Positions 1-12,870 of a stretch of DNA of 12,870 bases are shown in pieces. The position numbers and the translations under genes are program-made. This stretch comes from a virus (lineage: Duplodnaviria; Heunggongvirae; Uroviricota; Caudoviricetes). The notes beneath the pieces were generated by a model. The model searched no databases and was not told the origin of the DNA. It was given only the letters and a program-made list of their open reading frames with translations. How positions within the stretch are numbered: the stretch's first letter is position 1; every line of letters begins with the position of its first letter. The stretch lies in the IMG/VR virus record IMGVR_UViG_2585427735_000011. One strand, given 5' to 3'.

Positions 1-15
1 GGTAATGACTCCAAC

Positions 16-519
16 TTATTGATAGTGTTTTATGTTCAGATAATGCCCGATGACTTTGTCATGCAGCTCCACCGATTTTGAGAACGACAGCGACTTCCGT
101 CCCAGCCGTGCCAGGTGCTGCCTCAGATTCAGGTTATGCCGCTCAATTCGCTGCGTATATCGCTTGCTGATTACGTGCAGCTTTCCCTTCAGGCGGGATT
201 CATACAGCGGCCAGCCATCCGTCATCCATATCACCACGTCAAAGGGTGACAGCAGGCTCATAAGACGCCCCAGCGTCGCCATAGTGCGTTCACCGAATAC
301 GTGCGCAACAACCGTCTTCCGGAGCCTGTCATACGCGTAAAACAGCCAGCGCTGGCGCGATTTAGCCCCGACGTAGCCCCACTGTTCGTCCATTTCCGCG
401 CAGACGATGACGTCACTGCCCGGCTGTATGCGCGAGGTTACCGACTGCGGCCTGAGTTTTTTAAATGGCGGAAAATCGTGTTGAGGCCAACGCCCATAAT
501 GCGGGCGGTTGCCCGGCAT
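16..519 (-). CDS. insB: IS1 transposase InsB reading frame (expressed as InsAB' fusion via -1 frameshift)
   Basis: 167-aa [28 protein letters not shown]...HYLNIKHYQ matches IS1 InsB as I recall it; overlaps insA in the -1 frame. Confidence 0.9.
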
Positions 520-713
520 CCAACGCCATTCATGGCCATATCAATGATTTTCTGGTGCGTACCGGGTTGAGAAGCGGTGTAAGTGAACTGCAGTTGCCAT
601 GTTTTACGGCAGTGAGAGCAGAGATAGCGCTGATGTCCGGCGGTGCTTTTGCCGTTACGCACCACCCCGTCAGTAGCTGAACAGGAGGGACAGCTGATAG
701 AAACAGAAGCCAC
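438..713 (-). CDS. insA: IS1 InsA (transposition inhibitor, N-terminal part of the transposase)
   Basis: 91-aa [42 protein letters not shown]... with zinc-finger Cys pairs, typical IS1 InsA. Confidence 0.9.
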
Positions 714-763
714 TGGAGCACCTCAAAAACACCATCATACACTAAATCAGTAAGTTGGCAGCA

Positions 764-949
764 TCACCGCCTTGCTTCATTAAAGTAGTCGTCGTGGTTA
801 GTGTTTTCTTTTTTTTCTATTTCTTTAATCACCAAGTCATGAGCTAGGTGTCTGTCATGAGCCAGATATACTTTTGAAAAACAACCCTGTTCTTCTAGAT
901 CACGAATCCATTCGAATGCTACATCAGCTCTTTTGTATGGAGTCAGCAT
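764..949 (-). pseudogene. N-terminal fragment of a protein-kinase-like gene, truncated by the IS1 insertion
   Basis: Minus-strand ORF reads MLTPYKRADVAFEWIRDLEEQGCFSKVYLAHDRHLAHDLVIKEI..., resembling a Ser/Thr kinase glycine loop (G-x-F-x-K-V) followed about 20 residues later by a VxIK lysine motif. Native sequence stops at the IS1 boundary (768/769); the final two residues and the stop codon are IS1-derived. The rest of the gene would lie beyond IS1, outside the window. Confidence 0.45.
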
Positions 950-1404
950 CCCCTTACCTCCGCAGATAGTGCAGCCAAAACAGCTTCATTTGTTTCAGTT
1001 GTAAAACCAGAATTATCGATTCCATTTATATTACGGTGTGACTTCAATATTTCTTTATACTCGATCTCTGTTAGGTTCAATGATGACTTCATACCAGATT
1101 TTCTAATGGTGTAATATCTTCTTACATCACTGCTTGAAAATGCTTCTTGAATAACAGCTTCTATATAAAGGCGGTCAATGCTAAGATTATCAGAGTTTGA
1201 TTCAGTAACGCGTATAGCAGCTAATTCAACATTATATAAATTAAGAATGTCGAGGATGTTATTTCGCACATACTTTAATTTTTCTGGTGTGTCTAAGGTC
1301 GAAGGTATTTTAATAACATCAACACATTTGAGTGCAGACTCATCAGTGCAATATACAACAAAAGATGTAACTTTGGGCGCCGCCCTAACACCTAGTATTC
1401 TCAT
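943..1404 (-). CDS. Hypothetical protein (153 aa), AT-rich, immediately downstream of the repressor gene
   Basis: Single long ORF in an AT-rich block; its stop overlaps the start of the kinase-like ORF by 7 nt, suggesting translational coupling. No family recognised. Confidence 0.55.
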   Translation of the reverse strand: MRILGVRAAPKVTSFVVYCTDESALKCVDVIKIPSTLDTPEKLKYVRNNILDILNLYNVELAAIRVTESNSDNLSIDRLYIEAVIQEAFSSSDVRRYYTIRKSGMKSSLNLTEIEYKEILKSHRNINGIDNSGFTTETNEAVLAALSAEVRGC

Positions 1405-1484
1405 TTTTTATATCCCATTTTAGAATCAGGCTGCGTTTCTGCAGCCTCTCTCATCACCCAAATGTCTAATCAGGCTATTATTGA

Positions 1485-2177
1485 TTATCCATGTTTCCTG
1501 TATGTTTGCGGCATGCTCCCAATAACTTTCCCGAAGATAAACACCCGGTTCATCTCGTCTTTCTCGATTGGGTCCCACGGTGAGTAGCTCTTGTTATCAG
1601 AGATAACCAGCAGTTTATCCTTCATCATTTGCAGGCGCTTAACATGGGCTGTGTCGTCATACAGAAACGCATAGATACCATCACCGTCGAAAGATTTAAC
1701 AGTGATATCAACGAACAGAAGATCACCTGGTTCGATCGTTCCTGACATGCTGTCACCGCGTACGTTAATGATGCGGATATTTTCTGCCTTCCTGCCATCG
1801 AACATGTGACGAGCATCGTCAAACGAGTACTCAACCGAGCGTAGAACTTCTACAAACTCACGGTTGATGACTCCCGGCCCGGCACTCACTTCTATATCAA
1901 GAACGTCAATCTTGAAGTATTTGGGATGGTTGGCAGCAGGCTTCCCTGATTGTTGACCGTCATTTCTCATCGGGCCTATGCCTGATGAGAGCCACTCTGT
2001 TCGAACACCCAATGCATTAGCTATTTCAACAATTTTTGTTGAGCCGCGTGCGTTGCCGCTTGTCAGTCTCCAGATTGTGGGTTGAGCTACGCCAGACGCC
2101 TTTGCAAGAGCGCCTTGAGACATTCCAGATTGTTCCATCGCTAGGTTTAAGCGATCAGCAAGAGTTTCTTTTTTCAT
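1485..2177 (-). CDS. cI: Phage CI-type repressor (N-terminal HTH, C-terminal S24 LexA-like autopeptidase domain)
   Basis: HTH-like segment QGALAKASGVAQPTIWRLTSG; S24 motifs GDSM (in NVRGDSMSGTIEPGDLLFVD) and HVKRL lysine. Start taken at ATG 2177 (MKKETLADRL...); the track's 1485..2213 ORF uses an upstream TTG. No Shine-Dalgarno precedes the ATG, consistent with a leaderless PRM-type transcript. Confidence 0.85.
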   Translation of the reverse strand: MKKETLADRLNLAMEQSGMSQGALAKASGVAQPTIWRLTSGNARGSTKIVEIANALGVRTEWLSSGIGPMRNDGQQSGKPAANHPKYFKIDVLDIEVSAGPGVINREFVEVLRSVEYSFDDARHMFDGRKAENIRIINVRGDSMSGTIEPGDLLFVDITVKSFDGDGIYAFLYDDTAHVKRLQMMKDKLLVISDNKSYSPWDPIEKDEMNRVFIFGKVIGSMPQTYRKHG

Positions 2178-2287
2178 AAGTTTTAATTTATACGCTTGCG
2201 TATTGATGGTCAAAACACGTTTTGCTATTGATTGGGTTAATACGCATTGCTATTATCCATTCATTGTAATACCAATAGGAATTGATA
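2178..2287. promoter_or_regulatory. Divergent cI/cro promoter-operator region (PRM/PR-like) with candidate operator inverted repeats
   Basis: 110-bp gap between divergent repressor and cro starts. Inverted repeats TACGCttGCGTA (2191-2202) and AAAACacGTTTT (2212-2223), plus a further TACGCATTGC element at about 2241-2250. Exact operator and promoter hexamers not resolved. Confidence 0.5.
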
Positions 2288-2515
2288 ATGACAAATCAAA
2301 CCATTCAACTCGCAATCAGTATTACAGGTAGTCAAAAACGACTGGCAGATCTATGCGGTGTAGCCCAGCCCACTGTTTGGCGTTGGCTACACGGTGGCGG
2401 AATTGATGCCCGCTATGTAATGAAAATTGTCTCAGCCACTGGTGGAAAGATTAAACCAGCAGATATTCGTCCCGACCTTGCACCATTGTTTAACGCGAGT
2501 AATTCTGCCGCCTAA
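2288..2515 (+). CDS. Cro-like / YdaS-family HTH DNA-binding protein
   Basis: 75 aa, MTNQTIQLAISITGSQKRLADLCGVAQPTVWRWLHGG with a classic HTH; divergent from the repressor; AGGA RBS 7 nt upstream of ATG 2288. Confidence 0.75.
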   Translation: MTNQTIQLAISITGSQKRLADLCGVAQPTVWRWLHGGGIDARYVMKIVSATGGKIKPADIRPDLAPLFNASNSAA

Positions 2516-2545
2516 ACTGCGGCGTTAACTGATAAGGCAATGATT

Positions 2546-3085
2546 ATGCAACCACTTACATACCAACAGACTAGCGGATTTAGCCCGACTGCGGTGATAA
2601 ATCGTTCTCAAATAAAACAGGTGCCAGGCCACGAAAAAATCCGTGATGCCGTTCGCGCCTGGTCGGCTGCAGATAATCAGGATGTTGTTGCCGCACTCAT
2701 TGTGAATGAGTATCGGGAGCAGGGCGGCGGCACCATCGATTTCCCTGATGATGTCAGCCGTGCACGCCAGAAGCTGTTCCGCTTCCTCGATAACAAATTC
2801 GATTCTGAAAAATACCGAAATAACGTGCGTGAACTGACCCCGGCAATTCTGGCGGTACTACCGCTGGAATATCGCGGCCACCTGGTTGAGCAGGATAGCT
2901 TCATGGCTCCGCTGGCTGAAATGGAAAAGGAACTCTGTGAGGCAAAGCAGGCGGTCATTCTCAACGCACCACGCCACCAGAAACTGAAGGAGATGAGTGA
3001 AGGCATTGTGTCGATGTTTCGAGTGGACCCGGATCTGGCTGGTCCATTGATGGCGATGGTCACCACCATGCTGGGGGCAATATGA
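2546..3085 (+). CDS. CII-position regulatory protein (possibly Phage_CP76 / YdaT-like family)
   Basis: 179-aa ORF directly after cro and before O, the cII position. Start chosen at ATG 2546 (better RBS spacing than 2540). Family assignment is from memory and uncertain. Confidence 0.55.
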   Translation: MQPLTYQQTSGFSPTAVINRSQIKQVPGHEKIRDAVRAWSAADNQDVVAALIVNEYREQGGGTIDFPDDVSRARQKLFRFLDNKFDSEKYRNNVRELTPAILAVLPLEYRGHLVEQDSFMAPLAEMEKELCEAKQAVILNAPRHQKLKEMSEGIVSMFRVDPDLAGPLMAMVTTMLGAI

Positions 3086-3171
3086 CAGGTTCAAAAATGG
3101 CGAAAGTCGGTCTGCGGGAACAGAACCGACTTTCAGGTGCAAATCGTAACACACTCATTGCGGGAGGAATT

Positions 3172-4101
3172 ATGGCAAACACTGCTGAGATATTCAATTT
3201 TCCAGTGCCGGATGCGGCACAAAAGGAGCCGCGCGTGGCAGATCTCGATGATGGTTATACGCGCATTGCAAATGAGTTGCTGGAAGCTGTGATGCTGGCC
3301 GGATTAACACAGCACCAGCTTCTGGTCTTCCTGGCTGTCATGCGCAAAACATATGGCTTTAATAAAAAACTGGATTGGGTGAGCAACGAGCAACTGTCCG
3401 GATTGACCGGGATATTACCGCACAAGTGTTCTGCTGCAAAAAGTGTTCTGGTAAAGCGTGGGATTTTGATTCAGAGCGGGCGGAATATCGGTATTAATAA
3501 TGTGGTCAGTGAATGGTCAACATTACCCGAATCAGGTAAGAAAAATAAAGTTTACCTGAAAGAGGTAAATTTACCTGAATCAGGTAAGAAAAGTTTACCC
3601 AAATCAGGTAAAGGCGTTTACCCGAATCAGGTAAACACAAAAGACAAACTAACAAAAGACAATATAAAACCTTTTTCGTCCGAGAATTCTGGCGAATCCT
3701 CTGACCAACCAGAAAACGATCTTCCTGTGGTGAAACCAGATGCTGCAATTCAGAGCGGCAGCAAGTGGGGGACAGCAGAAGACCTGACCGCCGCAGAGTG
3801 GATGTTTGACATGGTGAAGACCATCGCACCATCAGCCAGAAAACCGAATTTTGCAGGGTGGGCTAACGATATCCGCCTGATGCGTGAACGTGACGGACGT
3901 AACCACCGCGACATGTGCGTGCTTTTCCGCTGGGCATGCCAGGACAACTTCTGGTCCGGTAACGTGCTAAGTCCGGCCAAACTCCGCGACAAGTGGACCC
4001 AACTCGAAATCAACCGTAACAAGCAACAGGCAGGCATGATAGCCAGCAAACCAAAACTCGACCTGACAAACACTGACTGGATTTACGGGGTGGATTTATG
4101 A
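3172..4101 (+). CDS. O: Replication initiator protein O (hybrid: non-lambda N-terminal iteron-binding domain, lambda-like C-terminal P-interaction domain)
   Basis: N-terminus MANTAEIFNFPVPD...VADLDDGYTRIANELLEA resembles lambda O (MTNTAKILNF...VADLDDGYARL); C-terminus ...DLTAAEWMFDMVKTIAPSARKPNFAGWANDIRLMRERDGRNHRDMCVLFRWACQDNFWSGNVLSPAKLRDKWTQLEINRNKQQAG...DLTNTDWIYGVDL matches the lambda O C-terminal domain as I recall it. GGGAGG RBS before ATG 3172; the track's 3082 start is an upstream in-frame extension overlapping the previous gene. Confidence 0.85.
   Translation: MANTAEIFNFPVPDAAQKEPRVADLDDGYTRIANELLEAVMLAGLTQHQLLVFLAVMRKTYGFNKKLDWVSNEQLSGLTGILPHKCSAAKSVLVKRGILIQSGRNIGINNVVSEWSTLPESGKKNKVYLKEVNLPESGKKSLPKSGKGVYPNQVNTKDKLTKDNIKPFSSENSGESSDQPENDLPVVKPDAAIQSGSKWGTAEDLTAAEWMFDMVKTIAPSARKPNFAGWANDIRLMRERDGRNHRDMCVLFRWACQDNFWSGNVLSPAKLRDKWTQLEINRNKQQAGMIASKPKLDLTNTDWIYGVDL
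3523..3634. repeat. Replication origin iterons inside O (five 17-bp dyad-symmetric repeats TTACCnnAnnnAGGTAA), followed by an AT-rich region
   Basis: Directly visible: TTACCCGAATCAGGTAA (3523-3539), TTACCTGAAAGAGGTAA (3552-3568), TTACCTGAATCAGGTAA (3571-3587), TTACCCAAATCAGGTAA (3595-3611), TTACCCGAATCAGGTAA (3618-3634), then A-rich ACACAAAAGACAAACTAACAAAAGACAATATAAAACC. Same architecture as ori-lambda within O. Confidence 0.75.
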
Positions 4102-4799
4102 AAAACATCGCCGCACAGATGGTTAACTTTGACCGTGAGCAGATGCGCCGGATCGCCAACAACATGCCGGAACAGTACGACGAAAAGCCGCAGGTACAAC
4201 AGGTAGCGCAGATCATCAATGGTGTGTTCAGCCAGTTACTGGCAACTTTCCCGGCGAGCCTGGCTAACCGTGACCAGAATGAACTGAACGAAATCCGCCG
4301 CCAGTGGGTGCTGGCTTTCCGGGAAAACGGGATCACCACAATGGAACAGGTTAACGCTGGAATGCGCGTAGCCCGTCGGCAGAATCGACCATTCCTGCCA
4401 TCACCCGGGCAGTTTGTCGCCTGGTGCCGGGAAGAAGCATCCGTTACCGCCGGGCTGCCAAACGCCAGCGAGCTGGTTGATATGGTTTACGAGTATTGCC
4501 GGAAGCGCGGGCTGTATCCGGATGCAGAGTCTTATCCGTGGAAATCAAACGCGCACTACTGGCTGGTTACCAACCTGTATCAGAACATGCGGGCCAATGC
4601 GTTGACTGACGCGGAATTACGGCGCAAGGCTGCCGATGAACTGTCCTGTATGACCGCACGAATTAACCGTGGTGAGGCTATACCTGAACCAGTAAAACAA
4701 CTTCCTGTCATGGGCGGTAGACCTCTAAATCGTGCACAGGCTCTGGCGAAGATCGCAGAAATCAAAGCTAAGTTTGGGCTGAAAGGAGCAAGGGTATGA
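4098..4799 (+). CDS. P: Replication protein P (DnaB helicase loader), near-identical to phage lambda P
   Basis: 233 aa, MKNIAAQMVNFDREQMRRIANNMPEQYDEKPQVQQVAQIINGVFSQLL...AKFGLKGARV matches lambda P as I recall it with only a few substitutions; ATGA overlap with the O stop. Confidence 0.9.
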   Translation: MKNIAAQMVNFDREQMRRIANNMPEQYDEKPQVQQVAQIINGVFSQLLATFPASLANRDQNELNEIRRQWVLAFRENGITTMEQVNAGMRVARRQNRPFLPSPGQFVAWCREEASVTAGLPNASELVDMVYEYCRKRGLYPDAESYPWKSNAHYWLVTNLYQNMRANALTDAELRRKAADELSCMTARINRGEAIPEPVKQLPVMGGRPLNRAQALAKIAEIKAKFGLKGARV

Positions 4800-5098
4800 C
4801 GGGCAAAGAGGCAATTATTCATTACCTGGGGACTCATAAGAAATTCTGTGCGCAGGACGTTGCCGCGGTAACAGGCGCAACGGTAACCAGCATAAATCAG
4901 GCTGCGGCTAAAATGGCACGGGCAGGTCTTCTGGTTATCGAAGGTAAGGTCTGGCGAACGGTGTATTACCGGTTTGCTACCAGAGAAGAACGGGAAGGAA
5001 AGGTGAGCACGAATCTGATTTTTAAGGAGTGTCGCCAGAGTGCCGCGATGAAACGGGTATTGAGGGTATATAAAAGAACATCAATGGGTACACAATGA
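4796..5098 (+). CDS. ren: Ren (lambda ren-like, Rex exclusion escape protein)
   Basis: MTGKEAIIHYLGTH...DVAAVTGATVTSINQAAAKMARAGLLVIEGKVWRTVYYRFATREEREGK closely resembles lambda Ren from memory; ATGA overlap with the P stop. Confidence 0.8.
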   Translation: MTGKEAIIHYLGTHKKFCAQDVAAVTGATVTSINQAAAKMARAGLLVIEGKVWRTVYYRFATREEREGKVSTNLIFKECRQSAAMKRVLRVYKRTSMGTQ

Positions 5099-5115
5099 TG
5101 AAACAGGTGAGTTGA

Positions 5116-5150
5116 GTTCAAACTGTAGTACAATTCTCTCCAGTTTGAAC
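5116..5150. promoter_or_regulatory. Perfect 10-bp inverted repeat (GTTCAAACTG ... CAGTTTGAAC, 15-nt spacer) just upstream of the emrE RBS
   Basis: Directly visible at 5116-5125 and 5141-5150; ends 1 nt before AGGAAAG (5151-5157) and 16 nt before the emrE ATG. Could be an operator, a leader RNA hairpin or a ren terminator lacking a U-tract. Confidence 0.35.
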
Positions 5151-5165
5151 AGGAAAGAATATTCT

Positions 5166-5498
5166 ATGAACCCTTATATTTATCTTGGTGGTGCAATACT
5201 TGCAGAGGTCATTGGTACAACCTTAATGAAGTTTTCAGAAGGTTTTACACGGTTATGGCCATCTGTTGGTACAATTATTTGTTATTGTGCATCATTCTGG
5301 TTATTAGCTCAGACGCTGGCTTATATTCCTACAGGGATTGCTTATGCTATCTGGTCAGGAGTCGGTATTGTCCTGATTAGCTTACTGTCATGGGGACTTT
5401 TCGGCCAACGGCTGGACCTGCCAGCCATTATAGGCATGATGTTGATTTGTGCCGGTGTGTTGGTTATTAATTTATTGTCACGAAGCACACCACATTAA
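5166..5498 (+). CDS. emrE: Small multidrug resistance (SMR) efflux transporter EmrE
   Basis: 110 aa from MNPYIYLGGAILAEVIGTTLMKFSEGFTRLWPSVGTIICYCASFWLLAQTLAYIPTGIAYAIWSGVGIVLISLLSWG...NLLSRSTPH, essentially the E. coli EmrE sequence as I recall it; four predicted TM helices. The track ORF starts at an upstream in-frame ATG (5112); 5166 has the RBS. Confidence 0.9.
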   Translation: MNPYIYLGGAILAEVIGTTLMKFSEGFTRLWPSVGTIICYCASFWLLAQTLAYIPTGIAYAIWSGVGIVLISLLSWGLFGQRLDLPAIIGMMLICAGVLVINLLSRSTPH

Positions 5499-5528
5499 AA
5501 ATAATTTGTTTCTAAACGACTAAAATAT

Positions 5529-5562
5529 GGAGGCTCTTATATTTATATGAGCCTCGTTTTAT
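5529..5562 (+). terminator. Rho-independent terminator after emrE
   Basis: Stem GAGGCTC (5530-5536) / GAGCCTC (5549-5555) with a 12-nt AT loop, followed by GTTTT. Confidence 0.6.
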
Positions 5563-5754
5563 GCTTTTTGTTAATGTCTTTATTTTTTTATGTATTCTTT
5601 TGTGCTTTCAAGATTATGGCGTAAGAAAATTGCAATACGATTATTGTTGTATATTCAAGATAATGTGACCTTAATTGTCTTTTTAAATAAAAATTAAACA
5701 AAAATTATATCCCACCACTAAGGTTTATAAAAGCATACGTTAGCAGGTGTCACC

Positions 5755-7281
5755 ATGAAAAAAGCCATAGCATATATGCGATTTTCATCACCAGGTCAGA
5801 TGTCTGGCGACTCATTAAACCGACAGAGAAGACTTATTGCTGAATGGTTAAAGGTAAATAGTGATTATTATCTTGATACCATAACATATGAAGATTTAGG
5901 ATTAAGTGCATTCAAAGGAAAGCATGCACAATCAGGAGCTTTTTCGGAATTTTTAGATGCTATAGAGCATGGTTATATATTGCCAGGAACTACATTGTTA
6001 GTTGAAAGTCTGGACAGACTTTCAAGAGAAAAAGTCGGTGAAGCGATTGAACGTCTGAAATTGATTTTGAATCACGGTATTGATGTTATAACTCTTTGCG
6101 ACAATACAGTCTATAATATTGACTCTTTGAATGAGCCATATTCATTAATAAAAGCCATACTTATAGCACAAAGGGCAAATGAAGAAAGCGAGATAAAGTC
6201 AAGTCGGGTTAAATTATCATGGAAGAAAAAACGGCAGGATGCACTGGAATCAGGTACGATTATGACGGCGTCTTGTCCGAGATGGCTCTCCTTAGATGAC
6301 AAAAGAACGGCTTTTGTTCCAGACCCCGACAGGGTGAAAACTATTGAGCTAATTTTTAAACTCAGGATGGAAAGGCGCTCATTGAATGCAATAGCCAAGT
6401 ATTTAAATGATCATGCTGTAAAGAATTTCTCAGGAAAAGAAAGTGCATGGGGACCTTCTGTAATTGAAAAATTATTAGCGAATAAAGCTCTGATAGGTAT
6501 ATGCGTACCTTCATATCGTGCAAGAGGTAAAGGAATAAGTGAAATCGCTGGCTATTATCCCAGAGTCATATCAGATGATTTGTTTTACGCTGTACAGGAA
6601 ATTCGGTTGGCACCTTTTGGTATTAGCAATAGTAGCAAAAATCCTATGTTGATAAATCTACTTCGAACAGTTATGAAGTGCGAGGCTTGTGGTAATACCA
6701 TGATTGTTCATGCGGTATCTGGAAGTTTGCATGGCTATTATGTTTGTCCGATGAGAAGACTGCATCGATGTGACAGGCCATCAATAAAGAGAGATTTGGT
6801 TGATTATAATATCATTAATGAGTTGCTTTTTAATTGTAGTAAAATCCAACCAGTTGAAAACAAGAAAGATGCTAATGAAACTTTAGAGTTGAAAATTATT
6901 GAGCTCCAGATGAAAATTAATAATTTAATTGCTGCATTATCTGTTGCGCCTGAAGTTACCGCTATAGCAGAAAAAATCAGAGTATTAGATAAGGAATTAC
7001 GAAGGGCTTCTGTATCATTAAAAACTTTGAAGAGTAAAGCGGTGAGTTCACTTGGTGATTTTCATGCTATTGACTTAACCAGTAAAAATGGGCGAGAGCT
7101 ATGTCGTACACTTGCCTATAAAACATTCGAAAAAATCATAATCAATACAGATAATAAAACCTGTGATATCTATTTTATGAATGGCATTGTTTTTAAACAC
7201 TATCCTTTAATGAAAACAATATCCGCCCAGCAGGCGATAAGTACTCTCAAATATATGGTTGATGGTGAGGTTTATTTTTGA
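5755..7281 (+). CDS. ybcK: Large serine recombinase (DLP12 YbcK-like)
   Basis: 508 aa; N-terminal resolvase catalytic motif AYMRFSSPGQ (Y-x-R-x-S-x-x-x-Q); Cys-rich zinc-ribbon-like segment CEACGNT...YYVCPMRRLHRCD; C-terminal coiled-coil-like region. AGGTG RBS before ATG 5755. AT-rich relative to the neighbouring replication genes. Confidence 0.85.
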   Translation: MKKAIAYMRFSSPGQMSGDSLNRQRRLIAEWLKVNSDYYLDTITYEDLGLSAFKGKHAQSGAFSEFLDAIEHGYILPGTTLLVESLDRLSREKVGEAIERLKLILNHGIDVITLCDNTVYNIDSLNEPYSLIKAILIAQRANEESEIKSSRVKLSWKKKRQDALESGTIMTASCPRWLSLDDKRTAFVPDPDRVKTIELIFKLRMERRSLNAIAKYLNDHAVKNFSGKESAWGPSVIEKLLANKALIGICVPSYRARGKGISEIAGYYPRVISDDLFYAVQEIRLAPFGISNSSKNPMLINLLRTVMKCEACGNTMIVHAVSGSLHGYYVCPMRRLHRCDRPSIKRDLVDYNIINELLFNCSKIQPVENKKDANETLELKIIELQMKINNLIAALSVAPEVTAIAEKIRVLDKELRRASVSLKTLKSKAVSSLGDFHAIDLTSKNGRELCRTLAYKTFEKIIINTDNKTCDIYFMNGIVFKHYPLMKTISAQQAISTLKYMVDGEVYF

Positions 7282-7289
7282 GTAATAAT

Positions 7290-7312
7290 CACTTTTTCAA
7301 CCGTGCTATAAT
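7290..7312 (+). promoter_or_regulatory. Candidate sigma70 promoter with extended -10 (TGcTATAAT) immediately after the ybcK stop
   Basis: TGCTATAAT at 7304-7312 matches the extended -10 consensus TGnTATAAT; no convincing -35. Would start a rightward transcript near 7320. Confidence 0.3.
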
Positions 7313-7392
7313 AAGAAAGTTAGGTAAGTACAATAAAATTATCTATCCTGAACGAAGCGTCCTGAGCTATGGTTTTACTATAGAGACTGCCA

Positions 7393-7716
7393 ATGGATGC
7401 TGGCGTTCTCGTTCTAGCAGTTCAACAATACCCAATCACAAAACAATTCACTGATAACGAACTTTGCACACTCGCCTGGTTATGGCGAGCAGGGAATGTG
7501 ATGTTAATTACCTACCAGAACGTTACTCCTCTTCTTCAGGTTGCGGAGCATCGTGAAGCTGGTCGCTTCACTTCTATCGAGCAAGAATATCCCCAGATAC
7601 TCAATAAGGCACAGGCAATCCTTGCCAGAGAAACGGCACATGTAAAATTCCGGCCGTGGCAGGATGATAAGTGGAGTCGAGTTTTGCCGCATTTACGTTC
7701 GGATCGATTACAGTAG
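7393..7716 (+). CDS. Hypothetical protein (107 aa); coding status uncertain
   Basis: ORF MDAGVLVLAVQQYPITKQFTDNELCTLAWLWRAGN...; weak RBS; overlapped by two minus-strand ORFs of similar length. No family recognised. Confidence 0.3.
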   Translation: MDAGVLVLAVQQYPITKQFTDNELCTLAWLWRAGNVMLITYQNVTPLLQVAEHREAGRFTSIEQEYPQILNKAQAILARETAHVKFRPWQDDKWSRVLPHLRSDRLQ

Positions 7717-8177
7717 ATTCCAATTAACAATGAGAAACACATAGCCACCCCGTGGTATTGAAACCATATAATGTTGGATTTGAAAACAGATCTTTTTCCA
7801 TGTATTAATAATTACATCCCCGCGAGTGATTCAAAAAGGAGGGCCCAATTTTGTCCGAGTTTTTGTATTCCCCCGCATGCCGCTGCGGAGCACTACATCT
7901 GAGTGTCTGACTAGGGGATAAAATTAGACTGGATAGTGAGAAGAAAGTGGCGTGCTAGGCTGTGCCGAGTGCTACCAGTACACCCTGGGGGGGTGCAGCT
8001 TTCGCCGAGACTGTAGTGGGTATCGGTTAATGCACGAAAAACCGAGAGGTCAGACAACCAATTTGCCGTAGGATTGTTTCCGGTGCGATACCGGTGTACT
8101 AACTGAAAGCAATGCGAAAAAGCATAAACTCGGTCCTTCAGTCGCCCTACACACTATTTACTAAGAAGGGCTAAAGC
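7717..8177. other. 461-bp ORF-free, relatively GC-rich, stem-rich stretch: candidate structured ncRNA or long 5' leader of the downstream ORF
   Basis: No ORF of 60 aa or more on either strand; by hand scan, + strand stop codons occur in all three frames at intervals of at most about 48 codons. Local stems include CACCC-tgggg-GGGTG (7981-7995), CCGGT-gcgat-ACCGG (8080-8094) and long-range complementarity AGTACACC (7977-7984) / GGTGTACT (8093-8100). Not matched to any RNA family I know. Confidence 0.3.
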
Positions 8178-8534
8178 ATGGATACAATTATCACATGGAT
8201 GGGAGATCGTCTGTTGGGGTGGATAACAAACAAATCCGATCTGCGGCAGAGGGCAATCACTGGATTAACTCCTGCGATTTATTCAACAATTTTATATACT
8301 GAAAAATTAAAACGTGGTGAGTCTAATAACCCAAACGAAGAAGAAAAACTTTATAGGCTTTGGTATGAAGCGTCTTCCCAAGTCGTAGACTTTGATCGAG
8401 AGCTGGCTAAAAGATGTTTAGATAAATCAGAATATTGGCTTCATTCTGAATTATATAGCCCTGAGAAAGTTGGAGAGCTAAACATTTCTTTGGTTGGTAT
8501 GAAGGCAACGCTTGAAGGAATAAAGCACAATTAA
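8178..8534 (+). CDS. Hypothetical protein (118 aa), AT-rich orphan ORF
   Basis: MDTIITWMGDRLLGWITNKSDLRQRAITGL...; AAGGG 7 nt upstream of the ATG; no signal peptide or TM segment evident; no family recognised. Confidence 0.5.
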   Translation: MDTIITWMGDRLLGWITNKSDLRQRAITGLTPAIYSTILYTEKLKRGESNNPNEEEKLYRLWYEASSQVVDFDRELAKRCLDKSEYWLHSELYSPEKVGELNISLVGMKATLEGIKHN

Positions 8535-8721
8535 AACCTTTGATTTGCGATAATCAACTCGCCATAATCATGTCATCGGAGCCTGAACAACTCCGGTGAC
8601 TTCTGCGCTAAACGGGGACGTTTATGCGCACACACAATCCAAACTCTCTTCTCCCTCCACAGATGCAGAAATGCACCTGCGATATATTGTATCCAGCGTT
8701 TGACCTCTGCGGAGGTGAAGC

Positions 8722-9177
8722 GTGAATCTCCCACAAGATGGCATCAAATTACATCGCGGTAACTTCACCGCTATCGGTCGGCAGATCCAGCCTTATCTGG
8801 AGGAGGGCAAATGCTTTCGCATGGTGCTTAAACCGTGGCGTGAGAAACGCAGTCTTTCCCAGAATGCACTCAGCCACATGTGGTACAGCGAAATCAGTGA
8901 ATACCTCATCAGCAGCGGTAAAACGTTCGCTACTCCAGCTTGGGTAAAAGATGCTCTCAAACACACATATCTCGGTTATGAAACCAAAGACCTGGTTGAT
9001 GTCGTAACCGGTGATATCACCACTATCCAGTCGTTACGCCATACCTCCGATCTTGATACCGGAGAGATGTATGTCTTCCTGTGTAAGGTTGAAGCCTGGG
9101 CGGTGAATATTGGCTGCCACCTGACTATTCCGCAGAGCTGCGAGTTCCAGCTGCTCCGCGACAAGCAGGAGGCGTAA
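8722..9177 (+). CDS. ybcN: YbcN-like protein (DLP12 prophage protein, reported DNA base-flipping activity)
   Basis: 151 aa, GTG start, [45 protein letters not shown]... matches E. coli YbcN as I recall it. Confidence 0.8.
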
Positions 9178-9347
9178 TGGCTACACCGCTTATTCGTGTC
9201 ATGAACGGACACATCTACAGAGTACCAGATCGTCGTAAGCGTAAACCGGAGCTGAAGCCTTCCGAAATACCAACACTGCTCGGATATACCGCCAGCCTGG
9301 TTGATAAAAAATGGTTGCGACTGGCAGCAAGGAGGAATCATGGCTGA
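9177..9347 (+). CDS. ninE: NinE-like small protein (56 aa)
   Basis: Not in the ORF track (under 60 aa). ATG at 9177 shares one base with the ybcN stop (TAATG); translation [56 protein letters not shown] matches NinE from memory. Confidence 0.7.
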   Translation: MATPLIRVMNGHIYRVPDRRKRKPELKPSEIPTLLGYTASLVDKKWLRLAARRNHG

Positions 9348-9630
9348 TTTGAGAAAAGCAGCGCGTAGTCGGGAATGCCAGGTAAGAATCCCTGGCGTAT
9401 GTAATGGCAACCCTGAAACGTCTGTACTGGCACATATCCGGCTGACTGGATTGTGCGGCACCGGTACCAAACCGCCAGACCTGATTGCCACCATTGCATG
9501 TTCTGCCTGCCACGACGAAATCGACCGCCGCACACATTTTGTCGATGCTGCATATGCAAAAGAATGCGCGCTGGAAGGTATGGCGAGAACACAGGTTATC
9601 TGGCTGAAAGAGGGGGTTATTAAGGCGTGA
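9340..9630 (+). CDS. ybcO: YbcO-like protein (DUF1364, Cys/His metal-binding, putative nuclease)
   Basis: 96 aa from [64 protein letters not shown]...; GGAGG RBS; overlaps the ninE end by 8 nt. The track ORF starts at an upstream ATG (9301). Confidence 0.8.
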
Positions 9631-9989
9631 ATACCTACAGCATCACATTACCCTGGCCTCCGAGCAATAATCGCTATTACCGCCATAATCGCGGGCGCAC
9701 GCACGTCAGCGCAGAGGGGCAGGCATACCGCGATAACGTCGCCCGAATCATTAAAAACGCAATGCTGGATATCGGCCTGGCTATGCCTGTGAAAATCCGC
9801 ATTGAGTGCCACATGCCGGATCGCCGTCGCCGTGACCTGGATAATCTGCAAAAAGCCGCTTTTGACGCACTCACTAAAGCAGGTTTCTGGCTGGATGATG
9901 CTCAGGTCGTTGATTACCGCGTTGTGAAGATGCCTGTTACCAAAGGTGGGAGGCTGGAACTGACCATCACCGAAATGGGGAATGAATGA
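9627..9989 (+). CDS. rusA: RusA Holliday junction resolvase
   Basis: 120 aa, [46 protein letters not shown]...[19 protein letters not shown] matches E. coli RusA from memory; GTG start overlapping the ybcO stop. Confidence 0.9.
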
Positions 9990-10126
9990 TGTTTGAGTTT
10001 AATATGGCAGAACTTCTTCGCCACCGCTGGGGGCGTCTGCGCTTATATCGTTTCCCCGGCTCTGTTTTGACCGATTACCGAATACTGAAGAATTACGCCA
10101 AAACACTGACAGGAGCAGGAGTATGA
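9986..10126 (+). CDS. ylcG: YlcG-like small protein (46 aa)
   Basis: Not in the ORF track. ATG at 9986 overlaps the rusA stop; translation [46 protein letters not shown]. Confidence 0.6.
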
Positions 10127-10211
10127 AGTCAGAGATAACAATCAACTAATACTGTTTTGTTGATTTTTGCTTGTAATTGGCGTTCTGGTCTGAGTTTTGT
10201 GGAGTAAGTTG

Positions 10212-10595
10212 ATGCGTGATATTCAGATGGTTCTTGAGCGTTGGGGAGCGTGGGCGGCTAATAATCATGAAGATGTGACCTGGTCGTCCATTGCCGCCGG
10301 TTTTAAGGGATTAATTACTTCAAAAGTAAAATCTCGCCCGCAATGTTGTGACGATGACGCGATGATTATTTGCGGGTGCATGGCCCGTCTGAAAAAGAAC
10401 AACAGCGATTTGCACGATTTATTAGTAGATTATTATGTAGTCGGTATGACATTCATGTCACTGGCAGGTAAGCATTGCTGCTCTGATGGTTATATCGGGA
10501 AAAGGTTACAGAAGGCTGAGGGCATAATTGAAGGGATGTTAATGGCATTAGATATCCGGTTAGAGATGGATATCGTTGTTAATAACTCTAATTAA
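10212..10595 (+). CDS. quuD: Q-family late-gene antiterminator (QuuD, phage 82 Q-like)
   Basis: 127 aa from [34 protein letters not shown]..., Cys-rich ([16 protein letters not shown]; HCCSDG); GGAG RBS 7 nt before ATG 10212. The track ORF starts at an upstream TTG. Confidence 0.85.
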
Positions 10596-10610
10596 TATGC
10601 CAATTGTTTA

Positions 10611-10646
10611 CTAAAAATTATTAAAAATGGGGCGTTGCAACGCCCC
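10611..10646 (-). terminator. Rho-independent terminator serving the minus strand (nmpC): palindrome GGGGCGTTGCAACGCCCC with a U-tract on the minus strand
   Basis: 18-nt perfect palindrome at 10629-10646; on the minus strand the hairpin is followed by ATTTTTAATAATTTTT (complement of 10611-10628). On the plus strand it is followed by an A-rich run instead, so a plus-strand terminator role is less likely. Confidence 0.55.
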
Positions 10647-10736
10647 CAAAAATAAAGGGTAATATATAACAGAAGGTTTATATAGTTAGAAGCAAGGTTG
10701 TGCTCCTAAAGGAAGTGGCTTGAGGGAGCCATTTAT

Positions 10737-10774
10737 ATGTTGGGGAGGAAAAGCCCCCCGCAACATATCTTTTA
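10737..10774 (+). terminator. Plus-strand rho-independent terminator (candidate tR'-like or quuD terminator)
   Basis: ATGTTGGGG (10737-10745) pairs with CCCCgCAACAT (10756-10766, one bulged G), about 10-nt loop, followed by ATCTTTT. Lies about 140-180 nt after the Q stop, the spacing of the short PR'-to-tR' transcript in lambda. Confidence 0.45.
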
Positions 10775-10783
10775 GTAATCAAA

Positions 10784-11866
10784 TTAGAACTGGTAAACCA
10801 TACCTACAGCAACGATATCATCGGTAGCAACGCCAGATGCTTTCGTGAAATCGCTCTTATCAATCAGGTTGATTTTGTAATCAACAAAAGTGGACATATT
10901 TTTGTTGAAGTAATAGGTTGCACCTACATCAATATATTCAACCAGGTCCTGATCACCCCACGCACCCAAGTCTTTTCCTTTAGATTGCAGGTAAGCAACG
11001 GACGGACGCAGACCGAAGTCGAACTGATATTGTGCAACTACTTCGAAGTTTTGTGCTTTGTTGGCAATATGGTTATTACCAAAAACAGTCATGTTCTGGG
11101 TTTCAGAATAGGTGGTAGCCAGATAGATGTTGTTCGCATCATATTTCAGACCAGCTGCCCATACTTCAGCATTTTGACCAGATGCATTCAGGCTGTTGTT
11201 ACCGTAGATAACCTGATTATTAGTGCGGTCAGATTTAGCATAGGTTGCACCTACACCGAATCCTTCATACTCATAAGTAGTGGAGAAACCGAAACCATCA
11301 CCATTAGCTTCAGTTACGTCAGTGCGGTCATTTTTACCCTGATACTGAGCAGCAAAGTTCAGACCATCAACCAGACCAAAGAAGTCATTGTTACGATAAG
11401 TTGCAACACCTGTGGTGCGACCAGTCATGAATACATCTGTTTGGGTCCAGGTATCGCCACCGAATTCTGGCAGAACGTCGGTCCATGCACCAATATCGTA
11501 TGCTACACCGTAGTTACGGCCATAATCGATGGAGCCGTAGTCACCGAATTTCAGGCCAGCGAAGGCAAGACGGGTTTTATCTTTGGAGGAACCTTGAGAT
11601 TCAGCGCGGTTGCCTTTGAATTCATATTCCCACTGACCGAAACCAGTCAGTTGATCGTTGATTTGGGTTTCACCTTTGAAGCCAAGACGGGCATAAGTAG
11701 TATCACCATCATCTGCATCATTAGAGGAGAAGTAGTGCTTAGCATTAACTTTCCCGTACAGATCCAGCTTGTTACTGTCTTTATTATAAATTTCAGCTGC
11801 CTGAGCAGACATCGCCATCAGTACTGATGCAGCTACAGCAGAAATTGCCACTGTTAATTTTTTCAT
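10784..11866 (-). CDS. nmpC: Outer-membrane general porin of the OmpC/OmpF family (NmpC / Lc-type), apparently intact
   Basis: 360 aa; signal peptide [29 protein letters not shown]; beta-barrel porin composition (Y/G/N/D-rich repeats); C-terminal aromatic ...VGMVYQF. Reverse-oriented between Q and the holin, as in DLP12. Confidence 0.9.
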
Positions 11867-12344
11867 CGTGAGCCCTTTTTTTTGAACTATTATTAAAAAA
11901 TGATGTCACTGCGCGATAAATATTCATCTAATCAATGTGATTATTTCAAGATGTAAGTTTTAGTTTCTCATTTAATTTGTGAAGTAGATCTCTATTTTTA
12001 TCTGAACTTTTTCTATCGAAACCTATTTATGGCTCTTATTTGAACAAAAATAAACCTATTAGCTAATTTATATTAATGGCTGTTATTTATGGTGGTTCTA
12101 TAATTCGGCAGTTTAATTTAAATCAACTAAAAATAACCTCTGAAATTATTTATTGGTTATTTGTTGAGGTTTTCTTATGTATTTGTGGTGGTGTTTTGAA
12201 CACTCGGTAGCATTCTCATAAATATCATTCAGTGGTTTACGTACGTAAAAAATTGGTTATGCTGTTAAGAGTGGTTACTTCGTCACACAGCTTAAACCCG
12301 CCGTCGAGCTGGTTTTTCCATTTTTTGAGTCTCGATATTAGCTG

Positions 12345-12381
12345 ATAACTCAATACCTGAGTTATTCACTGACTCCGAGTC
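12345..12381. promoter_or_regulatory. Two adjacent inverted repeats in the holin upstream region (ATAACTCA-atacc-TGAGTTAT and GACTC-c-GAGTC)
   Basis: Directly visible at 12345-12365 and 12371-12381, followed by a T-run (12389-12400), about 75 nt upstream of the holin start. Candidate late-transcript leader structure or operator. Confidence 0.3.
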
Positions 12382-12454
12382 TGTTACGTTTCTGCTTTTT
12401 TGCGATACGTTGTATTCCCTCAATTTACACCCGCTTTGTCTGCGAGGTGGGGTT

Positions 12455-12670
12455 ATGAAATCCATGGATAAGTTAACAACGGGTGTCGCCTATGGCACCT
12501 CAGCAGGTAGTGCCGGTTACTGGTTTTTACAGCTGCTCGATAAAGTCACGCCCTCACAGTGGGCAGCAATAGGTGTGCTGGGTAGCCTGGTATTTGGCCT
12601 GCTGACGTACCTGACAAACCTTTATTTCAAGATTAAAGAAGATAAGCGCAAGGCTGCGAGAGGTGAATAA
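12455..12670 (+). CDS. essD: Holin (lambda S-like, DLP12 EssD)
   Basis: 71 aa from [71 protein letters not shown]; transmembrane segments and charged C-terminus; GAGGTGGGG RBS. The track ORF starts at an upstream ATG (12410). Confidence 0.85.
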
Positions 12671-12870
12671 TGCCTCCATCATTACGAAAAGCCGTTGCTG
12701 CTGCTATTGGTGGCGGAGCAATTGCTACAGCATCAGTGTTAATCACTGGCCCAAGTGGTAACGATGGTCTGGAAGGTGTCAGCTACATACCATACAAAGA
12801 TATTGTTGGTGTATGGACTGTATGTCACGGGCATACAGGAAAAGACATCATGCTCGGTAAAACGTATACC
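12670..12870 (+). CDS. rrrD: Phage lysozyme / endolysin (RrrD-like), 5' partial: continues beyond the window
   Basis: ATG at 12670 overlaps the holin stop (TAATG); translation [67 protein letters not shown] matches the N-terminus of lambdoid R-type lysozymes. Confidence 0.85.

Follow-up and report, generated by a model that had tools for sequence, protein, structure and literature searches.

The AT-rich cassette that stands behind the repressor gene in the analysed DNA (the window, a whole stretch of 12,870 nucleotides) was identified, with near certainty, as the Stk exclusion cassette of the phage 933W type, inactivated here by the insertion sequence IS1. The element of the window is already known: it is the 933W Stk cassette, decayed and carried in a different prophage backbone. 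The locus as a whole is read, with a probability of roughly 0.6, as a known abortive-infection kinase module, inactivated in this genome, in which a partner protein of RuvC fold would serve as the regulatory or sensor subunit.

The arrangement of the cassette and its surroundings was analysed from the ORF list, Pfam and RefSeq mapping. An earlier note on this DNA had reported two minus-strand ORFs directly downstream of the repressor, and both were found in that place (764..949 and 943..1404), with an 80-nt spacer between them and cI. The features are as follows.

1..768, minus strand: complete IS1, with terminal inverted repeats at 1-23 and 746-768
16-519, minus strand: insB', within IS1
438-713, minus strand: insA, within IS1
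764..949, minus strand: 61-aa ORF, the 5' fragment of stk, a pseudogene
769..777, minus strand: one 9-bp copy of the IS1 target-site duplication, AAGCAAGGC, from the reading of the junction
943..1404, minus strand: 153-aa ORF, intact gene of the RuvC-fold protein, orthologue of 933W L0083 (WP_001221207.1)
1405..1484, minus strand: 80-nt spacer between cI and the cassette, holding a 7-bp GC-rich hairpin (1427-1446) without a U-tract
1485..2177, minus strand: cI-type repressor of 230 aa with HTH and Peptidase_S24 domains (Pfam; RefSeq WP_000712397.1)
2178..2287, no strand assigned: divergent cI/cro control region, where PRM, PR and the operators are presumed by analogy with the 933W annotation
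2288..2515, plus strand: cro-like HTH gene (ORF list; RefSeq WP_000184665.1 at the same coordinates)

Judged by its genes in the RefSeq mapping, the DNA carrying the cassette belongs to a lambdoid prophage of DLP12 type. The cro-like gene is followed on the plus strand by a YdaT-like gene and then by the O and P replication genes, and emrE, ybcK, ybcN, quuD and a porin gene lie farther right in the window. The description of the cassette as AT-rich and as lying in a rexAB-like position was found to be correct: the GC content of the cassette region (751-1500) is 0.34-0.39 against 0.46-0.59 in the flanking cI gene and IS1, and both ORFs lie on the same strand as cI and directly downstream of it, as rexAB does in lambda, where by analogy with 933W they would belong to the operon of the maintenance promoter. 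The term two-gene cassette applies in part, for the 153-aa gene is intact and the distal ORF is only the 5' fragment of stk (codons 1-60). The two ORFs overlap by 7 nt, the kinase ATG (949-947) being placed 4 nt before the TGA of the upstream gene (945-943), and GGAGG occurs about 8 nt upstream of this ATG; such a layout permits translational coupling of the kinase ORF with the 153-aa ORF.

The repressor gave Pfam scores of 1.5e-18 for Peptidase_S24 and 1.5e-6 for HTH_3. Comparison with the cI of 933W revealed only 26% identity over 65 residues, which indicates another immunity type. Since the two repressors are unrelated, the Stk cassette has moved between immunity types with its position behind cI being kept. 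The match to 933W ends at query base 699, that is at about window position 1467, inside the spacer. Folding of the spacer gave a z-score of -2.65, with the hairpin at 1427-1446 present in the centroid structure, and this hairpin is kept in 933W through one compensatory and one wobble change. The scan called no terminator-like site between cI and the cassette. Promoter-like consensus sites were seen at 2213->2185 (minus strand) and 2228-2256 (plus strand); these are pattern matches only, and the count of such sites in the scan of 700-2400 was not above that of shuffled sequences.

The identity of the cassette was established by comparison with 933W. The window from 769 to 1467 aligned with 933W stk plus L0083 at 96.7% DNA identity, and the same DNA match was obtained in 39 phage records, namely 933W and 38 other records of Stx phages, in which stk is annotated as a serine/threonine kinase. 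The 153-aa protein is identical to L0083 at 151/153 residues, and both genes of the window are orthologous to stk and L0083 of 933W. The link to the 933W Stk kinase, which the earlier note had suggested, is thus confirmed. The annotated gene order in 933W is pM - cI - L0084 - L0083 - stk - L0081 - tM, in which tM is annotated as the terminator of the pM transcript, downstream of the cassette genes. According to published work, the 933W kinase gene shares its transcript with cI, and the kinase makes infection by HK97 abortive (PMC3564112; PMC3681748; PMC8008677). Stk was described as a eukaryote-like tyrosine kinase that is almost inactive in uninfected lysogens, and Stk-dependent phosphorylation in the infected cell leads to abortive infection (PMC3681748). 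The published work that was accessible handled Stk as a single-gene function.

The break in the kinase gene was analysed at the level of single bases. DNA matching the IS1 of the window is annotated in RefSeq as a transposase of the IS1A/IS1B family. The two ends of the element, GGTAATGACTCCAACTTATTGAT (1-23) and GGTGATGCTGCCAACTTACTGAT (the reverse complement of 746-768), were read directly and are equal at 18/23 positions; the terminal repeats being imperfect, they were not reported by the inverted-repeat finder, which uses a 9-nt seed. On the minus strand, the junction in the window reads ...AATGAAGCAAGGC followed by GGTGATGCTGCC, the latter belonging to IS1. The opposite junction was found in the IMG/VR contig L088, where IS1 ends in ...GTCATTACC and is followed by AAGCAAGGCTTCTCTAT... 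and then by stk residues 58-348; the stk flank after the GTCATTACC boundary also reads AAGCAAGGCTTCTCT... in this contig. Intact stk genes hold a single copy of AAGCAAGGC. A simple insertion of IS1, which left the 9-bp target duplication usual for this element, broke the stk gene.

The stk codons 1-60 occupy 770-949, and the interrupted codon 61 begins with base 769; the insertion lies after base 769, and IS1 supplies both the fusion codon 61 and the stop (764-766). Residues 1-60 of the distal ORF are identical to those of the intact 348-aa kinase WP_000957425.1, which is encoded by IS1-free relatives with the same repressor. The fragment matched phrog_2361 (serine-threonine kinase) at 9.3e-16, and the Pfam Pkinase model on the fragment alone gave 13.5 bits, below its cut-off of 31.7. 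The catalytic loop HRD...N and the DFG motif are absent from the window and would sit beyond IS1. With the kinase cut after codon 60, the window holds no intact kinase reading frame and the Stk system is non-functional in this genome. The upstream 153-aa gene is still intact although the kinase is broken. The exact IS1::stk junction occurred in 0 of 5,426 complete E. coli genomes, a set in which the strain of the window is not included.

The kinase N-lobe motifs that had been noticed in the distal ORF are real (EQGCFSKV and LVIKEI), the fragment holding the Gly-rich loop and, within VIKEI, the beta-3 Lys. The intact kinase matched Pfam Pkinase with 159.7 bits (1.2e-46). Conservation was scored across 28-40 diverse members, and it revealed G22, K42, E58, H130-x-D132-x-K134-x-x-N137, D150-F151, P175-E176 and D190 as invariant and G152 as nearly so. 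The catalytic loop of the intact homologues reads HFDIKPNN, a non-RD (HFD) form of HRD, and SDFG is kept. The earlier note had asked for intact homologues in relatives without IS1 and would have given up the kinase assignment if these lacked HRD and DFG; such homologues were found, and the objection fails because they keep HFDIKPNN and DFG. Beyond the kinase domain there is a family-specific C-terminal extension of about 70 residues, which AlphaFold2 predicted confidently as four strands and a helix, and in the same set of diverse members R258 and the C-terminal W279 and W293 are invariant or nearly so. A word-indexed search with the kinase gave 536 clusters at E <= 1e-20, and nearly all of the 120 matches listed of these 536 have a length of 337-353 aa. 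A cluster of truncated Stk of 220 aa, with 330 member sequences, was also found.

The association of the kinase with the 153-aa gene was analysed in two sets of loci. Using the RuvC-like profile, an Stk-like kinase was found directly downstream of the RuvC-like gene in 39/39 species-level loci, and the distance from the RuvC-like stop to the kinase start was an overlap of 1, 4 or 8 nt or a gap of <=9 nt. These loci come from Gamma-, Beta- and Alphaproteobacteria, from Flavobacterium, Sphingobacterium and Pedobacter, from Clostridium and Lachnoclostridium and from a Pyrinomonadaceae MAG. Using the kinase profile (37-100% identity), the RuvC-like gene was found directly upstream of the kinase in 77/80 IMG/VR loci, the three exceptions being two truncations at contig ends and the IS1 allele of L088. 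Constant pairing of the two genes, which the earlier note had wanted checked, is therefore borne out by both sets. Two more distant kinases, one of P. aeruginosa and one from a metagenome, showed the same arrangement with independent gene finders. The pairwise identities of kinase and partner are correlated with r = 0.93 over 595 pairs, and the mean divergence is similar for the two proteins (44% and 45%).

The other neighbours of the pair vary and include HTH/S24 repressors, type I restriction-modification, AbiEii-like ATPases, helicases, integrases and transposases. A location always downstream of a repressor was considered as a rule for the family and rejected owing to the heterogeneous neighbours outside the enterics. 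Strict linkage while the other neighbours vary marks the pair as a self-contained mobile module, which lambdoid phages express by having it behind cI. In one of the loci (L019) the kinase ORF is split with the partner intact; no locus in which the partner is broken and the kinase intact was found among the 39 species-level or the 80 IMG/VR loci.

A third small ORF was observed behind the kinase. Of 76 loci with enough sequence, 74 have an ORF of 45-80 aa whose start falls within -12 to +30 nt of the kinase stop, and in the two misses the small ORF starts slightly earlier; for the other long ORFs of these loci, taken as control, the figure is 99/439. In 933W this ORF is L0081. The peptides are basic, have about 55 aa and start with MKK..., and they have two short motifs in common, [S/T/R]-R at about residue 15 and, close to the C-terminus, the aromatic G-[Y/F/H]-[F/I/L]. 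Judging from position, the small ORFs are likely all to descend from one ancestor; as an HMM built from the non-enteric small ORFs did not detect 933W L0081, the case for ancestry rests on position and the short motifs. With these data a conserved three-gene layout across several bacterial phyla is essentially shown. In the cassette of the window the third gene would lie past IS1, outside the view.

The 153-aa protein, for which the earlier note had recognised no family, turned out to be of RuvC fold, its active site being degenerate. Its AlphaFold2 model has a pLDDT of 90.8 and gave a strong fold match to RuvC, placing it in the RuvC / RNase H-like fold. The Pfam RuvC model gave 13.6 bits (E 0.062) against a cut-off of 22.2, over residues 3-65 only, and a search of the PDB sequences with the family profile returned no RuvC and only chance matches at E ~0.6. 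NCBIfam and PADLOC assigned no family to the protein, and the matches to EMYY lipoprotein (0.0045) and tm_HEPN (0.015) were rejected as chance-level. The relationship to RuvC was recovered by fold comparison only. Neither the RuvC fold of this protein nor the loss of the Stk system in the window had been part of the first reading.

The family was aligned with a RuvC set comprising E. coli RuvC (confirmed against PDB 1HJR) and three further RuvC sequences. The probability given by hhalign was 37%, with a confident stretch at residues 4-64. In this profile alignment L4-G5-V6-R7 of the partner falls on L4-G5-I6-D7 of RuvC and I64 on I65, and R65 is placed on RuvC E66 by ungapped continuation, at the edge of the confident alignment. 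Global and low-mact hhalign alignments had near-zero confidence beyond residue 64 and were not used for the C-terminal catalytic positions, which were assigned from alignment continuity and helix position and not from superposition. Conservation was determined in two sets, one of 74 close members and one of 126 representatives (50% identity), with the following result at the four catalytic positions.

Partner position 7 (RuvC D7): R in 74/74 and 125/126
Partner position 65 (RuvC E66): R or K in all
Partner position 137 (RuvC D138/H): variable
Partner position 140 (RuvC D141): E or D in all aligned members, 2/126 being gapped

The acidic catalytic tetrad of RuvC (D7, E66, D138 and D141 in E. 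coli) is not present, and the 153-aa protein has the RuvC fold without RuvC's catalytic tetrad. The further invariant residues are R47, E68, R78, E82 and E87. Phrog_3875, which the protein matches, is named 'RuvC-like Holliday junction resolvase', RefSeq has 'RuvC family protein' in one assembly, and the Stx-phage records that match the window have L0083 as 'hypothetical' or, where the annotation is newer, as 'RuvC-like Holliday junction resolvase'; with the tetrad missing, the name Holliday junction resolvase is unsupported. Four acidic residues close to what was once the active site (E68, E82, E87 and E140) are invariant, and judging from these residues the protein may hold a non-canonical nuclease centre. 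When 1.84 billion representatives were searched exhaustively with an HMM, 449 members of the family were obtained, 251 of them at E <= 1e-10. Among the 150 members listed, most stand alone with a length of about 150-165 aa, and a fusion with a kinase would exceed the length of every one of these 150.

The proposed mechanism combines the literature on 933W with the partner found here. From the published work, the lysogen would transcribe the cassette together with cI, Stk would stay silent until a superinfecting HK97 activates it, and the active Stk would phosphorylate proteins of the cell so that the infection is aborted. The partner quite probably is non-catalytic and works together with the kinase. 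The RuvC-fold protein, acting as no resolvase, would hold the kinase inactive and/or couple Stk to the phage trigger, and this trigger may be an Erf-type annealing protein or the branched DNA made by Erf. A work by Friedman and colleagues of 2011 reportedly gave HK97 gp41 as the trigger of Stk and is said to have found many cell proteins phosphorylated by Stk. In the HK97 record erf stands between Gp40 and Gp43, and gp41 is presumably the erf gene, judging from gene numbering and order. Other abortive-infection systems are triggered by annealing proteins, as in the case of lactococcal AbiK and the sak genes. With its nuclease centre gone, a junction-binding fold would be suited to detecting recombination proteins or branched DNA. 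The specific proposal that the partner senses phage recombination proteins (of Erf type, HK97 gp41) or branched intermediates and switches the kinase on is put forward as tentative. The 933W Stk may be the catalytic subunit of a three-gene immune module consisting of a RuvC-fold pseudonuclease, the kinase and the peptide of ~55 aa.

Three other explanations of the 153-aa protein were weighed. It is very improbable that the protein is a true Holliday junction resolvase serving phage recombination or DNA maturation, with the neighbouring kinase being incidental. PHROGs (phrog_3875) and some PGAP versions name it so and the RuvC fold match is strong, but the sequence stays below the Pfam RuvC cut-off (13.6 < 22.2 bits) and the PDB profile search held no RuvC, the first catalytic Asp is Arg in all but one of ~200 sequences and the E66 position is always R/K. 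The gene is moreover located in an operon expressed in the lysogen and not among the recombination or nin genes, and its tie to the kinase holds in chromosomal contexts without phage genes nearby. An effector role, in which phosphorylation by Stk would activate a non-canonical nuclease or DNA binding that kills the cell or blocks the phage DNA, is improbable. The invariance of E68, E82, E87 and E140 and the tight co-evolution of the two proteins are in accordance with such a role; the universal beta-1 Asp of the RNase H-fold nucleases is missing, however, a small protein placed first is more typical of a regulator followed by an enzyme, and in the published picture it is Stk-dependent phosphorylation that aborts the infection (PMC3681748).

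The RuvC-fold protein could also be a mere inhibitor, that is the antitoxin of a toxic kinase, with the sensing of phage placed in the C-terminal domain of the kinase or in the third protein, and this was judged rather unlikely. The operon organisation lends itself to this reading, the inhibitor gene being upstream and translationally coupled, and Stk being nearly inactive in uninfected lysogens (PMC3681748). The pattern of decay points the same way, the kinase alone being lost, through IS1 in the window and through a split ORF in L019, while the partner is intact, and the reverse, an intact kinase with a broken partner, being seen in no locus; these decayed loci are too few for statistics. 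The 220-aa truncated Stk cluster (330 members), recorded at the kinase level, may be a further case, and the conserved C-terminal domain (W279, W293) and the third ORF are candidates for the other roles. An antitoxin, however, needs no strictly conserved patch of R7, R65, E68 and E140 across phyla, and the conservation of these residues suggests the binding of a specific ligand, for example a nucleic acid. The antitoxin explanation overlaps with the regulatory or sensor subunit preferred here and does not exclude it, and the sensor and antitoxin variants are hard to tell apart from sequence data.

The window itself is ordinary: the prophage is of a common E. coli type, and the exclusion gene that it carries, already characterised, is present in decayed form. 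The parts worth following up are the three-gene architecture and the pseudonuclease partner. In the part of the literature that could be searched, no description of the RuvC-fold partner or of a three-gene Stk unit was found, and the conserved three-gene layout appears undescribed there. The residues of the partner's active site lend no support to the label Holliday junction resolvase that annotation pipelines give it, and catalogues of defence systems score the kinase alone. The linkage of three genes across phyla yields a testable hypothesis on how Stk is silenced and how HK97 triggers it, a question standing since 2011. If this hypothesis is true, the pseudonuclease-plus-kinase design would join the known kinds of abortive-infection sensors.

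The cassette was finally compared with known systems. It shares with the 933W Stk system the genes, the place behind cI, the orientation and the 7-nt overlap; it differs in that the DUF3024 gene L0084, which stands between cI and L0083 in 933W, is absent from the window, the repressor is unrelated, the host prophage is DLP12-like and the kinase is cut by IS1 after codon 60. RexA/RexB of lambda occupy the same slot, are likewise co-transcribed with cI from the maintenance promoter and have a role in abortive exclusion (PMC3564112). Neither ORF of the window gave a Pfam or PHROG match to RexA or RexB, and in sequence and domains the cassette is unrelated to RexAB. RexB is a membrane ion channel, and the Stk system, unlike this channel, acts by protein phosphorylation. 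From bacterial RuvC (PF02075; PDB 4LD0, 6LW3, 1HJR) the 153-aa protein is set apart by scores below the sequence family thresholds and by the change of D7 and E66 to R and R/K; the D138/H position is unconserved and the D141 position is acidic (E140). In functional terms the protein therefore stands outside the RuvC resolvases. The nearest analogues in kind are the pseudonucleases of RuvC or RNase H fold, TEFM and Cas12k, which were also among the fold matches.

Among kinase-based defences, PD-T4-6 (E. coli) and Stk2 (Staphylococcus) resemble Stk in that a Hanks-type kinase does the killing, and a 2026 review lists no kinase defence other than Stk2. Against PADLOC, the intact Stk homologue matched the PD-T4-6 models at 1.5e-36 and mad6 at 8e-49, over the kinase domain only (residues 20-276), and the partner protein matched no PADLOC model. 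PD-T4-6 and Stk2, to which the cassette is only loosely related, are listed as one-gene systems, whereas the Stk family adds its own C-terminal domain and two conserved flanking genes; as those two are catalogued as single-gene systems, a partner is no general need of kinase-based defence. HipBA and the tripartite HipBST are likewise operons with small proteins beside a growth-arresting kinase, and the three-gene layout of Stk is reminiscent of HipBST. The Stk kinase is of Hanks type and not HipA, no HipA model being among its Pfam matches, and the partner folds differ, so that the likeness of the Stk module to HipBA and HipBST is a functional analogy only.

The search downstream of the kinase revealed a conserved third small ORF, which makes the cassette a three-gene unit. 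In 74 of 76 loci it starts where the kinase ends or only a few bases away, compared to 99 of 439 control ORFs. The product is a basic peptide of 50-68 aa with the N-terminus MKK... and the motifs [ST]R and, at the C-terminus, G[YFH][FIL]; its conserved Tyr is noteworthy because Stk, the Hanks-type kinase of phage 933W, has been reported as a tyrosine kinase. The ORF equals L0081 of 933W and lies outside the window, beyond IS1. It was placed in four loci as follows.

2968-3132, minus strand: 933W (L001)
3971-4132, minus strand: locus L002
1435-1602: L088, the IMG/VR contig with the IS1 allele
5048-5206: locus L132

The C-terminal domain of Stk (residues ~278-348), also encoded outside the window, was modelled confidently as four strands and a helix (model m65784f9ad926), with W279 and W293 invariant. 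The best Foldseek matches of the Stk model were AMPK alpha chains, with >370 aligned columns; these matches hint at a KA1- or AMPK-CTD-like domain, which would be regulatory. Decayed kinases were also observed elsewhere: in Pseudoalteromonas sp. ASV78 (5465-6494) the kinase is broken into two ORFs beside an intact RuvC-like gene, and the protein cluster P0089 holds a truncated Stk of 220 aa with 330 member sequences. No locus with a broken partner but an intact kinase was seen among the loci surveyed.

The trigger of Stk is reportedly gp41 of HK97. The gene numbering (Gp40, erf, ..., kil = Gp43) indicated that gene 41 encodes the Erf-like protein; if gp41 does activate Stk, the kinase is triggered by a recombination protein.

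24175-24780, HK97 (NC_002167): Erf-like single-strand annealing protein gene

The following features were found between cI and the RuvC-like gene.

1427-1446, minus strand, window: GC-rich hairpin of 7 bp without a U-tract, between the cI stop and the RuvC-like start
4704-5045, 933W: DUF3024 gene L0084, 113 aa
4555-4893, Proteus penneri: extra DUF3024 gene

The hairpin gave a fold z-score of -2.65 and is retained in 933W, where a single compensatory substitution (T-A to C-G) and a single wobble substitution preserve the pairing; upstream of the Proteus and Klebsiella homologues it was looked for and found absent. Within the cI operon it might act as an attenuator or serve in RNA processing or stability. 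The L0084-type DUF3024 gene is absent from the window and from its IS1-free relatives.

Further genes in the window are listed below.

2540-3085, plus strand: YdaT-toxin-domain protein, downstream of cro
5166-5498, plus strand: emrE (multidrug efflux)
5755-7281, plus strand: ybcK (serine recombinase family)
10784-11866, minus strand: porin gene, ompC-like by RefSeq annotation

The emrE, ybcK and porin genes are typical DLP12-type cargo. The region 11850-12300, adjoining the porin gene, is very AT-rich (GC 0.26-0.31). The YdaT-domain gene occupies the slot held by cII in lambda, and the cassette-bearing Klebsiella prophages carry YdaS/YdaT genes at the equivalent position.

Follow-up and report, generated by a model that had tools for sequence, protein, structure and literature searches.

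What fills the variable slot between ybcK and ybcN in this phage DNA, and which part of the filling is conserved, are the questions raised by this locus. Positions 7282-8721 of the window (the whole stretch of 12,870 nucleotides that was analysed) form a 1440-bp interval that a sequence-only reading had interpreted as swapped, moron-like cargo between conserved phage genes, possibly for defence or exclusion. Comparison with other genomes bears out the variable slot: the cargo at the ybcK...ybcN or ren...ybcN position varies from genome to genome, with ybcL-ybcM in K-12, an alpha/beta hydrolase in Lambda_4C10, and a PD-lambda-1 defence gene (annotated as such by the depositor) together with Rha in PhiR26_1. 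The K-12 gene order on which the reading relied (ybcK-ybcL-ybcM-ylcH-ybcN) agrees with the K-12 annotation. Its conserved flanks are equally real, with 84% identity on one side (7200-7564 against the post-ybcK region of Lambda_4C10) and 91-92% on the other (8536-8800 against the ylcH/ybcN upstream region of many phages). Because a ylcH-like 33-aa ORF is retained, the swapped cargo proper spans approximately 7565-8535. Of 5426 complete E. coli genomes, 95 carry the full 1440-bp interval at 99.7-99.8% identity; it is kept in many prophages, where it is poorly annotated rather than made up of syntenic, well-annotated genes. A moron sits between genes that in relatives are neighbours or enclose other cargo, as K-12, Lambda_4C10 and PhiR26_1 illustrate here, and it has its own promoter and terminator. 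In the slot, the -35/-10 pair is backed by comparison and uncalled by a consensus scan, and the terminator is present in relatives and absent in the window.

The slot content has four parts: an antirepressor remnant, a structured RNA gene, a 118-aa protein and the ylcH/ybcN upstream region (Table 1). The RNA gene had been missed in the sequence-only reading, and it is the RNA, not the ORFs, that is the conserved core of the insert. Both longer ORFs lie exactly where that reading placed them, the stretch between them (7717-8177) is free of any ORF of at least 50 aa, and the 118-aa ORF is AT-rich as described, with a GC content of 0.36-0.40 compared to ~0.50 in ybcN. Two further descriptions need qualification. 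The content is not unrecognised throughout, because the 107-aa ORF has a Pfam domain (P22_AR_C) and the last ~185 bp are an ordinary conserved ylcH/ybcN leader. The word "structured" is justified by covariation among relatives, but not by single-sequence folding, which is uninformative (z = -0.9).

Table 1. Features of the slot between ybcK and ybcN (window positions; +, strand as presented).
Feature	Position	Strand	Basis or remark
Candidate extended -10 promoter element TGCTATAAT	7304-7312	+	Downstream of ybcK, upstream of antirepressor remnant; read from sequence
107-aa ORF, C-terminal domain of P22-type antirepressor (Ant/Rha)	7393-7716	+	Pfam, PHROG, nucleotide identity
Promoter-like region of RNA gene	7780-7809	+	-35 TTGAAA 7780-7785; spacer 17-18 nt; -10 TATTAA/ATTAAT 7803-7809
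Structured non-coding RNA gene, ~330 nt, conserved core of insert	7816-8146	+	Covariation-supported fold
5' domain of RNA	7816-7919	+	Closed by helix AUCCCC/GGGGAU; near-invariant sequence; alignment columns 1-104
19-codon TTG-initiated candidate small ORF in 5' domain	7851-7910	+	Behind Shine-Dalgarno-like AAAGGAGG
GUCUGAC, one arm of candidate inter-domain pairing	7905-7911	+	Partner GUCAGAC 8049-8055
3' domain of RNA	7927-8143	+	Closed by long-range helix GA(C/U)UGG/CCAGUC; helices 6-18
GUCAGAC, other arm of candidate inter-domain pairing	8049-8055	+	Partner of 7905-7911; overlaps conserved hairpin GGUCAGACAACC
118-aa AT-rich ORF, uncharacterised family	8178-8534	+	Starts 32 nt after RNA, no terminator between
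Segment of 118-aa ORF between two GGTATGAAG repeats	8371-8493	+	Deleted in sister E. coli lineages (BLAST against L006, L010, L012)
ybcN leader, conserved, not cargo	8536-8721	+	91-92% identical to PhiR26_1 and Lambda_4C10
Promoter-like site TTGATT-17-CATAAT in ybcN leader	8540-8568	+	Promoter scan
ylcH-like 33-aa ORF	8624-8725	+	RefSeq CDS in KSC207; ylcH in K-12

The slot edges are made of known phage material. Immediately downstream of ybcK, the candidate extended -10 proposed earlier is a perfect one; Lambda_4C10 and K-12 have TGCTATGGT at the same position, so that the element is specific to the window's lineage, and a consensus scan calls no promoter there because it lacks a -35. The 107-aa ORF matches Pfam P22_AR_C (PF10548) over residues 15-85 (E 1.1e-15, above the cut-off), is named a P22AR C-terminal domain protein in RefSeq, and matches only the C-terminal parts of PHROG Ant families 245 and 377, aligning to positions 245-318 of 319 and 116-207 of 213 of the two profiles. 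It shares 86% nucleotide identity with the 3' half of the PhiR26_1 Rha gene. P22-type Ant/Rha antirepressors thus share with it the P22_AR_C domain and the alignment to the Rha 3' half, but they have an entire N-terminal half that is missing from the ORF by comparison with both the PHROG profiles and PhiR26_1 Rha. The ORF is probably a gene remnant, a dead antirepressor fragment that lies outside the RNA-cargo module. At the other edge, the ybcN leader corresponds to the -35/-10 and orf33 annotated in phage 82 (record X92588).

Between these edges lies a two-domain RNA fold on the + strand, demonstrated by covariation among 22 divergent copies. RNAalifold gives a consensus of 92 pairs for this alignment, in which 97.6% of cells are paired compared to 32-46% in slid controls, and pairing persists in copies with identities as low as 68%. 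Two-sided (compensatory) changes occur at 24 pairs (137 cells). None of 500 shuffles reached the observed values on four of five measures, and 5 of 500 did so for the fifth, further pair types. The strand is fixed by 238 G-U cells, and the alifold energy is -76.9 for the plus strand versus -51.4 for the minus strand. The single-sequence fold is no more stable than those of shuffled sequences.

Most compensatory changes fall within the two multi-helix subdomains of the 3' domain. At columns 130/186, for instance, 11 copies have AU and another 11 have GC; at columns 138/156, 11 have AU and 10 have CG; and five pair types occur at columns 196/205. The 5' domain, which exposes AAAGGAGG, is too invariant in sequence to be testable by covariation. 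A pairing between the domains is a weak candidate: its 7 pairs are 99.4% paired versus 14-44% in slid controls, with one compensatory change (C-G to U-A) in one lineage (L091) that occurs again in another (L127), but both sides are nearly invariant, which makes the evidence weak. A search for base-pairing targets of the RNA within the window gave two 12-nt complementarities, where ~0.5 are expected by chance; one is to ybcN, at a site that is not kept in the Klebsiella homologue, and both were rejected.

No known RNA family accounts for this fold. Rfam 15 gives no match in the whole window at gathering thresholds and, at E<=10 over 7250-8750, only two chance-level matches, both outside the RNA. 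ARAGORN finds no tRNA or tmRNA in the window, Tandem Repeats Finder (minimum score 30) finds no tandem repeats in 7250-8750, and RefSeq leaves the RNA unannotated. Searches of the literature on the slot, on nin-region RNAs and on the sequence itself found no description of it. Neither Pas sRNAs nor the Gifsy-1 RtcR determinant, both of which were looked into, is related to it. The element is a previously undescribed structured RNA gene.

The gene ends coincide with the fold. A TTGAA(A/T)-N17-T(T/A)TAAT-N6-ATCCCC arrangement is kept in ~10 divergent lineages of the alignment while the spacer sequence varies; the consensus scanner calls no promoter at this site because its -10 lacks A2 or T6. 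The RNA would start at 7816, 6-7 nt past the -10. Homology between E. coli and Klebsiella copies begins at the -35 and stops where the fold ends; the genes to either side are unrelated. A strong intrinsic terminator follows the RNA in approximately one quarter of 95 loci, where it lies between RNA and ORF in the lineages with cargo types C6 and C11 and also follows a cargo-less copy. It starts 8-12 nt after the closed helix, was located by script in all of these lineages, and in one of them (L064) has a 7-bp stem and 8 U according to a terminator tool. An intrinsic terminator is absent between RNA and ORF in the window and in all 64 loci with the 118-aa cargo, so the RNA here could be merely a 5' UTR. 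Inspection of the terminator sequences reveals no alternative pairing with the conserved fold, and alifold analysis of the RNA 3' end and ORF start in seven lineages reveals no conserved structure that masks the ribosome site.

Small ORFs lie within the RNA. The 19-codon candidate is found in all 22 copies. In the L006 lineage its codon 13 is a stop, and in L071 and L091 the frame shifts after codon 10; judged on these sequences, coding is doubtful, although the Shine-Dalgarno-like site and small ORF make a coding or ribosome-related role of the 5' domain possible. A 32-aa hydrophobic ORF on the minus strand was rejected as a type I toxin, since it has stops in three lineages, including the window, and overlaps covarying helices.

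The RNA is rare and its position is fixed. Among complete E. coli genomes, 159 of 5426 (3%) carry it, as do 4 of 50,697 phage records and ~100 viral or metagenome contigs. Searches of one-genome-per-species representatives with two patterns gave zero matches or chance matches in unrelated taxa, so that the element is absent from reference genomes, and PLSDB plasmids gave no match. Owing to this rarity, the alignment samples a fairly shallow tree. It moves between lambda-like phages of gut bacteria, with copies from E. coli, Klebsiella, Enterobacter, Citrobacter and Obesumbacterium. The RNA always lies between the replication genes and the ninB/ybcN block of divergent lambdoid phages from several Enterobacterales genera, with genes other than an antirepressor as upstream neighbours in other lineages. 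The copy in Klebsiella phage Kp4856-1 is 77.5% identical to that in the window, and its flanks are unrelated.

What follows the RNA is interchangeable. A small ORF on the same strand always begins ~35-60 nt after it (~125 nt in the sole cargo-less copy, L054), so that little if any space remains for a promoter of its own. The 95 loci include 64 with the 118-aa family, 14 with a 2-TM protein, 8 with a HEPN-motif protein, 5 with a 95-aa protein, 2 with a PIN-like protein, and 1 in which NinB follows directly. Five unrelated protein families therefore follow one RNA family, and they are shuffled relative to RNA subtype: L094 and L118, for example, have near-identical RNAs followed by different cargo. 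Each cargo family also exists without the RNA at lower identity, and cargo homologues at ~50% identity lack it. RNA and cargo are separable. PADLOC-DB 2.0 has no match at E<=1 for the 107-aa ORF, the 118-aa ORF or four alternative cargo proteins, and sequence searches with the alternative cargo proteins against Pfam, PHROGs and PDB gave no match. Some of the cargo in other lineages looks toxin-like from motifs and predicted structures. The PIN-like cargo C44 has D7, E40, D123 and D140 invariant in 14 homologues, and the top Foldseek matches of its model (pLDDT 69.7) are almost all PIN domains at E 0.14-1, without a Pfam match; the HEPN-motif cargo has an RxxxxH motif without a family match.

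The 118-aa protein in the window belongs to PHROG 12412 (function unknown), has no match in Pfam, PADLOC or NCBIfam, and receives no assignment from PDB by sequence or by profile. Among 5.8 billion proteins only 20 clusters match it; a profile search with the family gives 352 representatives, and in one distant relative the 118-aa domain is fused to a TIR domain. The protein is predicted to be a four-helix bundle: an AlphaFold2 model has four helices at pLDDT 80.6, and Foldseek against PDB gives no match below E 0.19, with resemblance to a generic four-helix bundle only. All homologues with at least 69% identity have the RNA directly upstream; a homologue at 50% identity does not. A 123-bp deletion breaks the ORF in approximately one third of the E. 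coli carriers, where the RNA is intact and its changes preserve pairing. In the sister lineages L006, L010 and L012, loss of the segment between the repeats leaves a 66-aa product beside an intact RNA with 96-98% identity.

On balance, these observations make it probable, by no great measure, that the swapped cargo forms a mobile accessory module of two parts, whose conserved half is an undescribed structured RNA gene. A sigma-70-type promoter would fire at 7816 and make the RNA in the lysogen, and the RNA itself would be the moron product. The downstream ORF would be reached only by read-through from the RNA promoter or by antiterminated early phage transcripts, and the RNA gene would thus double as an expression platform that sets the amount of cargo protein. 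Because the terminator is missing in the window's lineage, the RNA there would form a long 5' part of the 118-aa protein mRNA. The mature RNA may bind a protein or another RNA in trans, as its invariant single-stranded blocks and complex junctions suggest. Given the location in a defence/moron hotspot, the arena would most likely be phage-phage or phage-host conflict. Morons of the HK97/HK022 type resemble this arrangement in being inserted between conserved early-right operon genes with a promoter-like site, in having their own terminator (matched in approximately one quarter of the RNA loci, namely C6, C11 and the cargo-less copy), and in the atypical composition of their cargo and its replacement by alternative cargo in sister phages. 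They differ in that their promoter-terminator unit encodes a protein, whereas here it encodes a large folded RNA with the protein ORF outside the terminator, and in having the terminator that the window lacks.

Other readings can be set against this module. The RNA could be a cis-acting sensor or leader, riboswitch- or attenuator-like, that by binding a ligand, protein or stalled ribosome controls passage of the terminator or the translation start, and so gates a harmful effector until a trigger such as phage infection. We consider this unlikely, although the succession of promoter, large conserved fold, intrinsic terminator and ORF with its own Shine-Dalgarno is the classic leader layout, little or no room remains for another promoter, a conserved Shine-Dalgarno site and short ORF lie in the 5' domain, and toxin-like cargo elsewhere (PIN-like, RxxxxH, 2-TM) has no adjacent protein antitoxin. 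A gating RNA would be expected to pair alternatively with the terminator, or to hide the ribosome site in terminator-less lineages, and neither is seen by inspection or as conserved structure; the terminator instead lies 8-12 nt past the closed helix, which is how an ordinary RNA gene ends. Moreover, 330 nt is large for a leader, one copy is cargo-less, many copies keep the RNA beside a broken ORF, and neither the PIN nor the HEPN assignment reaches significance (E>=0.14; no family match). Less likely again is a combined view in which the RNA serves RNA-gated abortive-infection cassettes as their shared sensor or gatekeeper, or is an RNA-only decoy with which a system of the host or of a rival phage is disarmed. 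One conserved RNA, with no dedicated partner protein, would in the first case detect infection, perhaps via a phage factor, altered transcription/termination, or ribosome stalling on the small ORF, and would license expression or activity of whichever toxic effector is plugged in (PIN-like, HEPN-like, membrane or four-helix). An antitoxin role has little to recommend it. In type III toxin-antitoxin systems (ToxIN, CptIN, TenpIN), which have links to phage defence and reside on mobile elements, the order of promoter, non-coding RNA, terminator and protein gene is alike, and a prophage locus in a defence hotspot would suit an RNA that neutralises the downstream protein until loss of the unstable RNA during infection frees the toxin. 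Those RNAs, however, are tandem repeats cut by their own toxin and are specifically co-inherited with it, whereas the slot has a single-copy 330-nt multi-helix RNA without a repeat array that is shuffled before five unrelated, interchangeable proteins. Every cargo family is found without the RNA at lower identity, and the RNA is retained in loci that have lost or lack the ORF, which makes this reading highly improbable.

Known phage RNAs suggest a further role. HK022 put, P1/P7 c4, P4 CI RNA and P22 sar are made from their own or early promoters and act on transcription or antirepressor expression, and the slot RNA adjoins an antirepressor remnant; they are all shorter than ~100 nt and have no sequence or Rfam similarity to it. 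HK022 put is a ~70-nt RNA with two stem-loops that makes RNA polymerase terminator-resistant in cis, and put RNAs are not known outside lambdoid phages. A put-like processive antiterminator that lets polymerase read through the next and the nin-region terminators would fit a lambdoid element situated immediately between a promoter and a terminator, at the place of tR2 in lambda. At about 70 nt, put RNAs are ~5 times shorter than the slot RNA, and putL and putR follow pL and pR, unlike this element; if driven by a lysogen-active promoter, it would cause expression of Q and the lysis genes. With no put-like match in Rfam (which may hold no put model), we regard antitermination as improbable. We give the same low credence to a small protein as the functional product, with the RNA as its mRNA or as a dual-function RNA. 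In favour of the 19-codon TTG ORF, nearly all copies retain the Shine-Dalgarno-like sequence and the TTG, and replacements within the first 10 codons are all conservative (S/T, E/Q, Y/N). Yet the frame is stopped at codon 13 in one lineage and shifted after codon 10 in two, L071 has a weakened Shine-Dalgarno site, non-synonymous outnumber synonymous changes by ~10 to 6 (a hand count from the alignment), and so small an ORF cannot explain 220 nt of covarying 3' structure. That there is no functional RNA, and that the conservation of a decayed coding sequence or DNA-level site reflects recent spread, is barely credible. The element is indeed rare, many copies are near-identical, and the single-sequence fold is unremarkable, but copies down to 68% identity keep 97.6% of pairs (slid controls 32-46%), 24 positions are changed on both sides, the G-U pattern is strand-specific, there are indels, no reading frame is conserved, and promoter and terminator lie exactly at the ends of the conserved block.

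The module with an RNA gene as its conserved half therefore remains our preferred reading, and its nearest parallels among large RNAs are ROOL and GOLLD. Like the slot RNA, these are big, intricate, covariation-supported RNAs of unknown function that occur mainly in phages and prophages. ROOL and GOLLD are about 580 and 800 nt long and occur mostly in Firmicutes and relatives, often near tRNAs. The slot RNA, which has no Rfam match to either, differs in its length of ~330 nt, its restriction to Enterobacterales lambdoid phages, and its tie to a downstream cargo ORF. Should it be expressed as predicted, the few large structured RNAs known from phages gain a new class. Searches of prophage cargo slots usually look for proteins, and the conserved, selected element here is a large folded RNA, which protein-centred annotation misses or covers with spurious small ORFs. 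Its fixed position before interchangeable, partly toxin-like genes offers a handle on the control of prophage accessory and defence genes without a protein regulator. Unlike ROOL and GOLLD, the RNA resides in tractable E. coli and Klebsiella lambdoid phages, including isolates, so its function is directly testable. The isolated phages Turner and IdasGreatGrand also carry the 1440-bp interval; viable phages thus harbour the module.

The window, a lambdoid prophage similar to DLP12, carries in order IS1, a cI/cro/cII-like immunity region, O, P, a ren-like gene, emrE, ybcK and the variable slot, and then ybcN, ninE, ybcO, rusA, ylcG, quuD, an intact ompC-like porin and essD. The sequence-only reading had proposed swapped, moron-like cargo between ybcK and ybcN. 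All slot features that it described lie where it placed them in the window sequence, and the order that it gave for K-12 (ybcK-ybcL-ybcM-ylcH-ybcN) agrees with the K-12 gene order. The slot exists and its content varies: at this position K-12 has ybcL-ybcM, Lambda_4C10 has an alpha/beta hydrolase, and PhiR26_1 has PD-lambda-1 plus Rha. BLAST boundaries against sister phages confine insert-specific DNA to ~7700-8535. The interval recurs at 99.7-99.8% identity in 95 of 5426 complete E. coli genomes; among isolated phages, Turner has it at 99% identity and IdasGreatGrand at 97% identity across 91% of the interval. RefSeq annotation of the slot consists of a "P22AR C-terminal domain-containing protein" and two hypothetical proteins, with nothing inside 7717-8177. 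The ren-to-ybcN region of PhiR26_1 (L004, 2190-5858) carries a gene that its depositors named PD-lambda-1, together with a full-length Rha antirepressor and a hypothetical protein of 169 aa; this equivalent region shows that the slot position serves for defence cargo.

Coordinates of features in the window
Feature	Position	Strand	Remarks
IS1	16-713	minus	position of the insA/insB ORFs; IS1 and the kinase remnant together occupy the 1-950 region
Ser/Thr-kinase-like remnant	764-949		61-aa N-terminal part
153-aa ORF	943-1404	minus	hypothetical
ybcK	5755-7281
Shared post-ybcK region	7200-7564		common to Lambda_4C10 (BLAST)
107-aa ORF	7393-7716
Rha gene match	7406-7698		3' half of PhiR26_1 gene (BLAST)
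Conserved upstream block	7730-7780		overlaps -35
Promoter-like -35	7780-7785	+
Promoter-like -10	7803-7809	+
RNA 5' domain	7816-7919	+	closing helix AUCCCC/GGGGAU
RNA 3' domain	7927-8143	+	closed by long-range six-pair helix
118-aa ORF	8178-8534
123-bp deletion in relatives	8371-8493		between two GGTATGAAG repeats
ylcH/ybcN leader	8536-8800		widespread (BLAST); promoter signals and orf33 annotated in phage 82 record
ybcN	8722-9177
ompC/nmpC-like porin gene	10784-11866	minus	intact, 360 aa

The ORF-free stretch, previously counted as unrecognised content, is on comparative evidence an RNA gene. A distant-mode search matched window 7790-8144 at 77.5% identity to Klebsiella phage Kp4856-1, in which the flanking genes are unrelated and a hairpin and U run directly follow the conserved block. 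Pattern scans with three conserved blocks gathered relatives from ~100 viral and metagenome contigs, which represent ~33 distinct cores and ~10 clearly divergent lineages with identity down to 68%, and homologues of the cargo proteins led to further copies in Obesumbacterium, Enterobacter and Citrobacter. RNAalifold folds 22 representatives into 92 pairs in 18 helices. Standard pairs fill 97.6% of cells in these copies, compared to 32-46% after shifting partners by 1-3 columns, and two-sided changes occur at 24 pairs (137 cells). None of 500 column shuffles matched the observed values on four of five measures; the remaining measure, further pair types, was reached by five. The view that there is no functional RNA here is contradicted by this covariation. 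The RNA is assigned to the plus strand because 238 G-U cells would become mismatches on the opposite strand and because the alifold energy is -76.9 for plus versus -51.4 for minus. Copies share no conserved reading frame, and a small protein as the product is a weakly supported alternative. No tRNA or tmRNA was found, and none of 4227 Rfam families matches the RNA, even at E<=10. With good comparative support, the RNA appears to lie outside every described RNA family and to be a new structured RNA class, one open to easy experimental access; no description of it was found in the searchable literature. It is rare, being present as a single unannotated copy in 159 of 5426 E. coli genomes; 4 of 50,697 phage records carry it, and it is absent from PLSDB plasmids and species-representative genomes.

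The 5' domain is nearly invariant in sequence and exposes AAAGGAGG, while compensatory changes fall mostly in the two multi-helix subdomains of the 3' domain. The RNA also contains the invariant blocks GAGAGGUCAGACAACCAAUUUGCC and GAAAGCAAUGCGAAAAAGCAUAAACUCGG, and its invariant unpaired blocks and junctions argue for a specific partner. A possible seven-pair contact between domains, GUCUGAC (7905-7911) with GUCAGAC (8049-8055), is 99.4% kept with one compensatory event, in two related copies, and is a lead rather than a result. Conserved segment 7927-7938 (GACUGGAUAGUG) is perfectly complementary over 12 nt to the ybcN coding region at 9021-9032; this match is probably due to chance, since ~0.5 such complementarities are expected and the ybcN site is not conserved in the Klebsiella homologue. 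A type I toxin antisense to the 3' domain was considered and rejected: the 32-codon hydrophobic ORF (MLFRIAFGWL...), on the minus strand at RNA positions 212-310 in most relatives (e.g., loci L065 and L094), is stop-broken in the window and two other lineages. Small hypothetical ORFs called in Turner (L002, 5226-5357 and 5407-5526) and, in P0009, a version of the 118-aa protein extended at its N terminus span the RNA gene and are probably annotation artefacts.

Upstream of the RNA, otherwise unrelated lineages keep TTGAA(A/T), a 17-nt spacer that varies in sequence between lineages, T(T/A)TAAT, six variable bases and an invariant ATCCCC, a pattern whose conservation marks it as a promoter signature. 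A simple promoter scanner makes no call at this site, where the -10 lacks a canonical A2 or T6, so we only infer the RNA start at 7816. The conserved block (A)CCATAT(G/A)TTGTAT(A/G)GTTGAA, which lies upstream of and overlaps the -35 in the window and its relatives, contains TATAAT or TATAGT-like hexamers and could be an operator or second promoter. In each of the 95 loci whose sequence extends far enough, an ORF follows the RNA on the same strand. The gap of ~35-60 nt (~125 nt in the cargo-less copy) leaves little or no space for a further promoter. Cargo comprises the 118-aa family (C17, 64 loci), a 178-aa protein with two membrane helices (C6, 14 loci), a 176-aa protein (C11, 8 loci), a 95-aa protein (C33, 5 loci) and a 177-aa PIN-like protein (C44, 2 loci); at one locus NinB follows directly. 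A strong intrinsic terminator stands 8-12 nt past the last helix in all C6 and C11 copies and in the single cargo-less copy, and none follows the RNA ahead of 118-aa, 95-aa or PIN-like cargo. C44 (L071, L102) has invariant D7/E40/D123/D140, and its top fold matches are PIN domains, none significant. C11 (L003, L096, L127) carries RLRHNLLH, an HEPN-like RxxxxH motif that is the sole basis for the idea of an HEPN protein. Both lack a neighbouring protein antitoxin gene.

Cargo and RNA subtype are shuffled against each other. Members of every cargo family are preceded by the RNA as far down as ~64-69% protein identity, but not at ~50%. In about one third of E. coli carriers, including sister prophages L006, L010 and L012, the 123-bp deletion shortens the 118-aa ORF to 66 aa, a product that public databases list as a separate protein family; the RNA upstream is intact, with pairing-preserving substitutions. 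RNA and cargo are thus separable modules, of which the RNA is constant.

The best-supported interpretation, drawn from these sequence comparisons, is that the RNA gene itself would be the accessory, moron-like unit of the slot. The element behaves like a moron, and its hotspot is occupied in other genomes by a named defence gene. The moron-slot proposal is partly supported, with an RNA gene in place of unrecognised content. Apart from antiterminated early transcription, the RNA promoter would be the only evident route by which the downstream ORF is expressed, and terminator loss in the window lineage would make the RNA the 5' part of the 118-aa protein mRNA. A trans-acting RNA, with the expression platform as a side effect, ranks first among possible functions because the terminator abuts the closed fold and because the RNA is also kept where cargo is absent. 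A cis-sensor or leader stays in play through toxin-like cargo that comes without antitoxins. A type III-like antitoxin is unlikely because cargo is interchangeable and repeats are lacking, with no tandem repeats found in the slot region. A put-like antiterminator is a further, improbable candidate.

The 107-aa ORF had been called dubious; as sequence it is not, with a P22_AR_C domain (E 1e-15), yet it is just a fragment, its alignment falling on the C-terminal ends of antirepressor profiles. The 118-aa ORF matches no Pfam, PADLOC or NCBIfam model. Only 20 relatives, counted as 90% clusters, turn up among 5.8 billion proteins, and every one is from Enterobacterales. AlphaFold2 predicts a four-helix bundle (pLDDT 80.6), for which the best Foldseek matches in the PDB are designed helical bundles (E 0.19), giving no assignment. 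A profile search of 1.8 billion representatives places the domain in 352 proteins of 120-135 aa, a family with no Pfam entry. In the 309-aa protein P0083 from the representative library, a distant relative of the domain occurs as a fusion with a TIR domain (TIR_2, E 4e-18), a hint that this domain is used in immune-type proteins. A 42%-identity relative lies in the early-left region of an unrelated prophage.

Elsewhere in the window, IS1 interrupts a Ser/Thr-kinase-like gene adjoining the cI-like repressor. Only the N-terminal remnant persists here, and the copy in strain KSC207 is full length but frameshifted; this may be a decayed Stk-type exclusion gene. The 153-aa ORF between remnant and repressor has no Pfam match, and its sole match is a weak one to the PADLOC membrane-HEPN Cas-VI-B accessory model (E 0.015). 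The porin gene is intact in the window, and the K-12 DLP12 copy is split by IS5.

Follow-up and report, generated by a model that had tools for sequence, protein, structure and literature searches.

Positions 7816–8145 of the window, the whole 12,870-nucleotide stretch of DNA analysed here, very probably hold a real and previously uncatalogued family of structured RNA. Comparative analysis showed a predicted fold of two domains, tied to each other by a co-varying 6 bp loop–loop contact. We give about an even chance to the reading that this is a stand-alone, lysogen-expressed RNA of about 330–370 nt which would act in trans. No genetic system has been annotated more intensively than Escherichia coli with its lambdoid prophages, yet about 3% of complete E. 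coli genomes, together with phages of Klebsiella and relatives, carry this covariation-supported RNA of ~330 nt that annotation pipelines and RNA databases have missed. It merits an Rfam family, which would end its annotation as an 'empty gap' or as spurious ORFs, and it is directly testable, as the cultured phages Turner, IdasGreatGrand and Kp4856-1 and many lysogens carry it.

Genomic setting

The window covers the early-right region of an E. coli lambdoid prophage that resembles DLP12. In its near-identical RefSeq twin, NZ_CP096834, the gene order is bet and gam; an S24 repressor; replication genes O and P; emrE; the ybcK recombinase; a P22AR C-terminal domain; a gap; a gene for a 118-aa hypothetical protein; and ybcN, ninE, ybcO, rusA, quuD and a porin gene (coordinates of the features discussed are given in Table 1). 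The P22AR remnant (7393–7716) marks a recombination scar directly 5′ of the RNA module. No gene is called in the gap (7717–8177, 461 bp) by RefSeq/PGAP or in the assembly collection. The cultured phages Turner and IdasGreatGrand share the 461 bp stretch, and the Turner record (PP925837) has the gap annotated as two 'hypothetical proteins' of ~40 aa, which are spurious.

The original prediction, made from the window alone, had described the gap as free of ORFs of 60 aa or more and as richer in GC than the downstream ORF, and both descriptions were confirmed. The only ORFs of at least 40 aa within it were 7771–7902 (plus strand, 43 aa) and 7911–8057 (minus strand, 48 aa); a 70-aa minus-strand ORF (7536–7748) overlaps merely its first 32 bases. 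The GC content was 0.50 at 7801–8100, compared with 0.36 at 8251–8550 and 0.32 at 7051–7350. The lack of long ORFs in a gap of 461 bp is the same as in random sequence, and the single-sequence fold was not significant against shuffles (minimum free energy −107.7 kcal/mol, z = −1.08 on the plus strand; z = +0.37 on the minus strand). Single-sequence evidence is weak, and it is the comparative evidence, namely conservation and compensatory substitutions, that establishes the feature in the gap. Judged by conservation, the unit comprises 7816–8145 and an upstream signal of ~60 bp, and is smaller than the full 461 bp.

Two further ORFs were observed on the minus strand elsewhere in the window. An AT-rich 153-aa ORF (943–1404), unannotated in the RefSeq twin, is a full-length match to phrog_3875 (E = 2e-90), a family labelled as RuvC-like resolvase. 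A 61-aa ORF (764–949) encodes an N-terminal fragment of phrog_2361, a family of phage Ser/Thr kinases, and is probably the remnant of an exclusion kinase.

Distribution and conservation

BLAST detected the RNA in 159 of 5,426 complete E. coli genomes (~3%); it was also present in four of 50,697 phage records, in 64 IMG/VR contigs and in 23 metagenome contigs. Exact-pattern scans with three different invariant blocks recovered the same 60-odd IMG/VR contigs, verified by BLAST, and 23 of the 24 gapped-pattern matches in metagenome contigs were genuine. The carriers were lambda-like prophages of E. coli, Klebsiella, Enterobacter and Obesumbacterium. Two Klebsiella phages carry the RNA at 77.5% identity (BLAST), and the copies in Enterobacter bugandensis and Obesumbacterium proteus were found by tracing homologues of the downstream protein. 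Neither close nor diverged copies were found in 72,556 plasmids, and 185,579 species-representative genomes yielded no copy and only two chance-level matches, in Thermincola metagenome-assembled genomes. Two such matches are expected by chance, and L079, the sole one checked, was dissimilar to the element and had its match inside a 602-aa ORF. The pattern matches L005, L026, L050, L057, L073–L075, L077 and L225 were likewise due to chance. When 80 nin regions were anchored on the commonest upstream gene, which encodes a dATP/dGTP pyrophosphohydrolase, four carried the RNA and none a diverged copy. The outcomes of the genome, plasmid and nin-region searches indicate that the element is sporadic, mobile and confined to the Enterobacterales.

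Compared with the copies from Klebsiella, E. coli 3426 and IMG/VR, the core of the window copy was 77–84% identical and contained invariant blocks of 11–18 nt. In a three-way alignment the core ran from ATCCCCGCGAG (7816) to CAGTCGCC (8145) with alternating invariant and variable blocks, and conservation started and stopped sharply at these two positions; the 5′ and 3′ ends given for the RNA were taken from conservation alone. A covariance model scored 353–417 bits on all members. Between the window and the L013 lineage, identity was 98–99% in the RNA, 94% in the 100 bp upstream, ~70% in the 118-aa ORF and ~58–60% in the upstream genes, which are probably not homologous; selection or recombination boundaries must therefore frame the RNA.

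The whole window gave no match to the 4,227 models of Rfam 15 at the gathering threshold. At E ≤ 10, three divergent copies produced only unrelated noise (11–25 bits, against thresholds of 39–70), most of which in L003 and L011 fell on the terminator. ARAGORN found no tRNA or tmRNA gene in the window. No reverse transcriptase lies beside the RNA in the annotated or scanned loci, the other loci being listed as ORFs only, and alignment and structure describe a single, non-repetitive fold. The original prediction, which recognized no known family, no retron and no repeat array, thus holds, and of the checks that it proposed, the Rfam search gave no family match and the comparison of homologues revealed covariation. 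In a full-text search with three invariant blocks, the sole match was a mouse primer, which is unrelated. Keyword searches of the literature did not find the RNA; a 2026 preprint on coevolution-mined ncRNAs ('Minerva') might list it.

Predicted structure and covariation

RNAalifold predicted 82 pairs from 24 distinct sequences, 13 of them compensatory. We curated a model with 16 helices and 90 pairs and tested it on a MAFFT alignment. Standard pairs made up 98.3% of its cells, compared with 33–46% when the 3′ partners were slid by 1–3 columns, and double-sided changes occurred at 17 pairs, compared with one to six in the slid controls. None of 500 shuffles reached the observed covariation score, and the pairing and covariation figures were unchanged in a model-fitted alignment of 32 distinct sequences. 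By eye, the sequences form roughly five or six groups; independent compensatory events are therefore few, and counts of cells overstate them. The candidate structured ncRNA of the original prediction is nevertheless supported, with 17 of the 90 modelled pairs co-varying, the tertiary kissing loop included, and with conservation far above that of both flanks.

In Domain 1, helix P1 was invariant except for one change from A-U to G·U, and P4 and P5 had one compensatory pair each. The 5′ end of the RNA pairs internally, at 7914–7919, and not with the 3′ end as the flanking inverted repeats a1/a2 of a retron would. Several unpaired blocks of the RNA were invariant.

The kissing loop, which was found by searching for stacked alignment columns that are always paired, joins the two domains through 6 bp and occurs in the versions CACUAC:GUAGUG, CGCAAC:GUUGCG and CACCAC:GUGGUG. 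All of its cells were paired, and two of the six pairs were compensatory. The contact may form within one molecule or between molecules, both of which fit the covariation. The alignment is also consistent with a second inter-domain pairing (7906–7912/8048–8054), in which all cells were paired; six of the seven pairs were invariant and one varied one-sidedly (U·G or C-G). An alternative long-range helix, 7855–7862/8126–8133 (CCGAGUUU:AAACUCGG), was rejected, being broken in L008, L011 and L234, where the competing helices P4 and P11 hold.

Table 1. Features of the window in and around the predicted RNA
Feature	Position	Strand	Details
ybcK-type large serine recombinase	5755–7281	+	Resolvase, Recombinase and Zn-ribbon domains; inside the nin region beside emrE
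Orphan P22AR C-terminal domain, 107 aa (truncated antirepressor)	7393–7716	+	
Alternative −10-like box	7767–7772	+	TATAAT in the window; TATGTT, TATATT, TATAGT or TATCTT in relatives
Promoter-like bipartite motif	7780–7809	+	TTGAAA (7780–7785), 18-nt spacer, ATTAAT (7804–7809); ends 6 nt 5′ of the first conserved RNA base
Conserved structured RNA core, about 330 nt	7816–8145	+	Sharp conservation limits, covariance model, covariation
Domain 1	7816–7919	+	P1 (7816–7821/7914–7919) closes P2–P4 and hairpin P5 (7881–7889/7898–7905)
Kissing-loop arm CACUAC, loop of P5	7891–7896	+	Pairs with 8013–8018
Candidate second long-range pairing, 5′ arm UCUGACU	7906–7912	+	Complementary to 8048–8054
Domain 2	7927–8143	+	Closed by long-range P6 (7927–7932/8138–8143)
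Domain 2, helix P7	7943–7950 with 7975–7976 and 7998–8003	+	Three compensatory pairs
Domain 2, helices P8 and P9		+	P8: three compensatory pairs
Domain 2, helix P10	8004–8012/8019–8027	+	Four compensatory pairs; five pair types at one position
Kissing-loop arm GUAGUG, loop of P10	8013–8018	+	Pairs with 7891–7896
Domain 2, helix P11	8041–8046/8129–8134	+	One compensatory pair
Candidate second long-range pairing, 3′ arm GGUCAGA	8048–8054	+	Inside the invariant block 8044–8061 (GAGAGGUCAGACAACCAA)
Domain 2, lineage-variable hairpin	about 8073–8099	+	
Domain 2, helix P14	8112–8115/8122–8125	+	
Spacer between the RNA and the 118-aa ORF	8146–8177	+	Without terminator in the window lineage
118-aa ORF, phrog_12412	8178–8534	+	Downstream neighbour in the window lineage

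Strand and coding potential

The pairs U·G 7948:7998 and G·U 8004:8027 were invariant in all 32 sequences. On the minus strand they would be A·C mismatches, which assigns the RNA to the plus strand. The variable columns were distributed 45/42/45 by codon phase (p = 0.93), so that no three-base periodicity was apparent, and indels of 1 and 2 nt were tolerated within the family. A 61-codon frame starting with GTG, open in some relatives, is closed by TAG in the window lineage (GTG TCT GAC TAG). A Shine–Dalgarno-like AAGGAGG followed after 7 nt by TTG (7838–7853) opens a frame of 19 codons, which is cut by TGA in the L007, L016, L017 lineage and in which the changes were mostly non-synonymous, some of them at two covarying positions of the kissing loop.

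The pattern of variation indicates that 7816–8145 is neither protein-coding nor a pseudogene, and the suggestion in the original prediction that the gap might be a decayed gene is refuted by the even distribution over codon phases, the short indels and the internal ORFs broken in some lineages. That the conserved stretch is something other than an RNA, whether a decayed gene, a gene for a small protein or a site acting at the DNA level, is hardly credible. The strong Shine–Dalgarno-like sequence with its 19-codon frame and the 61-codon frame of some relatives would be in keeping with a small protein, but stops and frame-breaking indels occur within the family, codon periodicity is absent and the substitutions in the 19-codon frame partly follow the covariation of the kissing loop. 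Duplex DNA does not explain strand-specific G·U covariation, and a dead remnant would not hold 98–99% identity beside flanks at 58–70%.

Upstream signals, terminators and neighbouring genes

Both hexamers of the bipartite motif 5′ of the RNA were kept in every lineage (TTGAAW or TTGTAT, and TTTAAT, TTAAAT or ATTAAT), whereas the sequence of the 17-nt spacer was not conserved, and the motif therefore has a promoter-like signature. The second hexamer has T, never A, at −11, and a consensus scanner made no promoter call; A at −11 is near-universal in promoter −10 boxes. The alternative −10-like box belongs to a sequence CCATATnTT conserved about 45–50 nt 5′ of the RNA start, which keeps A at −11 and T at −7 and has no conserved −35 element. 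Either signal may be the start site. A sigma-32-type promoter was rejected by eye on its spacing and its absence in relatives. Dyad symmetries of differing sequence were observed ~45–60 nt 5′ of the RNA start (window 7762–7779; L039, L011 and L234), for example ACCATA-N5-TATGGT and ATCGAAAGA-N8-TCTTTCGAT; they adjoin or overlap the −35-like box, and might serve as an operator or form the hairpin at the 3′ end of the upstream gene.

Directly 3′ of the core, intrinsic terminators of the form CCGCC-loop-GGCGG-U7/8 or GCCACC-GAAA-GGUGG-U6 were found in the L003, L008/L031/L053, L037 and L011 lineages. The terminator stem does not overlap the closing helix P6, from which it is separated by GCC and 7–10 variable nt, and conservation ends before the terminator. 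The sole candidate for an antiterminator, an alternative pairing GUCGCC:GGCGGU, is broken in L003, and no conserved antiterminator was found.

Two main layouts were seen. In five lineages (that of the window, L024, L039, L234 and L236), the RNA is followed directly by the 118-aa ORF, with no terminator; the tail of the window copy (8146–8177) folded no better than shuffles (z = −0.48), and L024, L039 and L236, likewise carriers of the 118-aa gene, have a spacer homologous to it. In the other layout, the RNA and an intrinsic terminator precede the gene for a 178-aa protein with hydrophobic ends or for a 183-aa protein. In the L004 lineage, which encodes 95- and 162-aa proteins, the terminator stem survives only as a degenerate remnant. 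L011 has no cargo after the terminator: the next gene belongs to the nin core and has a promoter-like site of its own. At every locus except L011, an ORF begins no more than about 25–50 nt beyond the RNA or terminator. The upstream genes also differ by lineage (pyrophosphohydrolase, other unidentified ORFs or the P22AR remnant). These arrangements indicate that the RNA is inherited as its own module, consisting of the upstream signal, the RNA and mostly a terminator, inserted sporadically in the nin region.

The AF2 model of the 118-aa protein is a four-helix bundle (pLDDT 78), for which a fold search gave no match below E = 0.1. In the L013/L007 lineages, which account for about half of the E. 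coli-type copies, the ORF is cut to 66 aa and has suffered a further deletion; the RNA is still 98–99% identical. Elsewhere in a phage genome, a homologue of the protein with 50% identity occurs without the RNA. The cargo proteins scanned belonged to no Pfam family (the 178-aa protein was compared with PHROGs only), and PADLOC gave no match for the four scanned, the 178-aa protein not being among them.

Several further observations concern these neighbours. The 183-aa protein of Klebsiella phage Kp4856-1 (L003 4385–4936, plus strand, after the terminator) has near its C-terminus the sequence RHNLLH, recognized by eye as Rx4H and HEPN-like. The 178-aa protein (MNEAWAAITAG...) belongs to no PHROG family and is the commonest gene product right after the terminator in lineages not of the E. 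coli type; it spans roughly positions +345 to +920 relative to the RNA start in L031, L053, L060, L062 and L071, and its start was also seen in L008, L037, L041, L054, L213, L215 and L232. Just 5′ of the ninB/DUF1367-type gene, the window has a promoter-like site (8540–8568, plus strand; TTGATT-17-CATAAT) with an equivalent in L011 (2201–2228, plus strand; TTGAAA-16-CATAAT), and the downstream nin genes may thus have their own start signal.

Possible function

If the RNA is a stand-alone, trans-acting molecule, it would be made in lysogens from its own putative promoter, and its action would depend on how it folds; the likeliest modes are self-assembly and the binding or sequestration of a protein. 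Such a role is favoured because the RNA mostly has its own terminator, which does not overlap the fold, and has unrelated neighbours or none; and because it is kept at 98–99% identity while the ORF decays, and persists in defective DLP12-type prophages. Its invariant unpaired blocks and inter-domain contacts make protein binding or self-assembly likelier than antisense action, and neither simple antisense pairing nor service as a leader for a neighbour is probably its mode. A search for antisense targets in the window gave only chance-level matches; one of them, a 12-nt match to ybcN mRNA (9021–9032), was rejected as no better than chance and as lacking conservation across lineages. In the window lineage, where the terminator is missing, the same RNA would double as the 5′ portion of the mRNA for the 118-aa protein.

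The RNA probably benefits the lysogen in conflict between phages or between phage and host, and STnc6030 offers a precedent for a lysogen-protective role. An RNA that moves as a module and survives while its prophages decay is a promising candidate for a hitherto unrecognized participant in such conflicts. RNAs with this degree of tertiary organization usually prove to be ribozymes, ligand sensors or scaffolds of ribonucleoproteins. More tentatively, and with the balance against it, the RNA could belong to a new class of large RNAs with tertiary structure, whether as a ribozyme, as a self-assembling molecule or as the core of a ribonucleoprotein. It would be of lambdoid origin and kept in the defective DLP12-type prophage of E. 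coli for lysogen protection or manipulation of the host, and its loops may link molecules into multimers instead of folding a single one.

The main rival to a trans-acting RNA is a cis-acting leader or attenuator, which would sense a metabolite, a protein or a factor of an infecting phage and gate read-through of the terminator, or the ribosome-binding site, of a downstream accessory gene. We consider it unlikely as a whole, despite a layout that invites it: in the 178-aa and 183-aa lineages the order is signal, 330-nt RNA and terminator, with a Shine–Dalgarno sequence and ORF within about 25 nt of the last, the 118-aa ORF comes directly after the RNA and a homologous spacer in the five lineages without terminator, L011 is the only locus with no ORF within about 25–50 nt, and the size and tertiary contacts resemble those of large riboswitch or T-box-like leaders. 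Riboswitches and attenuators are typically marked by a terminator and an antiterminator that exclude each other and overlap the sensing fold, and by functionally coherent downstream genes. Here the downstream genes are mutually unrelated (118 aa, 178 aa, 183 aa, 95 + 162 aa, and none in L011), the terminator stem lies outside P6 and beyond the limit of conservation, and the one alternative pairing is broken in L003. A leader would moreover need two mechanisms, with and without a terminator, and in the L013 lineage the 118-aa ORF is truncated beside an RNA kept at 98–99%. Because most lineages have a terminator and unrelated genes or no cargo after the RNA, the earlier proposal of a leader for the 118-aa ORF cannot describe its general role, although it may apply in the window lineage.

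The same order of promoter, RNA, terminator and ORF is that of ToxIN-type loci, and the cargo consists of small proteins of unknown function, one with hydrophobic ends and one with an Rx4H motif by eye. It is nonetheless improbable that the RNA is the partner of a toxin or abortive-infection protein, an abundant, terminated RNA neutralizing a weakly expressed downstream effector in the manner of type III toxin–antitoxin systems: no tandem repeats were seen in the alignment or structure, the one RNA is found beside at least four unrelated proteins and at times beside none, PADLOC matched none of the four cargo proteins scanned, and the 50%-identical homologue of the 118-aa protein exists without the RNA. 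Slightly less probable again is that the element targets the polymerase during transcription, or the long early-right transcript, as a put-like site of processive antitermination or a processing site with no promoter of its own. Its location would suit this, on the same strand as the early-right operon and 5′ of the nin-region terminators and the Q gene, as would the weak promoter assignment. The RNA, however, exceeds put RNAs four- to fivefold in size, the bipartite motif looks promoter-like in being conserved around a 17-nt spacer that is not, and the sporadic occurrence of the RNA (4/80 related nin regions) means that it is dispensable for Q expression.

Comparison with known systems

As a folded RNA with a kissing loop 5′ of a terminator and an ORF, the element resembles riboswitch and attenuator leaders such as the lysine riboswitch and the T-box, from which it differs in having no Rfam riboswitch match, unrelated downstream genes and a terminator outside the fold. 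In most lineages, although not in the window, it shares with the type III toxin–antitoxin systems ToxIN, CptIN and TenpIN the order promoter-like signal, ncRNA, terminator and protein gene. Type III antitoxins are tandem direct repeats of ~34–36 nt processed by the cognate toxin; this RNA, in contrast, is not a tandem repeat array, and its protein partner is not conserved. The pRNA of phi29 is also a phage RNA with complementary loop–loop pairing, on which its function depends. There is no homology to pRNA, however, and the present RNA is sporadic and kept in defective prophages; lambdoid packaging needs no RNA.

Closer parallels exist among the ncRNA 'morons'. STnc6030 of BTP1 is a prophage ncRNA expressed in lysogens that excludes superinfecting phage (doi 10.1101/787010), and other prophage sRNAs include DicF (PMC5069750) and Pas, AgvB and AsxR (doi 10.64898/2026.05.13.724894). 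Like these, the RNA appears to be transcribed as an independent unit within its prophage, has persisted in defective DLP12-like prophages and is plausibly of benefit to the lysogen. The five known RNAs base-pair with their targets, and most are of 50–150 nt, STnc6030 being a long antisense RNA. Unlike them, the RNA described here overlaps no gene in antisense, shows no conserved complementarity to targets in the window and is dominated by conserved tertiary-type structure.

ROOL and GOLLD are large phage-associated structured RNAs of unknown function that have been found to be homo-oligomeric by cryo-EM (PMC12286853). The present RNA has no Rfam match, is smaller (~330 nt) and occurs only in Enterobacterales, in the lambdoid nin region. 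In common with ROOL and GOLLD, it is a prophage RNA of several hundred nucleotides and many helices, with covariation-supported tertiary contacts, invariant unpaired blocks and no known partner, and by analogy with these homo-oligomers its loop–loop contacts could equally be intermolecular.

What the first reader, a model, noticed from the sequence alone, without database searches (positions are those of the whole stretch)
8178..8534. AT-rich 118-aa orphan ORF with a long upstream leader
Its composition differs from the neighbouring nin genes, and it has a plausible RBS, no recognisable domain, and no signal peptide or TM segment. Small orphan proteins in variable prophage slots are often superinfection-exclusion, abortive-infection or anti-defence factors. 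The preceding ORF-free stretch might regulate it or be a partner RNA.
Basis: partly seen in the sequence, partly recalled or inferred. Interest (0 to 1): 0.5.

Follow-up and report, generated by a model that had tools for sequence, protein, structure and literature searches.

The report
Orphan gene behind a new structured RNA
The 118-aa ORF is a real but dispensable prophage accessory gene, and its "leader" looks like a previously undescribed ~330-nt structured RNA that stays constant in enterobacterial lambdoid prophages while the gene behind it is swapped.

Summary
There is an ATG ORF at 8178-8534 (118 aa, 37.8% GC against ~50% flanks, no Pfam, PADLOC or TM hit) behind a 461-nt ORF-free stretch, in a DLP12-like prophage.

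The ORF is a true gene (dN/dS 0.06-0.24) with a generic four-helix-bundle fold. It belongs to an uncharacterised family of 352 clusters, whose domain is sometimes the N-terminus of TIR- or TM-bearing proteins. It is dispensable. About 37% of E. coli carriers hold a 134-bp deletion allele, and other lineages have unrelated genes in its place.

The more interesting feature is the "leader". Window ~7816-8146 is a conserved module (74-100% identity, ~100 loci, E. coli, Klebsiella, Enterobacter and Obesumbacterium prophages) with no Rfam match.
- 97.8% of cells pair, against 34-43% in slid controls.
- 16 pairs show compensatory changes.
- A 6-bp loop-loop pairing occurs in three covarying versions.

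The module diverges far less than the synonymous sites next door. It usually ends in an intrinsic terminator and is followed by at least five unrelated orphan cargos, or none. In ORF118 lineages the terminator is missing.

The functions of the RNA and of ORF118 are unproven, and no expression data were available.

The parts
7760..7815 (+). 5' flank of the conserved module. Homology between lineages begins here, right after the stop codons of unrelated upstream genes. It contains a -35-like TTGAAA (7780-7785) and a -10-like TATTAA/ATTAAT (7803-7809), separated by a spacer that varies in sequence.
   Evidence: Alignments. The hexamers are conserved in position, but the -10 lacks the canonical A at position 2, and the consensus scanner calls no promoter. 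The promoter is therefore uncertain.
7816..8146 (+). Core of the candidate structured RNA (~331 nt), running from AUCCCCGCGAG to CAGUCGCC.
   Evidence: 32 distinct sequences (A3). In the hand-curated structure 97.8% of cells pair, against 34-43% in slid controls, and 16 pairs have changes on both sides, against 1-7. The + strand pairs at 97.8%, against 87.5% if the minus strand were folded. No Rfam hit at E<=10. No coding signal in any of six frames.
7881..7905 (+). Hairpin (stem 7881-7889 / 7898-7905) whose loop carries CACUAC (7891-7896), the 5' arm of the loop-loop pairing.
   Evidence: helices 5 and 6.
8004..8027 (+). Hairpin (stem 8004-8012 / 8019-8027, 4 covarying pairs) whose loop GUAGUG (8013-8018) is the 3' arm of the loop-loop pairing. 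Versions seen: CACUAC/GUAGUG, CGCAAC/GUUGCG, CACCAC/GUGGUG.
   Evidence: helices 6 and 12. Stems of 6 bp or more with at least 2 covarying pairs: 2 in the real alignment, mean 0.17 in 100 column shuffles.
7943..8003 (+). Helix 7943-7951 / 7995-8003 (4 covarying pairs), enclosing hairpin 7953-7971 (2 covarying pairs).
   Evidence: helices 8-10.
7927..8143 (+). Long-range closing helix GACUGG (7927-7932) / UCAGUC (8138-8143) of the 3' domain. Inner helix 8041-8046 / 8129-8134, and the invariant hairpin AUGC-GAAAAA-GCAU (8112-8125).
   Evidence: helices 7, 13 and 18.
8147..8177 (+). Spacer between the RNA and the ORF, with the Shine-Dalgarno-like AAGAAGGG (8163-8170). There is no terminator here. 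Most non-ORF118 lineages carry ACCGCC-loop-GGCGGU-U7-8 at this position.
   Evidence: 3' ends side by side. Terminator calls in L065 and L057. None found in the window.
8178..8534 (+). ORF118, a four-helix-bundle accessory protein (phrog_12412). It carries the family motif LWxEAS..(F/Y)D..LA..C..K..YW.
8360..8504 (+). Two 11-bp direct repeats TTGGTATGAAG (8360-8370 and 8494-8504). Deletion between them (134 bp) gives the common truncated 66-aa allele ending ...LWYEGNA*.
8539..8600 (+). Right junction of the cargo slot. From here the sequence is shared with hundreds of other DLP12-type prophages that lack both the RNA and ORF118.
   Evidence: (about 350 genomes match only query positions ~840-901).

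Best explanation
The locus has two separable units in the early-right (P-to-ninB) region of a DLP12-like lambdoid prophage.

(1) Window ~7816-8146 (+) encodes a ~330-nt structured RNA of a family not in Rfam. It folds into a multi-helix architecture that includes a 6-bp loop-loop (kissing) interaction. It is the conserved, selected element. In most lineages it is closed by an intrinsic terminator within about 10 nt of its last helix.

(2) Immediately 3' of it lies a cargo slot (8147-8538) in which unrelated small orphan genes are exchanged. ORF118 is one such cargo. It is a genuine, purifying-selected but dispensable four-helix-bundle protein. In the ORF118 lineages the terminator is absent, so the ORF is read as the 3' extension of the RNA-containing transcript.

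Shown here: conservation, covariation, strand, modularity, cargo swapping, coding selection, and ORF decay.

Inferred, at lower confidence (~0.35): ORF118 acts in phage-host or phage-phage conflict as an adaptor or decoy for effectors that carry the same N-terminal domain. The RNA acts as an RNA in its own right, not as an ORF118-specific partner.

Unknown: the biochemical function of the RNA.
For: RNA: the leader is present in 159 of 5426 complete E. coli genomes, with 80% or more coverage in 157 of them. It is also in two cultured coliphages at 99% and two Klebsiella phages at 77.5%, in about 70 IMG/VR loci and 22 metagenome loci, and in Obesumbacterium and Enterobacter prophages. There is no Rfam match, no tRNA and no coding signal (pN/pS 0.70-0.88 in all six frames). 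The element differs by about 20% between lineages whose adjacent ORF118 copies have pS 0.65-0.79. In the deletion allele the RNA is ~98% identical to the window, while the ORF remnant is ~92%.

Modularity: at least 5 cargo types, or none, follow a fixed junction after CAGUCGCC. Elements 97% identical carry different cargo: L061 and L086 against L073 and L076.

ORF: dN/dS 0.06-0.24. AF2 four-helix bundle, pLDDT 78.5. 352 family clusters. A TIR fusion (P0072) sits next to GmrSD, and P0051 has a PDC-S60-like C-terminus. Stand-alone members lie in prophage variable regions.
Confidence: 0.7

Rival explanations
1. RNA-sensor cassette. The structured RNA is a cis-acting leader (riboswitch- or attenuator-like sensor). 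It keeps a downstream, exchangeable and possibly toxic effector (2-TM protein, Rx4H protein, ORF118) silent through the terminator or through RBS occlusion. It releases the effector on a signal such as infection or induction, so the locus would be a defence or exclusion module with a constant RNA and variable effectors.
For: A constant module with swappable downstream genes is the architecture of many defence systems. In the 2-TM lineages only about 20 nt separate the terminator from the cargo RBS, so the cargo can only be transcribed by read-through. One cargo has N- and C-terminal TM helices and a distant homologue that UniRef names a SLATT 2TM effector. The ORF118 domain is fused to TIR elsewhere. 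An alternative long-range pairing, 7855-7865 / 8123-8133, competes with helix 8041-8046 / 8129-8134.
Against: No alternative terminator/antiterminator pairing with covariation was found. ORF118 lineages have no terminator at all. L057 has the RNA and its terminator with no cargo before a standard DUF1367 gene. At 330 nt it exceeds known aptamers. No cargo hits PADLOC, and the two cargo families put through the family or structure searches matched neither SLATT models (2-TM cargo) nor HEPN structures (176-aa cargo). No toxicity data exist.
Confidence: 0.15
2. One reading: the stretch is a dedicated 5' leader or partner RNA of ORF118. They would form a two-component unit, such as an RNA antitoxin or regulator with its protein, as in type III TA systems.
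For: In every lineage where ORF118 is 69% or more identical, the RNA lies directly upstream with no terminator between them. In E. coli the two co-occur almost perfectly, in 160 against 159 genomes.
Against: The same RNA (97% identical) precedes an unrelated 2-TM gene, other cargos, or none. ORF118 relatives at 50% identity or less lack it. ORF118 is truncated in about 37% of E. coli carriers while the RNA is kept. There are no tandem repeats, and no ToxN/CptN/TenpN-like toxin.
Confidence: 0.07
3. Processive-antitermination RNA (put- or EAR-like). The nascent RNA would modify RNA polymerase so that it reads through the nin-region terminators towards Q.
For: The position is right: downstream of the replication genes and upstream of the nin genes and Q, where lambda has tR2-tR4 (own knowledge). 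A terminator follows the element directly.
Against: It is about five times larger than put and has no similarity to any Rfam antitermination RNA. Most DLP12-type prophages with the same nin genes and Q lack it. A strong terminator immediately after it fits a discrete RNA product better.
Confidence: 0.05
4. Not an RNA. The stretch would be conserved as double-stranded DNA (a regulatory region, recombination site or linker for module exchange) or as a decayed gene.
For: It sits exactly at mosaic junctions. A minus-strand frame is open in 2 lineages.
Against: Compensatory changes appear in 16 pairs, and G-U to G-C/A-U changes fit only the + strand. There is no codon periodicity (47/50/56 variable columns per phase), and pN/pS is 0.7-0.9 in all frames.
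Confidence: 0.05

Closest known systems
Type III toxin-antitoxin loci (ToxIN, CptIN, TenpIN)
   Same: The order is RNA gene, then intrinsic terminator, then a co-oriented protein gene whose expression needs read-through. The context is mobile-element or phage-conflict.
   Different: The RNA here is one non-repetitive ~330-nt fold, with no tandem repeats. The cargo proteins are unrelated to ToxN-type endoRNases. The cargo changes while the RNA stays constant. The ORF118 lineages lack the terminator.
Large 'ornate' bacterial and phage RNAs of unknown function (ROOL, GOLLD, OLE, raiA; PMC12286853, PMC5737381)
   Same: A large, highly structured RNA, carried by prophages, with loop-loop contacts and no known function.
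   Different: No Rfam model matches even at E<=10. It is about half their size and restricted to Enterobacterales lambdoid prophages. Whether the kissing loop forms within or between molecules is unknown.
Retrons and other defence systems with a constant core and variable effectors
   Same: A constant non-coding RNA module sits next to exchangeable small effector-like genes, including a 2-TM protein.
   Different: No reverse transcriptase or any other constant protein lies next to the RNA. No PADLOC hit.
PHROG phrog_12412 / phrog_8527 (function unknown)
   Same: ORF118 matches phrog_12412 over its full length (E 1e-70). The 66-aa truncated allele corresponds to phrog_8527.
   Different: The PHROG entries carry no functional annotation, and the link to the upstream RNA is not recorded there.
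The ybcK-ybcN slot of E. coli K-12 prophage DLP12 (ybcL, ybcM, ylcH; own knowledge of the K-12 map)
   Same: The chromosomal prophage and flanks are the same: emrE-ybcK on the left and ybcN-ninE-ybcO-rusA-ylcG-quuD-porin on the right.
   Different: Other DLP12 variants carry different genes in the slot and have neither the RNA nor ORF118.
N-terminal helical domain of TIR- or TM-bearing single-gene defence candidates
   Same: They share the motif LWxEAS..D..LA..C..K..W, with profile E-values of 1e-9 to 1e-10. P0072 has a TIR_2 domain and sits beside GmrSD.
   Different: ORF118 is the domain alone, with no effector part. The role of the domain (sensor, oligomeriser or adaptor) is unknown.

Membership tests
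Any Rfam 15 RNA family | Covariance-model match to the family | tested here: not met
   Whole window at E<=1: only a chance rliD hit elsewhere. Window 7740-8200 at E<=10: zero hits. No tRNA or tmRNA.
Structured non-coding RNA gene (generic) | Base pairs conserved through compensatory changes on one strand | tested here: met
   97.8% paired against 34-43% slid, 16 double-change pairs against 1-7, 0 of 500 shuffles reach the observed value; column-shuffle control; strand asymmetry.
Structured non-coding RNA gene (generic) | Defined transcript ends (promoter or processing site, and a terminator) | tested here: inconclusive
   An intrinsic terminator follows the last helix in most non-ORF118 lineages, but not in the window. 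The upstream -35/-10-like hexamers are conserved in position but are not called by the scanner.
Structured non-coding RNA gene (generic) | The RNA is actually made | not testable with these tools
   No transcriptome data were available.
Type III toxin-antitoxin | Antitoxin RNA made of tandem direct repeats | tested here: not met
   TRF at minimum score 30 finds nothing in 7600-8700. Only short two-copy repeats are present.
Type III toxin-antitoxin | Toxin of the ToxN/CptN/TenpN (AbiQ-like) endoRNase families | tested here: not met
   ORF118 and the other cargos have no Pfam or PADLOC hit. ORF118 is a four-helix bundle.
Type III toxin-antitoxin | Terminator between the RNA and the toxin gene | tested here: not met
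   Absent in the window and in all ORF118 lineages. Present in other cargo lineages.
Riboswitch / transcription attenuator | Expression platform whose terminator or RBS competes with the aptamer fold | tested here: inconclusive
   The terminator lies within about 10 nt of the closing helix in several lineages. One competing long-range pairing exists (I8), but without covariation. No ligand is known.
Retron | Reverse transcriptase gene adjacent to the ncRNA | tested here: not met
   No RT gene in the window or in related loci.
PHROG phrog_12412 | Full-length HMM match | tested here: met
   E 9.9e-71, residues 1-118 against profile positions 1-118 of 118.
HEPN RNase (for ORF118) | Conserved Rx4-6H motif | tested here: not met
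   No invariant Rx4-6H in the A4 alignment. HEPN chains appear only at Foldseek E>1.
Membrane exclusion proteins (SieB/Imm/SLATT-like) for ORF118 | Transmembrane helices | tested here: not met
   Maximum 19-aa hydropathy is 0.68. The AF2 model is a soluble helical bundle.
   Only context is available: a TIR fusion relative in a defence island and prophage variable slots.

The most novel reading that the evidence does not exclude
The ~330-nt RNA is a new functional RNA class in E. coli and Klebsiella prophages. In one version it is a protein-free RNA sensor that gates exchangeable effector genes (2-TM protein, Rx4H protein, ORF118-type adaptor), giving an RNA-triggered exclusion or defence cassette. 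In the other it is a self-assembling 'ornate' RNA whose complementary loops pair between molecules, as in ROOL and GOLLD, but in a genetically tractable host and in cultured phages (IdasGreatGrand, Turner).
Probability: 0.2. Interest if true: 0.85.

Novelty: categorically new. Interest (0 to 1): 0.68.

Why it matters
E. coli and its lambdoid prophages are among the most closely studied genomes. A large structured RNA family there, with tertiary-type covariation and no database match, would be an unexpected gap in the catalogue. It also sits at a fixed junction where orphan genes are exchanged. That gives a handle on how accessory genes are slotted into phage genomes and expressed, through terminator read-through or direct fusion to the RNA. 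The system is directly testable. Two cultured coliphages and many sequenced strains carry it. Natural variants already exist: an ORF deletion allele, an IS insertion upstream, terminator-plus and terminator-minus forms, and different cargos. For ORF118 itself, the link to an N-terminal domain of TIR- and TM-bearing proteins gives the first concrete hypothesis for a family of more than 350 clusters of unknown function.

Tried and rejected
1. Known RNA families: the Rfam scans were negative, and ARAGORN found nothing.
2. Tandem-repeat antitoxin: none found.
3. Hidden protein gene in the leader: rejected.
4. Species-representative genomes: two pattern scans found no true copy (the single cyanobacterial hit was not confirmed by nhmmer). 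The element is therefore rare and strain-level.
5. Plasmids: no match.
6. Literature: full-text searches for sequence strings from the element and for lambdoid or prophage structured RNAs found nothing relevant.
8. HEPN idea for the 176-aa cargo (invariant RLRHNLLH): the AF2 model is good (pLDDT 86), but Foldseek against the PDB finds no HEPN match. It remains only a lead.
9. SLATT idea for the 2-TM cargo: the only support is the UniRef name of a homologue at 38% identity. No Pfam or NCBIfam SLATT model hit any of 22 family members.
10. Sigma-70 promoter upstream of the RNA: not called by the scanner.
11. A full-length covariance model was not built, because 340 columns would very probably exceed the calibration limit, which is forecast at 4-8 min for only 190 positions. 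nhmmer profiles were used instead.
12. Single-sequence thermodynamics is not informative (z = -1.3).

Full report
CONTEXT. The window is a DLP12-like defective lambdoid prophage of E. coli. Its layout is:
- IS1 transposase fragment, 16-519 (-)
- cI-type S24 repressor, 1485-2213 (-)
- cro-like ORF
- YdaT-domain ORF, 2540-3085
- O, 3082-4101
- P, 4098-4799
- a 100-aa ORF
- emrE
- the large serine recombinase ybcK, 5755-7281
- a 107-aa antirepressor/Roi C-terminal fragment, 7393-7716 (PF10548)
- a 461-nt gap
- the 118-aa ORF
- ybcN (NinB-like), ninE, ybcO, rusA, ylcG and quuD
- an OmpC-family porin on the minus strand
.

OBSERVATION. The ORF is at 8178-8534 with an ATG start and an AAGAAGGG Shine-Dalgarno-like stretch 7 nt upstream. 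Its GC is 37.8%, against 50-52% for the RNA core and the nin genes. It has no Pfam, PADLOC or meaningful NCBIfam hit and no hydrophobic segment. RefSeq annotates it as a hypothetical protein.

IS THE ORF A GENE? Orthologues at 69-78% aa identity in Obesumbacterium, Enterobacter and other prophages are all exactly 118 aa. They give dN/dS 0.06-0.24, with synonymous sites saturated (pS 0.65-0.79). It is therefore a real, constrained protein.

The ORF is not strictly an orphan. It matches phrog_12412 (E 1e-70). A profile search of 1.84 billion representatives finds 352 clusters at E<=1e-3. They share the motif LWxEAS..(F/Y)D..LA..C..K..(Y/G)W.

Most members are stand-alone proteins of 120-135 aa in prophage variable regions. 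Some lie next to the integrase, after a theta/HolE-like gene. Others lie in a nin region before dinI. Roughly one in seven of the listed hits is longer.
- P0072 carries the domain N-terminal to a TIR_2 domain and lies next to a GmrSD type IV restriction gene.
- P0051 has a C-terminus matching PADLOC candidate PDC-S60.
- P0073, P0117 and P0163 continue into hydrophobic, TM-like stretches (read directly from the sequences).

This context is compatible with a conflict-system adaptor, sensor or decoy, but nothing more is shown.

THE ORF IS DISPENSABLE. Of 160 complete E. coli genomes with ORF DNA, 96 hold it at 80% or more of its length and 99% or more identity. About 59 hold a 66%-coverage allele at ~92% identity. 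That allele encodes a 66-aa stump (WP_000379696.1, corresponding to phrog_8527) or is not annotated at all. It arises from a 134-bp deletion between two 11-bp direct repeats, TTGGTATGAAG at 8360 and 8494. The deletion shifts the frame to ...LWYEGNA*.

THE 'LEADER' IS THE CONSERVED UNIT. The 461-nt stretch is present in 159 of the 5426 genomes, at 80% or more coverage in 157 of them, and at ~98% identity in the deletion-allele genomes. It is 99% identical in coliphages Turner and IdasGreatGrand. A ~355-nt core is 77.5% identical in two Klebsiella phages and 83% identical in E. coli 3426, where the downstream genes are different.

Exact-pattern scans added about 70 IMG/VR loci and 22 metagenome loci. 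None of 185,579 species-representative genomes has it. The family is therefore rare, strain-level and confined to Enterobacterales prophages. Identity between lineages is 74-88%.

Long invariant blocks alternate with variable segments. No reading frame is open in all lineages. Variable columns show no codon phase (47/50/56), and pN/pS is 0.70-0.88 in all six frames. The element differs by only ~20% between lineages whose adjoining ORF118 copies are saturated at synonymous sites.

STRUCTURE. RNAalifold predicts 71-85 pairs, of which 12-14 have compensatory changes. An energy-free scan for stacked compatible columns recovered helix 7943-7948 / 7998-8003, with three covarying pairs. It also recovered a 6-bp pairing between the loops of two independently supported hairpins, 7891-7896 with 8013-8018. 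That pairing exists as CACUAC/GUAGUG, CGCAAC/GUUGCG and CACCAC/GUGGUG.

Stems of 6 bp or more with at least two covarying pairs number 2 in the real alignment, against a mean of 0.17 in 100 column shuffles that keep the phylogeny. Stems of 6 bp or more number 29, against 6.2.

For the curated model (18 helices, 90 pairs, 32 distinct sequences):

| Measure | Model | Control |
|---|---|---|
| Cells forming standard pairs | 97.8% | 34-43% (3' partners slid 1-3 columns) |
| Pairs changed on both sides | 16 | 1-7 |
| Cells changed on both sides | 110 | 2-23 |
| Covariation score | 0.201 | 0.03-0.05 |
| Shuffles reaching the observed value | 0 of 500 | - |

G-U cells make up 10.7% of the total. Folding the other strand would pair only 87.5% of cells, so the + strand, the sense of the operon, is the folded one.

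Caveats:
- There are only about six lineages.
- Part of the model was derived from the same alignment.
- The 5' domain (7816-7919) has two equally compatible topologies, because its UCCCC, GGAGGG, UCCCCC and GGGGAU strands never vary.
- L064, the most divergent copy, breaks two kissing-loop pairs.
- The single-sequence MFE z-score is only -1.3.

Rfam 15 has no match even at E<=10 on the isolated region. Searches of the literature library found no description.

ENDS OF THE MODULE. Homology between lineages starts about 55 nt before the first helix, directly after the stop codons of unrelated upstream genes. This flank holds TTGAAA-type and (T/A)TTAAT-type hexamers 17-18 nt apart, with a spacer that varies freely. 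The -10 lacks the canonical A at position 2, and the scanner calls no promoter. An own promoter is therefore possible but unproven, and the RNA could instead be cut out of the pR transcript.

At the 3' end, all lineages share ...CAGUCGCC and then diverge abruptly. Most non-ORF118 lineages continue with a canonical terminator, ACCGCC-loop-GGCGGU-U7-8 (tool calls in L065 and L057). The four ORF118 lineages have about 30 nt with an RBS instead, and no terminator.

CARGO SLOT. Behind the junction come one of the following:
1. ORF118.
2. A 176/183-aa helical protein with an invariant IIRLRHNLLHANKYE.
3. A 178-aa protein with N- and C-terminal TM helices.
4. A 93-aa plus 162-aa pair.
5. A 177-aa protein.
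6. Nothing before a standard DUF1367 nin gene (L057).

None of the cargos hits Pfam or PADLOC. Elements that are 97% identical carry ORF118 (L073, L076) or the 2-TM gene (L061, L086), so swapping is recent. In the 2-TM lineages only about 20 nt separate the terminator from the RBS, so the cargo must be transcribed by read-through. The right junction is at about 8539. From there the sequence is common to hundreds of DLP12-type prophages that lack the RNA and ORF118.

Two leads on cargo function did not hold up under test. The Rx4H protein has a confident AF2 model but no HEPN match in Foldseek. The 2-TM family has one distant member that UniRef names a SLATT 2TM effector, but 22 members gave no Pfam or NCBIfam SLATT hit.

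RELATION BETWEEN THE RNA AND ORF118. In every lineage where ORF118 is 69% or more identical, the RNA lies directly upstream without a terminator. Relatives at 50% identity or less lack the RNA, and the RNA occurs without ORF118. The association is therefore lineage-specific linkage with co-transcription, not an obligate pair.

INTERPRETATION. Best supported (about 0.7): a structured RNA module followed by a swap slot for accessory genes, with ORF118 as one cargo.

The conflict-related role of ORF118 (adaptor or decoy of TIR- or TM-bearing proteins with the same domain) is an inference from domain fusions and context (about 0.35).

Rivals, none of them excluded:
- An RNA sensor or leader gating variable effectors (0.15).
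- An ORF-specific partner RNA or type III-like TA (0.07).
- A put/EAR-like antitermination RNA (0.05).
- A DNA-level element or decayed gene (0.05).

None of these can be settled without transcript mapping, probing and genetics. The cultured phages IdasGreatGrand and Turner carry both parts, so these experiments are practical.

VERDICT. The ORF alone is an ordinary accessory gene of unknown function. The upstream stretch is a strong candidate for a new structured RNA family in E. coli and Klebsiella prophages, and it is the reason for the score.

Noticed in passing
window 16-519 (-): An IS1 transposase fragment (PF03400, E 2e-78) sits at the left edge and truncates the prophage left arm next to the immunity region.
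   Followed up: partly
window 5112-7281: An AT-rich emrE - ylcJ remnant - ybcK (large serine recombinase: Resolvase + Recombinase + Zn-ribbon) block lies between the ren-like ORF and a 107-aa Roi/antirepressor C-terminal fragment (7393-7716). Phage IdasGreatGrand lacks the block and has a 203-aa ORF ending at the same point (L002 3931-4539). The block looks like an insertion that truncated the antirepressor-like gene.
   Followed up: partly
window 8360-8370 and 8494-8504: An exact 11-bp direct repeat inside ORF118 explains the widespread 134-bp deletion allele (66-aa product), seen in about 59 of 160 E. coli carriers.
   Followed up: yes
window 7855-7865 / 8123-8133: An 11-nt long-range complementarity (CCGAGUUUUUG / CAUAAACUCGG) competes with the covariation-supported helix 8041-8046 / 8129-8134. 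It could be an alternative conformer. It shows no covariation, and the L071-type change G to C at 7857 disrupts it.
   Followed up: partly
window 7905-7911 / 8049-8055: The invariant GUCUGAC is perfectly complementary to the invariant GUCAGAC. This could be a pseudoknot, but it cannot be tested by covariation because neither strand varies.
   Followed up: no
L006 4416-4967, L081, L088, L091, L093: The cargo behind the same RNA in Klebsiella phages and prophages is a 176/183-aa all-helical protein with an invariant IIRLRHNLLHANKYE (Rx4H-like). The AF2 model has pLDDT 86, but there is no Foldseek PDB match. The family is small and confined to Enterobacterales (15 clusters).
   Followed up: partly
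L065 9489-, L086, L066, L056, L061, L063, L090: Here the cargo is a 178-aa protein with N- and C-terminal TM helices and invariant TKENKTSEFRQxWIxELR and EWKRVKRGE motifs. It has 148 homologue clusters across Proteobacteria. One homologue at 38% identity is named a SLATT 2TM effector by UniRef, but no SLATT HMM hit was obtained here.
   Followed up: partly
L004 2745-3958: An IS3-family element is inserted immediately 5' of the TTGAAA hexamer upstream of the RNA. In L067 the sequence upstream of the -10-like ATTAAT is replaced altogether. These are natural variants that could test whether the RNA has its own promoter.
   Followed up: no
L103 3093-5930: A distant ORF118-family member fused to a TIR_2 domain (P0072) lies directly downstream of a GmrSD type IV restriction gene in a metagenomic contig. 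This is a defence-island-like setting.
   Followed up: partly
window 8624-8725: A 33-aa ORF overlapping the ybcN start is annotated in RefSeq (WP_072130332.1, in the position of ylcH). It lies in the stretch shared with all DLP12-type prophages.
   Followed up: no
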